A stretch of DNA of 64,000 bases from an uncultured delta proteobacterium (GTDB lineage Bacteria; Desulfobacterota; Binatia; Binatales; Binataceae), in the NCBI GenBank assembly GCA_963711565.1, contig CAVQEQ010000001.1:736001-800000 (forward strand), read 5' to 3'. Of this stretch, positions 1 through 64,000 are shown one piece after another. The notes under the pieces were generated by a model. The model searched no databases and was not told the origin of the DNA. It worked only from the letters and a program-made list of their open reading frames with translations. The position numbers were made by a program, and so were the translations under genes. Numbering within the stretch: the first letter of the stretch is position 1; each line of letters begins with the position of its first letter.

Positions 1-148
1 GATGAGAATCCGCAAATCGTGCTTGGTGTCTGCCGCGCTGCAAAACTTGGAGGACATTGGCTGTAGGTTGCCGGTGTAGCGACTAGCGGGCAGCGGTGTA
101 AATTCGACAAGCCCGCTTCCATCGCGCGTCTGATCCATGTCCCAAAAA

Positions 149-164
149 AGCAACGAGTGTGCCA
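149..164 (-). promoter_or_regulatory. sigma54 -24/-12 promoter for a gene off the left edge
   Basis: Minus strand reads TGGCACACTCGTTGCT, matching the TGGCAC-N5-TTGC consensus. Confidence 0.75.
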
Positions 165-335
165 CGACATCGCTAGCTGACCAGAGGAAAACCCAATATC
201 ACTGCGGTCCTTTCCAGCCGGTTTTTGGCACCCAGAAGCGAGGCCGTCGGTAGAAAATACCCGGTTGCCGGGCTTAGCCAGACGCACAATCAACAAGCAG
301 GCCTTTATTCATTTGTTTTTTCAGCGCTGACCTAA

Positions 336-351
336 GGGCACAGCGATTGCT
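336..351 (+). promoter_or_regulatory. sigma54 promoter
   Basis: GGGCACAGCGATTGCT (GG-N10-GC) upstream of the 479 ORF. Confidence 0.7.
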
Positions 352-478
352 GTTAACCTCTCCGATACCTCGGAGGGTGCGCCACTGGCCGCGATTACCT
401 AACCCTTCTTTTCCTCCTTCCTGCCCGTGGCCATGACGCAACCCTTCGATTTTCAAGAGCAAGCATAGGAGGTCATCT

Positions 479-880
479 ATGAAAATTGTCACCATCATAG
501 CTTTAGCTGCCTGCACCGGAGTCGCACTGGGCTTTATGTCGAGTTGCGCAGACGATCGTACGGTCGAGACGACAACCACCCGTGAAGTCGACACCACAGC
601 GCCGCCCGCGATAGTAACTGCCGCGCCAGTCGTAACCGAGCCAGCAGTCGTAGTGCCTCCAAACGCGAGCACAACGTCTACTACGACTCAGTTCAATAAT
701 GGCACGGTCGAGAAGAAGACGGTGACCGAATATAATCCTGCTTATCCTGAGGTAGTTCCGTCTGCGCCCGTGGTGGTAACTACGGCTCCGCCGGCTCAAT
801 CCACTACAACTCAAACGACAACTACTAATGATGATGGAGACCTGGACCGCCGAACCACTACGACGGTCGTGACTCCGTAG
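479..880 (+). CDS. Thr/Val/Pro-rich putative lipoprotein
   Basis: AGGAGG RBS, signal peptide ending in a lipobox-like MSSC, low-complexity mature region. Confidence 0.75.
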   Translation: MKIVTIIALAACTGVALGFMSSCADDRTVETTTTREVDTTAPPAIVTAAPVVTEPAVVVPPNASTTSTTTQFNNGTVEKKTVTEYNPAYPEVVPSAPVVVTTAPPAQSTTTQTTTTNDDGDLDRRTTTTVVTP

Positions 881-922
881 TACATTCCTTTCGCGCCTCT
901 CCTCACTCAGTCCGAACTAATA

Positions 923-965
923 AGCAACAACCCACGAAGCATAAGATGCGTCGTGGGTTGTTGCT
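923..965. terminator. hairpin between convergent genes, likely bidirectional terminator
   Basis: Perfect 15-bp arms AGCAACAACCCACGA / TCGTGGGTTGTTGCT. Confidence 0.7.
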
Positions 966-985
966 CGATTTCTCTGTTGTCAGAC

Positions 986-1147
986 TCAAAGGATTGCTCT
1001 TCCGGCAATCAGCGACACCACAAACAACACCAGGAATACGAAGAACAGAACCCGCGCAAACTCCGTGGCTGTTCCTGCGATGCCGCCGAATCCTAACGCC
1101 GCGGCAATCACAGCTATCACGAGAAAAACGAGTGCGTAGTATAGCAT
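986..1147 (-). CDS. DUF1328 (UPF0391/YtjA-like) small membrane protein, 53 aa, absent from the ORF track
   Basis: Manual translation [53 protein letters not shown] with LGFGGIAG signature; GGAGG RBS. Confidence 0.92.
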
Positions 1148-1183
1148 TACTCAATGTCCTCCAAGGTTGATGCTGAGTTATTC

Positions 1184-1199
1184 AGCAACGACTATGCCA
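1184..1199 (-). promoter_or_regulatory. sigma54 promoter of the DUF1328 gene
   Basis: Minus strand reads TGGCATAGTCGTTGCT, about 37 bp upstream of the ATG. Confidence 0.75.
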
Positions 1200-1246
1200 C
1201 TGCTAACGCTCCTGAATATGACAGAGCAGGCTACTCCGCAGACGAA

Positions 1247-1609
1247 CTATGCAATATTTACCGTCGTAGCAGCTGTCAGCGATCGCCTTAACACTTCGGC
1301 TGCGACTATCGCACCTACACCTACGAGTCCCAGCACCTGCCAGTACGGCATCCATCGATGAAGCAACAGCACCAGGCTCGCTAGCAGTGCCACTATGCCG
1401 CCCGCGGCGAGCACGATTAACGTTGATGTGAGGTAGACCTGGCCGAGGAGGGTCGTCGCCGCACCGACGACATTCGACTCGAGCAGACGGGCCTCGGCGG
1501 CGACGATCCGGGCGAAGTCCGAGAGAATCCGAACTGCCAGCTCCGGCAATTCGTCCTGCGACTCCCGCTCGATTGTCAGGTCAGACTCGTTCGACTTGAT
1601 CGTGCTCAT
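1247..1609 (-). CDS. YqjE/holin-like (DUF1469-type) two-TM membrane protein
   Basis: Helical N-terminus plus two hydrophobic segments; last gene of a yqjD-like operon. Confidence 0.65.
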   Translation of the reverse strand: MSTIKSNESDLTIERESQDELPELAVRILSDFARIVAAEARLLESNVVGAATTLLGQVYLTSTLIVLAAGGIVALLASLVLLLHRWMPYWQVLGLVGVGAIVAAEVLRRSLTAATTVNIA

Positions 1610-1916
1610 CGACTTTGGCTTCATTCGAAAGCACCAGGGCGGCGCCCAACAGCAACAGCGCTATCATTGCGGCCTCACCCGAGTCCGATCCCAACGCAAA
1701 TCCCAAAGCGCCGGCGACGCACGCCGTAGTGACAGGACGCTTGCGGATTCCGCGGTCCGGGCGGAGCCGAGCGACACCCTCTTCGACGCGGTCGCCAACC
1801 TGATGCATCGCGTCGCGGAGATCCTCCTGGACGCGATCGCCGACCTGATGCAACGCGTCGCGGAGATCCTTGGTGGCGTCTTCCAGTTCATCTTTTGTTT
1901 CGGGGGTGTCTGCCAT
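1581..1916 (-). CDS. DUF883/ElaB/YqjD-like membrane-anchored protein
   Basis: Charged helical N-terminus, IRKRP-x-GALGFALG C-terminal anchor. Confidence 0.65.
   Translation of the reverse strand: MADTPETKDELEDATKDLRDALHQVGDRVQEDLRDAMHQVGDRVEEGVARLRPDRGIRKRPVTTACVAGALGFALGSDSGEAAMIALLLLGAALVLSNEAKVDEHDQVERV
1786..1870. repeat. 45-bp tandem duplication (15-aa repeat DLRDA[L/M]HQVGDRV)
   Basis: 1786-1830 is repeated at 1831-1870 with few mismatches. Confidence 0.85.
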
Positions 1917-2121
1917 TTTTGCCTTTCTTCGAGGTCAGTACCGATGTCAGTCGGTCCCCCAACACGCCCTCGAGCACCATGAGAATGATTTGAAACGATG
2001 TGCGGTTGCTGAGTCCTCCGCCAATAGCGAAGCCGCCGAGCACGGCGAGCGCCAGCGACCGCTCGGGATACTTGGAAATCTTCTCACGCAAGTCGGCGAG
2101 GTCAGACTGTTGCTGCGGCAT
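1888..2121 (-). CDS. small membrane protein of the yqjD-like operon
   Basis: YPERSLALAVLGGFAIGGG anchor motif, tight operon spacing. Confidence 0.65.
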   Translation of the reverse strand: MPQQQSDLADLREKISKYPERSLALAVLGGFAIGGGLSNRTSFQIILMVLEGVLGDRLTSVLTSKKGKNGRHPRNKR

Positions 2122-2126
2122 GATCG

Positions 2127-2336
2127 TTAGCGCCGGGTCACGTGATTGAGGATCCGCGCGGCGATGTAGCCAACCGTGAAGGCGCTGGCAATGGCAATCA
2201 GCGGCTCATCGCGAACGAAGTCCATCAGGGCCGAGTTAACCGACGAAATGTATTCCGTTCCCATCTCGGCAAAATCACTTATTTTTTCGCGCCCCTCGTC
2301 GATCAGACCGTCAACATCTATTTTCGCGGTGCTCAT
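2127..2336 (-). CDS. ElaB/YqjD/DUF883-like small protein
   Basis: FVRDEPLIAIASAFTVGYIAARI C-terminal tail anchor typical of the family. Confidence 0.75.
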   Translation of the reverse strand: MSTAKIDVDGLIDEGREKISDFAEMGTEYISSVNSALMDFVRDEPLIAIASAFTVGYIAARILNHVTRR

Positions 2337-2396
2337 TTTGAAGCCCTTCCCTGATCAGCGAGTTACACACTCGACTGAAGTGTCAATGAATATCCA

Positions 2397-2412
2397 AGCA
2401 AGTTGGCTGCCA
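2397..2412 (-). promoter_or_regulatory. sigma54 promoter of the yqjD-like operon
   Basis: Minus strand reads TGGCAGCCAACTTGCT, about 60 bp upstream of 2336. Confidence 0.72.
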
Positions 2413-2642
2413 CCAACTACCGATGATTTGAAATGGTGCAGGTCTTTTTCTCCGGTGATATCGGTCAAAGTTACAGATTCAAGTCGCGCCGCATCCAGTC
2501 CCTTCAGTTTCTGAAGTTGTGCCGAGCTGCGATACCGGCATTGGAAGAATATTTCCGAGTCGCAATTACAGAGTTCTCGGTTTCTACTGGCCATCGCGCC
2601 AAATAATCCGCATGTAACCGGCAAAAGTCTCTTAGCGCTCGA

Positions 2643-2658
2643 TGGCATAAGGATTGCT
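2643..2658 (+). promoter_or_regulatory. sigma54 promoter
   Basis: TGGCATAAGGATTGCT upstream of the DUF6496 gene. Confidence 0.65.
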
Positions 2659-2902
2659 GGTTACCAGTCAATGCATCTGCGCTTGGAGGTTCACTATGGC
2701 GAATAGACCAGACCCGAATTCTCCCTGCCCATGCGGTTCCGGCAAGCTTTTCCGGCACTGCTGCGGAAAAAGCAGCAAATAAAACCTTCCCCCCTCCGGC
2801 AGGGTCGGAAGCCGTGGCGTCCTCCCCCCGCTAGCGGCTTTCAGGTCCTGCCGGACCTTCTTTAAGTCTGTTGGATTGTTTGATTGGCCAGGAGCGGAGT
2901 CT

Positions 2903-3109
2903 ATGCCCACCAAGAAATCGAGCGGCAGGAAGTATTCGAAAAAAGCCGGCAAAATGGTTGAGCGCGAAATCCATGCAATGAAGCGCGGAAAGCTCAAATC
3001 CGGCCGCTCCGGCAAGAAGGTCAGGAGCCGCAAGCAGGCGATCGCGATTGGCCTCTCCGAAGCTCGGCGCGCTGGCGCAAAGGTTCCACGCGCGAAGTCG
3101 TCGTCCTAG
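2903..3109 (+). CDS. DUF6496 family basic small protein
   Basis: HAMKRGKLKSGRSGKKVRSRKQAIAIGLSEAR signature. Confidence 0.9.
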   Translation: MPTKKSSGRKYSKKAGKMVEREIHAMKRGKLKSGRSGKKVRSRKQAIAIGLSEARRAGAKVPRAKSSS

Positions 3110-3276
3110 CAGTTCGCTCCCCACTCGTTCCGCGACGAGTCGGCATATAGTCTCGCGGCTCGCCCGAACCGCGTGCACAGCGGTTTCGCGAACTCAGTAA
3201 GAACTCCCGCCTGAAAAGTGGATGTCCCCTTGCGACGATCAGTGATTCGGAGCGGTTTAATCACTGCTCTGCCGAT

Positions 3277-3292
3277 TGGCGCGCTTCCTGCT
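3277..3292 (+). promoter_or_regulatory. sigma54 promoter
   Basis: TGGCGCGCTTCCTGCT upstream of the 26-aa ORF and DUF3309 gene. Confidence 0.6.
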
Positions 3293-3357
3293 CATTGAGT
3301 CGTTATCGCTTCATCCTACGACGCGATTTAACGGACACAGACAAGGAGTAGTCGAAG

Positions 3358-3438
3358 ATGCGTTATGCGATAGCCTGGCTTCTTGGAGTTCCTGCCTCGA
3401 TTATTGTGATTTGGTTTGTGCTTGGACATTTGCTTTAG
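3358..3438 (+). CDS. 26-aa single-TM microprotein (WLLGVP type), absent from the ORF track
   Basis: AAGGAG RBS followed by MRYAIAWLLGVPASIIVIWFVLGHLL*. Confidence 0.75.
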   Translation: MRYAIAWLLGVPASIIVIWFVLGHLL

Positions 3439-3501
3439 ACAACCGAATCATCAACCAAGGCCCACTTCTTCTCCAATGCACTTAAATACGAGAGGACCGA
3501 C

Positions 3502-3654
3502 ATGAACCTCATACTCTTAATCGTACTAGTTGTTCTCTTACTCGGCGCACTACCCACATGGCCCTATAGCGCTGAATGGGGTTACTATCCCAGCGGCGCG
3601 CTGGGGACTGTTTTAATCATAGTCTTGGTCCTGGCACTGCTGGGACGAGTGTGA
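3502..3654 (+). CDS. DUF3309 family small membrane protein, 50 aa, absent from the ORF track
   Basis: MNLILLIVLVVLLLGALPTWPYSAEWGYYPSGALGTVLIIVLVLALLGRV with the LP-W-YS-WGYYPSG signature. Confidence 0.92.
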   Translation: MNLILLIVLVVLLLGALPTWPYSAEWGYYPSGALGTVLIIVLVLALLGRV

Positions 3655-3696
3655 CCCCGGAAATTCGAGTCCCGTGGAGAGAGTCGGACGCCGATC

Positions 3697-3930
3697 CTAA
3701 TCTGTTCGGTGGCTCATCGCGATGCCCGCGCCGATTAGCAGGAGACCTAGCGCTATAGCTCCTCCACTAACGATCGGGGGAATAACGTGGGGCTCCTCGG
3801 TCTTTGCTTGCACCTTCAAGTCCCCGAGCCTGACAACGTCTTTGGTTGATTCGGTGTTGAAGTTTGGGGCCGCAAACATAATCAGTCCGATTAGCACGAC
3901 GGCTGCACCCAATATTATGATGCTTTTCAC
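3697..3930 (-). CDS. small two-TM membrane protein (DUF3185-like)
   Basis: TM, then DVVRLGDLKV loop, then IPP-TM; GGAGG RBS before a GTG start. Confidence 0.7.
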   Translation of the reverse strand: MKSIIILGAAVVLIGLIMFAAPNFNTESTKDVVRLGDLKVQAKTEEPHVIPPIVSGGAIALGLLLIGAGIAMSHRTD

Positions 3931-3973
3931 GGTAACGTCCTCCACTCTCTTGATTCTGCCTTTGGGCTAATCG

Positions 3974-3989
3974 AGCAAAGCCTGAGCCA
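3974..3989 (-). promoter_or_regulatory. sigma54 promoter
   Basis: Minus strand reads TGGCTCAGGCTTTGCT. Confidence 0.65.
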
Positions 3990-4153
3990 TCGGACACATC
4001 ATGGTCGTAATGCACAGTTCTGTGCCGTTTATGGCCTCCATTGCTATCTGTTCATCGCCCCGCCGATGAAGGACTTTCTCGGCCACCCGGCAATCTGAAA
4101 ATACTTCACACACGAGCCGCGAAAATCACCCGAGTTGCTCACTATTCGGCGGT

Positions 4154-4169
4154 GGGTATGGCGATTGCT
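4154..4169 (+). promoter_or_regulatory. probable sigma54 promoter
   Basis: GGGTATGGCGATTGCT (GG-N10-GC) about 30 bp before the ATG at 4198. Confidence 0.5.
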
Positions 4170-4197
4170 CTGTTACCTCTGCAGGAGGGACGAGACC

Positions 4198-4491
4198 ATG
4201 AAATTCGCAACAAAAGCGGCTTTATCGACGGCGCTGATAGCCGGCCTCGCAATTGTCGGCCCGGCGCTCTCCTCGAATCGTACGACTTTCAATCAATCAC
4301 CGTCTGCTGCAACAGAAGGTCACATGGTAAGGGCAAGCATCATCAAGGTGCATACCGACCATGGCGTAATTATTCTGCCCGGCACTGCCGACTCGTGGGA
4401 CGCGGTTGAGAACGCGGTGTTCGTCGCCGACAGCATCGCTGATTTTCAGATGGTCAACAACGAAGTTCCCTGGCAGATAGACTATGAATGA
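4198..4491 (+). CDS. secreted, degenerate BON-domain-like protein
   Basis: Signal peptide; IKVHTDHGVIILPG...VNNEV resembles the BON C-terminal half. Confidence 0.6.
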   Translation: MKFATKAALSTALIAGLAIVGPALSSNRTTFNQSPSAATEGHMVRASIIKVHTDHGVIILPGTADSWDAVENAVFVADSIADFQMVNNEVPWQIDYE

Positions 4492-4546
4492 CAGCGTAAG
4501 ATTTTTGCTGTTACCTTAGTCCTTCCATTCTTCCCGACAGCGTCGT

Positions 4547-6484
4547 TTGACCGTCTTCCCTGCGTGGAGAGGCGCCGCCCGAGCTGGGCTCGCGCGCCCA
4601 TTGCTACTCGCGGCGGCGCGGATTAGAAGCAGGTGTTCGGTCCGCGCGGTTACCGACGTGCCAGCAAACCGACTCAGGAAAAGCCTGACCGCTACGATCC
4701 TGGTGCCCAGCATCCTGGTTGGGACGGCGACCGTCGCTCTGCTTTGGGAATTTCACAGTCAGATGTCCGAAACGGGCTGGGTAGAGCATACCGATCGCGT
4801 CGAGCTTCTGGCCGAAACCGCGAAGACTGAATTCCTCTCGGCGCAGGACGCGCTCAGAGGTTTCCTGATTTCTTCGAGTCCTGCCGACCGTGATTCTGTG
4901 CAGGAGCATTGGAACGCGAGCCGACGAATCATCAAGCAACTGGTTGCTCTGGTAGCCGACAATCCCGGCGAGGAAGAGCGCCTGACAAGTCTGAACGACC
5001 TGGAGAATCAATGGCTCGAGGCCGCCAGTGCCGCGGACTCGGCCTCTGCGGATGCCGACAAGCGCGAGCTTGCCCAACGAGCCGCGGCGATCGGTAGCAA
5101 GGCACTGGCTCAGTTCGATACGGTTTCCGGCGCTGAGGAGGAGTTGCGAATTGCCAGAGACTCGCGGCGAGATTTGCAATATCGCGTCGCGCTGTGGGGC
5201 ATCCCAATCGCAGCGTTGATCCTGATCATTGGACTGACGTCAACAGCGTGGAGAGAAATTCGAAGAGCGAGCCACATATTTGCGACGGCGCTGAACGATG
5301 CCGAGCAAGCAAATCAGACGAAAACGAATTTTCTGGCGGTAATCTCCCACGAACTGCGCAACCCCCTCAACTCGATCCTGCTCTGGTGCAACGCGCTGCT
5401 CTCCAGCGGAACACTCGAGGGCAGAATTGAACAGGGCATGAGCGCAATCTTCCGCGCCGCCAAGGCCCAGGCGCAGCTGATCGAGGATCTGTTGGACATC
5501 TCCAGGATCGAGAGTGGTCAGATGCGCTTTAACGTCCAGCCGATCAGTCCCGCCGAGGTCGTGCGGGCGGCCGTTGACAGCATGATTCCCGCGGCTGAAG
5601 CGAAATCGATCGCCGTCCAAACCGTGATCGATCCGCGCGCGAGCATGATCGTTGGCGATTCGCATCGGCTTCAGCAGGCGGTGTGGAATCTGCTCTCGAA
5701 CGCGATCAAGTTCACGCCCAAGGATGGCAAGGTGCAGGTGCGCCTCGAGCGGATCAACTCCCACCTCGAAATTGTGGTCGCCGACAACGGCCAGGGGATC
5801 GACCAGCGCGCGCTCGAAAACGTCTTCGACCGATTCTGGCAGGCCTCAAGAGAGAGCGGCGATCGCGGACTGGGTCTCGGGCTCTCGATCGTCAAGCACA
5901 TCGTGAATCTTCACGGCGGCACCGTCATTGCCCATAGCGACGGTCCGGGAAAGGGAAGTGTTTTTGTGATCCGGCTTCCGGTGCCGGTCACCACGGCCGG
6001 CCTGGAGAGTACCCCGCGGCGCCATCCTACTGTCTCGCCGGTCGCGCAAGGCGCCCGCCTTCAACGGCTCGATGGGATAGCGGTGCTCGCGGTCAACGAC
6101 GATGCGGCGACGCTTCAAGGACTGAGATCCTTGCTCACATCGCTCGGAGCAAGCTGCAAGGAGAGCTGTACAGTTGAGGACGCAATCGCCACCCTGGCTG
6201 AAAAACATCCCGACGTACTCATCTCCGACCTCGGAATGCCGGGCCGCGACGGCTATTCATTGATCAGAGAAATCAGGGAAAAAGAGAAAGCATCGGCGGC
6301 TTCGGCCCATCTTGCGGCTATCGCTCTGACAGCCTACGGCCGCGTCGAAGATAAGGTTGAAATTCTGGCGGCCGGCTTCGATGGCCACGTTGTGAAGCCG
6401 GTCAACCCGGCGGAGCTGGCAGCCGTCATCAAGCGGCTGGTGGAAGCTGGACGCTCGGGTAATTACAAACCAACACCATCATAA
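4547..6484 (+). CDS. hybrid sensor histidine kinase (CHASE3-HisKA-HATPase-REC); start uncertain
   Basis: WVEHT CHASE3 motif, ISHELRNPL H-box, NLLSNAIKFT N-box, GLGLGL G-box, LISDLGMP receiver. Confidence 0.9.
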   Translation: MTVFPAWRGAARAGLARPLLLAAARIRSRCSVRAVTDVPANRLRKSLTATILVPSILVGTATVALLWEFHSQMSETGWVEHTDRVELLAETAKTEFLSAQDALRGFLISSSPADRDSVQEHWNASRRIIKQLVALVADNPGEEERLTSLNDLENQWLEAASAADSASADADKRELAQRAAAIGSKALAQFDTVSGAEEELRIARDSRRDLQYRVALWGIPIAALILIIGLTSTAWREIRRASHIFATALNDAEQANQTKTNFLAVISHELRNPLNSILLWCNALLSSGTLEGRIEQGMSAIFRAAKAQAQLIEDLLDISRIESGQMRFNVQPISPAEVVRAAVDSMIPAAEAKSIAVQTVIDPRASMIVGDSHRLQQAVWNLLSNAIKFTPKDGKVQVRLERINSHLEIVVADNGQGIDQRALENVFDRFWQASRESGDRGLGLGLSIVKHIVNLHGGTVIAHSDGPGKGSVFVIRLPVPVTTAGLESTPRRHPTVSPVAQGARLQRLDGIAVLAVNDDAATLQGLRSLLTSLGASCKESCTVEDAIATLAEKHPDVLISDLGMPGRDGYSLIREIREKEKASAASAHLAAIALTAYGRVEDKVEILAAGFDGHVVKPVNPAELAAVIKRLVEAGRSGNYKPTPS

Positions 6485-6487
6485 GGA

Positions 6488-6904
6488 TTACTGCAGCGGC
6501 TCAGGTTTGCCTTTCGCGATCAATCCGACATGACGCGCGAGCAATTGCCAGTTTCCCTCGCGCTTCGTCCAGACGTTCATGTAGCTAACGAACATTTTGT
6601 ACTCCGCGGTCTCTCCGACCAGCTGAGAAGCTTCGTTGCCGGTGGTGACTACGAGGTCGCCGAAGGTTGCGATTTTTACCGGGCGGCGTTCGTAGGTCCG
6701 CAGCCGGAGCCGTCCCGTTTTTACCATTTCCAGCAGGATCTGTTTTCCCACAATCAGGTTCGCGGTGCTGTTGACGATCAGGTCATCAGCCCACAGCGTC
6801 TGCAGAGTTGAAACATCAGCGGCACGCATCGCGCGCGCTTCCTGCTGTTCCAGCACTTCGATTTCTTTCTGCTGCTCGGCGTTGCGCTCGTCGGCGGTAT
6901 TCAT
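6488..6904 (-). CDS. NTF2-like (DUF4440) protein
   Basis: ADVSTLQTLWADD...NVWTKREGNWQLLARH pattern. Confidence 0.8.
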   Translation of the reverse strand: MNTADERNAEQQKEIEVLEQQEARAMRAADVSTLQTLWADDLIVNSTANLIVGKQILLEMVKTGRLRLRTYERRPVKIATFGDLVVTTGNEASQLVGETAEYKMFVSYMNVWTKREGNWQLLARHVGLIAKGKPEPLQ

Positions 6905-7287
6905 TGTGTCGGCTCCCGCCTGCAGTAGTGACTTACCGTTGTCAGCAGATGATCCACGTCCACCGGTTTGGCTATGATCTCGTCGGCGTCAACGTCGGTC
7001 CGATCGCTCAACGCGGTCACGACGATCACCGGTATCTCCGCCAGCCGTGGATCCTTGACCTGTTCGCTGCGAAATTGCCAGCCGTCCATCACCGGCATCC
7101 ACAGATCGAGAAGGATCAAATCCGGAACCGGCGCCTGACGCAAGTAATCCAGCGCTTCCTTGCCGTTGCCCGCCGGTACAGCTCGATAACCCTTCATCTG
7201 CAAGAGCGCGACCATTGCTTCGCGGGCATCCTCGTCGTCCTCGACGACCAGGATGCGCGCATCTTCTTTTCTCCCGTCGCTCCGCAC
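6901..7287 (-). CDS. single-domain response regulator
   Basis: ILVVEDD, LILLDLWMPVMDG, IAKPV receiver motifs; true start probably near 7287. Confidence 0.88.
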   Translation of the reverse strand: MRSDGRKEDARILVVEDDEDAREAMVALLQMKGYRAVPAGNGKEALDYLRQAPVPDLILLDLWMPVMDGWQFRSEQVKDPRLAEIPVIVVTALSDRTDVDADEIIAKPVDVDHLLTTVSHYCRREPTQ

Positions 7288-7516
7288 GTTTCCAATTATA
7301 TAGGAGGTGGATCTTGCCCGATATCTATTTCCGCCGGGAAGACACATACACGAGCGTCGCGCCGTTTGTTCCCTGAGTAACATTTCGTAGAAGGTCGATT
7401 TCGATCGAGCGGCCTGCTCGTGCACGACGGCTTTCTGGCTCAGGTAAACCTTTCCTGCTTACCGATGCGCAGTTCTGACGCGCCTAAAAACACCATTCAC
7501 TACGAGCTATGTCTTC

Positions 7517-7532
7517 TGGCCCAGATTTTGCT
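7517..7532 (+). promoter_or_regulatory. sigma54 promoter
   Basis: TGGCCCAGATTTTGCT upstream of the MEDS kinase. Confidence 0.65.
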
Positions 7533-7630
7533 GTTACTTTTCTGCGAAACCTCGATTTGCGGTCCCGAATGTATGAGACGTGCGCTTCACGGTAGCCCGG
7601 TGATCGCTCGCGGTTCGCGTATGGTTGCCG

Positions 7631-9835
7631 ATGAGTGCCCAACATTCTCAGCCCAATGGAATTAGCGCGTCATACGTAGCGCCGACTGCATGGAGCAACG
7701 TCAGCCCGCACTCGCATCTGGTTCAATTTTACGAGAATGACGGCTTCCTCATCGACTCGCTGGCCCGTTGGTTCGGCGACGGTCTGGACGCGGGCGACAC
7801 ATGCATCTTCGTCGGTACCGAGGCTCATCGAATCAGCCTCGAGAAATATCTCAAGGATCGCGGCATCGATCTCGACCTGATGCGCGCGCGGCGGCGCTGC
7901 GTTTGCCTCGATGCGGCCTCGACGCTGGCGACGTTCATGGTCGATGGATGGCCCGACGAGGCGAGGTTCGTTCGCACGCTCCAGGAGATTCTCGCCGGCG
8001 TGTCCAGGCAGGGTGACCGGCGGGTATTCGGCGAGATGGTCGCGCTGCTTTGGAAGGATGGAAATCGCCAGGCGGCAATTCGGCTCGAAGAGATATGGAA
8101 CGCGTTCATGAGGACGCACACGCTTTCTTTGTGCTGCGCGTATCCGATCAACAGCTTCGGCACCGACGCCGACGCATCGCTGTTCATGAAAGTCTGCGCG
8201 CAGCATACTCCAGTACTGCCGGCTGAGAGTTACAGCGCGTTAGCCACTCCGGCCGAACGGCTGCGCGCGGTGAGTCTGCTGCAACACAAGGCCAGGACGC
8301 TCGAAGCCGAGAAAGCCGGACGCAAGAAAGCGGAGAAGTCGCTCCAGCGCCGTCAAAAGGAGCTCTCGGATTTCTTCGAGAACGCGGTCGAAGGTCTGCA
8401 ACAGCTCGGCCCTCGGGCGAACATATTGTGGGCCAACCCGGCGCAGCTCAAACTGCTCGGATATTTCGCTGATGAATACATCGGCCATTGGCTCGGCGAA
8501 TTTTACGTCGACCGAAACCGCTTCGACGAATTCTGGGCCCGGCTCATGCGTCGCGAGCTCATCTACGACTTCGGGGCCGCGCTGCGATGCAAGAACGGAT
8601 CGATCAAGCACGTTCTCATCCACTCGAGTGGGCTGTGGGAAGACGGGAAGTTCCTCTATACGCGATGCTTCATTCGCGACGTGACCGAACGCGTCGAGCT
8701 GGAAGACCAGCTTAAGGTCAGGCTCACTGAGCTCGCGCAAGCCGATCAACGCAAGAACGAATTCCTCGCGATGCTCGGTCACGAGCTGCGCAATCCCCTG
8801 TCCGCAGTGCTGGACGCGATCGTCACCGCGCAACTCGACCAGACGCGCCGCGACCGCGCCCTCGCCATAGCGCGCCGCCAGACCGATCAACTGGCCGGAC
8901 TGGTGGACGACCTGCTCGACGTCGGACGGATCACGCAAGACAGGATCGCGCTGAAAAAAGAGCCGCTCCTGGTCGGAAGTATCCTCCGGCAGGTGGTCGA
9001 AGAAGCACACAGCCTGGTCGAGCCCGGCCAGCATCAGTTGTCGGTGATCGTGTCGCCGCAAGCGGAGAACGTCTCAATCGAAGCGGACCCGGCGCGGCTG
9101 CGCCAGGTGATCGCCAACCTCATCCACAACGCGGCCAAGTTCACCCCTCCGGGCGGTCGTATCGAAGTGATGGCTGACCGTAACGACGACGAGGCGGTCT
9201 TCCGCGTGCGCGATTCCGGCGTCGGAATCTCGCCGGACCTGCTGCCGCATATTTTCGGCCTGTTTACCCAGGCCGAGCGTTCGCTCGATCGTTCGCGCGG
9301 CGGGCTGGGGATCGGACTGACTCTTGTCAAGCGGCTCGTCGAGATGCACGGTGGTCGCGTTGAGGCAAAAAGCGAGGGCCTCGGAATGGGCAGCGAGTTC
9401 GAAATTCACTTTCCTATCGTGGCGAATGCTCCTCCGCAAGTGCTTGCGACCGTGCGCCGGCCCCAAGTGGCCACGCGTCTGCGCGTGCTAGTGATCGAAG
9501 ACAACCACGACGCGGCTGAAGCGCTGGCGATGCTGCTCGAGTTGTATGGACACGATGCAACCGTGTTTTCAGATGGGCCAAAGGCGATCGAGGCTGTCCG
9601 CACAGCCGCCTTCGACCTGGCCTTCGTGGACATCGGCTTGCCGGGCATGGATGGTTATGAAGTTGCGCGGCGCATCCGCAAGCTCGCGAACGCGAAACCT
9701 ATGCTGCTGGTAGCGCTTACGGGCTATGGGCAGGATTCTGACAAGCAGCGCGCTCTCGCCGCCGGTTTCGACGAGCATCTGACCAAGCCGGTAAAGATCG
9801 AACGGCTGCAGGCCCTTTTGAAGCGCGCTCGATAA
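7631..9835 (+). CDS. cytoplasmic hybrid histidine kinase MEDS-PAS-HisKA-HATPase-REC
   Basis: HLVQFYE, FGEMVALLW and LCCAYP (MEDS); PAS; LGHELRNPL; DRSRGGLGIGL; VDIGLPGMDG. Confidence 0.92.
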   Translation: MSAQHSQPNGISASYVAPTAWSNVSPHSHLVQFYENDGFLIDSLARWFGDGLDAGDTCIFVGTEAHRISLEKYLKDRGIDLDLMRARRRCVCLDAASTLATFMVDGWPDEARFVRTLQEILAGVSRQGDRRVFGEMVALLWKDGNRQAAIRLEEIWNAFMRTHTLSLCCAYPINSFGTDADASLFMKVCAQHTPVLPAESYSALATPAERLRAVSLLQHKARTLEAEKAGRKKAEKSLQRRQKELSDFFENAVEGLQQLGPRANILWANPAQLKLLGYFADEYIGHWLGEFYVDRNRFDEFWARLMRRELIYDFGAALRCKNGSIKHVLIHSSGLWEDGKFLYTRCFIRDVTERVELEDQLKVRLTELAQADQRKNEFLAMLGHELRNPLSAVLDAIVTAQLDQTRRDRALAIARRQTDQLAGLVDDLLDVGRITQDRIALKKEPLLVGSILRQVVEEAHSLVEPGQHQLSVIVSPQAENVSIEADPARLRQVIANLIHNAAKFTPPGGRIEVMADRNDDEAVFRVRDSGVGISPDLLPHIFGLFTQAERSLDRSRGGLGIGLTLVKRLVEMHGGRVEAKSEGLGMGSEFEIHFPIVANAPPQVLATVRRPQVATRLRVLVIEDNHDAAEALAMLLELYGHDATVFSDGPKAIEAVRTAAFDLAFVDIGLPGMDGYEVARRIRKLANAKPMLLVALTGYGQDSDKQRALAAGFDEHLTKPVKIERLQALLKRAR

Positions 9836-10047
9836 CTGTCCACGCGAGTCTCGCTGCCAAAGCATCGACATTGCTGGTGCCGCCCCCGAAGCTCGCGGAT
9901 TGAAGTGGATCCGCACGCACCCTGACTGCTTGCAGGAACCTGTCGGCGTCTCCGGGCACTCTTTTGAAATTACTACACGTTCGGAATCGTGAAGAAATTC
10001 CTCGCACAATTGGCGAAAACACCTTGCAGATCAGGGGTTTATGTTCG

Positions 10048-10063
10048 TGGCTCCATACTTGCT
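10048..10063 (+). promoter_or_regulatory. sigma54 promoter of csbD
   Basis: TGGCTCCATACTTGCT about 57 bp upstream of the ATG. Confidence 0.7.
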
Positions 10064-10119
10064 GATTAGTTGAGAGTCACCGCGCTAGCTCGGTGAAAAC
10101 CCAATCAGGAGTTCTTCAA

Positions 10120-10317
10120 ATGAATAGCGACCAGATGAAAGGCAAGTTCAAACAGCTCTCAGGCGAGATCAAGCGAAAGTGGGGACAGATCACCGACGAC
10201 GATCTGAAGCAGGCACAGGGCAGCATGGAAAAGCTGGTCGGGAAAATCCAGGAGCGCTCGGGCGATCAGCGCCAGGCGATCGAGGATTGGCTCAGATCGC
10301 AGGGGCTGAACGAGTAA
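10120..10317 (+). CDS. csbD: CsbD/YjbJ family stress protein
   Basis: MNSDQMKGKFKQLSGEIKRKWGQITDDDL...LVGKIQER signature. Confidence 0.92.
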   Translation: MNSDQMKGKFKQLSGEIKRKWGQITDDDLKQAQGSMEKLVGKIQERSGDQRQAIEDWLRSQGLNE

Positions 10318-10377
10318 CGATCCGAAAACGCGGGACGCTTTGCGCATTTTTGGGTTAGAAAAACCAGAGGCGATTTT

Positions 10378-10794
10378 ATGAAGAACAACTACGCATTCAA
10401 ATTAGCAGTACCGGCAATTCTATTCGGACTGGTCCTGTCTGTTCCGTGCTTCGCTCAGGACCAGCCCGCGAGCCAGGATATGAATCAGGCGGGTCAAAAG
10501 ATGGAGCAGGCAGGTTCCAACACCGCGGACGCCGCCAAGGACGCCTATCACGGAACCGCGCGTGCGGTTAAGGACACGACCATCACCGCCCGGGTCAAGA
10601 CGGCTTTGGCAGGCGATAAAAATGTTAAGGCCTCCGCAATACATGTGGACACGGTTGCCGGCGTCGTCACTCTGAACGGCCAGGTTCCGTCGCCAGAAAT
10701 CGCGCAGCATGTCGCGCAACTGGCGGAACAAACCAAAGGCGTCAAAGGCGTGAACAACCAGTTGCTGGTGGCTAGCTCCGAGAGCACCCAATAG
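10378..10794 (+). CDS. BON-domain periplasmic protein (OsmY-like)
   Basis: Signal peptide; DTTITARVKTAL...IHVDTVAGVVTLNG...GVKGVNNQL. Confidence 0.9.
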   Translation: MKNNYAFKLAVPAILFGLVLSVPCFAQDQPASQDMNQAGQKMEQAGSNTADAAKDAYHGTARAVKDTTITARVKTALAGDKNVKASAIHVDTVAGVVTLNGQVPSPEIAQHVAQLAEQTKGVKGVNNQLLVASSESTQ

Positions 10795-10904
10795 GTGAGA
10801 TCCCGGTAATGCGGGTTGTCGCAGATTCGCGTGCTAGTCGCGCGAATCTGTGGACAGCTCCGTTTCGTGGGCACAAGTGTTGATTACAAAGCGCGATTGG
10901 TCCC

Positions 10905-11537
10905 ATGTTTGAAAGCGCGGCGGTATGGAGTTCCGACATGACAAGGACGCGGACGCGGAACCCCCATCCAATAGTCCAGGTAGTTCAAGATTCCGCCAGC
11001 GAGCTAAACGACCTTCTCAATGCGGTTGGGTTGCGCATCGCACTCTTGCGGCATCAGCTCGAGGCGTCGGCGGTCGAGGCCGAGATGGCCCGTCTGGCTC
11101 TGCTGATCGAGAAAGCGTCCGAGCGCGTTCTACGGCTGGAACAATACACGCGAGCCGAAGAAGTAGTCGCGTCGATGCGGCCCGGCCGCACCCGCAAGCG
11201 CGCCGAAACCTCGCGAACGAAGAGTTCCGCCTTTCTCTCGGAACAAAAGCCGCGGACCGCCCTTCTGATTACCGATGCGTCAATCGAAAATAGCGCGATT
11301 AAAGATTGCCTCGAGCGGAGCGGATGTAATGTGGTCGTGGCCGGATCCACCGACGACGGATTGAAGATGCTCCACTCACGCGACGATTTCGATCACATCG
11401 TCTGTGACTCATCGTTTCTTGCTGAATCGGATTGGAAGTTCACGGCCGAGTTGTCGCGCGCCGCCCCCAATTCGCGGGTATACGTAGTACATCAGCCCCA
11501 CGCATCCGATCGCGCCGAACGATCCTCGACGCATTAG
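10905..11537 (+). CDS. atypical signalling protein: DHp-like helix pair plus degenerate receiver domain
   Basis: SELNDLLNAV resembles an H-box without His; C-terminal REC-like region FDHIVCD. Confidence 0.55.
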   Translation: MFESAAVWSSDMTRTRTRNPHPIVQVVQDSASELNDLLNAVGLRIALLRHQLEASAVEAEMARLALLIEKASERVLRLEQYTRAEEVVASMRPGRTRKRAETSRTKSSAFLSEQKPRTALLITDASIENSAIKDCLERSGCNVVVAGSTDDGLKMLHSRDDFDHIVCDSSFLAESDWKFTAELSRAAPNSRVYVVHQPHASDRAERSSTH

Positions 11538-11618
11538 AAGCGAGGAGCAAGTGATCGATGCGCACCGGCTCGCACTAGCTCCAGCGCAGTTCATCTTTTG
11601 AGAGGGAACGGTTGAGCG

Positions 11619-12390
11619 CTAAGCGCCCATCAGGTTCATGCGCATACCGCAGACGTGGATCGTACCGTCTGCTGCGCGTTTGCCAAGCCGGGCGGCGGTA
11701 TCCAGGGCCCGCGCGCGATTAACGGCGATCAAGTCGAGGCCGCCGAGGCCTTCGCCGCGCCCATCGAGGTCCTTGACGAATCGAATCGTTGCGTTTTCGA
11801 GGCTTAGGCTCGGGTTGCCAGCTTTGTCTGACTTGACTGGAATTTCAATGATCCTGCTCCAGCGCTCGGCCAGGTCCTTCGGATCCGGCGATTGGATTTC
11901 AGCCGCAGCAATTCCGCGAACAACGTCGGTCCGAATCGCCTTGTGGAAGTCCTTGCCCGCCGGCTCCCACGGACCGTTGACGTCTTCGCCGCCTTTCTGG
12001 AAATCGATTTCAAGGAAACTGCCGCCGGTATCGCGCGGATGCAGCTGCATCACGCTGTACTCATGTCCGTCGCTCTCCATCACTTTGCGGATGCGGAGTT
12101 GGTTGAACGCGCTGCTTGCGAGGCCGATGGTCGTCGCATTGGCAGATGACCATGTAGCCGCCGTCGCCGCCGCGGCGCTCGAGATAACGCCCGCCTGCGG
12201 TATCCTGCCGAATCGGAGCGACGACTTCGATGAACTGATTGCCTACGGGGAAGATTGCATTCTCGAGCCCGAAGGCTTTTACGCCCGGGTCGCGATATCC
12301 GATCTCAAGGCCGAATACATCGTGCATGTCCTGGGCTACTGGGGCGAGCTGGTGCGCGACGAGCGCGATTTGTCGAAGTTTGATCCACAT
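11619..12390 (-). pseudogene. VOC/glyoxalase family protein split by a frameshift near 12105
   Basis: ORFs 12061-12390 and 11619-12083 join if one base is removed (RV-NQLRIRKVMESDGHE). Confidence 0.8.
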
Positions 12391-12405
12391 GAGAGAACTC
12401 TCCTG

Positions 12406-13188
12406 TCAGCGGCCTTTGAATTGGGGCTTGCGCTTTTGGGCTTTGGCCGCAAATGCCTCGCGAGTGTCTTCGGTTTCGAACATCCTGAAATGGCGTTCGC
12501 TCTCGAGTGCAACATACCCCGCAAAGTCCATACGTTCCGAATCGACGAAATTCGCCTTCAGTGTGCGCAGTGCGATCGGTGCGGAATCTATAAGCCGGTT
12601 CACGATCGCATCGACTTCTTTCCGAAATCGATCATCCGGAAAAACGCGCGTGACTAATCCAATCCTGAGCGCCTCGGCGGCGTCGAACTTGCCGGGCATG
12701 AAATACAGTTCGCGGGCGCGCGCTGAACCGACGATTCGCGAGAGGCTCCATGGTCCGCCCATATCGCCCGCAACGCCAACGTCCAGAAACGCGACGTTGA
12801 AGCGCGCCGACTCCGCGGCAAATCTGAAGTCGCACGCCAGCGCCCATCCGAGACCCGCCCCCGCGCAAGCGCCGTTGATAGCCGCGATCGTTACAGCCGG
12901 CATGTTGTGCAGCAGAATCGGTACGCGAAAGTCGTCCGCCGTGAGAGGATCGTCCGGCGCCGCCGACGCGACTTCGCCGATATCGGCGCCGGGGCAGAAG
13001 CCCTTGCCCGCGCCGGTCAGGACCAGCACTCTCAACTCGCGATCCTCGGCGGCGGCCGCGAGGGCCTCGCGCGTCTCGACCAACATCCGATTGGTCATTC
13101 CGTTCAGCCGGTCGGGACGATTCATCGTAAGCCGCGCGACCGGGCCCGACTTCTCATAGACGATCGTTTCGTGGCGTGTGCTGCTCAC
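12406..13188 (-). CDS. enoyl-CoA hydratase/isomerase
   Basis: LTMNRPDRLN, GKGFCPGADI, AAINGACAGAG crotonase motifs. Confidence 0.92.
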   Translation of the reverse strand: MSSTRHETIVYEKSGPVARLTMNRPDRLNGMTNRMLVETREALAAAAEDRELRVLVLTGAGKGFCPGADIGEVASAAPDDPLTADDFRVPILLHNMPAVTIAAINGACAGAGLGWALACDFRFAAESARFNVAFLDVGVAGDMGGPWSLSRIVGSARARELYFMPGKFDAAEALRIGLVTRVFPDDRFRKEVDAIVNRLIDSAPIALRTLKANFVDSERMDFAGYVALESERHFRMFETEDTREAFAAKAQKRKPQFKGR

Positions 13189-14003
13189 GGTCTTTCTCCT
13201 CTAATTCGCTTGAATCGCGGTGCGCGGCGCTCGACGAAAGACTTGACGCCCTCGGCAGCATCGGGATGCATGAGCGCGACTTTCATAAGGTCATCGGCGT
13301 CGCGAAACGCTCCTTCCATTGCGAGCGACCAGTGCCGATAGACCTCGGATTTGATCACGGCGAGCGAGTTCGGCGAGACGTTCGCTGCGAGTTCGCGCAG
13401 ATAAGCCCTGGTCTCGTCGAGCAGGTTTTCGCGCGGCATAAGGCGATCGACAAATCCGATTCGATAAGCTTCGGTTGCATCGAAGCGCCGCGAGCTCCAC
13501 AGCAAATCCAGTGCGCGACTCGTGCCCACGATCCGCGGCAACAGCCACGCCGTGCCATGCTCGGCTATGAGCCCGCGCTTCGAGAATACGGTCGTGAAGC
13601 TCGCGTCGGATGCTGCGAACCGCAGATCGCACATCATCGCGAGCACGAAACCTCCTCCTGCGGTGACGCCGTTGACTGCCGCAATCACCGGCTTCGGCAC
13701 GCGCAGCAAATAGCTGAACAGCGCCGGCAGTTCATCCGGAGCAGTGTCGCGAGCGCTCGACGGCACGCCGCCCTTGGTCGAGCGCGCGAGGTCTCCCGCA
13801 TCAAGGCCGGCGGAAAAGGCGCGACCGGTACCCGTAATAATGATCGCGACCACGCCTTCGTCCGCGGCGGCACGCTCGACCGCGTCGCGAATCTGATCGA
13901 TCATCGCGAACGTGAATGCGTTGAGCTTCTCGGGCCGATTCAGCCGCACCGTGGCGATTGAACCGTCAAGCTCATATTCGATGTTCGATGCCTGGGAATT
14001 CAT
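13185..14003 (-). CDS. enoyl-CoA hydratase/isomerase
   Basis: LNRPEKLNA, AFSAGLD, AAVNGVTAGGG; 4-bp overlap with the next gene. Confidence 0.92.
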   Translation of the reverse strand: MNSQASNIEYELDGSIATVRLNRPEKLNAFTFAMIDQIRDAVERAAADEGVVAIIITGTGRAFSAGLDAGDLARSTKGGVPSSARDTAPDELPALFSYLLRVPKPVIAAVNGVTAGGGFVLAMMCDLRFAASDASFTTVFSKRGLIAEHGTAWLLPRIVGTSRALDLLWSSRRFDATEAYRIGFVDRLMPRENLLDETRAYLRELAANVSPNSLAVIKSEVYRHWSLAMEGAFRDADDLMKVALMHPDAAEGVKSFVERRAPRFKRIRGERP

Positions 14004-14172
14004 GCCGACACCGTGCTTTTTGGACGTTGTACCTGGCTTTGACGCATAGCGAGAGTCTATCCCCGAACGCAACCGCTCGGCGCGACTGTTCTGTTTTTCG
14101 GTAGAGACATCGCCGTGTTAGTAAGTACACGATAGCGACCCGCTAATCCCCAATTCAGCGAGGACAGTCACA

Positions 14173-15045
14173 ATGAAGATAGGAGTTTCGCTCCCTTTGA
14201 CGGCAGTCTCGGGCGATCCAGGCGCAATCGCGCACGCGGCGGAGAACCTTGGCTTCGAATCCATCTGGAGCGTCGAGCACTCCTGCGTCCCTTCGGGCTA
14301 CACAACTCATTATCCCCGATCGGCCGACGGTAAGGTTCCAGCAATGTACGCGCAGCTGGCCGAGACGTGGGTGGTGCTCGCAATCGCGGCTGCGGCGACT
14401 AAACAAATCAAGCTCGGCACCGGCATTCTACTTCTGGCTCAGCACAACGTGATCGAGACGGCGCGCGCGACGGCAACCCTCGATCTATATTCGGGCGGGC
14501 GGCTGATCCTGGGCGTCGGCGCCGGATGGTTCCGCGAGGAAGCCGAGGTTATGGGCGTACGGTTCGAACAGCGCTGGAAGCATTTGCGGGAGTCGGTCGA
14601 GGCGCTGCGCGTCCTGTGGACGCAGGAGGAAGCGAGCTACGCAGGCGAAATAATCAAGTTTCCCGCGCTGCGGGTAGGTCCCAAGCCGGTACAGAAGCCG
14701 TGCCCACCGATCATGCTCGGCGCGCACGATCCGAAATATGCGCTCAGGCGGGTTGCGCGCTACGCCGACGGCTGGATGCCGGGCGGGCTCTCACCGGACA
14801 AAGCAATGGAATTCATTCCGCAGATCAAGCGGATGGCGCGCGAGTACGGTCGCGATCCCGAGCAACTGCAGTTCTCGGTCGCGCTCGGGACGCGTGGGGA
14901 TGAGCCGACTGCTGACACTCTCAAACGTTACCAATCGGCTGGAGTGAGCCGCATAATCGTGATGGCCACTGCGGCGGCGTCCGGCGACGGAGTTAAGGCT
15001 GTCCGTGACATCGCACCGTTGGTCGAGCGCGCGGCAAAGGTTTAG
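14173..15045 (+). CDS. LLM-class (F420-dependent type) oxidoreductase
   Basis: AENLGFESIW, IKLGTGIL, SGGRLILGVGAGW, PKPVQKP motifs. Confidence 0.88.
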   Translation: MKIGVSLPLTAVSGDPGAIAHAAENLGFESIWSVEHSCVPSGYTTHYPRSADGKVPAMYAQLAETWVVLAIAAAATKQIKLGTGILLLAQHNVIETARATATLDLYSGGRLILGVGAGWFREEAEVMGVRFEQRWKHLRESVEALRVLWTQEEASYAGEIIKFPALRVGPKPVQKPCPPIMLGAHDPKYALRRVARYADGWMPGGLSPDKAMEFIPQIKRMAREYGRDPEQLQFSVALGTRGDEPTADTLKRYQSAGVSRIIVMATAAASGDGVKAVRDIAPLVERAAKV

Positions 15046-15083
15046 AGTTCTGCGCCGCCGCCATTCGCCTCAAGGTTGTATCC

Positions 15084-16706
15084 ATGACATCACAAGTCCC
15101 GGTTCTAATAGTGGGCGGGGGTCCGGTAGGGTTGAGTGCGTCGATCTTGCTCTCGCGATTCGGTGTACGATCGATACTGGTTGAACGGCATCCATCGACA
15201 ACTGACCATCCCAAAGCGCGTGGCGTTTACCGACGGACGATGGAGCTCTTCCGCCGATGGGGAGTCGAGGACGCGATTCGCAAGTCTCAACTACCGGACT
15301 CAGATATCGGTTTTATCTGGGCTGAGTCACTCGCTGGGGAAGAACTGGGGCGGGTTCCTCGTCCTCCCAGAACTTTGAACACTCCCGCTCAGACCAGTCT
15401 CGTCTCACAGGACGCGGTCGAAGAAGCATTGTGCGCCAACGCAAAAAGCTGGAACTCTGCCGACCTGCGTTTTTCGACTCAAGTCAACTCGCTGGCGCAG
15501 GACGGGAGCGGAGTTACTGCGGAGATCCGTGGATCCAACGGTGAAGGGGAGACCATCCGCGCCGACTACGTAATCAGTGCGGACGGCGCCTCCAGTCGCG
15601 TCAGGCAGGCCCTGGGAATTGCGATGATTGGGCCCGAGGCGATTTCGCATCAGTTCAATATCTATTTCCGCAGCGACTTGAGCCGATGGTTCAGCCATCG
15701 AGTCTGCGCCGGGTTCTTGTTTGCGGGCGGTGGTTCCCTGCTCAGCGTGAACGGGACCGATCGATGGATCTCTCTGGGCTCATATAATCCCGAGATCGGA
15801 GAAGGGCCGAAGGACTTCACTCCGGAGTTCTGCATCGCGACCGTTCGCCGAATGCTCGGATTGCTGGATCTGCCAGTCGAGATTATCAATACGGCCTTTT
15901 GGACTCTGACCGCGCAGGTTGCGGAACGCTTTCAAAGCGGCAGGACTTTTTTGGCCGGTGATGCGGCGCATCGTTTTCCTCCTACCGGCGGTTTCGGAAT
16001 GAACACGGGCGTGCAAGACGTGCACAACCTCGTCTGGAAACTGGCTGCCGGCATTAAAGGTTGGGCATCTCCGACCCTGCTGGAAAGTTACGCACTCGAG
16101 CGGCGACCGGTGGCGCAATCGAATACGGATTTCAGCGTGATGAATTCCGTACGGTTTGGAGCTCTATATGCCGCCGGTGCTGCTCGAGATTGGCCCAAAA
16201 TGCGAGAGCTGATCGCTGACCAGCGCAAGCATCTCGACAACGAGGGGCAGGACCTCGGGTTCTACTACGATTCAGGCGCGATTGTTTCAGACGGAACGCC
16301 TTCGCCCGTCCGCGATCCGGCGACCTATCGGCCCGATGCGCGACCCGGAAGCCGCGCGCCGCACCTGTGGCTCATCCGCAATGGCCGCAGGATTTCATCG
16401 CTCGATCTCTTTGATACCGGATTCGTATTGCTTGCAGGACAGAAGGGCCAGCCCTGGTGCGCGGCGGCCAGTGAACTTGCATCAAATCTCAACGTGCCGA
16501 TTGAAGCGTTTACCGTAGGGGCAAGCGCCAACGCCGGCTTGACCGACTCTGACGGCGCCTTCCTCGAACTTTACGGACTCAACGAAGCAGGTGCGGTGTT
16601 AGTGCGGCCAGACGGCCACGTCGCCTGGCGCTCCCGAGGGTACGCGGGCGACAGTCGCAGCGAATTGGCAGCTGCCATGCAAAAGATTCTGTGCCGCGAA
16701 GGATGA
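15084..16706 (+). CDS. FAD-dependent monooxygenase (PheA/TfdB family)
   Basis: GGGPVG, ADGASS, LAGDAAHRFPPTGGFGMNTG, LVRPDGHVAW. Confidence 0.92.
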   Translation: MTSQVPVLIVGGGPVGLSASILLSRFGVRSILVERHPSTTDHPKARGVYRRTMELFRRWGVEDAIRKSQLPDSDIGFIWAESLAGEELGRVPRPPRTLNTPAQTSLVSQDAVEEALCANAKSWNSADLRFSTQVNSLAQDGSGVTAEIRGSNGEGETIRADYVISADGASSRVRQALGIAMIGPEAISHQFNIYFRSDLSRWFSHRVCAGFLFAGGGSLLSVNGTDRWISLGSYNPEIGEGPKDFTPEFCIATVRRMLGLLDLPVEIINTAFWTLTAQVAERFQSGRTFLAGDAAHRFPPTGGFGMNTGVQDVHNLVWKLAAGIKGWASPTLLESYALERRPVAQSNTDFSVMNSVRFGALYAAGAARDWPKMRELIADQRKHLDNEGQDLGFYYDSGAIVSDGTPSPVRDPATYRPDARPGSRAPHLWLIRNGRRISSLDLFDTGFVLLAGQKGQPWCAAASELASNLNVPIEAFTVGASANAGLTDSDGAFLELYGLNEAGAVLVRPDGHVAWRSRGYAGDSRSELAAAMQKILCREG

Positions 16707-16762
16707 AGCGGGAGTCAATGACGGACCGTCACAGGTTCCGCGCCAACCGCGAAAATTTCTGA

Positions 16763-17944
16763 CTAATGCTTCTGCTTCGCAGCGACCTCCGCGAAATGCT
16801 TTTGTACGGTTTCGGCGGCTGCCGACATGGCTTTGCCCATCAGTTCCTTGCCATTGTCGCGGACCCAATTCAGTGATGCGTCGCGCGCAATGTTGGAGCC
16901 GTTGAAGTGCGGCAGGACGTGACGGGCGAACAACTCGTACGAGCGCTTGGTCGCATCGAAATTCGCCCAGTTGTGCGCAAGCATCAGGATACAGCCGAAG
17001 CCGCCCGACTGTTTCTCCAGCCGCTCGAGCATCGCGATCGCGTCGTCGGGAGTGCCGACAACTGCGCGGCCCGATTCCACCATCGCTTCGGCGGGATCCT
17101 TGGCGCCCAGGTCGTCGCCACTGGCGGTTGGATTGATCGCTGTAAAATATGCGAGCCAGTTGTTCAATCCGTACTTAACGTCGCGCATCGCCTGCTCGCG
17201 GCTCTCGGCGATATGCATCGGCGCGACCAGCCGCAGCACCGAGCGATCCATCTCGCGCCCGTTTTCACGCGCGACATCGCACGCGATCTGCCAGTTGGTG
17301 CCTAGCACGTCGTAGCCGGCCTGCTGCGAGGCGGCCACGCATAGCATCCCTGCCGCATAGCGTCCCGCCAGCTTGCCGCCCGACGGCGTGAAGGTGCTCG
17401 CGACAGCGAATTCCGGACGGGGGCGCGTATAAGGAAGCAGCTGACAGCGCGCTTCCTTCAACGTGTACCATTCGGTTTTCTCGGTCACGGTCTCGCCCGC
17501 GACCAGCCTCAGGATGACGTCGAGCGACTCGGCCATCCGGTCGCGCTGTTTCGAGACCGGCACGCCCAGCATCTCCGCGTCTGACGGCAGCAACCCCGGA
17601 CCGATTCCGAACATCGCTCGTCCCCGCGTCATGTGATCGAGTTGCACGATGCGGTTCGCGACCATCAGAGGATGATGATACGGCAGCGAGATAACGCCGG
17701 TGCCGAGGCGAATCCGCTGGGTGCGTTCCGCGATAGCCGCGATCATCAGCTCAGGCGACGCGATGATCTCGTATCCTGCCGAGTGATGCTCGCCGATCCA
17801 CGCCTCATCGAAGCCGATGCGATCGAGATGCTCGATCAAGTCGATATCGCGGCGGATCGCAAGCGTCGGATCTTCATCGACTGGGTGAAAGGGAGCGAGA
17901 AAGATTCCCGCGCGCAGGCGGTTTGGTCGAATAGCTGGAGTCAT
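16763..17944 (-). CDS. LLM-class flavin monooxygenase (limonene 1,2-monooxygenase-like)
   Basis: GIFLAPFHP, WIGEHHSAGYE, LGTGVISLPYHHP. Confidence 0.85.
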   Translation of the reverse strand: MTPAIRPNRLRAGIFLAPFHPVDEDPTLAIRRDIDLIEHLDRIGFDEAWIGEHHSAGYEIIASPELMIAAIAERTQRIRLGTGVISLPYHHPLMVANRIVQLDHMTRGRAMFGIGPGLLPSDAEMLGVPVSKQRDRMAESLDVILRLVAGETVTEKTEWYTLKEARCQLLPYTRPRPEFAVASTFTPSGGKLAGRYAAGMLCVAASQQAGYDVLGTNWQIACDVARENGREMDRSVLRLVAPMHIAESREQAMRDVKYGLNNWLAYFTAINPTASGDDLGAKDPAEAMVESGRAVVGTPDDAIAMLERLEKQSGGFGCILMLAHNWANFDATKRSYELFARHVLPHFNGSNIARDASLNWVRDNGKELMGKAMSAAAETVQKHFAEVAAKQKH

Positions 17945-17971
17945 TTGAACCTCAATTGAAAACTTTATCTT

Positions 17972-19384
17972 CTAGTTGGCGATCGCGGCGGGCGGATACG
18001 GCGGCAGGTCCTGTGCTTCGATCGGAGGCTTCGGAGGCCGCTGCATGATTTCATTTACGGCGGCAAGGAACTCGGAATCGCTCATCAGCGATTCCGGAGG
18101 ACGGTTGAGATTGATGACGTTGAACAGCGCCTCTGCGATTACGGGGACGCCGGCACCCTCGCGCAGCACGCGCTCCCAGGCCTCGCCGGCCATCGCGCCG
18201 TCGGAGGCATCCGCTTGTCCAAGCGCCTGGCGATCGCGCGCGACCGAGAGACCCCACGGCTGCCGCACGAACTCAGCCTGACGCTTGAAGAATTCCACCG
18301 GGAATTTCGCGTCGGTCGGATCCATCTCGGCGACCAGCGTCCCGAGCACCTGCGAACATACCGACGCACTCGTCATGCCCTGAGCATACACCGGGTTGAA
18401 CGCGCAGACTGCGTCGGCCATCGCGACGAATCCCGCGGGCCCGCGCCACTTCTCGAAGTGCTTCCACATATTCTGCATTCCCTTGCGATGGAAAATCGGG
18501 GAGATCGGCTTCGAGATCGCCAGGGCCTCCGCCACTATCGGCGAGCGTAGTCTCCCGCATAGCGCGGCGAACGATTCATGATCGGCGGGCAGCGTACGGC
18601 CGCCCCACGACGCCAGCGTCAAGAGAAAGCGGTCTCCTTCGATCGGCAGGATCAATGCGACGTAGTAATCCTCTTCACGCGCCGGCTTGGCCGACGGACT
18701 AAGAAAGATCCCTTTCCACCACCAGCTGGCAGGACGCTGATCCGCGGGCGGCGCCTGGTACCAGCAAGTGCTGTAACCGGCCTGCGCGTCCACGACTTCG
18801 AGCTCGACTTCCGGATAGCCGAGACTCGTCAGCCATTCCGACGCGCGCGAACTACGGCCGCTGCAGTCGACAACCAAGTCGGCATCGAGGCGCGCGACGG
18901 AACCATCGCTGACCTTCCGGGTTTCGACGCCGGTCACGCGCGTAGTATCACCGGGCCTCAAGAACAGCGCCGTGACCTCGGTCGCCTCGATGAATTTGAC
19001 GCGGGGATTGTTCTTGACGCGGTCGCGAATGACCGACTCGATCAGCAGGCGGCTGGCGAACAACATCTGATGTCCGGTGCGGCGCCGCGTGGCCCATCCT
19101 TCCGGATTCAGGGTCGCTAGTTCGAGGCCCGCATCCATATCGAGACCGCCGCGTTGCCGAATCGAATCGTCGAGGCCGGGAAATAGCGCGCTGAGCTCGC
19201 GGCGTCCCCGATCGAGCAGGCCATGCGGATGGCGGCTCTGCGGCACGCCCTTGCGATGGGCAGCGCCTTCGGGCAATTCGTCTCGCTCGATCAGGGTAAC
19301 GCGCTCGAAGTGGTCGGCCAGCACGCGCGCCGCGCACATCCCACCGATGCCTCCGCCGATCACTACAACATGATTCGCCTTCAT
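17972..19384 (-). CDS. FAD-dependent oxidoreductase/epoxidase-like protein
   Basis: VIGGGIGG, RKGVPQSRHPH, DAVCAFNPVYAQGM. Confidence 0.85.
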   Translation of the reverse strand: MKANHVVVIGGGIGGMCAARVLADHFERVTLIERDELPEGAAHRKGVPQSRHPHGLLDRGRRELSALFPGLDDSIRQRGGLDMDAGLELATLNPEGWATRRRTGHQMLFASRLLIESVIRDRVKNNPRVKFIEATEVTALFLRPGDTTRVTGVETRKVSDGSVARLDADLVVDCSGRSSRASEWLTSLGYPEVELEVVDAQAGYSTCWYQAPPADQRPASWWWKGIFLSPSAKPAREEDYYVALILPIEGDRFLLTLASWGGRTLPADHESFAALCGRLRSPIVAEALAISKPISPIFHRKGMQNMWKHFEKWRGPAGFVAMADAVCAFNPVYAQGMTSASVCSQVLGTLVAEMDPTDAKFPVEFFKRQAEFVRQPWGLSVARDRQALGQADASDGAMAGEAWERVLREGAGVPVIAEALFNVINLNRPPESLMSDSEFLAAVNEIMQRPPKPPIEAQDLPPYPPAAIAN

Positions 19385-19434
19385 CTATGTAAATTCACTT
19401 CCCGAGGTCCAAATCCGGTCAGGCCAAATGAGTT

Positions 19435-19490
19435 GGTAAACGACCGTTTACCTGTCAATATAGGGTAGTAAATGACCGTTTACTTGTCAA
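19435..19490. promoter_or_regulatory. tandem TetR operators overlapping divergent promoters
   Basis: Palindromes GGTAAACG-AC-CGTTTACC (19435-19452) and AGTAAATGACCGTTTACT (19467-19484), 32-bp period, each followed by TGTCAA (TTGACA on the minus strand). Confidence 0.8.
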
Positions 19491-19506
19491 CCGCAACGGG
19501 GTCATC

Positions 19507-20175
19507 ATGGGGATCAGATTGAGCATGATTCGAAAATTAAGAAAGGCGCACGCCAGAAAACGAACGAGCGTCGCCCAGCGAGGACGCGGCGACGATGGCC
19601 ACGACGCGATCGAATCGACTCGCGAGCGAATTTTGTCTTCCGCCGCGCGGCTCTTCGCCGAGAATGGCTTCGAGGGCTCGTCGATGCCGGCGATCGCCAA
19701 GGCCAGCGGCATCACCGCGGGCGCGATCTACAAGCATTTCAAGAGCAAGGGCGAACTGCTGCTCGAAGTCGTAAAACGATCGTTCGAGTCCACCCCGCTC
19801 TTCATGCAAAACTCCGCGGGCGCTACAACTACGGCACTCCCACGTCTTGCGTCGGCGTACACCGAACCCGAATTGAAATTGGTTCGCCAGCTTTCCATCG
19901 AGGTGCATTCGGCCGCGAGCAGAGATTCCGATGTCAGGCGCTTGTTGGCGCTCTCAGATGAAGCTGCGATGCAGTATATCTCCGACGCGATCGCGCTGGC
20001 ACAACGCGAAGGTAAACTCGATCCAAAACTCAAGCCGGAGTTCGCGGCGCGTCTGTTTTGCGTATTCGTGATGGGCTTGCTGCATATGGACACCTTGCTG
20101 CCAGGTCTAATCGGGGACAAATCATGGCGCGACTTCGTACGCGAGCGCGTCGCGAAGCTGATTGGAGTTGGCTGA
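19507..20175 (+). CDS. TetR/AcrR family regulator
   Basis: RERILSSAARLFAENGF...IAKASGITAGAIYKHFKSK HTH. Confidence 0.92.
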   Translation: MGIRLSMIRKLRKAHARKRTSVAQRGRGDDGHDAIESTRERILSSAARLFAENGFEGSSMPAIAKASGITAGAIYKHFKSKGELLLEVVKRSFESTPLFMQNSAGATTTALPRLASAYTEPELKLVRQLSIEVHSAASRDSDVRRLLALSDEAAMQYISDAIALAQREGKLDPKLKPEFAARLFCVFVMGLLHMDTLLPGLIGDKSWRDFVRERVAKLIGVG

Positions 20176-20354
20176 GCAGCAATCACTCCACTCCGGCTGC
20201 GGACACCTTCTATTTGGGGATTATGTCTAACTTGACACCCACATCCCCTTGCCTACAAAATGGGCAGCGCGATGTCCAGTCCTGAGCGGCAGATGCCGCA
20301 GTTTGATCTCCGCTTCAAGGCGTGGGCAAATCCATGCCTAAAGTGGGGAGTAAC

Positions 20355-21092
20355 ATGCCGACAAAGAAAAGACGCGAAATCGCAGGCGGGATTGTATTTG
20401 CGGCGGGTGCCATTGGTCCTGCCATTTCATTCATTCGATGGGTGCTGGATGTGATCAGCGAAGGTCAGACCGCAAGCGATCTATGGCAAGCGGCGAAACC
20501 GTGGGCCAGTTGGATTTACCACGGCACCCCCATCTGGTTGAACGGTGTCTTGATGCTGATCGGAATTGGTTTGCTATTTAGTTCGCGCAAGTCTCGCGTT
20601 GTTGAACCAGAAGGCGCGACCGAACAGCAACCCCCCGACTCTCCGCCCAAATTTCGCGACGTGAATGACTTCTATCGGACGTATGACAACGTATTATTGC
20701 GCGAATGCGAAGATAACGTTCGCAAGATGGCGGCCGAGTATCCACCAAACAAGCAGCGTGAAGATTTTTTGCTTCGCAATATAGCGACTCTCACCGTGCT
20801 CGGAATTTTTGAAATGACGTGGTGGAACATTTTCAAATCTCAGCTTGATGCACTCGATCTGCTCAATAAGAAAAATCTAACACTCGACGAATTGCGTGCA
20901 TTCTATGATGAAGGGAAGACGAATTATCCTCATTTATATGAAGGTCGTTCGTTTGAGGCATGGCTCGCATTCATGCGCAACTATGTATTGATTGTCGAGG
21001 AGGGCGAGATAGTAAAAATCACAGTGCGAGGGAAGGAATTTTTAAAATACATGGTTCATTGCAGTTATGATCCGAAATTGAGAGTCGGTTGA
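20355..21092 (+). CDS. IS passenger: two-TM protein with unknown cytoplasmic domain
   Basis: Long AT-richer ORF with GGGGAG RBS before the ATG at 20355; two hydrophobic segments. Confidence 0.75.
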   Translation: MPTKKRREIAGGIVFAAGAIGPAISFIRWVLDVISEGQTASDLWQAAKPWASWIYHGTPIWLNGVLMLIGIGLLFSSRKSRVVEPEGATEQQPPDSPPKFRDVNDFYRTYDNVLLRECEDNVRKMAAEYPPNKQREDFLLRNIATLTVLGIFEMTWWNIFKSQLDALDLLNKKNLTLDELRAFYDEGKTNYPHLYEGRSFEAWLAFMRNYVLIVEEGEIVKITVRGKEFLKYMVHCSYDPKLRVG

Positions 21093-21094
21093 TC

Positions 21095-21259
21095 TCACTT
21101 TATGGACGATGGATTTTGTTTAGGTGATTCTCGTTTTCGATTGTGTTTTTTGCGGCGCGCCGGAGTGATGCCGACCTTGTCAGGATCGACGCGAACGAGG
21201 TGCTTGAGTGCTTCATGGAACGTCAACGGATGGAGTGAAACGGGCTTTGCTTTTGGCAT
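21095..21259 (-). CDS. IS passenger: 54-aa basic small protein, absent from the ORF track
   Basis: MPKAKPVSLHPLTFHEALKHLVRVDPDKVGITPARRKKHNRKRESPKQNPSSIK; the ATG abuts the upstream stop codon. Confidence 0.6.
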   Translation of the reverse strand: MPKAKPVSLHPLTFHEALKHLVRVDPDKVGITPARRKKHNRKRESPKQNPSSIK

Positions 21260-21851
21260 CTAACCTACCTTAGGCGGTTCAGGAGTCGCGGCAGTAGGTG
21301 GCGTTCCAAAACTCCTAATCTGGTCGCGTAAAGCTTCTTCCGCGATCGCGATCCGCTCCATATGTTCAGCCGGATCGGTGAACTCGACGGTATCCTCTCT
21401 CAACGTCGCTAGTTGAATCGGGGGACCGACACCGCCAGGTATCGTTTCAATCACATGCTGCACTGTCCACGTCGCTGCGAATCGCGCTTCAGCTACGGTC
21501 GGTATGGCATCTTTCGACGCCCGCACCGAGCATCGGAGCGGCCGTCGCTGCCCATTGTTGGATAGCGCCTATGCGGTTGCCCACTTCTGTTGTAATCCGA
21601 GTCATTATCTCGACTGGCGTTGTGGTACCGCCTAGGTGCTTACCTTTCCAAAGATTCTCAATCGAATTGTGGGCAAGTTGTGCTATCCCGACTGCGCCAG
21701 ACGCGGCGTAGAGTACCTTGTCATCAATGGCCCAGATTTTGGTAACTAATTGCTGACCGATAGTCTGAATCGCGCCCGCAGAGAACGTAGCGGCACTATC
21801 GGCGGCAATCACTACTCCATCGGAACAGAGGATTCCGACAACAACAGTCAC
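21260..21851 (-). pseudogene. proteasome beta-subunit-like Ntn-hydrolase, broken near 21520
   Basis: N-terminus (M)TVVVGILCSDGVVIAADS with Thr1 and a downstream Lys (TKI); the C-terminal piece GGVGPPIQLATL is in another frame and the GSG region is missing. Confidence 0.75.
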
Positions 21852-21854
21852 GGC

Positions 21855-22298
21855 TTATTGCCGAAATATGCTGTTGCGGCGCATTTCAGGATAGGTCTTA
21901 TAGATAGATTTGATAAGAGTCTCAAATGAATTATGCCGTGCCCAGCTCACTACTGCGTCCAGATATTTGACTGCTACCTCGTCTAGTCCGGATCGTAATT
22001 CCGCGGCTCGTGCTATGCCCGCTATTGTAGCGATATAGACGCGATGGGAAGCTACCTGCATAGAAATTTCTACGAGTCGTTCCAACTCTAAGATATTTGC
22101 ATCGGAATAGATCGCCGCGCTGAAGGGGCCGTAATCGTATGGTTTAAACTCATAGAACTGCTTACACTTTCGTTGAGCCGCAGTGAGATTTTGACTTATC
22201 AGGAATAGGCTCTTTTGAAGTTGAACAGGGCTGAGCGGTTCGCCCTTCGCCGCGGCGATGGTGAGAAGCGTCCAATCTTTAGGCGACAAAATCATCAT
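21855..22298 (-). CDS. Panacea/DUF4065 (SocA/GepA/YwgA-like) winged-helix protein
   Basis: LQKSLFL, FKPYDYGPFS, IYKTYPE motifs. Confidence 0.7.
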   Translation of the reverse strand: MMILSPKDWTLLTIAAAKGEPLSPVQLQKSLFLISQNLTAAQRKCKQFYEFKPYDYGPFSAAIYSDANILELERLVEISMQVASHRVYIATIAGIARAAELRSGLDEVAVKYLDAVVSWARHNSFETLIKSIYKTYPEMRRNSIFRQ

Positions 22299-22443
22299 AA
22301 AGAGTGTATAGACTCCAACAGAGTGCGTCAAATCTGCTTTGGTTTACGCAATAGACGGGGAAATGGCAAGCGGAATTGACCGCCCCTGTCTATGACCAGA
22401 TGGCTGGCTTTGTCCGGCTGAGGTTTCCGCCAGCGAGCTGACC

Positions 22444-23373
22444 TCAGCATCCTGCTATCACGTCGAAGAAAATATTCTTGTTGTCGCGATTGTTGAAGCG
22501 ATACTGAAACTTCGCAAGGTACAGCGGCAGATATTTCTTGCTCACGTTATGGTAGGTGCCGAGCACGCCACGCTTGAGCAGCGACCAGAACGATTCGACG
22601 CTATTCGTATGGACCTCGCCGCGCACGTACTCGCCGGTACTGTGCGAGATCACTTCGTGCGGCATCGCCCATTTCAGATAGCGATAGCCGGAGTGTTCAT
22701 CGGTCGCGACCAGCTTCACTTTATCGCTGACGGTATCGCGCACGAATCGAGTCAGCGTCTCGGTATCGGTGTTCTCGATCATCTTGCAGACCACGTTTCC
22801 CTTGCGGCTGATCGCGCCAATGACGGGAATCTTGCCAGCGGTGCCGCGTCCGCCCTGCTTCTTGTTGAAGTGGCGATTCTTTTCTTTGCCGCCGATATAG
22901 GTTTCGTCAACCTCGACCGTGCCGAGCAACTTCGCCAGCCCGTCATCCTTCATCGCGGCGCGAATACGCATCACCATGTACCACGCCGTGCGGTAATCGC
23001 CGCTTCCGATCTGGCGATGGATTTGAAGCGCGCTGATTCCCTTCTTGCTCTGAGTCATCAGGTAGATCACCTGAAACCAAGTCGAGAGCGGGTAGTTGGT
23101 ATTCTCGAAAATGGTTTTCGTGATGACGCTGAATCGGTAGCCATTGCGCTTGCCGCAATCTGCGTTCTTGCAGATCCAATGGAAGGGGCGTGCCTTCAAT
23201 TCGTATATGCGCTCGCTCTTGCCGCATCGCGGGCATTTCACGTCATCCGGCCAGCGCATATCGCGCAACAGCATTTTGCACGCCGTCTCGTCGCTGAACT
23301 GTTTCATCAACTGAGCGAGCGTGATGTTGGGCTGAGTGCAGAGCGGCTTGCCAGCTTCAACGGATTTCTTCAT
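22444..23373 (-). CDS. IS1595-family DDE transposase
   Basis: Zn ribbon CPRC...C..C, EVDETYIGG, TDE, HTNSVESFWSLLKR, YHNVSKKYL. Confidence 0.95.
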   Translation of the reverse strand: MKKSVEAGKPLCTQPNITLAQLMKQFSDETACKMLLRDMRWPDDVKCPRCGKSERIYELKARPFHWICKNADCGKRNGYRFSVITKTIFENTNYPLSTWFQVIYLMTQSKKGISALQIHRQIGSGDYRTAWYMVMRIRAAMKDDGLAKLLGTVEVDETYIGGKEKNRHFNKKQGGRGTAGKIPVIGAISRKGNVVCKMIENTDTETLTRFVRDTVSDKVKLVATDEHSGYRYLKWAMPHEVISHSTGEYVRGEVHTNSVESFWSLLKRGVLGTYHNVSKKYLPLYLAKFQYRFNNRDNKNIFFDVIAGC

Positions 23374-23428
23374 ACAGAGAAATATAAGGCTTTTTGCGTC
23401 GGGTGTCAAGCCCAACATAATCCCCTTC

Positions 23429-23710
23429 TATTTGGCTTTCTTGCCCTTGCCGGTGAGCTTCACCGATTGCGGATCGCGTTCCGCATTGTCGATGATCATC
23501 AGGGTGGCGTCCTGGGTCGCCGCTTTCGTCAGAGACCAAAGAAACCTGGGCCTTGCACGATTATCTGGCCGCTTACGATCAGGTCACCGACGCCGGTCAG
23601 ATTTCCCTGCACGAACAGATTGCCGTTCACACCAAGGACTGCGTTGCTAAGGGCCAGATTACCCTTAACCGTCACGCCAGCGTTGGTGTAAACAAACCCG
23701 GCAATTGTTA
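23429..23710 (-). pseudogene. fragments of a surface/Ig-like protein gene
   Basis: Minus-strand pieces VTVKGNLALSNAVLGVNGNLFVQGNL and ATLMIIDNAERDPQSVKLTGKGKKAK* (ASH-domain-like C-terminus) lie in different frames. Confidence 0.45.
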
Positions 23711-23895
23711 CGGGAGGCTGCTAACGCTGCCAAAGGAGCGAATGCGATCGCTCAATAGACCCTTCTTTTCAGGCCTCAATCTTCGGTATGTCTTTGATGG
23801 ATTCGTTCTCGAAAGCGCGGTACAACGTCGAGCGGCGGTCAGAGAGCCCAACCGTTGAAAGAGCAAGATAAACGGTCAAGAGGTTGCGACGGAAA

Positions 23896-24813
23896 ATGAG
23901 CTACGAGAGGAATTTTCAAATTGGATTGAAGCCCCTGACCTCGCTGCCCGGAGACATCATCCGCCTCTGGCCCGATGGACCGACGACGACGTTGGATGGT
24001 GTGGGTCCTGAGGGAGAATTCCGCGGACGAGTGGGCGCCGTGGGTGACGCGGCGATGCTTCGCAATGTGTCCGATCCGACGCTCACCGTTTATAGGCCCA
24101 CGAACGGCAAGCCGAACGGCACCGGCGTGATCGTGTGCCCGGGTGGCGGCTGGCGAATCTTGGCATGGGAGCATGAGGGGCTCGATGTCGCGCACTGGCT
24201 CGTTGCGCATGGCTATACAGCGTTTCTGTTGAAATATCGCGTGCGTGCCACGCCCGCGGCGCAAGCGGACTACGACGCCGAGATGGCGCAGATGGCTGCG
24301 CGGATCGACGTGACCCGCAAGGGAAAGACTGCCTTCCGCGCCATGAGCGACATCGTGCCCGCCAAATCGTTCAGCGATGCGCGTGCAGCCGCAGCCGACG
24401 ACGGGCGCCGCGCGGTCGCAATCGTGCGCGAGCGAGCCAAGGAATGGGACGTCGATCCGGCCAAGATCGGCATGATTGGATTCTCGGCCGGCGCGTTTCT
24501 CGTCGTCGATATAGCGGTTGATCCGCGCGCTGCACCGCTCGCCTTTGTCGCGGCGATCTACGGCGGCGAAACGTTGGGAAGGCCCATACCTAAGGATGCG
24601 CCGCCGCTGTTCACCTGCATCGCCCAGGACGATGTCCTGCTGTATCGCGTTGTCGAAGGTCTCTACTCCGACTGGACCGACGCCGGACGCTCAGCTGAAC
24701 TGCACATCTACCGGCGCGGCAACCACGGGTTCGGCATGGCGAAGCAGGGAATGCCGTCAGACCGCTGGATCGATCAATTCCGCGAGTGGCTCGCCGATCT
24801 GGAATTCGCGTAG
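23896..24813 (+). CDS. alpha/beta hydrolase (esterase)
   Basis: VCPGGG oxyanion motif, GFSAG nucleophile, HGFG. Confidence 0.9.
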   Translation: MSYERNFQIGLKPLTSLPGDIIRLWPDGPTTTLDGVGPEGEFRGRVGAVGDAAMLRNVSDPTLTVYRPTNGKPNGTGVIVCPGGGWRILAWEHEGLDVAHWLVAHGYTAFLLKYRVRATPAAQADYDAEMAQMAARIDVTRKGKTAFRAMSDIVPAKSFSDARAAAADDGRRAVAIVRERAKEWDVDPAKIGMIGFSAGAFLVVDIAVDPRAAPLAFVAAIYGGETLGRPIPKDAPPLFTCIAQDDVLLYRVVEGLYSDWTDAGRSAELHIYRRGNHGFGMAKQGMPSDRWIDQFREWLADLEFA

Positions 24814-24889
24814 CAGCATCGGCCGCTCCGGGCGCACGTCGTTCGATTCAAAGAAGGAGGTACCTGGAATCCCAAAGGTGCGTGTCAGA

Positions 24890-25471
24890 TCAATGGCGAC
24901 GGCTCGCTAACGGCCTTGGTCCGAGAAAGCTCCCCGGCGGCGAGATTTCTTTTAATTTAATGACCGCATCGGCGAGATCTTTGAGGTCCTGCTTTGCACC
25001 GTCGGTAAGCTGGCCGTTCACGAAGTCGGCCGATACGAGGTACACACTTGTCGGCACTACCAGCGCCCCAAACCATGCGAGCACGTCGCGCAGATGCCAA
25101 TCGACGCCAAGAAAGTGATGCTGAGTCGCGCCCATCGCGACAATTCCAACCGGCTTTGCGGCCAGCGATTCGATAGGCAGATGATCGAGCAGGTTTTTCA
25201 GCGCGCCGGTGAAGGAGCCGCGATAGACCGGGCTCGCGATGATCACGCCGTCCGCCGCGCGCACGCTCTCGATAATCGCGGCGGTATCATCCTTGTATTG
25301 TTCAGGCGGCCTGCCGTCGGCGAACGCGACCTGCTTGTCCGCGAGGTTGATCAGTTCGACCCCAAGGTCCTTGCGCGACGCGCTCGCAGAATCGAGCAGC
25401 CATCGCGTCGCATTGAGCAGTCTTCCCGGCGGCGTGACGCTGCCCACAATCGCTAGCAATCTTGTCGGCAT
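24890..25471 (-). CDS. ssuE: NAD(P)H-dependent FMN reductase (SsuE/MsuE-like)
   Basis: LAIVGS, ASPVYRGSFTGALKNLLD; downstream of two LLM monooxygenases. Confidence 0.85.
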   Translation of the reverse strand: MPTRLLAIVGSVTPPGRLLNATRWLLDSASASRKDLGVELINLADKQVAFADGRPPEQYKDDTAAIIESVRAADGVIIASPVYRGSFTGALKNLLDHLPIESLAAKPVGIVAMGATQHHFLGVDWHLRDVLAWFGALVVPTSVYLVSADFVNGQLTDGAKQDLKDLADAVIKLKEISPPGSFLGPRPLASRRH

Positions 25472-25479
25472 GAAGTTCT

Positions 25480-26589
25480 TTATCCGGCTATGCGCCCGGC
25501 GACCGCAACACTCTTGCGTCTTTCCCGGTCGGCGATCTCGCGCCGCACCAACGGAATCAGTTCGCAGCCGTAGTCGATAGCGTCGTCGAGCGGATCGAAA
25601 CCGCGAATCAGAAAAGTCGTGACGCCAAGGTCGTAGTACGCAAGCATCGACTCTGCCACCTGCTCCGGCGTGCCGACTAACGCCGTCGTATTGCCCCGCG
25701 CGCCGGTCGCCGCGGCCACCGCCGTCCAGAGCCGCTTGTCGAGGACTTCGCCCTCGGCAGCCGCGGCCAGCAACCGCTGCGAGCCGACGGCGCCCGGAGT
25801 TTTCGCCGGCGCGCCCAGCATCGCACGGCCGCGAATCTCGCGAATGGTTTCTATAACTCGTCGCGCGCGCCCCCACGCCGCGTCCTCGGTCGCTGCAAGG
25901 ATCGGCCGCGTGGACAAGCTAAATCTTACGCTTCGTCCGTGCCGCGCCGCCGACGCTCGGACCTGCGCTATTGTCTTAGCAGCTTCCGCTAACGGCTCAC
26001 CCCACAGCGCGTAAACGTCGGCATGTTTTCCCGCGATCGCGATTGCGGCATCGGACGAGCCACCGAAATAGATCGGAATGTGCGGCTTCTGGATCGGCTT
26101 GATATCCACAGACGAGTGCACGAACCTGTAGTACTTGCCTTCGTGATCGACGGGCTTGTCCGCCGTCCAGATGCGGCGAAGGATTTCGACATACTCGTCG
26201 GTGCGCTCGTAGCGCTCGTCATGCGAAATGAAATCGCCGTCCTTGCGCTGCTCGCCGTCGTCGCCGCCGGAGATGATATGAACTGCCAGCCGCCCGCCGC
26301 TGAAATGATCGAGCGTCGCCAGCTTGCGCGCGGCTACAGTCGGCGCGACGAACCCCGGCCGATGCGCCAGCATCAGGCCGAGCCTCTCCGTCACGAACGC
26401 GGCGTACTGTGCGACGATGAAGCCGTCGGCGCCGTTCGAGAAATAGCCGATCAGGATTCGGTCGAAGCCCGCCTGCTCGTGAGCCTGCGCGAAGCGACGC
26501 ACGTAATCGATATCAATCGCCGGTCCGCGTGGCGGGTGAATCTCCGAGGCGGGCTGCGTGCCGATCATGCCGATGAACTCGACGCTCAT
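25480..26589 (-). CDS. LLM-class alkanesulfonate monooxygenase-like protein
   Basis: LAHRPGFVAPT, YFGGSS, TGARGNTTALVGTPEQVA. Confidence 0.88.
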   Translation of the reverse strand: MSVEFIGMIGTQPASEIHPPRGPAIDIDYVRRFAQAHEQAGFDRILIGYFSNGADGFIVAQYAAFVTERLGLMLAHRPGFVAPTVAARKLATLDHFSGGRLAVHIISGGDDGEQRKDGDFISHDERYERTDEYVEILRRIWTADKPVDHEGKYYRFVHSSVDIKPIQKPHIPIYFGGSSDAAIAIAGKHADVYALWGEPLAEAAKTIAQVRASAARHGRSVRFSLSTRPILAATEDAAWGRARRVIETIREIRGRAMLGAPAKTPGAVGSQRLLAAAAEGEVLDKRLWTAVAAATGARGNTTALVGTPEQVAESMLAYYDLGVTTFLIRGFDPLDDAIDYGCELIPLVRREIADRERRKSVAVAGRIAG

Positions 26590-26618
26590 GAACGCTCTCC
26601 TCTTGCCGATGCCGGTTC

Positions 26619-27707
26619 TCAGCCTGCGGCGATCGCTTCCGGCTGCGTGGCTTCCCGCCGGATTGGGAGCTTCGGAAACAACAGCTCGGCGACATAGTAG
26701 GCTTCTTCCAGTCCGGGATAACCCGAAAGAACGAACGTGTCGATACCGATGTCGAGGTATTCCTCGAAGCGCCGCGTCAGAGTTTTAGGATCTCCGACCA
26801 GCGCCGTCCCCGCGCCGCCGCGAACGAGACCGATGCCGGCCCACAGGTTCGGGCTGATCACGAGATCTTCGCGGCTGCCGCGATGTAGTTGCACCATCCT
26901 GCGCTGCCCGACTGAGTCCATCCGCGCGAAAGTCTGCTGCGCCACGGCGATCGCATCGTCGCTGACGTACTTGATCAATTCATCCGCCGCCGCCCAGGCC
27001 GCGGATTCGGTTTCGCGCACGATTATATGCAGCCGCATTCCGAACCTGAGCGTGCGGCCCAGCTCGGCCGCGCGTTTGCGCACTCGCGCGATTTTCTCTG
27101 CCGACTGCGCGGGAGGCTCGCCCCAAGTCAGGTAAAGATCAACGTGTTTGGCCGCCACCTCTATCGCCGCATCGGACGATCCGCCGAAGTAGAGAGGAAC
27201 GTTCGGCTTGCGTTCGCGATCGATGAGCAAGCGGCCGCCGATGATCTTCAGATGACGCCCCTCGAAATCGACTTCCCTGCCCTCCACGAGCGGCTTCCAG
27301 ACTGTCAGGAATTCATCGGTTATCTCATAGCGCGCGTCGTGATCTAGATGCAGTCCCTCGCCGGCCAATTCCGTCGGATCGCCACCGGTGACAACGTTGA
27401 TGAGACATCGTCCGCCCGACATCTTGTCCAGCGACACCGCCATCCGCGCCGACACGGTGGGTGAGACGAGGCCTGGCCGCACGGCCACCAGGAACTTCAT
27501 GCGACGTGTTACCGCCGCGAGCGAACTGGCGACCACCCATGCGTCCTCGCATGAGCGGCCGGTCGGCAGCAGCGCGCCCGCAAAGCCGAGTCCGTCAACC
27601 GCCTCGGCGACCTGGCGCATGTAAAACGGGGTCGGGCGGCGGCTTCCCTTGTCGGTCGCCAGGTAGCGTCCATCGCCGTGAGTGGGGATATACCAGAAAA
27701 TTTCCAT
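26619..27707 (-). CDS. ssuD: FMNH2-dependent alkanesulfonate monooxygenase
   Basis: [44 protein letters not shown]. Confidence 0.92.
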
Positions 27708-27818
27708 CACTCGGTTGCTCTCCGATCGTTGTCGAATCAAAGGGAACGCGGACGGACGGCGCAGACTTCGCAGCCGTCCGCCCGCGCGTCGGGGGGACTC
27801 CGTTATTCAACTCGGTCG

Positions 27819-28742
27819 TCAGGACGCCGCCGCCGCTACCGGCTCACGTTGCGCCGACTCCTTCTTGAGAATCCGGCTGCGACGACCGTTGACGCTGACG
27901 GGCACGTCGCCCGCTACGGTCACGCGCCGATGCAATCGCGGCTGCTTGCCATAGTCGTCGATCGCAACGTGCTGAGTCGCGCGGTTATCCCAGATTGCAA
28001 CGTCGCCCACCGACCATCGCCATCGCACCGTGTTCTCGAGGCGGGTCACGTATCCCTGCAACAACACGAAGAGCTGTTTCGAATCGGCCTGCGGCAGGTC
28101 GACAAAGTGCCGCAAGAAAGCTCCCAGCACCAGAGTGCGCTCTCCGGTTCCAGGATGAATTCGGACGACAGGATGCTCAGTCTCATAGACGGTGGAAGTG
28201 AAAACATCGAAGTATCGTTTCAGCTTGTCGGACGTCGCCTTCGTGGGCACCGAGTAGTCGTACGCGTTGGAGTGCACCGCCCAGAGATTGTTGGCAATCT
28301 CCTGCAGCTTGGGCGGCAACGATTGATAAGCCGCCGCCGTGTTGGCCCATGCAGTGTCGCCGCCGCGAGTCGGAACGATCAGCGCGCGCAGTATCGAGGC
28401 TTGCGGATAGGCGTCGACGAACGTCACGTCGGTATGCCACGCGGTCGCGCGATTGCCATGCGTGCCGTCGATGTCCAGCACGGCTTCGGTGCCCTTAACA
28501 GACGGAACGGTCGGATGCGGCACGATGTCGCCGAGCAGGCGGCCGAAAGCCTCGTGGCTAGCTTCGTCGAGATGCTCCTGCCCGCGGAAGAAGATCACTT
28601 TGTATTTGAACAGAGCTTGGCGAATCGACTCGACCGTCGCGGGTTCCAACTCACCTGAGAGCCGCACACCTCTAATCTCGGCGCCGATACGTCCCGCGAC
28701 TGGCAATATTTCCAAGCCACTTTCTCTTCTATTTCCGCTCAT
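27819..28742 (-). CDS. TauD/TfdA family alpha-KG dioxygenase (alkylsulfatase AtsK-like)
   Basis: HPTVP, WHTDVTF, HPVVRIHP, WDNRATQH. Confidence 0.92.
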   Translation of the reverse strand: MSGNRRESGLEILPVAGRIGAEIRGVRLSGELEPATVESIRQALFKYKVIFFRGQEHLDEASHEAFGRLLGDIVPHPTVPSVKGTEAVLDIDGTHGNRATAWHTDVTFVDAYPQASILRALIVPTRGGDTAWANTAAAYQSLPPKLQEIANNLWAVHSNAYDYSVPTKATSDKLKRYFDVFTSTVYETEHPVVRIHPGTGERTLVLGAFLRHFVDLPQADSKQLFVLLQGYVTRLENTVRWRWSVGDVAIWDNRATQHVAIDDYGKQPRLHRRVTVAGDVPVSVNGRRSRILKKESAQREPVAAAAS

Positions 28743-28765
28743 TGCTTGTTCCTCATCTGATAAAA

Positions 28766-28792
28766 GTAAATCTATCGGATTACTCAACTAAC
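28766..28792. promoter_or_regulatory. putative Rrf2 operator, site 1
   Basis: GTAAATCTATCGGATTACTCAACTAAC; aligns with four other sites in the cluster. Confidence 0.65.
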
Positions 28793-28879
28793 GGTCTGAA
28801 CCTAGTTGAATCGCGACATCAATGCAAGAATCGTCAACCGGACTCGACGAAGTCCCAGACGCGAAGCGACCTACGACTC

Positions 28880-30175
28880 TCAAAATCCTCCGGCGTCGGC
28901 AGCATTACGCATCGCCTGCGTCGTGAAAAAATTCTTGTCAACCGAACCCATGTTGATGTACCAGGTCTCGCGCTCTGGAGTTTCCTGACCCGGCAGGTAA
29001 CAGACGCTCGATGCGCCGCTCTGAACGTCAGTTGACGCGGCCGCGACTATGAACTGCCGCTTGAACGGATAGATCGCTACGCGCGCATCGGGCACCGGGC
29101 GATCCCGGAACGTCGACCAGAAGAGATAGTTCTGGAAAAGTTCGCCGCGACGATCGTAGGTATCGACGTACGGAGTGAACCATGCCTCGGTATCGACGTA
29201 CAGAACATTTTTCGACTGTAACGCATCGACGATTCCCGCGCGCGGCGTCGCCTCGACGATGTACACATGACGCAGCTCCCAATCCTCGGGGCAGGAACTG
29301 GCGCCGCCGTCGGTCTGGCAGGTGATTGCGGGAACGTGCTCGGAGTGAACGCTCGCCAGCAGCTGCCTCTCGCCGAGGAACTTGTAGTCATAAGTTTCCG
29401 GTTTGGCGTTGAAGCCCGCGTAGTGATCGGGATTCCAGGCGCCGTATCCGGTCGCGGTGGTATTCAGCGATTCGTTGAGCCTGCGGACTCGGCGATTCTT
29501 AGGATTGTAGGACCATTGGTCGTCGCCGCGCAGTTCGTCGGCGTAGCGATACCGGATGATTCCGGTTCCCCGCAGCTCGGCCGGAGAAAGCTCCGGATAG
29601 ATTGCCGAGAGCCAGACCCGGCCTGAAGTTTTGAAATCCGGATCGACCGGCAACGGTTCGACTTCGGTGCGTCCGACAAGGCTGTAACCAGCGTAGTGAC
29701 CGAACGAGGTGTAGGCGTAGGGATCCGGCGCCTCGTTCGGGGTCGTGTTCTCGATATGGCATTCGTAGTAACGCAGGTCGTAGTCATCCGAGAGGAGTGG
29801 ATGGAAGGTGAGGTTCCATTCAATTTTCGTCGCGACATCGGGATCGTTCGGATCGAGGAACGGAAAAGGCAGACCAGCGACGTAGCCGAGTAAAGAACGA
29901 TGGTCACGGGAGAGGACTACCTGCTGCGAGTATTTCTCGGTCGCTTCCTTGTACGGTGGCGGCCAGTCCAGTTGCGAGGTCGGGACGATCTTCAGCCCCA
30001 TCCCGTGCGTGACCTTGTAGTAAACTCCCGGCGAGACGAGGTCTCTCACTTTGGATGCGTTGCTCATCGTGATTACTTCGCCTGGTTTGACCTGAGCGCA
30101 GGCTGGGACGGCGAATGGAACCGCTTGTGAGGCAACAAATGCTATGAAAAACAACCAGAAAACTGACAGCTTCAT
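28880..30175 (-). CDS. DUF1329 family secreted protein
   Basis: Signal peptide; YKEATEKY, AGLPFP, WSYNPKNRRVRRL, WELRHVYIVEA. Confidence 0.85.
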   Translation of the reverse strand: MKLSVFWLFFIAFVASQAVPFAVPACAQVKPGEVITMSNASKVRDLVSPGVYYKVTHGMGLKIVPTSQLDWPPPYKEATEKYSQQVVLSRDHRSLLGYVAGLPFPFLDPNDPDVATKIEWNLTFHPLLSDDYDLRYYECHIENTTPNEAPDPYAYTSFGHYAGYSLVGRTEVEPLPVDPDFKTSGRVWLSAIYPELSPAELRGTGIIRYRYADELRGDDQWSYNPKNRRVRRLNESLNTTATGYGAWNPDHYAGFNAKPETYDYKFLGERQLLASVHSEHVPAITCQTDGGASSCPEDWELRHVYIVEATPRAGIVDALQSKNVLYVDTEAWFTPYVDTYDRRGELFQNYLFWSTFRDRPVPDARVAIYPFKRQFIVAAASTDVQSGASSVCYLPGQETPERETWYINMGSVDKNFFTTQAMRNAADAGGF

Positions 30176-30195
30176 ATCTCTACCTCTACTCCCCA

Positions 30196-30222
30196 TTTAG
30201 TCGATAAATATACTCGACTGAT
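30196..30222. promoter_or_regulatory. putative Rrf2 operator, site 2
   Basis: TTTAGTCGATAAATATACTCGACTGAT with AGTCGA...TCGACT dyad. Confidence 0.7.
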
Positions 30223-30274
30223 GGCAGAGAATATTGAAGCCGTCGAATTGACGCAAGCCCCCTTTGCTCTTTTC

Positions 30275-32182
30275 CTATTTCTGCAGAGCGCGGCGGACGG
30301 CGCGCTCCAACTGATCGATCTCGTCGTGGGTGTTGTAGAGTGCGAGTGAAGGCCGGACCGTTGCGTCGAGTCCGAAGCGATCCATCGTCGGCTGCGCGCA
30401 GTGATGACCCGCGCGCACGGCGATGCCGTCCTGGTCGAGGATCTTGCCCATCTCCTCGGCGGGAATTTTGTCGGTGACGAACGAGACCACGCCCGCCTTC
30501 TCAGGAGCCGTGCCGATCAGACGGACGCCCGGGATTCTGCCGAGCGCTTCGGTTGCGTATGCCAGCAGCGCGCGCTCATGCGTGGCGACATTCTGCATCC
30601 CGATGCGATCGAGATAGTCCACCGCGGCGCCGAGACCGACCGCCGGACCGAGGGCCGCGGTGCCGGCTTCGAAGCGCGAGGGCGGATCGGCAAACGTACT
30701 GTGCTCGAACGTCACGCGCTGAATCATGTTGCCGCCGCCCTGCCATGGCGGCGTCTCATCGAGCAGCGCCTTCTTGCCGTAGAGAACGCCGATGGCGCTG
30801 GGACCGAACAGCTTGTGGCCGGAAAATGCGTAGAAGTCCGCGTCGAGGCTCTGCACGTTGACGGGGAAGTGCGAGACGGCTTGCGCGCCGTCGATGAGCA
30901 CTTTCGCGCCGCGCCGATGCGCGATGTCGATCATCTCGCGGACCGGGAGAATCGTACCGAGCGCGTTGGATACGTGCGTCAGCGAGACGAACTTTGTTCT
31001 GGTCGTGAGAGTTCGCTCGAAGTCGCTCAGCAGGACTTCGCCGCGATCGGTCACCGGAACCACTCGGATGACCGCGCCGACCTGCTCCGCCAGGAATTGC
31101 CACGGCACAATGTTGGAATGGTGCTCGAGCGTCGAGAGGACGATCTCATCGCCCTCGCCGAGGAACTTGCGCCCGTAGCTGGCGGCGACCAGGTTGACGG
31201 CTTCGGTGGTACCGCGGACGAAGACGATTTCCTCCGCTGAGCCGGCGCCGATGAAGCGCTGCACCTTCTCGCGCGCGCTCTCATACGCGTCGGTTGAACG
31301 CGCCGCGAGCTCGTGCGCAGCGCGATGCACGTTCGAGTACTCGTGCGAATAGTAGTGCACCAAGCGATCGATCACCGCTTGCGGTTTCTGCGTCGTGGCG
31401 GCGTTGTCGAGCCATACGAGGCGCTTGCCGTGAACGCGTTCTTCGAGGATGGGGAAGTCGCGCCGGATGTCGTTGACGTCGAACAGACGCCGCTGGAAAG
31501 GCGCCGCCGGCGCGGCCGCTTCGGGGCGCGTCGCGAGTATTGGCGTCAGGAAATAGTAGGACGGCGCTCCGTCTTGCGGTGGTTTTCCCGACAGGGGCGC
31601 ATCGTCGAACAGGCGCGGCAACGAGCCGTCGTGAATCTCGACGTTGGCCGGAAGCGGGGGCGACCAGTCGATCGGACCGGCAGCCGCTTCAGTAATCCCG
31701 GTGGCAGGGGCCGCGGCAGCGACACTCGACGGCGCGGGAATTTGCGACTGGTGAATGCCGGCATCGAAGTATGGCGATGCCGGAATCGCCGCAGACGATG
31801 GCGCGACACTGGTAGCCGCTCCAGGGGCTGCAGTCTGAGCGGCTGCGGCGGCGATACTCGCCGGAGCAGGAATTTGCGACTGATGAATCGCCTCGTCGAG
31901 ATACGGCGCGGCCGGAATCGGCGCGCCCGGAAACGGTGTCGCGGCGCTGCTGACACCGGCAGTTGGACCCGGCAATCCCAACGTCGAGGCGAGCGGACTC
32001 GTGGTGCGCGCGGCCGTCAGAGCGGCCGTGCCGACGGATTCCGGCGCCGCCGCGCCGGGGATCGGGCCGAGCAGCTTGCTCGTGATGCGATCGAGGGTCG
32101 CGTCGTCGATGCCCGGCGGCGCGCCAGTCGCGGTTACGCCCGGCAGGACACTAACCGGCGCCGGGACTTCACTCGTCGTCAT
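30275..32182 (-). CDS. encapsulin cargo cysteine desulfurase (SufS-type) with about 230-aa disordered N-terminal targeting region
   Basis: WLDNAATTQKP, FSGHK PLP lysine, RAGHHCAQP catalytic Cys; Ala/Pro-rich N-terminus with SYYFL motif; overlaps the encapsulin stop. Confidence 0.93.
   Translation of the reverse strand: MTTSEVPAPVSVLPGVTATGAPPGIDDATLDRITSKLLGPIPGAAAPESVGTAALTAARTTSPLASTLGLPGPTAGVSSAATPFPGAPIPAAPYLDEAIHQSQIPAPASIAAAAAQTAAPGAATSVAPSSAAIPASPYFDAGIHQSQIPAPSSVAAAAPATGITEAAAGPIDWSPPLPANVEIHDGSLPRLFDDAPLSGKPPQDGAPSYYFLTPILATRPEAAAPAAPFQRRLFDVNDIRRDFPILEERVHGKRLVWLDNAATTQKPQAVIDRLVHYYSHEYSNVHRAAHELAARSTDAYESAREKVQRFIGAGSAEEIVFVRGTTEAVNLVAASYGRKFLGEGDEIVLSTLEHHSNIVPWQFLAEQVGAVIRVVPVTDRGEVLLSDFERTLTTRTKFVSLTHVSNALGTILPVREMIDIAHRRGAKVLIDGAQAVSHFPVNVQSLDADFYAFSGHKLFGPSAIGVLYGKKALLDETPPWQGGGNMIQRVTFEHSTFADPPSRFEAGTAALGPAVGLGAAVDYLDRIGMQNVATHERALLAYATEALGRIPGVRLIGTAPEKAGVVSFVTDKIPAEEMGKILDQDGIAVRAGHHCAQPTMDRFGLDATVRPSLALYNTHDEIDQLERAVRRALQK
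31709..31918 (-). repeat. intragenic duplication (132-bp period) in the cargo-loading region
   Basis: IPAAPYLDEAIHQSQIPAPASIAAAA and IPASPYFDAGIHQSQIPAPSSVAAAA. Confidence 0.85.
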
Positions 32183-33629
32183 GATAGTTGCCTACTTCGA
32201 CGTTCTCGAGAATTCCGAGCGCGTCCTCGGTCAGCACCGCGGCCGAGAAATACAAAGTTACGAGATACGACGCGGTCGAATAGTTATCGATGCCCATGAA
32301 GCGCACCGACAGACCGGGCATCTGCTCGCCGGGAAGACCCGTCTGATGCAAGCCGACGACGCCCTGCTTCTGCTCGCCGACGCGCATCAGCAGAATGCTC
32401 GTCAGGCCGGCGGAACCTTCGGTGTCGCGATTGGACACGTGCGGCACTCGCGAACCGTTGGATCGATTGATCGGCAACTTGTTCGACGGAACGAGCGGGA
32501 TGCCGCGCCAGGTAATGAACGGCGAGCCGAACATCTGCACAGTCGGAGGCGGAACGCCGCGGCGCGTGCATTCGCGGCCGAAAGCGGCGATCGCGCGCGG
32601 ATGAGCAAGGAAGAACGCGGGCTCCTTCCAGACGTGCGCCAGCAAATCGTCGAGATCGTCAGGAGTCGGCGGGCCGGAGCGGGTGCGGATGCGCATCGAA
32701 GGCGCGGCGGCGAAGAGCAGGCCGTGCTCGGGGTCGTTGAGAATTTCGGCTTCCTCGCGCTCTTTGATCCCCTGGATCGTCAGGCGGAGCTGCTCGCGCA
32801 GCTGATCGTAGTTGTTGTTGTAGAGGTCGGTGATGCGGGTATGCAGGCGGATGACGGTCTGGATGGTCTGGAGCTGATACTGGCGCGGGACTTCGTCGTA
32901 GTCGACGAAGGTGCGCTGCAACTCGGGCTCCTCGCCGACGTTGTATGAGGCAATATCGATTCCCGCTTCGCCGGATTCGTTCTGCTTGGCGGGGGACTCT
33001 TCGCGCTGGCGGACCAACGCATCGAAGTTGGCGCGCAGCTCCGGCGATGAATCGAGCAAGGCGCGGAAGCGCGTGCGGTCCAGCGTCAGGAACACGCTCG
33101 GGGTCAGGGTCTGCGCGGTGGTAGTATGGCGCCACTCATTGAGCAACGCGGTTTCGCCGAAGAAGTCGCCGTCGCCATAGAGCGCGAGACGCAGCTTTTC
33201 GCCGTGCGCGTCGGTGGTCGCAATTTCGACCTTGCCTTTGACGATGATGTAGAACTTCTCGCCCGCATCGCCCTCCTTGTAGAGATCCTCGCCTGCGCCG
33301 CGGCGTTCTTCGACCAGCAATCCCGAGATAGCGCCGAGCAATGGTTCGTTGGCGGTGCGCAGCAGGGACAAGCCGCGCAACGCGTTGGCGTCGAGCGCGG
33401 CTTTGTCATCGACGAGAGTAGTTGCGATTCGATCGCTCTGGCGCAGAACGATTCGGCGCCGGTTCACCTGGTAAACTCCGCCCTGGATGTTCAACCACGG
33501 CAACAGGTGGAGCAGCCAGCGCGGCGTCTCCGCCAGCATCTGGGGGACGGTGAGAGTCGGGTTGGATAGCGTGCGAGCGGCCGGGACGCTGAGTGTATGT
33601 GGAGCTAACGGGCGTTGCGGATCTGGCAT
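32169..33629 (-). CDS. Family 2B encapsulin shell protein (SrpI-like with inserted cNMP-binding domain)
   Basis: PQM..TPRWLLHLLPW, GGVYQVNR, TFVDYDEVPRQY, GPPTPDDLDDLL; inserted CBD EGDAGEKFYIIVKGKV...FFGETALL. Confidence 0.93.
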   Translation of the reverse strand: MPDPQRPLAPHTLSVPAARTLSNPTLTVPQMLAETPRWLLHLLPWLNIQGGVYQVNRRRIVLRQSDRIATTLVDDKAALDANALRGLSLLRTANEPLLGAISGLLVEERRGAGEDLYKEGDAGEKFYIIVKGKVEIATTDAHGEKLRLALYGDGDFFGETALLNEWRHTTTAQTLTPSVFLTLDRTRFRALLDSSPELRANFDALVRQREESPAKQNESGEAGIDIASYNVGEEPELQRTFVDYDEVPRQYQLQTIQTVIRLHTRITDLYNNNYDQLREQLRLTIQGIKEREEAEILNDPEHGLLFAAAPSMRIRTRSGPPTPDDLDDLLAHVWKEPAFFLAHPRAIAAFGRECTRRGVPPPTVQMFGSPFITWRGIPLVPSNKLPINRSNGSRVPHVSNRDTEGSAGLTSILLMRVGEQKQGVVGLHQTGLPGEQMPGLSVRFMGIDNYSTASYLVTLYFSAAVLTEDALGILENVEVGNYHDDE

Positions 33630-33838
33630 TGGACTTCCTTTTGTGATCTGGAAATTGAGAGCTATTGGTTGGTTCGCTGTCGCGAAGCGTTGACGAGGAC
33701 TTCAAACATCGGGTGAGAGCGAAGTTACTCTTAATTCAACACTATGTCTAAATTACCAAGTGTGTATTAGTCAGTTGCGCGCGAATGAATACTCACTAGT
33801 TCCAATAGTTAGTAGTCTAATGAGTCTCGAAGTGGACC

Positions 33839-33865
33839 TTTAGCCGAGCAAGTTAATAGGCGAAA
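33839..33865. promoter_or_regulatory. putative Rrf2 operator, site 3
   Basis: TTTAGCCGAGCAAGTTAATAGGCGAAA in the AT-rich region upstream of the encapsulin. Confidence 0.6.
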
Positions 33866-34064
33866 GTATATTTGCGGACCTGCGGTGGCCCGAAGTTTCC
33901 CTTGATTAATGGCATCCTAACTGGCTATTCACCCACACAGTCCAGTCAACCGATGGTTTACTCCGGCGCCCGATCGAGCGAATTGACCAGTCCGGGCGTA
34001 GTGGAAATGACGATTTACAGCATTAGCCCGGAGCATGCGCGCGCGCGAAAATAATTCTTTTGTT

Positions 34065-35003
34065 TCAGATGCCGCCACCGTCATCGAACGCTTCGCCGCG
34101 CGCCAGCGCCTGAGTAACGCTGCTGTTGGGCGGGACATCGCGCGTGAGCCATACGTTTCCACCGATGGTCGAATTGTGCCCGATGGTGACGCGGCCCAGG
34201 ATGGTCGCGCCGGCGTAGATGATGACATCATCTTCGATGATCGGATGACGCGCGTTGCCTTTGACCAGCGCGCCGTTCTCGCCAACCGGAAACCGCTTGG
34301 CGCCCAACGTCACCGCTTGATACAGCCGCACGCGCTTGCCGACCTTCGCCGTCTCACCAATCACGACGCCGGTGCCGTGATCGATGAAGAAGCTCCCGTC
34401 GATGTCGGCGCCGGGATGAATGTCGATGCCGGTGGCCGAATGCGCGAGCTCCGCGATGATGCGCGCGAGCAGCGGGAGATCGAGAAGGTAAAGCTCGTGC
34501 GCGAGCCGATGATGCGTAATGCCGGTGATGCCGGGGTAGCAGAAGCGAACCTCCTCGATGCTGCGGGCGGCGGGGTCGCCCTGATAGGCGGCGAGAATGT
34601 CGGTCTCGAGCAGCGCGCGCACGTGGGGCAATCGCTCGGCGAATCGGTGTGTAATCTCAAAGGCGCGGCGCGCGCGCTCGGATTCGCCGTCGGGCGACGC
34701 GAACTGCAGCTCGCGCTCAATCTGCTGAAGAAGAATCCGCAGCGTCGCGTCGAGCTTGTGGCCGACGAAGTAATCGACTCCCTCTTCGGTGAAATCCGCC
34801 AGGCCAAAATGGGTCGGAAAGAGCGCCGCAAAGAGCCCATCGATGATTTCGCGCAGCGCTTCGCGCGACGGCATCTCGATGATCGCGCCGTCGCGCCTGC
34901 GCTCTTGCGATTTTCCCCGTGACGCGCGCAGCTCGGCGACGATCCTGCCCAAGTCCCATCGCGCGCTGGGAGAAGAGTCGCGTCCGTTTTTGCCGACGCT
35001 CAT
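34065..35003 (-). CDS. cysE: serine O-acetyltransferase (CysE/EpsC type)
   Basis: [29 protein letters not shown] hexapeptide repeats. Confidence 0.93.
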
Positions 35004-35977
35004 GCGGCGATGCCCTTGGCTTGAGCGACGCTGTCGAATAGCGCAGTACTTAAGTATCGCTCACCCGAATCGGGCAACACGACGACGATGGTCTTGCCCT
35101 TGTTCTCCGGACGCTTCGCGATGCGCACGGCCACGACGACCGCTGCTCCCGACGAAATGCCCGACAGGATTCCTTCTTCGCGCGTCAGCCGGCGCGCGTA
35201 TTCGATCGCATCTTCGTTGGTCACCTGCTCGACTACATCGACAATCGAGAGGTCGAGGTTTTCGGGTACGAAGCCGGCGCCGATGCCCTGGATTTTGTGC
35301 GCGCCCGGCTTCAGCGGCTGACCGCTGCGTTTTTGTGTGATGACGGGACTGGCGGTCGGCTCGACGGCGACCGAGACGATTGCTTTGCCTTTCGTCTTCT
35401 TGATGTAGCGCGAGACGCCGGTGATGGTGCCGCCGGTGCCGACTCCCGATACGAAAATATCGATCGCGCCCTCCGTGTCGTTCCAGATTTCAGGGCCGGT
35501 GGTCGCTTCGTGAATCGCGGGATTGGCGGGATTGCTGAATTGCTGCAGCAGGACGTAGCGATCGGGCGCCGACGCTTTGATTTCCTCGGCCTTCGCGATC
35601 GCGCCGCTCATCCCGCGCGCGCCCTCGGTCAATTCCAGCTTCGCGCCGTAGGCGATCAGCAGCTTGCGGCGCTCGAGGCTCATCGTATCGGGCATCGTCA
35701 AGGTCAGCGGAATGTTGCGCGCGGCGGCGACGAAGGCGAGCGCGATACCGGTGTTGCCGCTGGTCGGCTCGACCAGCTCCTTGCTGGGGCCTAGCAGGCC
35801 GCGCTTCTCGGCGTCCCAGACCATCGCGGCGCCGATACGGTCCTTGACGGAATACGCGGGGCTGCGTCCTTCAATCTTGCCGAGAACTATCGCCGGCGCG
35901 CCGTCGGTGACGCGGTTGAGCCGCACCAGCGGCGTGTGTCCGATCGAGCGTGAATTGTCTTCGTACCAATGTGGCAT
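35000..35977 (-). CDS. cysK: cysteine synthase A
   Basis: [31 protein letters not shown]. Confidence 0.95.
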
Positions 35978-36026
35978 CGATTATCTCCGCTTCTGAAAAT
36001 CGTCGTGACGTTCTGCTAGCGCGCGA

Positions 36027-36896
36027 TCAGGCGCTCTTCTCCGCCGGCCAGAAGACGAGAGCGCGAACCTCGATGCTCTCGCGCGGCGCGGCGTCGTGCG
36101 CGCTGGTTGGATCCTCGAACGCCGAGTGAGCGGTGAAGCGCGCGCGGCCGTCCTCTTTCGAGTCGTAGCACTTGAGCAGAATCACTTCGTTTTTTTCGAG
36201 GCGCGGAAAATAGAACCAGCGATGGTTGGGATTGTAGGTGAAGCGATAGGTCTCGCCGACCTTGTCGCGGTAAACCAGATCGGACGCAACGAAGTCCTCG
36301 GGATCGATCGAGCTCGAATCGCAGACCGCGAGTGGCGTGGATTCAATCGGTCCGCGAATCGGGCGCCATACGTTGATTTCGGCAAAGCGATTCTGCAAGC
36401 GCGCTTCGGCCTCGGCAGGAGGCAGATGATCGCGGACCCGGCGCGGTCCGGACTTGGCGGTGTAGTCATTGTGAACCGCGCGGCCATATTCGCGCGCGTT
36501 CTTTTCGCCGCGCTTCGCCAGCTCGGCATTGCGCACCTGATGGTCGAAGACTACGACCTTCTCAGCGCCCGTGGCTTCCTTCAGGAGGCGCTCGACCTCG
36601 GGATAGTAGGTAGTCTTCACTTCGTTTTGATCGTAGAAGTCGCGCACTGCGGTCTCTTGATGCGTCAACTGGAAGCCCTGCTTGTCGAGCGACAAGTCGC
36701 GGACAACCTCGCGCGCGTTTCGAATCGGCACGTTGTGCGCGACGAATTTTCCAGTCGATCGCGGCGTTCCGGCTGGCGGCTCGTAGGCGTAGTAAACGGG
36801 CTTCTCGCTGTTGGGTTCGATGTAGTTGAGCGATGCTTCGATTGGAATTCCGGCGCGATTGCCTGCGGCTTCGTGTGATTCAGAGATTCTGTCCAT
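36027..36896 (-). CDS. CmcJ/NvfI/AsaB family oxidoreductase
   Basis: VHNDYT, INVWRPI, PLAVCD, KCYDS, HSAF, RESIEVR. Confidence 0.85.
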   Translation of the reverse strand: MDRISESHEAAGNRAGIPIEASLNYIEPNSEKPVYYAYEPPAGTPRSTGKFVAHNVPIRNAREVVRDLSLDKQGFQLTHQETAVRDFYDQNEVKTTYYPEVERLLKEATGAEKVVVFDHQVRNAELAKRGEKNAREYGRAVHNDYTAKSGPRRVRDHLPPAEAEARLQNRFAEINVWRPIRGPIESTPLAVCDSSSIDPEDFVASDLVYRDKVGETYRFTYNPNHRWFYFPRLEKNEVILLKCYDSKEDGRARFTAHSAFEDPTSAHDAAPRESIEVRALVFWPAEKSA

Positions 36897-36932
36897 TGTG
36901 CGTGAGCCTCCTTATAAATGCTCAGGGCGACA

Positions 36933-36959
36933 TTTAGCCAAGTAATTTGATAGACTTAC
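36933..36959. promoter_or_regulatory. putative Rrf2 operator, site 4 (between divergent cmcJ-cysK-cysE and rrf2)
   Basis: TTTAGCCAAGTAATTTGATAGACTTAC; its reverse complement GTAAGTCTATCAAATTACTTGGCTAAA closely matches site 1. Confidence 0.7.
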
Positions 36960-37079
36960 ATGGTTTTACGATTTCGAGTCAAGACTATTTGCTGAAAAGT
37001 GCATCACTGGACTTATATTATCTGCTAGATTGGAATACCTGATGATTGGAGCGAACGACCCAGGAGCGCAACAAGCCAA

Positions 37080-37538
37080 GTGATTTCCCAGAAATCGAAG
37101 TACGCGCTCAAGGCGCTGATCGTGCTCGCCGAAGAGTATGGCAAAGGTCCGACTCTGATCGCGGATATTGCAGCGCGCGAACACATTCCGCGCAGCTTCC
37201 TGGAACTGATTCTGCTGGAGCTGAAGAATCACCGCTTTCTGGACAGCCGCAAGGGACGCGGCGGCGGTTACTTCCTCGCGCGGCCGCCCGCAATGATCTC
37301 GGCGGGACAGGTGTTGCGCGCGATCGAGGGGCCGCTTGCTCCGCTGCCATGCGCGAGCAAGACCGCCTATCGGAAGTGTGAGGAATGCCACGACGAACGC
37401 ACTTGCGCGGTGCGGCTGATGATGTGCGATGTGCGCGAGGCGACGGCGCGCATCCTGGACTCGACGACGCTGGCGGACCTGCTCAAGCGCTCGCAGTTGG
37501 CAATGCACGGACGCGAAGTGCTCGATTTTTCCATCTAG
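37080..37538 (+). CDS. Rrf2 family transcriptional regulator
   Basis: KSKYALKAL, FLELIL, SRKGRGGGYFL, Cys cluster C-x8-CxxC-x5-C. Confidence 0.93.
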   Translation: MISQKSKYALKALIVLAEEYGKGPTLIADIAAREHIPRSFLELILLELKNHRFLDSRKGRGGGYFLARPPAMISAGQVLRAIEGPLAPLPCASKTAYRKCEECHDERTCAVRLMMCDVREATARILDSTTLADLLKRSQLAMHGREVLDFSI

Positions 37539-37990
37539 GCATCCCACGAGGAACGTCTCTTCGCGTAGCGAATACTGCGAACGCGCTGGCGCCGTCCGAC
37601 AGAGCGCAACTGCTTCGTCGGCAGCACGTCGGCGCGCAGTGTGCGCATTTGGCGGCGAAGCGGAGCGGGGTTGATTTCGAGCACTTCGCAAACGTACTCG
37701 AAGGAAAAAGGAACGGCTCCCGTTCTTGCTTCGAACCATCGCGCGACTTCGGCGAATTCGATGCGATCTGCTCGCCGCCGCGAATCGCGCAATCGCAGAT
37801 AGGTGCGGACGGCGTCCTCGAGCACGGCAAAAACGAGCCGCCTCTCACCGTCGAGAAACGCACTGCGCCGAATCAGGTCGTAGAACTGCACGGGCACGAC
37901 GGTGCCCAGCTCATATTCGGGGCCGGGAGAGGAGTGGCGGCGGTCGAAGTGTGCGGGGTTCTGGCTGCGGGCTTCAAGGCTTGAGGTCAT
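37535..37990 (-). CDS. conserved hypothetical protein
   Basis: Protein-like motifs PVQF, GERRLVFAVLEDAVR, FSFEYVCEVLEI. Confidence 0.7.
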   Translation of the reverse strand: MTSSLEARSQNPAHFDRRHSSPGPEYELGTVVPVQFYDLIRRSAFLDGERRLVFAVLEDAVRTYLRLRDSRRRADRIEFAEVARWFEARTGAVPFSFEYVCEVLEINPAPLRRQMRTLRADVLPTKQLRSVGRRQRVRSIRYAKRRSSWDA

Positions 37991-37993
37991 CGT

Positions 37994-38347
37994 TCAGTCC
38001 TTTAAGTGAATCGCTTCCTGGTTCGAAGCGGCCGGCGTTGCAATTTTTCGGTCGAGGTAAAACCTGGTCGCCGACGGGTAACAGCCGAAATGAAAAACTT
38101 TCTCGCCAGTTGACGCTTCAGAGACAGTGCCGCCGCGTGTGAGTTGTTCGCCTGCGGGCTTCAAGGGTTGCCGTTCGTCGCTATCCGGGGAGATTTCCAG
38201 CTTGTGATCGTAGAGCTCAGAGCGCGCCGGCTCGAAACTCGCGGCGATTCGCGCCAGCTCCGTGAGCCCATCAGATGAGGATGACTCCGGCTCCGCTTGT
38301 ACGAACCATGCAATGAAGCGACGACGACGTTTGCCTTTGTGATACAT
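37994..38347 (-). CDS. hypothetical protein
   Basis: ORF with GGAG RBS, 3 bp from the next gene. Confidence 0.45.
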   Translation of the reverse strand: MYHKGKRRRRFIAWFVQAEPESSSSDGLTELARIAASFEPARSELYDHKLEISPDSDERQPLKPAGEQLTRGGTVSEASTGEKVFHFGCYPSATRFYLDRKIATPAASNQEAIHLKD

Positions 38348-38399
38348 AGGTCACTCTCCTGCCAGTGCTGTTGAATCTGTGGAATAAGAGATTTCGTGA

Positions 38400-38522
38400 C
38401 GAATTGGTCGCGCGCCGCGCGCGCCCAATCAGTTGAATCGCGGCGACCAAGCCGCTCGCACCCCCACCGATGATCGCAATGGTGGCGGCCCGAGTTAAAG
38501 GACGAAGGGGGAGTTCGTTCAT
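38400..38522 (-). pseudogene. N-terminal remnant of an FAD/NAD(P)-binding protein
   Basis: MNELP...TIAIIGGGASGLVAAIQL Rossmann motif, then loss of similarity. Confidence 0.65.
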
Positions 38523-38528
38523 ATCCAA

Positions 38529-38555
38529 TTTAGTCAATCGAATTACTTGACTGAT
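38529..38555. promoter_or_regulatory. putative Rrf2 operator, site 5
   Basis: TTTAGTCAATCGAATTACTTGACTGAT with AGTCAA...TTGACT dyad. Confidence 0.7.
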
Positions 38556-38728
38556 TGACAATATCCAAAAGATACAATGTGAAGCAATAGAGTGAGCTGG
38601 ATCGTCCAAGATTGCACCGAATGCCCAGCACGTTCTCTGTGAGGTCTTCCGGGGTTGGACCTGAGCGCAGCGGATGAGCCAGAATCGGAGCGCGATCGAA
38701 ACCACTCAACCGTAAAAAGGCAAGCGCA

Positions 38729-39523
38729 ATGACAGACATCGTGAAAATCGCGGATGCGGGCCATGTCAGAACCATCACGCTCAATCGCCCGGAAAAAAAG
38801 AATGCGCTGAGCAATGCCCTCGCATGGGGTGTGATCGGTGCGATTGAGGATGCGGCGCGGACCGACGAAGTCTGGGTGATCGCGATTACCGGCAGCGGCG
38901 ACGCGTTTTGCTCCGGGTTGGATTTGTCCGGTGGCGATCGCTCTTCGCCGCTGTCGGCACAATCGGCTCAGCTCGATGACATTTCCTGGGTCGGCCATTT
39001 CCTCCTGGCGATCCGCAAACGGTGCGACAAACCTGTCGTCGGCGGCATCAACGGAGTAGCCGTAGGGGCCGGACTCGGTCTCGCCATGGCGACCGACGTA
39101 CGGCTGGTCAGCCGCGGCGCGAGGCTGATGGCCGGCTATACGAGAATCGGCGGTTCACCTGACGCCGGCCTTACGATCACCCTGCCGCAAGCCATGGGCT
39201 ACGAGCAGGCGATGCGTTTCATGATGGAGAACCGGACAGTGCTGGGCGAAGAGGCGGTCGCGCTAGGCATGGCCGGAGAAGTGGTTGATGACGCGCAATT
39301 CGCCGACCGCTTGGCGCGCTACTGCGCGGAACTCTGCCACTGGTCGCCCATCACGCTTCGGCTTCTCAAGCGCGGCATGGTGAAGTCGCTGGAGACGAGC
39401 GACATGGAACAGCAGCTCCGCTACGAGTTGTCCAATATTCGCATCGCCTTCAGCAGCGAGGACGCAAAGGAAGCGCGCAAGGCCTTCTTCGAGAAACGCC
39501 AGCCCGTCTTCAAGGGAAGATAG
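38729..39523 (+). CDS. enoyl-CoA hydratase/isomerase
   Basis: LNRPEKKNAL, AFCSGLDL, GINGVAVGAG. Confidence 0.92.
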   Translation: MTDIVKIADAGHVRTITLNRPEKKNALSNALAWGVIGAIEDAARTDEVWVIAITGSGDAFCSGLDLSGGDRSSPLSAQSAQLDDISWVGHFLLAIRKRCDKPVVGGINGVAVGAGLGLAMATDVRLVSRGARLMAGYTRIGGSPDAGLTITLPQAMGYEQAMRFMMENRTVLGEEAVALGMAGEVVDDAQFADRLARYCAELCHWSPITLRLLKRGMVKSLETSDMEQQLRYELSNIRIAFSSEDAKEARKAFFEKRQPVFKGR

Positions 39524-39635
39524 GACGACCTCGCCTCTTTTTTCTCGCCAGAAAGAACTTGGTTTGCTGAGATTTATGGAGAGTGAAGTCGCATAAGGTA
39601 GCCGCGAAGATTTTCGCGTGTTGGGAGAGTTCGCT

Positions 39636-40718
39636 ATGCCTGACAAGAATCATCAGATCGACGTCGAGAAAACGCAAAAATTCGCGCAGGAGGTCTTCAG
39701 TCACCTCGCGGGAGCACTGGTCTCGGGCATGATCCATCTTGGCGAACGCATGGGTCTCTACCGGGCGCTGAATGGTGCCGGTCCCCTCACCAGCGAAGAA
39801 CTCGCGCGCAAGACCGGTCTTAGTGAACGATGGGTTCGCGAGTGGCTATATCAGCAGGCATCCGCGAACGTAATAGACTACAGGGGTGAGTCGCGTTTTG
39901 AGCTCAGCCCCGAAGCTGCTCTGGTGCTGGCGGACGAAAACAGTCCCTTTTTTCTTGCCGGCGGTTTTTGTGCATTCCCACAGCAGATGGCGCTGTTGAA
40001 CGAACTGCCGCGGTCATTCAAAAGTGGACTCGGCCTGTCTTATGACCAGTTCGGTTCGGAAGTGAATGTCGGCGTCGAACGACTGCTCGCCCCGTGGTTT
40101 CGGACGCAGCTTGTACCCAACGCCTTGCCGAGGCTAGACGGCGTCGTCGCAAAGCTGCGTGCAGGAGCCAAAGCAGCAGACGTCGGATGCGGCGCAGGCG
40201 TTGCCATAATCGAGATGGCAAAGGCTTACCCGCGGTCGGAGTTTCACGGCTACGATATCGCTAAGTTGCCCCTCCAGCGCGGAGAAGAAAACGCGCGAAA
40301 GGCCGGAGTGAAGAACGTGCATCTGCATGACGCAGCCGTCGATCCTCTGCCGGATGATGCTAGTTGCGATTTCATCACAACCTTTGATTGCCTTCACGAC
40401 ATGACAAGGCCCGACCTCGTGATGCGGGCCATTCGCAAAGCCATCAAACCCGACGGAACGTGGCTGATCGCCGACGTTCACGGGATGCCGAGTTTCGAGG
40501 AGAACCTGAAGCAGAATCCGCTGGCGCCGCTCATGTATGGCTTCTCAGTGATTTGCTGCATGTCGTCAGCTCTTTCTGAGCCCGGCGGCCTGGGATTGGG
40601 CACGCTCGGATTTCCCGAACCGGTCGCCCGCAGGATGACGGCGGAGGCCGGGTTCAAGCGCTTCGCACCCAAAGACTTCGATAACCCGATCAACGCCTAC
40701 TACGAAGTCCGCCCATAA
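39636..40718 (+). CDS. class I SAM-dependent methyltransferase with N-terminal winged helix (Rv2258c-like)
   Basis: LSERWVREWL, ADVGCGAG, TFDCLHD. Confidence 0.9.
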   Translation: MPDKNHQIDVEKTQKFAQEVFSHLAGALVSGMIHLGERMGLYRALNGAGPLTSEELARKTGLSERWVREWLYQQASANVIDYRGESRFELSPEAALVLADENSPFFLAGGFCAFPQQMALLNELPRSFKSGLGLSYDQFGSEVNVGVERLLAPWFRTQLVPNALPRLDGVVAKLRAGAKAADVGCGAGVAIIEMAKAYPRSEFHGYDIAKLPLQRGEENARKAGVKNVHLHDAAVDPLPDDASCDFITTFDCLHDMTRPDLVMRAIRKAIKPDGTWLIADVHGMPSFEENLKQNPLAPLMYGFSVICCMSSALSEPGGLGLGTLGFPEPVARRMTAEAGFKRFAPKDFDNPINAYYEVRP

Positions 40719-40898
40719 CGGCCAGAGTTCCGCCGGCACCCCTGGGAAACGCCGCTGCAAAAGCGATAAATAAATTCAGCCTCGCGTTTGTCAAAGTAGA
40801 TCGTCACGACATTTCCAACACGATCTACGCGATTACTACGCGCGCACTTTCGTGCCGCTCAAAATCATCGCGAGCGGAGGTACGATTCGTCACCAAAA

Positions 40899-41639
40899 CT
40901 ACCGCTCCTTAGGGGTCACCGACAGCCTGGCTAGCTCCTCTGCGAGGATCGGTACGCCCATATTGCACGCCTGGACGCCCTGCACGACACACAACTTCAA
41001 CACCTCCATGATTTCTTCCATCGTCGCACCGAGCTTCAGCGCAGCGTTGATGTGGCGGCGCGTCCCCGGTGCATACATGTGAGTGAAAGATGCGTCGCAG
41101 GCGATGCTGAGCAGCTCGATCTCCTTGGGCGGCAGCACTCCGCTCCGGTACATGGGGATCGTGGTTGTAAAGAATTGATCGGTCCACAACGGATCAAGCT
41201 CGAAGAATGGATCCCATGCCGTATTCCACTGTCCTATCGTTCGCATTGCGTCGCAGGCTGGCGTAGCGGCAGACGTTTTTCGCGTCGGCCCTACTCCGGC
41301 GGCCTTAGCTTCCTCGAGAAGTATCGGCGCGCCCAGGCTGCACGAATGGATCGACATCAGAGAGCCCGCCTTTAGAACGAACAGAATTTCGTCGCGGGTG
41401 GCGCCGGCCTCAAGTGCTGCTCGAATGTGCCGGCGAGTGCCGTCTGGATTTAGATTGGTGCATGCCGCATTTATCGCGAGGCTGATCAACTCGGCCGTCT
41501 TGCGAGGCAGGACGGCCGAACTCCACGGATTTGTCGTCATCTTCGCGCAAGCTTTCGCCCACGCGGGATCCCACTCGCGCAGTTGCGCCAGCGCCTGATC
41601 CCACGGCCCCGTTTCCTGTGTCCGCTCATTGCTAGCCAT
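40899..41639 (-). CDS. carboxymuconolactone decarboxylase/AhpD family, two tandem domains
   Basis: Internal duplication GTRRHIRAALEAGAT / GTRRHINAALKLGAT. Confidence 0.88.
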   Translation of the reverse strand: MASNERTQETGPWDQALAQLREWDPAWAKACAKMTTNPWSSAVLPRKTAELISLAINAACTNLNPDGTRRHIRAALEAGATRDEILFVLKAGSLMSIHSCSLGAPILLEEAKAAGVGPTRKTSAATPACDAMRTIGQWNTAWDPFFELDPLWTDQFFTTTIPMYRSGVLPPKEIELLSIACDASFTHMYAPGTRRHINAALKLGATMEEIMEVLKLCVVQGVQACNMGVPILAEELARLSVTPKER

Positions 41640-41741
41640 TGCGGCCTCCTGTCAGACGCCGATCAGCTGACGTTCCGCGCCTGCGACTGATGATTTCCCG
41701 CGTATCTTCCCGTCAGTCCCGTGCACCAGGAACTCTCAACG

Positions 41742-42857
41742 CTACTCCACCAGCGGATGCCCATCGGAGCCGGAGACGTGCGTGGGAAGCTTCCCTTCCG
41801 TTTCGTACACGCGGAAGCCCTGTTCGCCTTCCTTGCGATTCGGCGGCAAACCCAGATTGAAGAGCGTTTCCTCGACGCTGTTGTACCACGTCCCGATTTT
41901 CATAATCCGATGAGCGTCTTCGGCAGTGGCGATCTCACGGCCCAGCTCACGCGCCATCCTGACTTGCTTTTCTATCTGCTTGACCGTGGGCATCCGCTGG
42001 CCTTTGTGGGTCCCCCACAAATTGTCCTCTATACCGCAGCGCGTATGCTGCCCGAGCGCAATACAAATGTTCTGGATCGGCCAATCCAGCCGCATGACGG
42101 ATTGATAGGTAAAGCGCGAGCCATGCGGGGTGCGGCGGATCAACTCCATCAGGTCAAATGGATTTGCGCCGCAGACGCCACCGCCAACCATGCTGAAAAA
42201 TCCGTTCATCGGTCCCATGTAAAGACCGCGTCGGATGAGGCGTTCAACAATCTCGAGATTGTGGACGTGGCCCAGCGCAAAGTAGGCCTGGATACCGTTC
42301 TTGCGCAGACGCTTCAGGTGCTCGATATAGAACTCGGGTGTCGCATCGGCAACCATCTGCGACCATCCCCAGATTACCTTTGGGTCCGTCAGCGCCGTGC
42401 CCTGGACGTCGTCCACAGACATAAGGGAGGTTACGTCATATAAGGAGGTGCCAATCGCGACGGTAATCTGGTCCGGCTTTGGCGTTATCTCCGCGAGCAG
42501 GTGGCGGGTGTCATAGCCGAGCCACTTTGCCTTCTCTCCTTCGGTCGCGGGGGCGAAAGAAATCGAGCCGCCAAGTTGCAGCACCATCTTCGGCACCGCC
42601 TTTCGCAGACGCTCGAGCAAATAGCCGTAATGGTCGAGAGTTTTGGAGATCTGGCCAGTTTGAGGATCGCGGCAATGGACATGCAGGATCGTGGCTCCCG
42701 CGTTGTAGCAATCCACCGCCTTCTGGATCTGATCGTCCCAACTGACAGCGATATCTTCCGGATAGTCGCTGGGTAGCCAGGCCGGTCCCCAAGGCGCGGC
42801 CGTGATGATCAATGGTTCCTGATTCTCCGGCAGCAACGAATCATCTGTGAAATACAT
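41742..42857 (-). CDS. beta-keto acid cleavage enzyme (BKACE/Kce family)
   Basis: LIITAAP, AGATILHVHCRD, TRCGIEDNL, GREIAT. Confidence 0.9.
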   Translation of the reverse strand: MYFTDDSLLPENQEPLIITAAPWGPAWLPSDYPEDIAVSWDDQIQKAVDCYNAGATILHVHCRDPQTGQISKTLDHYGYLLERLRKAVPKMVLQLGGSISFAPATEGEKAKWLGYDTRHLLAEITPKPDQITVAIGTSLYDVTSLMSVDDVQGTALTDPKVIWGWSQMVADATPEFYIEHLKRLRKNGIQAYFALGHVHNLEIVERLIRRGLYMGPMNGFFSMVGGGVCGANPFDLMELIRRTPHGSRFTYQSVMRLDWPIQNICIALGQHTRCGIEDNLWGTHKGQRMPTVKQIEKQVRMARELGREIATAEDAHRIMKIGTWYNSVEETLFNLGLPPNRKEGEQGFRVYETEGKLPTHVSGSDGHPLVE

Positions 42858-42994
42858 AGAGCTTCTCCTATTCGATAGAGTTGACGATTTTGGAATCTGT
42901 CAAACCACGGGAGCCAAGATAGGAGAAATCGAAACGCCAGGTTTGACATAAAGCGACATTAATTTAACATCCAAACACAAAGCGGATTTCTTCC

Positions 42995-44029
42995 ATGCAT
43001 TTGGTTCGAGCAGCAGCGCTAACGGGTTACGTCGAGCTGGCGGGCATCCTGAAGCTCAATCCATATCCGTTGCTTCAAGCGGTCGGGTTGCCTCGCGCCT
43101 GCCTTAACGACCAGGAGATGAAGATTTCGGCCGATGCGGTTCGCCAGCTCTTGGAGGATTCCGCAGCGCAGGCTCAGGTAGAGAATTTCGGACTGCGGCT
43201 CGCGGAAAACCGCCTGCTGTCGAATCTGGGTCCGCTGGCTCTCATCGTGCGCGAGGGTCCGACCGCGAGGAAAGCGCTCGAAGCACTGGTAAAATATATT
43301 CGATTACACAACGAGGCACTGAATCCTCGAGTCGAGGAGGAGCACGGCACGGTCACTGTAAGGCCGGAGCTCAGGCTCGAGAGACCGGTACCGGCGCGTC
43401 AGGCGGTCGAGTTGTCTCTGGGTGTCGTTGGCCAGGCACTCCGCACCTTTCTCGGCGATTCATGGAGACCCCGGGCGGTCTGCTTCGCTCACGGCGCGCC
43501 ACGCGATCTCTCCGTTCACAGGAGAATCTTCGGTTCGCGCGTCGAGTTCGGACGCGACTTCACCGGCATGGTCTGCAACGCGGAAGATCTCGAACAGCCA
43601 GTTCCGCATTCGGATCAGCTCATGGCGAAATACGCTCGTCAGTATCTCGATGGACTTCTGATAAACCGCGAGCTAAGCATGAGTGATCGAGTACGTGAGC
43701 TGCTGTGGGTTCGTGTGCCATCGGGCACCTACTCTTTGGAAGCCATGGCCAAACAACTCGGGGTTAGCAGCAGGACTATAGAAAGGCATCTCAAACAAGA
43801 GGGCACGTCCTTCTCCGCCTTGCTCAATCAGGTGCGCGCTGAAATGGTGGGGCAGTACGTCGAAGCGGCTGGCCGTCCGCTTTACGTCATAGCAGAACTA
43901 ATGGGCTTCTCCGCGCTAAGTGCGTTCTCGCGATGGTTCCGGGACGAATTCGGATGCAGCCCGTCAGAATGGCGCGCCACGGCCGGCCAGCGGCGTAGGG
44001 CGGCTTCCGAATCTCGCCTCTCAGGATGA
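42995..44029 (+). CDS. AraC family regulator (OruR/VirS-like)
   Basis: NFGLRLA N-terminal domain; LGVSSRTIERHL and IAELMGFSALSAFSRWF HTHs. Confidence 0.92.
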   Translation: MHLVRAAALTGYVELAGILKLNPYPLLQAVGLPRACLNDQEMKISADAVRQLLEDSAAQAQVENFGLRLAENRLLSNLGPLALIVREGPTARKALEALVKYIRLHNEALNPRVEEEHGTVTVRPELRLERPVPARQAVELSLGVVGQALRTFLGDSWRPRAVCFAHGAPRDLSVHRRIFGSRVEFGRDFTGMVCNAEDLEQPVPHSDQLMAKYARQYLDGLLINRELSMSDRVRELLWVRVPSGTYSLEAMAKQLGVSSRTIERHLKQEGTSFSALLNQVRAEMVGQYVEAAGRPLYVIAELMGFSALSAFSRWFRDEFGCSPSEWRATAGQRRRAASESRLSG

Positions 44030-44266
44030 TTTCGCCGCCGCCAACTCGCTCCCTGGCGGGAAATTCTGAAATGATTAAAGCAGCTGAGCTGGCAAGAGAG
44101 CATCATCGCCAACCATTCGCCTCCAATTCTGCGCTCTTGTCCCCGGTCGCTTCGATATATACGAAGACCTGGCCAACGAGATCGCCTGTCGAAATTGGCC
44201 TTCGTCGTTCGTTGCCTATTTGAATGCCCGACAACGGGCGCATCGAGAAAAATAGGGAGGCGGAAA

Positions 44267-44500
44267 ATGTACTTCATATGCATGGGATTCGAACGGCGCG
44301 GCGAATGGGCGCAACTGCCGCAGGCGGAGCAGCAACGGCGTATTCGCAAACATCAGGAAGGACTCTCACGCCTTTATGCAGAACGAGTCGCGACCGCGCG
44401 ACCTTACCTGTCGATGAGCGTCGGCTTGCATGACGACGCCGCCGAGACCGTAGTGCGCTACGACGGAACACACGCGGTGGTGACCGACGGACCATTTGAA
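44267..44500 (+). pseudogene. truncated YciI/DGPF-family protein
   Basis: VVTDGPF motif followed by an abrupt junction with the PLD remnant. Confidence 0.6.
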
Positions 44501-45356
44501 TGCGCAGTGATGATCGCTTTGCCATCCTTGACACCGTCAAGTTCAAGCCCGCGAAGCCGCGCGCCTTCGACGGCGGCTAACTTGAGCGCGTCGGCCATTA
44601 ACCCTGTTGAAGGGAACTTAGGTCGCTCTTCGACGATCGCCACTCCCGTGGAGAGCGTTTGAACACACGGCACCTGCGTGACCAGGACCGGCGCAGTCCG
44701 AGGTTGCAGACCTTCGCCGTTCAGTGAGGTTACAACAGATGCTCCGCGGATACAGCGTCAGCTTCACCCGCATCGCGCGTATAGTACTCATCGAAAGCGC
44801 GATAGGCTTCCTCGCCGTCAAAGACGACGTAGACTTCCTTGTGTCGGCCGGATAGCGCGGCGAGGCTCAGATTAGCCGAGCCGGTGATCACCCGGTAATT
44901 TCGAGCATTCGCGAGCAGATAGAGCTTCTCGTGACTCGGCATCTTCCGAAGCAACCGAAAACGCAACGTTTGGTCGGCAATGCGGGGGAGCAGCGCCATA
45001 CCCGACTTGCCGAGTTCAGCGCCGAGCCGTTCCACGAACGCCTTCTGGTCGGCGATCGCATCAACGAAGGTATACCCCCTAGCTATATGGCTCGCTTGTT
45101 CGAGTATCGCATGATCTCGCGAGAGGATTCTTTCTGAACCGAAGGTGATCTCTATGTCCCGGAACATTCCCGCAAGTTCAAGAATCAGGTCGAGGCCGCT
45201 TGAGTAGGTGATTGCCTTGAGACTATCGAAGCCCTCGAACAATTCTCGCCAACTCGCCTCTTGGCGAGATGTCATCGTGGCCCTGAACACTGTGAGCGCG
45301 CGCCGCTCGGATTGCGGCTTCTCTTGGAACAGACCGGCCGTCTCCATCTTCTCCAC
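44500..45356 (-). pseudogene. phospholipase D-like (NgoFVII-type) nuclease domain protein, frameshifted and truncated
   Basis: TYSSG, HEKLYLL, ITGSANLS; the reading continues in another frame after about 44735. Confidence 0.7.
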
Positions 45357-45770
45357 CTGCTCACCGCGCCGAAGCGAACACTAGCGCGTTTGTCCGTATC
45401 TCGCACACCCTAGCGTGAGGAAATGACAACGGTTGTCATCGAACCGGCCGAAGTGCCATCATAAACGGCACTCAGCTAACTAGCGCAATTTGGATGCCAG
45501 CCCTCCGCTCAAACCCCTATCAACAGGCGATCGAAGCGATGGCGGTGCAGCCCGGCGTCGAATGCAGGCGAATCAATAGCGATGATTCGCGGACCTAGGT
45601 AAATTGCGCCCGGATAGGTTTCGCGAGATTCCCGCAGTTTGTGCCGACGGAGAGATCGAATCCGGTCCGCGGTTTGGGCACGCGCCTGCGCGACCGATCG
45701 GCGCGCGACTGAGCGACAGCGTGACCGCACCTGCTGCGCTTAAGCGAGCGCGCCGCGACCGGATTAATCT

Positions 45771-46292
45771 TTATTGGAGGATCTCTTGGACGGTTTTCGC
45801 GTCGGCGGGCAGCCGTTTGGCAGTGTCGACGACCATCTTCCAAGTAACCGAGTTTTGTTCATTGCCGCCGAAGCCAATGTACGTTCCTCCGCCGTGTGAG
45901 CCCACTGCAGCCGCCGCACGCGGAGATTGCGGCTGAACAACCGCGCTGCCCGCGATCACTGGTCCAGCGCCAATCATCACCCCAACCCTTGATTGCGAGG
46001 TTTGGGCCTGCGCAACCTTGCTGCCGCCTACAACGATTGTATCTCCGAACGTATTTTCGAAGAAGAATCCCGGAGTTCCAACTCTTGAGGATTGAGCCCT
46101 CACAATTTTGTACGTTCCGGTTACCTCTCCCGCAGTCGGGCAACACTCCGGGTCGTTCGCGTTCCAGACGAGGAACGCGAATTCGAGTGAACCGTCGCTC
46201 AAGAAATTCCTGGTTGCACGCCGAACGGTTTCGGATGGCCCCAGCTGGTCCTTGTACCAGTCTTCGGGTGATTCGATCTCGAGGGGTTGCAA
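45771..46292 (-). pseudogene. fragment of a hypothetical secreted protein
   Basis: Protein-like ORF (WNANDPECCPTAG) without a clear start. Confidence 0.4.
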
Positions 46293-46409
46293 CTGATCTT
46301 CATCATAATCGATATGGAACGCGCCATCGCGGAATACCTCAAGGCCGGCGCAGTCGCGTCTGGGCGATCTTAACGGGCCGTTCGCGTCCGCCCGCCAGAG
46401 ATTGAACTA

Positions 46410-47027
46410 GTGCACTCTCCGGACAGAAAGGCTGCGCAGGATGGAAAAACGATTGCTACCCGATTTATCTGGCGATCGAGCAGATCGATGGAGCAACTGA
46501 GCGCTGCAATCCACCGGCAATTCGGACCGCACAGGCACAGCAGTCTGCTCGCGGCGATCATCGCTGCGTTCGCGGTGCGTCCGTTGATCGGGGATACCGG
46601 AAGCAGCTCCGCCATTTTCGGTGTGGCATTGGTGGTCCTCTTGCTGGTGGCCCTCTACAACATCAACGTCAACGCGATGATAGGCGAGAGGGGCCGCTTA
46701 GTGGCGCAAAATAGGAGGTGCAGAATCCTCGGTTGGACGCTCGCCACTGCGGCCGCAGTGGAAAGGCTATTGGTTATCTTTGTTCACAGTCGGATGCTCA
46801 ACTTGGCGGGTTCGATTTGATGGCTGCTATTTATCCTGTTTGTCAACGTGAGCGAATTGCGCAGCGTACTGAAGCAAAGAGAGGTCGCCGGGGAGACCAT
46901 CTGCATGGCGGTCTCGGTCTACCAGTTGATGGGATTTACCTGGGCTTTTTTGTACGGCGTTATGTTTCAAATTCATCCAGAATCCTTTGGCGGTGCCATA
47001 GGGTGGTTGATAAATAGCGATTTCTGA
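46410..47027 (+). pseudogene. ion channel (K+-channel family) membrane protein remnant
   Basis: Multiple TMs, in-frame TGA at 46818, then ETICMAVSVY...HPESF; pore region absent. Confidence 0.6.
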
Positions 47028-47256
47028 AAATCGGAGACTAAGGCATATATTAGTTGGATTTATCGGAGACTTACTTTGTCTAATATGAGGGGCGCCTTGC
47101 ACGACCCCGTGAGCGACTCACTCGCTCAAGGGGTCTCAATTGAGCTACCTGAGGTACGAAACCGCCGGTGGAATCGGCGTTATCCGACCACACCGGGCCG
47201 AAAATTCGAAAAGCCGATTGTTCTATTTTTTTGGCGCGTAAGGTTTGTCGGCACCT

Positions 47257-48962
47257 CTAAGTAGAGCGCTTGTTGGCAATTTCCGCTGACCTCTCGATGG
47301 TACGCAAGCGCCAACTCGCGTCCGGACCGAGTTCCAGTTCCTCGGAATGGTATCTGCGCAGCGAAGCGCGATGTCCGATGCTGACAAACACGATATTAGT
47401 GTCTTGAAGCAGACCATACAAGCGTTGCTCACTCGCGGAATCGAGTGCGCTTGAGGCTTCGTCCAAGAACGCGAACCGTGGTGACTTCAAGAGGAGTCGG
47501 CCAAATGCCAAACGCTGCTGTTCGCCTTGCGACAAAATCTCTGACCAGTTACATTCAGTGTCAAGTTCGAATCGATCGACTAGCTCATTCAGGTCTACCT
47601 GACGCAAGATCCCGAGCAACTTGGCATCATCCCAGATCGTCTCGCCAGGATACGAGAGTTGCTCTCGCAGGCTCCCCAGCGGCATGTAAGGTACCTGCGG
47701 CAGAAACATGATTTCGTTTAGTGGAGGCCGAATCACCCCTCCCGATCCGGACTTCCATAGGCCGCTTATGGTTCGAAGGAGTGACGTTTTACCCGATCCA
47801 GTTTTACCAGTTATTAGCAGTCCGTGCTGATCGGCGATCCGCACTGACAAGTTGATCAGAATCGACCGAACGGAGAGAGGCTCATAGATGCTCAAGTGTT
47901 CAGTCGCAATACCCGACCGCTCGGAAGTACGGATCTCCGCGTTCGAGCTCTGGCGAGGTGAGGACTCGCATTCCTTCAAATAGCCATCAAGTCGTCTCGC
48001 AACTGCGGCGTAATCCGTGAGTGTGTTGAACTGATTCAGGACCACGGAAAGGGACATATTCACCATCAGGAAAGCGTAACTTGCTTGTGTGAGCTGTCCG
48101 AGCTGAAGGTGGCCGGCGAAGTACGTGGCAGATAGTACAATGTAAGGTAGATAGGAAGAGAAACTATGATACGATTCCGTTACCAAAGCGAGGGTTCGTT
48201 GCGTACGAATGAGTGAGTTATAATTTCTAACTAGTTGATTCAATCTTTTCGAGAGTTGGCGAAATTCCTGACGCTCTCCTCCATACATTGCAATAGGCTC
48301 AGCTTGCGCGCGCAATCTTACGAGGGCCGAAGCGAAAGTCGGCCTCATACCGCTGTTGATCAAAATTGATTGAAACTAGATTTCGACCTGCAAGGATGCA
48401 GAGCAAAGTACCCGTCAACGCGTAGACTGGTAGAAATAGTAGAATCGGAATGGATATCGTTGCTAATATCACCGCAAAGGAAATGCCATTTAATAAGGTT
48501 CCTATTGTCGCGATCGATAACGATAGCGTTGTTTCAGTAAACTGGCGTACGTCTTCACTGACTCGTTGATCCGGATTGTCAATGTGTTCGCTGCGAGCCA
48601 GTCGATAGAAGTTGCGATTCCGAAGCGTCCTTCTAAGAAGATCATCCGTCATCCAATCTCGCCAGTTGATTTGAAGTCGACCAATGAAATAACTATAGTA
48701 AGCTTGGGTTGGTACTGCGACGATCATGTAAGTGATAAAGATGGCTAGATCGTGATAAAAGAGCACTCGCGCTTTTGCGTTCAACGCGTTTGTTATGTCC
48801 CGGGAGAGATAACTGAACCATATATTTTTGATCAGAAGTAGGCCTTCCAAGGCGAAGTACTGCGGCTGTATATAAACGTGCATCACGCTTTTTGTCTGAG
48901 GACCAGTATGGACGGACTAAGACGGAGAGATTCTTCAAGAACGAAAGGTCAAAGTTTTCCAT
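47257..48962 (-). pseudogene. ABCD/YddA-type fused ABC transporter, two frameshifts
   Basis: PYWSS, WRDWMT, IDNPDQR, YEADFRF, GKTGSGKTS, LSQGEQQR, FLDEASSALD spread over three overlapping ORFs. Confidence 0.85.
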
Positions 48963-49454
48963 TTCTCCTCCCTGACCAGTCGAGGTATTCGGAATGCGCC
49001 TGACCAGCCCCTGACTCTGTGGTGAAAACTAACGGAAAAGCGAAGCTTGCACGGCGGCTTCCCACCAGCAGAGACTGGTCGTGGTTTTGCGAGGAGTAGA
49101 TTCCCAGTCTGGTAGGATCATCCCGTCGCATGTTTTGATCTTCCGTAAGCTTATCTGGTTGTCACCAGTCAACGAATTGGAGTTCGGAAATTGCTAAAAA
49201 TTCCTCGTCAGCGATCTCTTTGACGCCAACCCGGCGTTCATACTCTCAAAGTCTTGGTTACGCACCTTGCCAGTGAGTTCAACGTCAATATTCTCGCTAG
49301 GGAAGGTTGAGACCATTAGATCAGCACCACGCGCGGTCACGTCTGTAAGCGCCGGAGAGAAAATCCCTCAGTGAAGCGGCCGGATAGACCGGTCGCGCCG
49401 GAGTAAAACTCCAGCACGAGATAGCCTTCAGCCTGGAGGGTTGAAGGCGGAGGG

Positions 49455-50957
49455 ATGAAAGGCGTGGAACTGTATGGGCAGGTGCGACGAGCGGTCTATG
49501 TTGAAGGACTGAGCCGGCGCGAGGCAGCGCGGCGATTCGGGATCGACCCACGGACGGTGGCGAAGATGCTGGCGTTCTCGGTGCCGCCGGGATATCGGCG
49601 GGGCCGGCCGCTGGCGCGGCCGAAGCTGGATCCGTTCGTTGGGATCATCGATCGGATCCTGGAGGAAGATAAGGGACAGCCAGCCAAGCAGCAGCACACC
49701 TCGAAGCGGATCTTCGAGCGGCTGCGAGACGAGCACGGCTACGCCGGCGGGATCACCGTTGTAAAGGACTACGTGCACGAGCGGCGGCAGCGGTCGCGTG
49801 AGATGTTCGTGCCGTTGCGCCACGAACCGGGACACGCACAGGTTGACTTCGGCGAAGCGCTGGCAGTGATCGGCGGAGTGGAGCGGAAGATCCACTTCTT
49901 CGCGATGGATCTGCCGCACAGCGACAGCTGCCTGGTACAGGCCTATCCATCGGAGAGCAGCGAAGCCTTCTGTGAAGGACACAACGTCGGCTTCGAGTTC
50001 TTCGGCGGCGTGCCGCGCTCGATCCTGTACGACAACCTCAAGCTGGCGGTGGCGCGCATCCTGGGAGACGGCCGGCGGCTAAGGATCCGGGTCTTCAGCG
50101 AGCTGCAGTCCCACTACCTGTTCACCGATCGCTTCGGACGACCCGGTAAGGGCAATGACAAGGGCAAGGTCGAAGGGTTGGTGGGCTATGCTCGGCGCAA
50201 CTTCATGGTGCCGATTCCGCACGCTGCCAGCTTCGCCGAACTCAACGCGCGCTTGCTGGAGGACTGCCGCCGTCGATTGAACGATCAGCTGCGTGGCCAT
50301 GACGAGACCATCGCCGAGCGACTGGTGCGAGACCGCGCTGCCTTCCTGCCGTTGCCGGCCACTCCCTATGAAGCCTGCGAGAAGAGAGCAGCGCGAGTCA
50401 GCTCGCTCTCGCTGGTGCGCTATCGGGGCAACGACTATTCGGTGCCCACCGCTTACGGCCACCGCGAGGTGCTGGTTCGCGGTTACGTCCACGAAGTGGT
50501 GATCGCCTGCGCGGCGGAAGAGATCGCGCGTCATCTGCGCTCCTACGAGCGCGAAGACTTCATCTTCGATCCGCTGCACTACCTGGCGCTGCTGGAACGG
50601 AAGATCGGCGCGCTGGACCAGGCCGCGCCACTGGTCGGTTGGGAACTGCCTGAAGAGTTCGCGACCCTGCGCCGTCTGCTCGAGGCTCGCCTGAGCAAGC
50701 CGGGCAAGCGCGAGTTCGTGCAGGTGCTGCGCCTGCTAGAAGTGTTCCGCACCGATGACGTATCAGCGGCGGTGAGAGAAGCGATCGCGCGCGGAGTGAT
50801 CAGCTTCGACGCAGTCAAGCATCTGGTGTTGTGCCGCATCGAACGCCGCCCACCGCGGCTGGACATGAAGATCTATCCCTACTTGCCGCGCGCCACCGTC
50901 GCGACCACCTCGGCCCGGGCCTACTTGAGCCTGCTGGCGGGAGGGGCATCGTCATGA
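49455..50957 (+). CDS. istA: IS21 transposase IstA
   Basis: AQVDFG, ILYDN, KGKVEG DDE motifs. Confidence 0.95.
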   Translation: MKGVELYGQVRRAVYVEGLSRREAARRFGIDPRTVAKMLAFSVPPGYRRGRPLARPKLDPFVGIIDRILEEDKGQPAKQQHTSKRIFERLRDEHGYAGGITVVKDYVHERRQRSREMFVPLRHEPGHAQVDFGEALAVIGGVERKIHFFAMDLPHSDSCLVQAYPSESSEAFCEGHNVGFEFFGGVPRSILYDNLKLAVARILGDGRRLRIRVFSELQSHYLFTDRFGRPGKGNDKGKVEGLVGYARRNFMVPIPHAASFAELNARLLEDCRRRLNDQLRGHDETIAERLVRDRAAFLPLPATPYEACEKRAARVSSLSLVRYRGNDYSVPTAYGHREVLVRGYVHEVVIACAAEEIARHLRSYEREDFIFDPLHYLALLERKIGALDQAAPLVGWELPEEFATLRRLLEARLSKPGKREFVQVLRLLEVFRTDDVSAAVREAIARGVISFDAVKHLVLCRIERRPPRLDMKIYPYLPRATVATTSARAYLSLLAGGASS

Positions 50958-51733
50958 GCGACACACCGCAGGTTCTGCTCGCTCACCACCTTAAGGCGCT
51001 GAGGCTCCCAACCTTCCTGCGTGAGTACGACAAGCTGGCGCGCCAGTGCGCCGCCGAAGGTGTCGATCACTCGCGCTACCTGCTGCGCCTGGCCGAGCTT
51101 GAGATGATCGACCGGGAACGGCGGACCATCGAGCGCCGGATCAAGGAAGCCAGGTTCCCCGCAGTGAAGAGCCTCGACAGCTTCGACTTCACCGCCATCC
51201 CCTCGCTCAACAAGACCTTGGTGCTGGAACTGGCCCGCTCGGAGTACGTCGGCCGCCGTGAGAACGTCATCGCGCTCGGTAACAGCGGCACCGGCAAGAC
51301 TCACATCGCGCTGGGGCTCGGACTGGCAGCGTGCCAGAAGGGTCTCGCGGTTGGCTTCACCACCGCTGCGGCCCTGGTCAACGAACTGCACGAAGCACAC
51401 GACGAAAAGCGTCTGCAGCGACTGCAACGGCAACTCGCCGGCTTAAAGCTGCTGATCGTCGACGAGCTCGGCTACGTTCCGCTGTCACAGACCGGCGCCG
51501 AGTTGCTGTTCGAGGTCTTCAGCCAGCGCTACGAACGCGGCTCGATCATCGTGACCAGCAATCTGCCCTTCGATGAGTGGACCGGCGTGTTCGGCTCCGA
51601 GCGACTGACCGGCGCGCTGCTCGATCGCCTCACCCATCATGTCCACATCCTCGAGATGAACGGCGATAGCTTCAGGCTTAAGCACAGCAGAGGTCAGATC
51701 GTAGAAGAGCAACCACCGCAAGAACCCGACTGA
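50954..51733 (+). CDS. istB: IS21 helper ATPase IstB
   Basis: GNSGTGKT, LLIVDELGY, LLDRLTHH; ATGA overlap with istA. Confidence 0.95.
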   Translation: MSDTPQVLLAHHLKALRLPTFLREYDKLARQCAAEGVDHSRYLLRLAELEMIDRERRTIERRIKEARFPAVKSLDSFDFTAIPSLNKTLVLELARSEYVGRRENVIALGNSGTGKTHIALGLGLAACQKGLAVGFTTAAALVNELHEAHDEKRLQRLQRQLAGLKLLIVDELGYVPLSQTGAELLFEVFSQRYERGSIIVTSNLPFDEWTGVFGSERLTGALLDRLTHHVHILEMNGDSFRLKHSRGQIVEEQPPQEPD

Positions 51734-52589
51734 CCCACCACCGGGTCGCTCAGCCCTTAGTTCCACAGATGGGCGAGGGGGAAAATCCCCCTCGCGCTCC
51801 TCCTGCCCAGAGCTCAAACTAACCCGGCCAGGAGTGATGCATTTTTACTCCGGCCTGTTGATGTACTTTTGCTCCGGCGTTGACACACGTCCATCTCCGA
51901 TCGCGCGCTGCTCCTCTGGACACGAATCTAGGGTTGAATTCAGTCGCCGTGTTACCGCGTTCATAGAGGAACCAGTCGTTCAGCATCGTCAACTCATTCG
52001 GCCTTACTGTTCCGACGGATTCCTCGGCGAAGCGCAACAGATTCCACAGTTGTCAATTTACCAACGGTCGGGCGCCGTTCGATGAAGCATTGAATCCATC
52101 CAGGCCCGCATCACGTTCACGCGCGACGCAGCAACGAAAATTACGCGTACATACATCTGGCACAGGAAGATTTGGGCACTGACGCACTCTGAAAAGTAGG
52201 CTGGCGATGTAATCATCGCTCGCGCGAAGTCCAGACGTCGCACCGTGTGCCTAGCCGTCTCGCACAGAGTGTCCCGGTTCATCGTCATTGTGTCCACCTC
52301 GGACTTCAGCTGACTAACTTCCCTCCTCTCGCAGCCGCACTCCTTTGTTCCGACTTGCACGCCAGTTCCCGGAGGCGGAGAAAATCGCGCCGCTCTTTCA
52401 CCTCGTCCAATCTCGACCACCACGTCGTGCCGTCAGTGTGCTGGACACTAGCATCTTGTCGAATGGCACGACAGTCCTCTTGCCCCAGCTAAGATCGTTT
52501 CAATGTTGTCCGGTACTTAGGCGAAATCGTATAGTCTATGCAGAGAGGACGTGGATCAGTCTAGAAAATAACCTCCGATCTACGTTGTG

Positions 52590-53605
52590 ATTTAGCTCCT
52601 TTAGCAATCCGACGGGGTGGCTTACAGAAAGGACAGATCTATGTCTAAGACGCCCGGAATGGATCGAAGTGAATGATGGGCAGCAGCCCGCGACGACGGC
52701 GCCGATTCACATCCGAAGGGAAGTGCCGGCCAGTGGCGGAAGCGGCACGCTTGGTTCGAGCGGTCAGCCCGGTCGCGCAGACAATGGAGTCTCCTCGAGC
52801 CTGCTTGCTTCACCGGGCGCGATTGATGGAACAGGGCTAGATAGAAAGCCTTGGCGCCGATGAGCAGGAACGGCCCGGCGTCAGAAGACAAGCAGCTCAT
52901 GCACGGGGGCGCGAGCTCGGGCGCTGCACGACAAGAAGACGCTGGAAGCTGAGATCCTTGAAAGACGCGTTGGAGATGTACGCGCCCAAAAAACTGCGGT
53001 TATGTTCGGACTCGTCCGAACCGTGAGATTCCAAGTGAAGCCACCGGTCGAGGTGTTGGGAGTAGTGCGATCCAATCTGGTCGAGCAGTTCAAGCCCGCC
53101 ACCAGCAAGCGGTCGGACTCTGGTCCGCGGAAGGCTGAATGAATGGCTATTGCCGCTGATACGAGCGATCGTTGCCAAGTACCCCAGTTATGATTATCGG
53201 AGGATAAACGTGTTGCGCTTCCGTTAGCTTTGAGGCGCAGGTCGCGCGCGCGTAAGCCATAAGACGCGCTATCGCATCATGCGCATCATTCGGCTGGCAT
53301 TTGCTGCTGCCGCGCTACCAGTTGCCGCCGCGAACAAACCCACGACGGGTCATGGTGGTCGCGCTCAAGAGCGATCTGCGCTGGCATTCCGCCTCTTTCG
53401 AAACGATCCGCTGCTGGATGGCGAAGCGGTTCATGTATTATTCACCCTCGATCGTTGCGAGCACGAGGCTGATGTAATGGCGGGCGACTACCGGTGACGG
53501 GTCCGGCGAGATCGTGCGCGACCTGATGAGCGAGAGCATCGAGTATCCCTTCGGCTTAGCGGTGCTGAGTGCGCCCTCTTCCGGGCGAGTGGCTCTCGGA
53601 CTCTG
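52590..53605 (+). mobile_element. degraded IS3-family (IS2-group) element
   Basis: Broken frames encode KKTLEAEIL, LPLIRAIVAKYPSYDYRRI, FTLDRCEHE, VRDLM, EWLSD. Confidence 0.7.
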
Positions 53606-53699
53606 GTTCCCTGCTACGCCGCCCGTTAGATTCGTGGGTTCGCACACTCGCTGGGTCTGCTGGTCTTCACCGCGACGACTTACTCCCCAGTCCGACAGC

Positions 53700-54407
53700 G
53701 CGGCCAAGCGGAAGAAACTGACGATCTTCTTCTCGGACATCGCCAATTTCACCGAGACCACAGACAGTCTCGAATCCGAGGAACTGACAAACCTGCTCAA
53801 TCAATATCTGACGGAAATGTCCAAGATCGCCGTGAGCCACGGTACTACGATCGACAAGTACGTGGGGGACGCGATCATCGGGTTCTTCGGCGATCCGGCG
53901 AGTCGGGGCAGCAAGGAAGACGCCATCACCTGCGTAAAGATGTCGATCGCCATGCAGCGACGGATGCGCGAGCTCCAGCTTAAGTGGCTGGATCTGGGTT
54001 CATAAAAACCGTTCCAGCTGCGCATCGGGATTAACACGGGCTTCTGTACTGTTGGCAATTTCGGTAGCGAGGACCGGATGGACTATACCATCATTGGCAA
54101 CGAGGTAAATCTGGCCGCGCGGTTGCAGTCCCATGCTGATCTCGGCGGAATCCTAGTCACTCACGAAACGTCGTCCCTAATCAAGGATACGATCCTGACC
54201 GAGGAGCAGGAGGCGGTTACCGTAAAAGGCTTCGCCCAGCAGGTACGGGCTTACCGAGTCGTCGGCATCTATGACGAGTTGGAAAAGGAGGGCCGGATCA
54301 TTCGAGAAGAGCGCGACGGCTTTCGGCTGCTAGTCAACCTGTCCAAGGGCGATCAGGCCGCGGCTATCGCGGCCGTCGAAAATGTCCTTGCCCGGTTGAA
54401 GGGTTGA
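53700..54407 (+). pseudogene. class III adenylate/guanylate cyclase C-terminal fragment with an internal stop
   Basis: FFSDIANFT, DKYVGDA, TAA at 54003, then RIGINTG and GNEVNLAARLQ. Confidence 0.85.
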
Positions 54408-54744
54408 TCGGTTTTTCTGGAGGGACCGGAATCCCGACGTTCCGAAGTGACCGCTCGGATTGAGGTAGTCAAGATGCTCGACCTATCATCATCCTGGATG
54501 GCTTCCTGACCTCGCTCGCTCTGAATCTGCTAGTGCTCCCGAGCTTAGCCCTTTGCTAGTGACACTTGCCCAGAACGCGTAGAGTTTTTCATTGATATCG
54601 AAGTCGCGCGCAACCGCAGATTCCAACGGCATATAAATAAAAAATCTCCGGCTAACTAAAAGCTCCGCCATGAATGTCATTCTTTCATCCGGACAACTCC
54701 GGCATGAGTACAGCGTGAATCCAAATCACTCGCTGGAGCGTGGT

Positions 54745-54975
54745 GGCGATACTTTTCCTCCTATGCCGGAGGTAATCGCGAGCTGCGCATCATCGACCGT
54801 CAGTCCGTAGCGCGCGGCAGCATCGCGCTCGACAACGACGTTGACGTAAAAGCCTTGGGACACCCATTCCGCTAATACTCCTCGCGTTCCTTCCACCCGG
54901 GTCAGGTCTCCTCAATTTCGGAACCGATCCGTTGGATTTCGTTCATGACTGGCCCCTGCACCTTAATGCTCACGC
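54745..54975 (-). pseudogene. remnant of a second cusA paralog
   Basis: IKVQGP..EIQRIGSEIE, VSQGFYVNV, AARYGLTVDD match the intact CusA. Confidence 0.75.
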
Positions 54976-55285
54976 CTTGTTGGCTACTGATACTGGCCTG
55001 CCGAGGGTCGTTTAGAAGTAACTTATTGAAAAGATGAGCATCGATGGCTAACAAAACACTCAAAAGCAGTGGAAAGCAGTGGTAGGAAATCCTTCAGCAC
55101 CCTCCTCAGCACCCTCGAGTTCCCTACCCCGACCTCCGCCCTACAACGGCAAAGGTCTGGCAAAGCGCCTGTTGGTCTCGAAAGTCACGACCGGGGCTGG
55201 ATGAGTGAATTGTTCTGTTATCAATACTCGAAATCCAACTTTGCGTTCGAGCGTGTTAGGTTAACGAGCCTCTGCTCATGCCGCT

Positions 55286-56272
55286 TCACCTGTGCCCGTA
55301 ATCCGTGAAAACGTAATCTTTTGTCTTCACTGCCGTGTGGCACGCGAACCCGCACTTGGCGTCGTTCCCCTGGGGTGGCTTGTCCGTTAAGTTGCCTAGC
55401 CTGAACTTATCGGAGGCGGGTTGATACTCGAAGACGCCGTAACCCCATCCGCCGCTGTCCCGGAACCTCTTGCTGTCCTTCACCATCAAATCAACGTCAT
55501 GCTGGGTGCCTGGCACCGTCGGCCCACCGGGTTCGCCGACATTCACTTTCGCGTTCCAATGGACCTTCGCCATCTTGGCGCCATCCGGAAAGGGCTTGCC
55601 GTTACCGGGAATGCCCGCCTTATAGGCGTCGATCATCACAGGATTCCCGAGGATCGCCGCGAGCTTATCTCCGTTATGGCTGAGGGAGATCACCGGCCAG
55701 CTTTCGTATCCTCTGAACTCAGAGAACGCGAGGCCATTCGGTATTTTGAGGGCGTACTTGTCCTGCGCGGAAACGGCGGCTTGTCCCTCTGACGGGGCTG
55801 CTGTGGACGCGGAGGCAGCGTTGAGGCGGGGAAGGTTGTGGATGAAACGTGCAAGCTTCCAGGTATCGTTATCGGAGATGCTCGACTTCCAGGCAGGCAT
55901 GCCTGTGAGGCGAACTCCGTTCTGTATGATCCAGAACAGTTCCGCATCGCTCCAGTGCTGCACGTGGGATGAGCTCAGGTCCATGGCAGGCGGGTACATG
56001 TTGCGCCCAACGTACGTGTCTCCGCGCGCATCTGCACCGTGGCACTGGGCGCAAGACCCAAGAAACACTTCCTGTCCCTGGCTCACGACCTCATCCGTCT
56101 CAGGCAGCGGGTTCTTCATCTTCCCTGCTTCCAATGGAATGATAACGTCTTTAGCCGCGTTGGCCAGGCTGGTTTCCTCTCGGGAAGGCTGTTTGCCCGC
56201 TTTGCAACCTAGCAGCAAAGCGCCGAGCATTGCACCGATCACGCCAAGCATCAGCTTGTGTTTTAGCGCCAC
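55286..56272 (-). CDS. lipoprotein fusion of a class I c-type cytochrome and a cytochrome P460 family domain
   Basis: LLGC lipobox; CAQCH plus GMP axial Met; FRGYESW, FPDGAKMAK, MVKDSKRF..SGGWGY, CGFACH, DYVF. Confidence 0.85.
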   Translation of the reverse strand: MALKHKLMLGVIGAMLGALLLGCKAGKQPSREETSLANAAKDVIIPLEAGKMKNPLPETDEVVSQGQEVFLGSCAQCHGADARGDTYVGRNMYPPAMDLSSSHVQHWSDAELFWIIQNGVRLTGMPAWKSSISDNDTWKLARFIHNLPRLNAASASTAAPSEGQAAVSAQDKYALKIPNGLAFSEFRGYESWPVISLSHNGDKLAAILGNPVMIDAYKAGIPGNGKPFPDGAKMAKVHWNAKVNVGEPGGPTVPGTQHDVDLMVKDSKRFRDSGGWGYGVFEYQPASDKFRLGNLTDKPPQGNDAKCGFACHTAVKTKDYVFTDYGHR

Positions 56273-56429
56273 GTTGCGATCGCCTCCGCGCCACCCGCCA
56301 ATCTACGGCAGCCCACAAATTCCCTCATAGGTTCAGGCGTGGTGTGTTCTCCTTCACAAAGAAAATCTTCTAAGTTCGATCCAGCGTGTGTCACCCCCTG
56401 GGAGCTTCTGATGTCCCTAGAACCAGAAT

Positions 56430-57050
56430 GCGGGGTGGTCTACTTTTACTCCACCACGTCACGCCGTTAACGCGGCGGGATGTGGTCTATTTTTACTCCG
56501 GCGCTCATAATCTTTGGAAGAGGACCTTTCATCTGTTGGCTCTTGGCGATAACGGAAAGGTGTCAACCACCGGAGTGAAAGTACATCAGCGCATCACAGT
56601 AAAAATTCATCATCAACCGGAAGAGGATGGCTATGGAGTTAGTGGCCTCTGGAAGGGGAAGCAACCGTCTCAGTAGTCAAGTGCGAGCAGCGGTTTTAAC
56701 GGCGTTGCCGCAGTTTTAGGCTGGACAGGTATTCCGGCCGTCGGCCTGTAAGGGCAACGCCTTTTGGTCTTCAACTGTTGAAACACATCCATCCCGGACT
56801 TTCCTCGGCGGCCTCCAGATTCGGTTGAGAGGCCGCCGGGAAAAGTGCTTATTTACGGGCAACGGCGGCCGCCAACCCGTTCCCTGATGAAGCATCGCGT
56901 TGAGGATCATGACCAACTTGTGCTGACGGGGAACACTTTTCCTTATCCCAACACCCTCTACGAATCGAGGTCAACTTCAAACCGCCAAGTTGACGTTGGA
57001 GGCGCAGCAGACGCTTCTCATCGTGCGCTTTACACGCCCCGCATGAGCGG
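56430..57050. mobile_element. nested IS remnants (two IS21-type ends, istB fragment, IS110 C-terminal fragment)
   Basis: TTTTACTCCGGCGCTCATA (ends 56509); TGTCAACCACCGGAGTGAAAGTACATCA (starts 56561); minus-strand AHDEKRLLRLQRQL and KLVMILNAMLHQGTGW. Confidence 0.7.
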
Positions 57051-57072
57051 GCATAAGAACAATAGTGGGTTT

Positions 57073-60000
57073 TTAGCTTTCTGTAGCTGGCGTGTGTTTG
57101 CGAAGCTCTCGTTCTTTCATGATCGCAAAGAACACTGGCACCAGTATGAGAACGTGAATCGTCGAGGTGATCATGCCACCTACTATTGGCGCCGCGATTG
57201 GCTTCATCACGTCGGAGCCGATGCCGCTCTCCCATAGAATTGGCGCGAGGCTGAGCATCACGACAGCGACCGTCATCAGCTTCGGTCGAAGCCGTTGCAC
57301 TGCACCCTCGATGACCGCTGCCTCGACGCCTTCATGCGTGAGCTCGCCGGCGGCGATGTGACGATTCAGAGCTTCGTGAAGATAGATCACCATGACGACG
57401 CCGGTCTCCACTGCGATCCCGAAGAGCGCGATGTATCCAACCCACACGGCGACGCTGAAGTTGAAGCCCATCATGTACTGAAGCAGGAGGCCGCCGGTCA
57501 TCGCATACACAGTCGGAAGGATCAGCACGATCGACTCGGTCACCGACTGGAAGAGCATGTAGAGCAAGACGAAGATCAGAAGGAAAACGATCGGCAGGAT
57601 GACCGTCAGGCGCTTTCGCGCGCGCAACTGGAACTCGTACTCTCCCGACCATTTCAGCGTGTAACCAGCTGCCAGATGCAGCTGTTGATCGAGAACGCGC
57701 TGCGCGTTGTCAACGTAGCTGCCGTAGTCCGAAGTCGAGAGGTCAACATAGACGTAGCCGGTCAGCAGCCCGTCTTCGTCGCGTATCATTGAAGGACCTG
57801 GACTCAAGGTGATGCGCGCGACTTCGCCGAGCGGAATCTGTGCTCCGGTCGGAGTCATGATCAGTATTCGACGAAGCGCGTTCAGGTCGTTCCGGTAATC
57901 CGCCAGATAACGAACGTTGATCGAGTAGCGCTCGCGTCCTTCGACGGTAGTCGCGATATTCTCACCGCCCATGCCCGAGCTGACGGCGCGTTGAACGTCC
58001 CCGACCGTGAGGCCATACCTAGCGGCGACTGCGCGGTCGACATCAACGTTGATGTAAAAGCCTTGAGAGACTCGTTCGGCGAAAATCCCTCTCGTGCCCG
58101 GTACGGAACCGAGTATCTCTTCGATCTGAGAGCCAATCTGCTGAATCCGATCGACGTCGGGACCCTGAATCTTGAGTCCTACCGGAGTCTTTATTCCGGT
58201 CAGCTCCATGTCGAGCCGATTCTCGACCGGCATCGTCCAGGAGTTCGACAGACCGGGAAAGTGCAGGCGGGCGTCCATTTCCGCGATCAGGGAATCGTAG
58301 GTCACGCCCTTTCGCCATTGGTCGCGAGGCTTGAGCATGATCGTCGTGTCGTACATGTCGAGCGGTGCGTTGTCGGTTGCGCTGTCTGACCGTCCAACAC
58401 TGCCGAACACACTCTCGACCTCCGGAAACGTGCGGATGATCTGATCCTGCTTCTGCATCAGATCGACCGCCGACGAGATGGAAATTCCGGGGAGAGCAGT
58501 CGGCATGTAAAGACTCGACCCCTCATATAGAGGTGGCATGAACTGGCTGCCGATCTTGAACAACAGCGGAATCGTGAGCAGCAGGAAAATCAGGTTGGCC
58601 ACGATCGTCAGAGCACGATGGCGCAGGCACCATCGAATCACTGGCAAATAAATCGCCTGGAAGAAGCGCGAGATCGGGTTGTCTTCCTCGGGCCGCAGAC
58701 GTTTGCCGCGAATGAACAGCACCATCAGCACCGGAACCACCGTGATCGCAAGAACTGAGGAGAAGGCAATCGCGAACGACTTGGTGTAAGCCAGCGGCCG
58801 GAACATTCGCCCTTCCTGCGATTCGAGCAGGAACACCGGCATGAACGAGACGACAATAATAATCAGCGAGAAGAAGATCGGCCTACCGACCTGTTTCGCG
58901 GCCGACAACAGGATTCGCTGCCGTTCAGGTTCGGAAACTGACTCGCCGCTCAGCGACGCCTGGTGCTGCGCCTCCGACAGGTGCCGGTACCCGTTCTCGA
59001 CCATTACGATCGAAGCGTCGACGAGCACACCTATTGCCAGCGCCAACCCGCCCAGCGACATGATGTTCGAGCTGATCTGCAGATAGTACATCGGGATAAA
59101 AGTCGCGATTACCGCAATCGGCAGAGCAAGAATCGGGATGAACGCCGAACGCAGGTGAAAGAGGAAAATGATGATGACGAGGCTGACGATGATCGCTTCT
59201 TCGATCAGATCTCGTTTCAGGGTATTGATGGATGCCTGGATGAGTCCCGATCGATCGTAGCCGGCGACGATTTCGACACCGCGCGGAAGCGTCTTTTGAA
59301 TCTGAGCGAGTTGATGTTTGACGCCGTCGATGACGGTGAGGGCATTCTGACCGTAGCGCATCACGACAATGCCGCCGACCGTTTCCCCGTCACCGTTCCA
59401 TTCAGCGGCGCCTTCTCGAAGATCGGGTCCAAGGCTGACCACGCCCAAGTCCCTTATCAGCACCGGCGTGCCGTTGTTGGTAGCGACGGAGATTTGTTCG
59501 AGGTCTGACACCGAATGGACATAGCCCAGGCCGCGGATCATGTAGTCAGCGCCCGACATCTCGAGCACGCGCCCGCCGACCTCGCCGTTGCTGTCGCGGA
59601 TTTTGTCGATCACCGTTTCGAGCGGGACTTTGAGCGCCAGCAACCGATTTGGATCGAGCTTGACCTGGTACTGCTTTACGAAGCCGCCGATGCTGGCGAC
59701 CTCCGAAACGCCGGGCACGGTCTCGAGCGCATAGCGGACATTCCAGTCCTGCAAGCTGCGGAGATCGGCGAGACTGTGAGTATGACTCTTGTCGACGAGC
59801 GCATATTCGTACACCCAGCCCGCGCCGGTCGCATCGGGGCCGATCATTGGATTCACGCCGGCCGGAAGCTTGCCTGTAATTTGCTCCAGGTATTCCAGCA
59901 CGCGACTGCGGGCCCAGTAGATGTCGGTGCCATCTTCGAACACAACGAACACATACGAATCGTTGGGCATCGTCTGCGCGCGGACGGCCTTCACGTGCGG

Positions 60001-60228
60001 AGCCGCAAGCATCGCGGTCACAATGGGATAGGTCACCTGGTCCTCGATCAGATTGGGCGGCTGTCCCATCCATTCGGTATGGATGATCACCTGGACGTCG
60101 GAGATATCAGGCAGCGCGTCGAGTGGGATTCGATCGAACGACCAGACGCCGGCGAGTACGAGAGCCAGCACGCCGAAGAACAGGATGAAGCGGTTCGCGT
60201 TACACCAGTCGATAGCTCTTTCGATCAT
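57073..60228 (-). CDS. cusA: CusA/CzcA heavy-metal efflux RND permease
   Basis: LDALPDISDVQVII, IEDQVTYP, GVLVDASIVMVEN, RLRPKLMT; Met residues of Cu/Ag type (FMP, DM.DT, DMEL). Confidence 0.95.
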   Translation of the reverse strand: MIERAIDWCNANRFILFFGVLALVLAGVWSFDRIPLDALPDISDVQVIIHTEWMGQPPNLIEDQVTYPIVTAMLAAPHVKAVRAQTMPNDSYVFVVFEDGTDIYWARSRVLEYLEQITGKLPAGVNPMIGPDATGAGWVYEYALVDKSHTHSLADLRSLQDWNVRYALETVPGVSEVASIGGFVKQYQVKLDPNRLLALKVPLETVIDKIRDSNGEVGGRVLEMSGADYMIRGLGYVHSVSDLEQISVATNNGTPVLIRDLGVVSLGPDLREGAAEWNGDGETVGGIVVMRYGQNALTVIDGVKHQLAQIQKTLPRGVEIVAGYDRSGLIQASINTLKRDLIEEAIIVSLVIIIFLFHLRSAFIPILALPIAVIATFIPMYYLQISSNIMSLGGLALAIGVLVDASIVMVENGYRHLSEAQHQASLSGESVSEPERQRILLSAAKQVGRPIFFSLIIIVVSFMPVFLLESQEGRMFRPLAYTKSFAIAFSSVLAITVVPVLMVLFIRGKRLRPEEDNPISRFFQAIYLPVIRWCLRHRALTIVANLIFLLLTIPLLFKIGSQFMPPLYEGSSLYMPTALPGISISSAVDLMQKQDQIIRTFPEVESVFGSVGRSDSATDNAPLDMYDTTIMLKPRDQWRKGVTYDSLIAEMDARLHFPGLSNSWTMPVENRLDMELTGIKTPVGLKIQGPDVDRIQQIGSQIEEILGSVPGTRGIFAERVSQGFYINVDVDRAVAARYGLTVGDVQRAVSSGMGGENIATTVEGRERYSINVRYLADYRNDLNALRRILIMTPTGAQIPLGEVARITLSPGPSMIRDEDGLLTGYVYVDLSTSDYGSYVDNAQRVLDQQLHLAAGYTLKWSGEYEFQLRARKRLTVILPIVFLLIFVLLYMLFQSVTESIVLILPTVYAMTGGLLLQYMMGFNFSVAVWVGYIALFGIAVETGVVMVIYLHEALNRHIAAGELTHEGVEAAVIEGAVQRLRPKLMTVAVVMLSLAPILWESGIGSDVMKPIAAPIVGGMITSTIHVLILVPVFFAIMKERELRKHTPATES

Positions 60229-60237
60229 GATCGTTCC

Positions 60238-61713
60238 TCACATCGCCATCGAGCCGCTGGCTGACACTTCCACCTGCTTCGTCGCGATAGTATCGCCGCC
60301 CTTCGACGCGGTGATCGTCAGGCTCCACGTGCCACCGCTGGGTAGTTCGATGTCCGCGGTGTATGTGCCGTTGCGCTGATTAACCGCGGCGCCTTGCGCA
60401 CGCATCGCCGCCATTCCCATCGCCGGCATCGCTGCCATGTAGAAGGAGACCGTCACTTGCGCCCCTGAGATCGGCGCGCCTTTGGAGTCGCGGAGCGTCA
60501 CGACCACTTTGTTGTGACCTCGCGCGAGAGGATTGAGGTCGCTCGTGAAATCGATGCTTGCCTGGGGAACAGCCTCCGCTGCTTGTCCAAGTGCATTGGC
60601 GCCGACACCCGGCGGAGGCGGTACAAACGCTCCCGCGGCGGCTTGGAGCTGGCTTTCCGAATCGATCAAGAAGTTGGCCGAGCTCACGATCTGCTGACCC
60701 GGCGCAAGTCCCTTGAGCACAATGAATTCGTCACCGACGTGCTGCCCCAATTCGATCTCGGCGGGAGTCAGATACCCATCTCCGCGATTGATGAAAGCCA
60801 CGTTGTGCCTGCCCGTGCGCAAGACGGCGGTGTCGGGAATCACAGTTTGCTCGCCCATCGGGAGGTCGAGCGCGACATGCGCGAACATTCCCGGAAGAAG
60901 CTGGCCTTTGGGGTTGTTGAACTCGCATCGGACCTTGACGGTGCGAGTCATCGGATCGATCTGCGGTTGGATGAAATCGACGCGGCCATCGAAATTCGTT
61001 CCCGGATAGGCGTCGACGGTGACCGTTGCAGGATCGTCGGGATGGACCTTGCCGATTTCGTCCTGAAAAACGGCGGCGTAGATCCACACTTTCGACAGAT
61101 CTGTGATCGTGAACAGTCGGGTATCTGGCTGCACGTACATGTTGGGCAGCGCATTGCGCTCGACGACGTATCCGCTCATGGGCGAGTCGATCTCGACGGC
61201 GTGGCGGACAGTGCGCTCGCGTTCCAACCGTGCGATCTCGCGCGGCGACACTCCCCAGAGCTTGAGACGTTCCGCGGCAGAGTCGACCAACGATGATGCG
61301 TCGGTGGTCACGTCGCCAACCGGGCTGTCGCTCACACGCTTGCGGGCATCCAGGGCGAGCAGATATTCGTTCTCGGTGCTCACCAGGTCCGGGCTGTAAA
61401 TCGTAAACAACGGCTGGCCTCGGTGTACGTATTGATAGGTCGAATTCGCGAACACCTGCTCGATCCATCCGGCAAAACGCGTCTGCACGTAGCCCTGGAG
61501 ACGTTCGTCAGCTTCGATGTTCCCGGTGGTCTCCAGACGATCGCTCACGTCCTTTCGCATGACGGTAGCGAATTTGAGTCCGATCAATTGCCGACGCTCA
61601 GGCGTGATCCGGATTGGCGCGAGCTGGGAATCGGCTCCGTGCGCTATTGGCGCGGCAAGAGTTAGGACGAGTGCCAGCATGCAAAGTCGCCAACTTAGAG
61701 AGTTGCAATTCAT
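60238..61713 (-). CDS. cusB: CusB-type RND periplasmic adaptor with C-terminal YtkA/FixH-like domain
   Basis: IYSPDLVS, LLPGMFA, ANFLIDSES; C-terminal MAAMPAMGM...GTYTA. Confidence 0.92.
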   Translation of the reverse strand: MNCNSLSWRLCMLALVLTLAAPIAHGADSQLAPIRITPERRQLIGLKFATVMRKDVSDRLETTGNIEADERLQGYVQTRFAGWIEQVFANSTYQYVHRGQPLFTIYSPDLVSTENEYLLALDARKRVSDSPVGDVTTDASSLVDSAAERLKLWGVSPREIARLERERTVRHAVEIDSPMSGYVVERNALPNMYVQPDTRLFTITDLSKVWIYAAVFQDEIGKVHPDDPATVTVDAYPGTNFDGRVDFIQPQIDPMTRTVKVRCEFNNPKGQLLPGMFAHVALDLPMGEQTVIPDTAVLRTGRHNVAFINRGDGYLTPAEIELGQHVGDEFIVLKGLAPGQQIVSSANFLIDSESQLQAAAGAFVPPPPGVGANALGQAAEAVPQASIDFTSDLNPLARGHNKVVVTLRDSKGAPISGAQVTVSFYMAAMPAMGMAAMRAQGAAVNQRNGTYTADIELPSGGTWSLTITASKGGDTIATKQVEVSASGSMAM

Positions 61714-63095
61714 CTTCGGTCACCGATTACTTGCTGAAGTTTTGCGATCGCGATCTCGTGGTCGGCGAGACTGCGGTAGTACTCTTGCCGAAGGTTCTGT
61801 AAATCGAGAACCGACGAGAGCAGCGTCTGGAAATCGACCTTGCCGACTCGATACGCAGCCATCGCCGAGGCCTGCGAAGATTCGGCCTGCGGAATCAGAC
61901 CGTCGCGATAGATCGACATGATCCGTTCCGCAGTGCGCATCGCAACCAAGCTGCTTTCCGCATCGGAGGAGACTTGCAGTTGAGTAGCCTGGGTCTGCTC
62001 GCGCGCGGACTCGGCTTCAAGCGCGGCCTGCTCAATCGCGGGTGTTTGCTTGCGCCAGAAATAGAGCGGAACCTTCGCGCCCAGATTCAGCATGTAATAG
62101 TCGCGGAATCCGGAGCCGGTCTTTTCGTACGAATAACCGACGGTGAAGTCCGGCCAGTATCCCTGATGCGCAAGCTTCAACGCTTCCGCGCTGCGCGCTT
62201 CCATCGCGCGATCCGCTGCGAGGTCGGGTGAACCGCTGCCTGCTAGCTCGGCAAGCTGAGATGAATCGAGTTGCAGGTGAGTCACTTCGATGTCGGCGAT
62301 TTCGATATTTCGCGAGTCTGGGTCGCGACCGAGTAGCTGCTTGAGTTCGAGTTGCTCCTGATCCTCCTCTTGATGGTGCATCGCGTGCTCCTTCAGGATC
62401 TCGGTGGTCTGAAGCTGAGCCTTGATCAGGTCCTGCTGCAGACCCTGACCCACGCGATACCTCGTTTCGGCGATCTGTTGGATCTGCTGGAGCTCGTCCT
62501 GATTGCGATCGAGAATGGTCAGTGTCTCTCGGTGATAGAACAGCTCGAAGTAGATCTCCTTGACCTTTTCCTCGACCTCGCGCTCCGCAGCTTCGTAGCG
62601 ATGCTTGGCGAACTCGGCGTCCTTTTCCGCCTCGGACCGCTGCAGACGAAGTTTGCCGGGACCCGGAACATCCTGCGAGACGCCGAAGCCGGTGTAATAG
62701 AAGTCGCTGCTCTCATAGCCCGAGAACGGTTGCGGACTTCCGACCGTGAAATGCTGCAGCGAGACCTCCGGATCGGGCAGCGTCGCGGCCTGGATCGGCA
62801 CTTTCGTCTGAGCCTGCCAGTGGCTCCGTGCCGAAAGCACGACCGGGCTATGGGAAAGAGCCTCATCTACCAGCGCTCTCAGTTGATCCGAACTGGCGGG
62901 TGTTTCAATTGCCTGAGCGCCAATATCCCGTGCGTTTCCTGATAGCGGAATCCCGGCCAGAATAGTGCCCGCGATCACAATTGCGATTACGTTTCGCGCC
63001 GCGATGCGGCGAATGCTTGCTGATGGCTTCACAAACTCTAACCTTCCAGCCGCGATTGATCGCAGCGCGGCTGCGTCTGCGCGGGTTGAGGACAT
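61710..63095 (-). CDS. TolC family outer membrane efflux protein (start uncertain)
   Basis: LPDP, PGPGKL, YWPDF, AYRVGKVDF; first gene of the RND operon. Confidence 0.9.
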   Translation of the reverse strand: MSSTRADAAALRSIAAGRLEFVKPSASIRRIAARNVIAIVIAGTILAGIPLSGNARDIGAQAIETPASSDQLRALVDEALSHSPVVLSARSHWQAQTKVPIQAATLPDPEVSLQHFTVGSPQPFSGYESSDFYYTGFGVSQDVPGPGKLRLQRSEAEKDAEFAKHRYEAAEREVEEKVKEIYFELFYHRETLTILDRNQDELQQIQQIAETRYRVGQGLQQDLIKAQLQTTEILKEHAMHHQEEDQEQLELKQLLGRDPDSRNIEIADIEVTHLQLDSSQLAELAGSGSPDLAADRAMEARSAEALKLAHQGYWPDFTVGYSYEKTGSGFRDYYMLNLGAKVPLYFWRKQTPAIEQAALEAESAREQTQATQLQVSSDAESSLVAMRTAERIMSIYRDGLIPQAESSQASAMAAYRVGKVDFQTLLSSVLDLQNLRQEYYRSLADHEIAIAKLQQVIGDRR

Positions 63096-63212
63096 TCGTC
63101 TTTTTCCGCCGATCGTATCGGTGGATTTCTTTTCGGATTGTCGCGAGCGGCGCGCGAGCGCCTACGACGGATGCTAGGCATCCGCGCTTCAACTCACACG
63201 CTTAGGAACGGC

Positions 63213-63542
63213 TCAGATTTGACGGGAACAGAGAACTGCTAACGAAGCGAGGCGGTCGGGCGGCGAGTACCCGCGAGCGACGATGGTGTTATGCAAGTGC
63301 GAAATCGCGACTGTCACCGCGGCTACGGGCATACTCCCGATCGAATCGAAATGTTGCGCATCTCGCGCTTGATTGATCGCTCGATCCGGCGCAACCGGCT
63401 TTGCGCAGCAGCTCAAATTCATCGGAGGGTTGCTCGAACAATTCGGGCCGCAACACGCCGTCATGGAGCACGCCATCGCGGAAGGAGTGTTCAAGCTAAT
63501 CGGGAGTAGGAGAGCGAAGATGAATATGGCGAGGAAGCGCAC
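63213..63542 (-). CDS. small Cys-rich secreted protein preceding the cus operon
   Basis: Signal peptide, CSMTACCGPNC...CC, C-terminal SPPD...LC. Confidence 0.6.
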   Translation of the reverse strand: MRFLAIFIFALLLPISLNTPSAMACSMTACCGPNCSSNPPMNLSCCAKPVAPDRAINQARDAQHFDSIGSMPVAAVTVAISHLHNTIVARGYSPPDRLASLAVLCSRQI

Positions 63543-63689
63543 GACGCATACCCTAGCCCGACTGCACCGAACGGGCAATGACGCGAAATGATTCGAAAAG
63601 ACATTTCTCCGCACTATATTGCCAGGCGCATATCGTTCCCTAGAGAGCAATTTGTGCGGGACCAGATAGGGCCGAGCTTTTGCAGGCGA

Positions 63690-63885
63690 CGAACGGAATC
63701 AATCTGCGGATTTCCAGTGCCAGTAGGCGCGGAACAGACGTCGGTGCCAGCGGATCACGGTCTCCGGCTGGACGATGATGATCGCCCTTTAGCAGCGACG
63801 GATGCAGTCGATGCAGCCATACCATCAGCAAGCGATCGATGTTCAACAGTCTCACCCCCCGTCGGGGACTTGCGTCGCGGAGCTA
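63690..63885 (-). pseudogene. integrase/transposase N-terminal remnant
   Basis: DRLLMVWLHRL and IVQPETVIRWHR in broken frames. Confidence 0.7.
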
Positions 63886-64000
63886 CTGCTGCTTGCTATC
63901 CGGTCGCGGCTCACCGGGCGAGCGCGGCTTCTCTTCAATAGGGTTATTCATTCGGCCATCTAAGTCGTCAAGGAGCGCCTTCGCGTTTTTCAGGTCGGCG
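63883..64000 (-). CDS. C-terminus of a gene running off the right edge (cyclase/ATPase-TPR type)
   Basis: ADLKNAKALLDDL resembles the usual tail of those proteins. Confidence 0.5.
   Translation of the reverse strand, partial: ADLKNAKALLDDLDGRMNNPIEEKPRSPGEPRPDSKQQ

Follow-up and report, generated by a model that had tools for sequence, protein, structure and literature searches.

How soil lineages without RpoS, SigB and EcfG protect themselves is an open question. Three systems are taught for the general stress response: RpoS in E. coli and Salmonella, SigB in Bacillus and EcfG-NepR-PhyR in Alphaproteobacteria. In these, osmY, yhbO/pfpI and trehalose/glycogen genes are also among the targets. 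We analyzed a 64-kb stretch of DNA (the window) from a genome whose relatives are the uncultured soil bacteria Ca. Binatus, with an island of stress-type genes at its left end for which a general stress response run through RpoN had been proposed. Binatus offers a concrete answer that names promoters, an upstream box, an activator and a likely brake.

The original prediction listed ten GG-N10-GC motifs and a GG-N10-GA variant near 10869. All 11 were found at the coordinates and on the strands claimed, and the presence of sigma54-type motifs in the island is thereby confirmed. They have the 10 nt between GG (-24) and GC (-12) and the consensus TGGCAC-N5-TTGCW of sigma54 promoters, with GA instead at 10869. 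The strict form TGGC-N7-TTGC occurred 11 times in the window against 2.57 expected, a number reached in 0 of 100 shuffles, and the first 10.1 kb contained seven strict motifs against 0.55 per 11 kb from the genome-wide density (P = 1.8e-6). Genome-wide, 36 copies of TGGC-N7-TTGCW were intergenic and correctly oriented, while spacers of 4, 5, 6, 8, 9, and 10 gave 4-11. With a scoring matrix whose training sites all came from outside the island, 9 of the 11 island sites reached 12.5-19.5 bits; the site at 10869 scored 9.1 bits and the site at 4154, which has GGT for GGC, scored below 9 bits. Despite this low score the 4154 site was kept in four relatives. Two metatranscriptome assemblies contain island contigs, which were not counted as evidence because they carry no start, strand or level.

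A new element, a 13-bp palindromic box with the sequence KGWAR-N3-YTWCM, was found upstream of 10 of the 11 island promoters. From the left, the motif at 149..164 (-, 17.2 bits) and the motif at 336..351 (+, matrix score, kept in relatives) are divergent and have a box at 249..261 (9.7 bits) in common. The latter precedes a Thr/Pro-rich lipoprotein-like ORF of 133 aa (479..880, +), which has no Pfam match and is syntenic in relatives. The target of the former had been overlooked. It is a degenerate enhancer-binding protein of 476 aa with receiver, AAA+ and Fis-type HTH (1..57, -; whole gene G000:C1:734627-736057). The claim that the window contains no enhancer-binding protein thus holds for the window limits only, since the ATG of this gene lies at 57 and the rest runs off the left edge. 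Next are a DUF1328 (YtjA-like) small membrane protein (986..1147, -, Pfam) with its motif at 1184..1199 (-, 18.1 bits) and box at 1250..1262 (9.6 bits), and a four-gene operon (1247..2336, -) with its motif at 2397..2412 (-, 17.1 bits). The operon encodes a 69-aa ORF, a 77-aa ORF, a YtxH-like protein (weak) and a holin-X-like protein (below cut-off). The 69-aa ORF had been labeled DUF883/ElaB; it has no Pfam match and the label therefore denotes resemblance only. Two weaker boxes, found with the box matrix (2463-2475 and 2543-2555), separate the operon promoter from the divergent motif at 2643..2658 (+, 19.5 bits), and in several relatives the interval 2463..2555 holds the intact activator gene.

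Gene starts came from a simple gene caller and may be off, and two targets were corrected. Behind 2643 the first reading frame encodes a 28-aa SEC-C-motif peptide (2696..2782, +), followed by a DUF6496 basic small protein (2903..3109, +, Pfam). The motif at 3277..3292 (+, 12.5 bits; box at 3196..3208, 8.3 bits) is followed by a hydrophobic ORF of 26 aa (3358-3438) and then DUF3309 (3502-3654), together spanning 3358..3654 (+). The motif at 3974..3989 (-, 14.0 bits) precedes a small two-helix membrane ORF without a Pfam match (3697..3945, -). It has two boxes, 4067-4079 and 4096-4108 (12.1 and 14.9 bits), in common with the divergent GGT variant at 4154..4169 (+), which precedes a BON-like exported protein (4198..4491, +, below the Pfam cut-off). 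A CHASE3 hybrid histidine kinase (4547..6484, +, start uncertain) is a candidate input, and a stand-alone receiver (6901-7215), encoded together with a DUF4440 protein (6488..7215, -), is a candidate phosphorelay step. A MEDS-PAS hybrid histidine kinase (7631..9835, +), preceded by a motif at 7517..7532 (+, 15.7 bits, kept in L050) and a box at 7443..7455 (9.3 bits), is both a candidate input and a predicted target. EcfG systems and SigB systems of the RsbK/OsaA type likewise have several hybrid kinases and a stand-alone receiver near their targets. The csbD gene (10120-10317) and an OsmY-like BON gene (10378-10794), both assigned by Pfam (10120..10794, +), have a motif at 10048..10063 (+, matrix score and csbD loci of relatives) and two boxes at 9965-9977 and 9990-10002 (12.0 and 11.5 bits). 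The site at 10869..10884 (+) is weak and without an upstream box, and its membership of a regulon is doubtful.

The box matrix was derived from the csbD promoters of other genera. At a threshold of at least 8 bits it found the box at 10 of 11 island promoters, which represent seven separate intergenic regions, against 4 of 48 other sigma54 sites (P = 1.6e-7) and 79 of 1092 background regions. Elsewhere in the genome the box was present at 8 of 10 stress-type promoters, a set that we picked after annotations and sequences had been seen. The box centre lies 49-114 nt upstream of the -24 GG, which fits a predicted activator site some 80-150 nt before the start. In a genome-wide scan motif and box coincided in 46 of 430 cases at the correct spacer; other spacers gave 8-17 such cases and a downstream control gave 19. 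The scan recovered ku, though we had not used this gene beforehand. Motif and box also precede glgX, glgE-treS, pfpI and exopolysaccharide genes, while the DUF2383 and glsB promoters have the sigma54 motif without the box. The markers csbD, osmY/BON, DUF1328, pfpI, trehalose/glycogen and ku would thus all fall under one predicted regulator.

The motifs were found to be conserved before orthologs, as had been anticipated, both in the island loci of relatives and at csbD. GG-N8-TTGC was present within 130 nt upstream of csbD in 25 of the 30 best-scoring loci (30 genomes from nine genera, which are not independent), compared to none of 30 on the other strand and 0-3 at other spacers. The five loci without the motif include all three of genus g27. 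In the rest of the phylum, sampled outside the family, no enrichment was observed: 4 of 19 csbD loci had the motif, four had it reversed and none had the box.

The genome was found to contain rpoN as well as activators with an intact GAFTGA-type loop. Neither RpoS nor SigB/F/G was found above family cut-offs in this genome. Across the 61 family genomes no RpoS exceeded the TIGR02394 cut-off, and the matches listed, with 218-302 bits, are RpoD-length or cut frames; none of these genomes had a SigB/F/G-type sigma factor at E<=1e-45. A NepR anti-sigma was not found in this genome, which also has one SpoIIE-type phosphatase and 13 ECF sigmas. The EcfG promoter consensus is GGAAC-N16/17-CGTT. Promoters resembling the EcfG, SigB or RpoS consensus were absent from the island except for one chance -10 inside DUF1328.

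As RpoS and SigB were not found and the stress genes share conserved motifs and one box, it is likely that Binatus relies on sigma54 and a single activator for most of its general stress response. Such an arrangement would be a fourth wiring. The proposal of a general stress response run through RpoN is thus supported by rpoN, by RpoS/SigB not having been found and by the conserved motifs, and has to be narrowed to most, not all, of the response because a second set of stress-type paralogs has no sigma54 motif. A convincing motif with box was absent from the second csbD, the cluster at C1:583.8-590 kb, the second glgX and osmY at C4:70 kb. Three of the motif-less clusters have another upstream element of about 90 nt in common.

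This second set would also fit a narrower envelope/biofilm or starvation programme behind the sigma54 promoters, with an ECF sigma or other factor running the rest, as would the many targets that are small membrane or exported proteins and the exopolysaccharide cluster. Sigma54 has been portrayed as controlling the exterior of the cell (PMC3162934), and growth in minimal medium induces rpoN2 in Ralstonia (PMC4371752). We nevertheless consider such a programme unlikely, as motif and box also precede the cytoplasmic protective genes csbD, pfpI, glgX, glgE-treS and ku. The island target families are moreover those of RpoS, which controls csbD/yjbJ and ytjA (DUF1328) in Salmonella (PMC5437024), and of EcfG, which controls csbD and ku in Sphingopyxis (PMC7083833).

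For the activator that may be encoded elsewhere a candidate was identified, C1:127587-128954, which lies about 600 kb away from the island; the activator is thus not anonymous, and a degenerate paralog of the candidate is found at the left edge of the window. The candidate has an intact receiver Asp, acidic pocket, Walker A/B, GAFTGA/GSFTGA loop, sensor II Arg and HTH. Of the 61 genomes with both csbD and an ortholog of this gene, 24 have the two no more than 10 kb apart, and in 6 of 17 loci of relatives a 91-93% identical copy is part of the island. Stress-gene neighbors were found for none of the 13 unrelated activators of this genome. The motifs, the box, the kinds of genes present, their conservation and the linkage between activator and stress genes are observed. 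On this basis we consider it quite probable that the island forms the core of a sigma54-type, box-bearing general-stress regulon under this one NtrC-type activator, which is predicted to bind the box. Stress would be sensed by the linked kinases, i.e., the CHASE3, MEDS-PAS and multi-HAMP hybrids and a kinase beside the activator, and the signal handed on, perhaps via the stand-alone receiver, to phosphorylate the activator. The activator would then bind the box, which lies 50-115 bp ahead of the -24 element, and open the promoters for CsbD, OsmY/BON, DUF1328, PfpI, trehalose/glycogen enzymes, Ku and exopolysaccharide.

Binding of the activator to the box is a prediction, and the box could instead be read by a repressor, a bending protein or one of the two receiver-less members of the activator clade in the genome, with C1:127587 merely a neighbor. 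The presence of the box at only 3 of 13 betaproteobacterial promoters, despite a nearly identical activator HTH, points in this direction. We find this very improbable: the activator is linked to csbD and the island across the family, the box position suits an enhancer, and the receiver-less genes adjoin integrase genes, not stress genes. That a motif so short arose by chance in intergenic DNA richer in A and T, or marks a sigma70-family promoter, is largely refuted by the spacer, strand and shuffle controls and by the absence of EcfG-/SigB-like consensus sequences from the island.

The regulon under sigma54 and the single activator would in part of the genus include its own brake, as one target is the paralog C1:734627, which retains the DNA-binding end. 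Its loop reads NAFAGA and its sensor II region WPGNVLQL, so that both the sigma54-contacting Thr and the sensor II Arg are gone; among orthologs the Thr is missing in 15 of 15 and the Arg in 14 of 14. The dN/dS was 0.01-0.07 in the HTH compared to 0.18-0.36 elsewhere. The paralog is a recent duplicate of the intact activator, found in one genus only (7 of 121 genomes). Loss of the Thr mostly abolishes activation (PMC3162934). The paralog is likely a feedback repressor of the regulon, and we lean toward the view that it would sit on the boxes and dampen the response. TyrR, DhaR, HupR and VpsR similarly have an altered GAFTGA loop and a retained HTH (PMC3162934); these act with sigma70, whereas the island paralog lies behind a sigma54 motif and box.

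Compared to RpoS, SigB and EcfG, which work through sigma availability, anti-sigma switching or proteolysis, the island would be controlled at an enhancer by an AAA+ activator in its phosphorylated form. The island resembles sigma54/NtrC-family regulons (NtrC, PspF, Nla28, DVU3305) in its -24/-12 motifs, upstream palindromic box and receiver-AAA+-HTH activator, the gene for which diverges from a target promoter in relatives, as in those regulons. Pseudomonas aeruginosa has RpoS, and its regulator AlgB is presumably linked to DUF1328 and osmY/csbD-like genes; neither this link nor sigma54 dependence was confirmed in the literature examined. AlgB (AlgB-KinB-BphP) is an NtrC-type regulator with GAFTGA (PMC6932827). 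For Myxococcus Nla28 a place in a general stress response to starvation has been suggested (PMC9765219), and Desulfovibrio DVU3305, with two operons, is listed under "general stress response" (PMC4641369). The accessible parts of both papers list no CsbD/OsmY/trehalose/Ku target set, and Nla28 binds 8-bp direct repeats, unlike the island palindrome. No earlier description of a sigma54-run CsbD/OsmY regulon was found in the literature searched, which largely excludes subscription journals. A 2025 survey of sigma54 regulons (PMC12316311) does not mention the CsbD, OsmY, ElaB and YtjA COGs in its text and 11 supplements, and the accessible parts of PMC5979394 and PMC11021371 contain nothing bearing on the subject.

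Members of the same activator subfamily are surrounded by stress genes in Cupriavidus and Burkholderia, and in Ralstonia they adjoin rpoN2. Ralstonia solanacearum RSp1667/RSp1668, to which RSOE_07635/07640 appear to correspond by position and motif, belong to the clade of the Binatus activator and have a GSFTGA loop and a near-identical HTH. The rpoN2 locus also encodes DUF1328, a DUF883-type protein, YihY and a hybrid kinase; Ralstonia has a second sigma54 and Binatus does not. In vivo, the sigma54 promoter of rpoN2 depends on RpoN1 (PMC4371752). The accessible part of PMC4676750 assigns no function to RpoN2 or to the RSp1667/RSp1668 activators, and the role of RpoN2 was an "intriguing question" to its authors. 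With our results this uncharacterized clade gains a testable role in Betaproteobacteria that can be cultured, the rpoN2 locus of Ralstonia among the cases. The evidence leaves evenly poised whether sigma54 and one activator subfamily (HTH LKTLYN[KR]L) form a fourth general-stress class, which would be the main one in Binataceae, also occur in Burkholderiaceae, Rokubacteria and other soil lineages, explain Ralstonia RpoN2 and, in Binatus, be shut off by a dead activator copy. BON genes on four betaproteobacterial replicons had a convincing motif at only about 2 of 18, and no motif was present within 300 nt for csbD of Burkholderia arboris or Caballeronia; of the controls, Sinorhizobium had none and E. 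coli one loose match inside upstream sequence. Betaproteobacterial promoters scored poorly with the Binatus box matrix. The three that carry the half-site pattern of the box represent two distinct boxes, and the pattern occurred in 5 of 885 control windows.

All eleven sigma54-type (-24/-12) motifs that the original prediction placed in the island (window positions 149 to 10900) were found in the sequence. With a sigma54 matrix trained on sites outside the island, 9 of the 11 scored ≥12.5 bits; the variant at 10869 is doubtful. In the window there are 11 copies of the strict sequence TGGC-N7-TTGC, compared to 2.57 in shuffles; the island holds 7 of them, against an expectation of 0.55 per 11 kb (P = 1.8e-6). 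Genome-wide, 36 oriented intergenic sites had the sigma54 spacing, the only one enriched, compared to 4-11 at other spacings. Judged from sequence, the island promoters are very likely sigma54-dependent. Transcripts of the ten firmer promoters would begin at about 139(-), 361, 1174(-), 2387(-), 2668, 3302, 3964(-), 4179, 7542 and 10073.

The motifs were conserved upstream of orthologues. csbD was found in 74 of 121 genomes of the family, and 25 of the 30 best-scoring csbD loci had GG-N8-TTGC within 130 nt upstream, compared to 0/30 in the reversed orientation and 0-3 at other spacers. Genus g27 was the exception (0/3). Gene order and promoters of the island were kept in most of 17 loci from relatives. 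A phylum-wide csbD sample outside the family had no motif enrichment (4/19 forward, 4 reversed).

Pfam confirmed DUF1328, DUF6496, DUF3309, CsbD, BON, two hybrid kinases, DUF4440 and a receiver in the island. The earlier label ElaB is a resemblance only. The 2643 promoter is immediately followed by the ORF of a 28-aa peptide with a SEC-C zinc motif and a good ribosome-binding site (2696-2782). Relatives of the flanking gene were found in Candidatus Binatus or deltaproteobacterial genomes. The genome is 95% complete and encodes 17 sigma54-activator domains and 15 sigma70-family proteins (RpoD, an RpoH-like protein and 13 of ECF type). Among the sigma factors that bear on the original prediction, rpoN is present in one copy, and neither rpoS nor sigB was found: 0/15 sigma70-family proteins reached the RpoS or SigB/F/G cut-offs, and 0/61 family genomes had RpoS over the cut-off or a SigBFG match at E≤1e-45. 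A search of the genome for NepR found none.

Motif discovery on csbD promoters of relatives identified a 13-bp palindrome, KGWAR-N3-YTWCM, upstream of the sigma54 motif; this box was also spotted by eye in the genome under study. Using a matrix whose training excluded the genus of the window and a threshold of ≥8 bits, we found the box in 10 of 11 island promoters, in only 7 separate intergenic regions because divergent promoters have boxes in common. Elsewhere in the genome, the threshold was reached by 8 of 10 stress-type promoters (a hand-chosen set); for other sigma54 sites the count was 4 of 48, and for background regions 79 of 1092. The remaining strict motifs of the window (45485, 48474, 53911 and 54112), two intragenic, had no demonstrated box. 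Motif and box were combined in 46 of 430 intergenic candidates, compared to 8-17 with other spacers and 19 in a downstream control; against these controls, perhaps 25-30 sites would be genuine.

Targets predicted from motif and box reach some 60 kb to the left of the window. Those on this stretch are glgX with treZ-like, trehalase and sugar-ABC genes behind it, as well as glgE-treS, pfpI, an exopolysaccharide cluster and small lipoprotein-like ORFs. Among the targets in other parts of the genome are a second osmY-BON cluster, a DksA-type zinc finger and ku, 394 nt downstream of its own motif. The extended stress region also encodes a 1701-aa multi-HAMP, GAF, kinase and receiver hybrid protein (C1:701-706 kb; locus L102:1107-6209), which resembles OsaA/Nik1-type osmosensors. 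Two related unannotated proteins follow strong sigma54 motifs (L095:673-1026 and L084:2032-2562), the former with the best box of all promoters scored (17.5 bits). Published work lists csbD and DUF1328 (ytjA) of Salmonella as RpoS targets (PMC5437024), and csbD and ku of Sphingopyxis as EcfG targets (PMC7083833).

An NtrC-type protein encoded on the contig of the window (C1:127587-128954) has an intact receiver-AAA+-HTH architecture with GSFTGA, and is followed by a histidine kinase gene and the second osmY cluster. Orthologues were found in 95 of 121 family genomes; 61 genomes have both csbD and an orthologue, which lie ≤10 kb apart in 24 of them. In 6 of 17 loci of relatives, a 91-93% identical copy lies within the island between DUF6496 and the ElaB-like operon, corresponding to window interval 2412-2643. 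Stress-gene neighbours were found for 0/13 of the unrelated activators of the genome. This protein is the likely activator, predicted to bind the box and to receive the kinase inputs, and the full model of activator and box is probable. Upstream of its gene (C1:128954-129400), two tandem box-like sequences were seen by eye, with no canonical GG motif, which suggests that the gene may be autoregulated. The clade of this activator has two further members in the genome, without a receiver and with GAFTGA intact (C4:55878-56873, L076:5882-6787; C2:40630-41619, L108:6634-7611). Each is encoded a few kb or less from an integrase gene of phage type; they might be constitutive activators borne by mobile elements.

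The statement that the window holds no enhancer-binding protein needs modification at its left edge, where the 149(-) motif faces a degenerate 476-aa paralogue of the activator (C1:734627-736057; 47% identity) with a NAFAGA loop, no sensor II Arg and an eroded receiver. Its Walker B Asn was found in this genome only. The loop Thr was missing in 15/15 orthologues with the loop, and the sensor II Arg in 14/14 with sensor II. This Arg has a known role in activators. Loss of the GAFTGA-loop Thr is described as mostly abolishing activation (PMC3162934). Compared to 5 orthologues, dN/dS was 0.18-0.36 outside the HTH and 0.01-0.07 within it, the latter comparable to the HTH of the intact activator (0.03-0.08); these low values argue that the paralogue is not decaying. 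Frameshifted copies occur in three assemblies (L052:10001-11432, L053:10001-11378, L054:4801-5788), from sequencing error or real loss. We found the paralogue in a single genus (7 of 121 genomes), in some relatives with its own motif and box and in most after a further stress-type gene. A stress-induced, DNA-binding, non-activating copy would damp its own regulon, most simply as a feedback repressor, a reading we somewhat favor.

The proposal that the general stress response runs through RpoN likely holds for its main arm and not for every gene, since a second set of stress-type paralogues had no convincing motif and box. Three such clusters have a common upstream element of ~90 nt, with five copies in the genome (C1:587681-587830, C3:159456-159547, C4:70657-70755, C4:71745-71843 and C4:732855-732943; 72-82% alike). 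It precedes small-protein clusters whose members include DUF3309-like genes, the second csbD and a paralogue of osmY, without sigma54 motifs, and possibly marks a second regulon. Flp pilin, TadE and Tad genes with the motif and without the box (L071, C3:1070261; L064, C3:439642; L105, C1:1097164) constitute a predicted separate sigma54 pilus regulon. Strong motifs without box also precede the genes of related 57-59-aa peptides that are hydrophobic at the C-terminus (L070:2180-2564, L074:2391-2561), for which Pfam gave no match.

No description of a sigma54-run CsbD/OsmY regulon was found in the largely open-access literature searched; the nearest systems described there are Nla28 (PMC9765219) and DVU3305 (PMC4641369). 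What appears new is the wiring; the parts themselves are of familiar types.

The best plasmid match of the activator was a Ralstonia protein (45%), in whose locus rpoN2 stands together with a second activator that has no receiver, a hybrid kinase, and genes for DUF1328, YihY and a DUF883-type protein. Published work assigns no function to these activators or RpoN2 (PMC4676750), and reports that the sigma54 promoter of rpoN2 depends on RpoN1 (PMC4371752). In Cupriavidus campinensis the activator pair is flanked by malQ-glgX-glgB-treS-glgE and a run of PRC, BON, topoisomerase IB, DUF3008 and DUF3309, with 12 motifs at sigma54 spacing compared to 1-3 at others (L242); a smaller form of this locus occurs in Burkholderia arboris. 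In a FastTree phylogeny of 122 activators, the proteins from these three genera, the Binataceae and ~20 library representatives formed one clade (local support 0.987), set apart from other activators and poorly resolved within. Among the named members of the clade are Burkholderiales, Rokubacteria and Acidobacteriota. Scanning metagenomes for the HTH signature gave at least 122 stretches. Among the matches listed, 14 of 42 loci of ≥5 kb had a stress-gene homologue, and a motif was seen upstream of 11 of 22 stress-type genes picked by hand (4 reversed, 2-6 at other spacers). The box was found in 3/13 betaproteobacterial promoters and many betaproteobacterial csbD/BON genes had no motif, which weakens the case for a wider reach; we regard a sigma54 stress system spanning phyla as an even chance. 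In metagenome loci L248, L254, L268, L267 and L277, the clade adjoins HSP20 triplets and DksA-type zinc-finger genes, the latter with sigma54 motifs.
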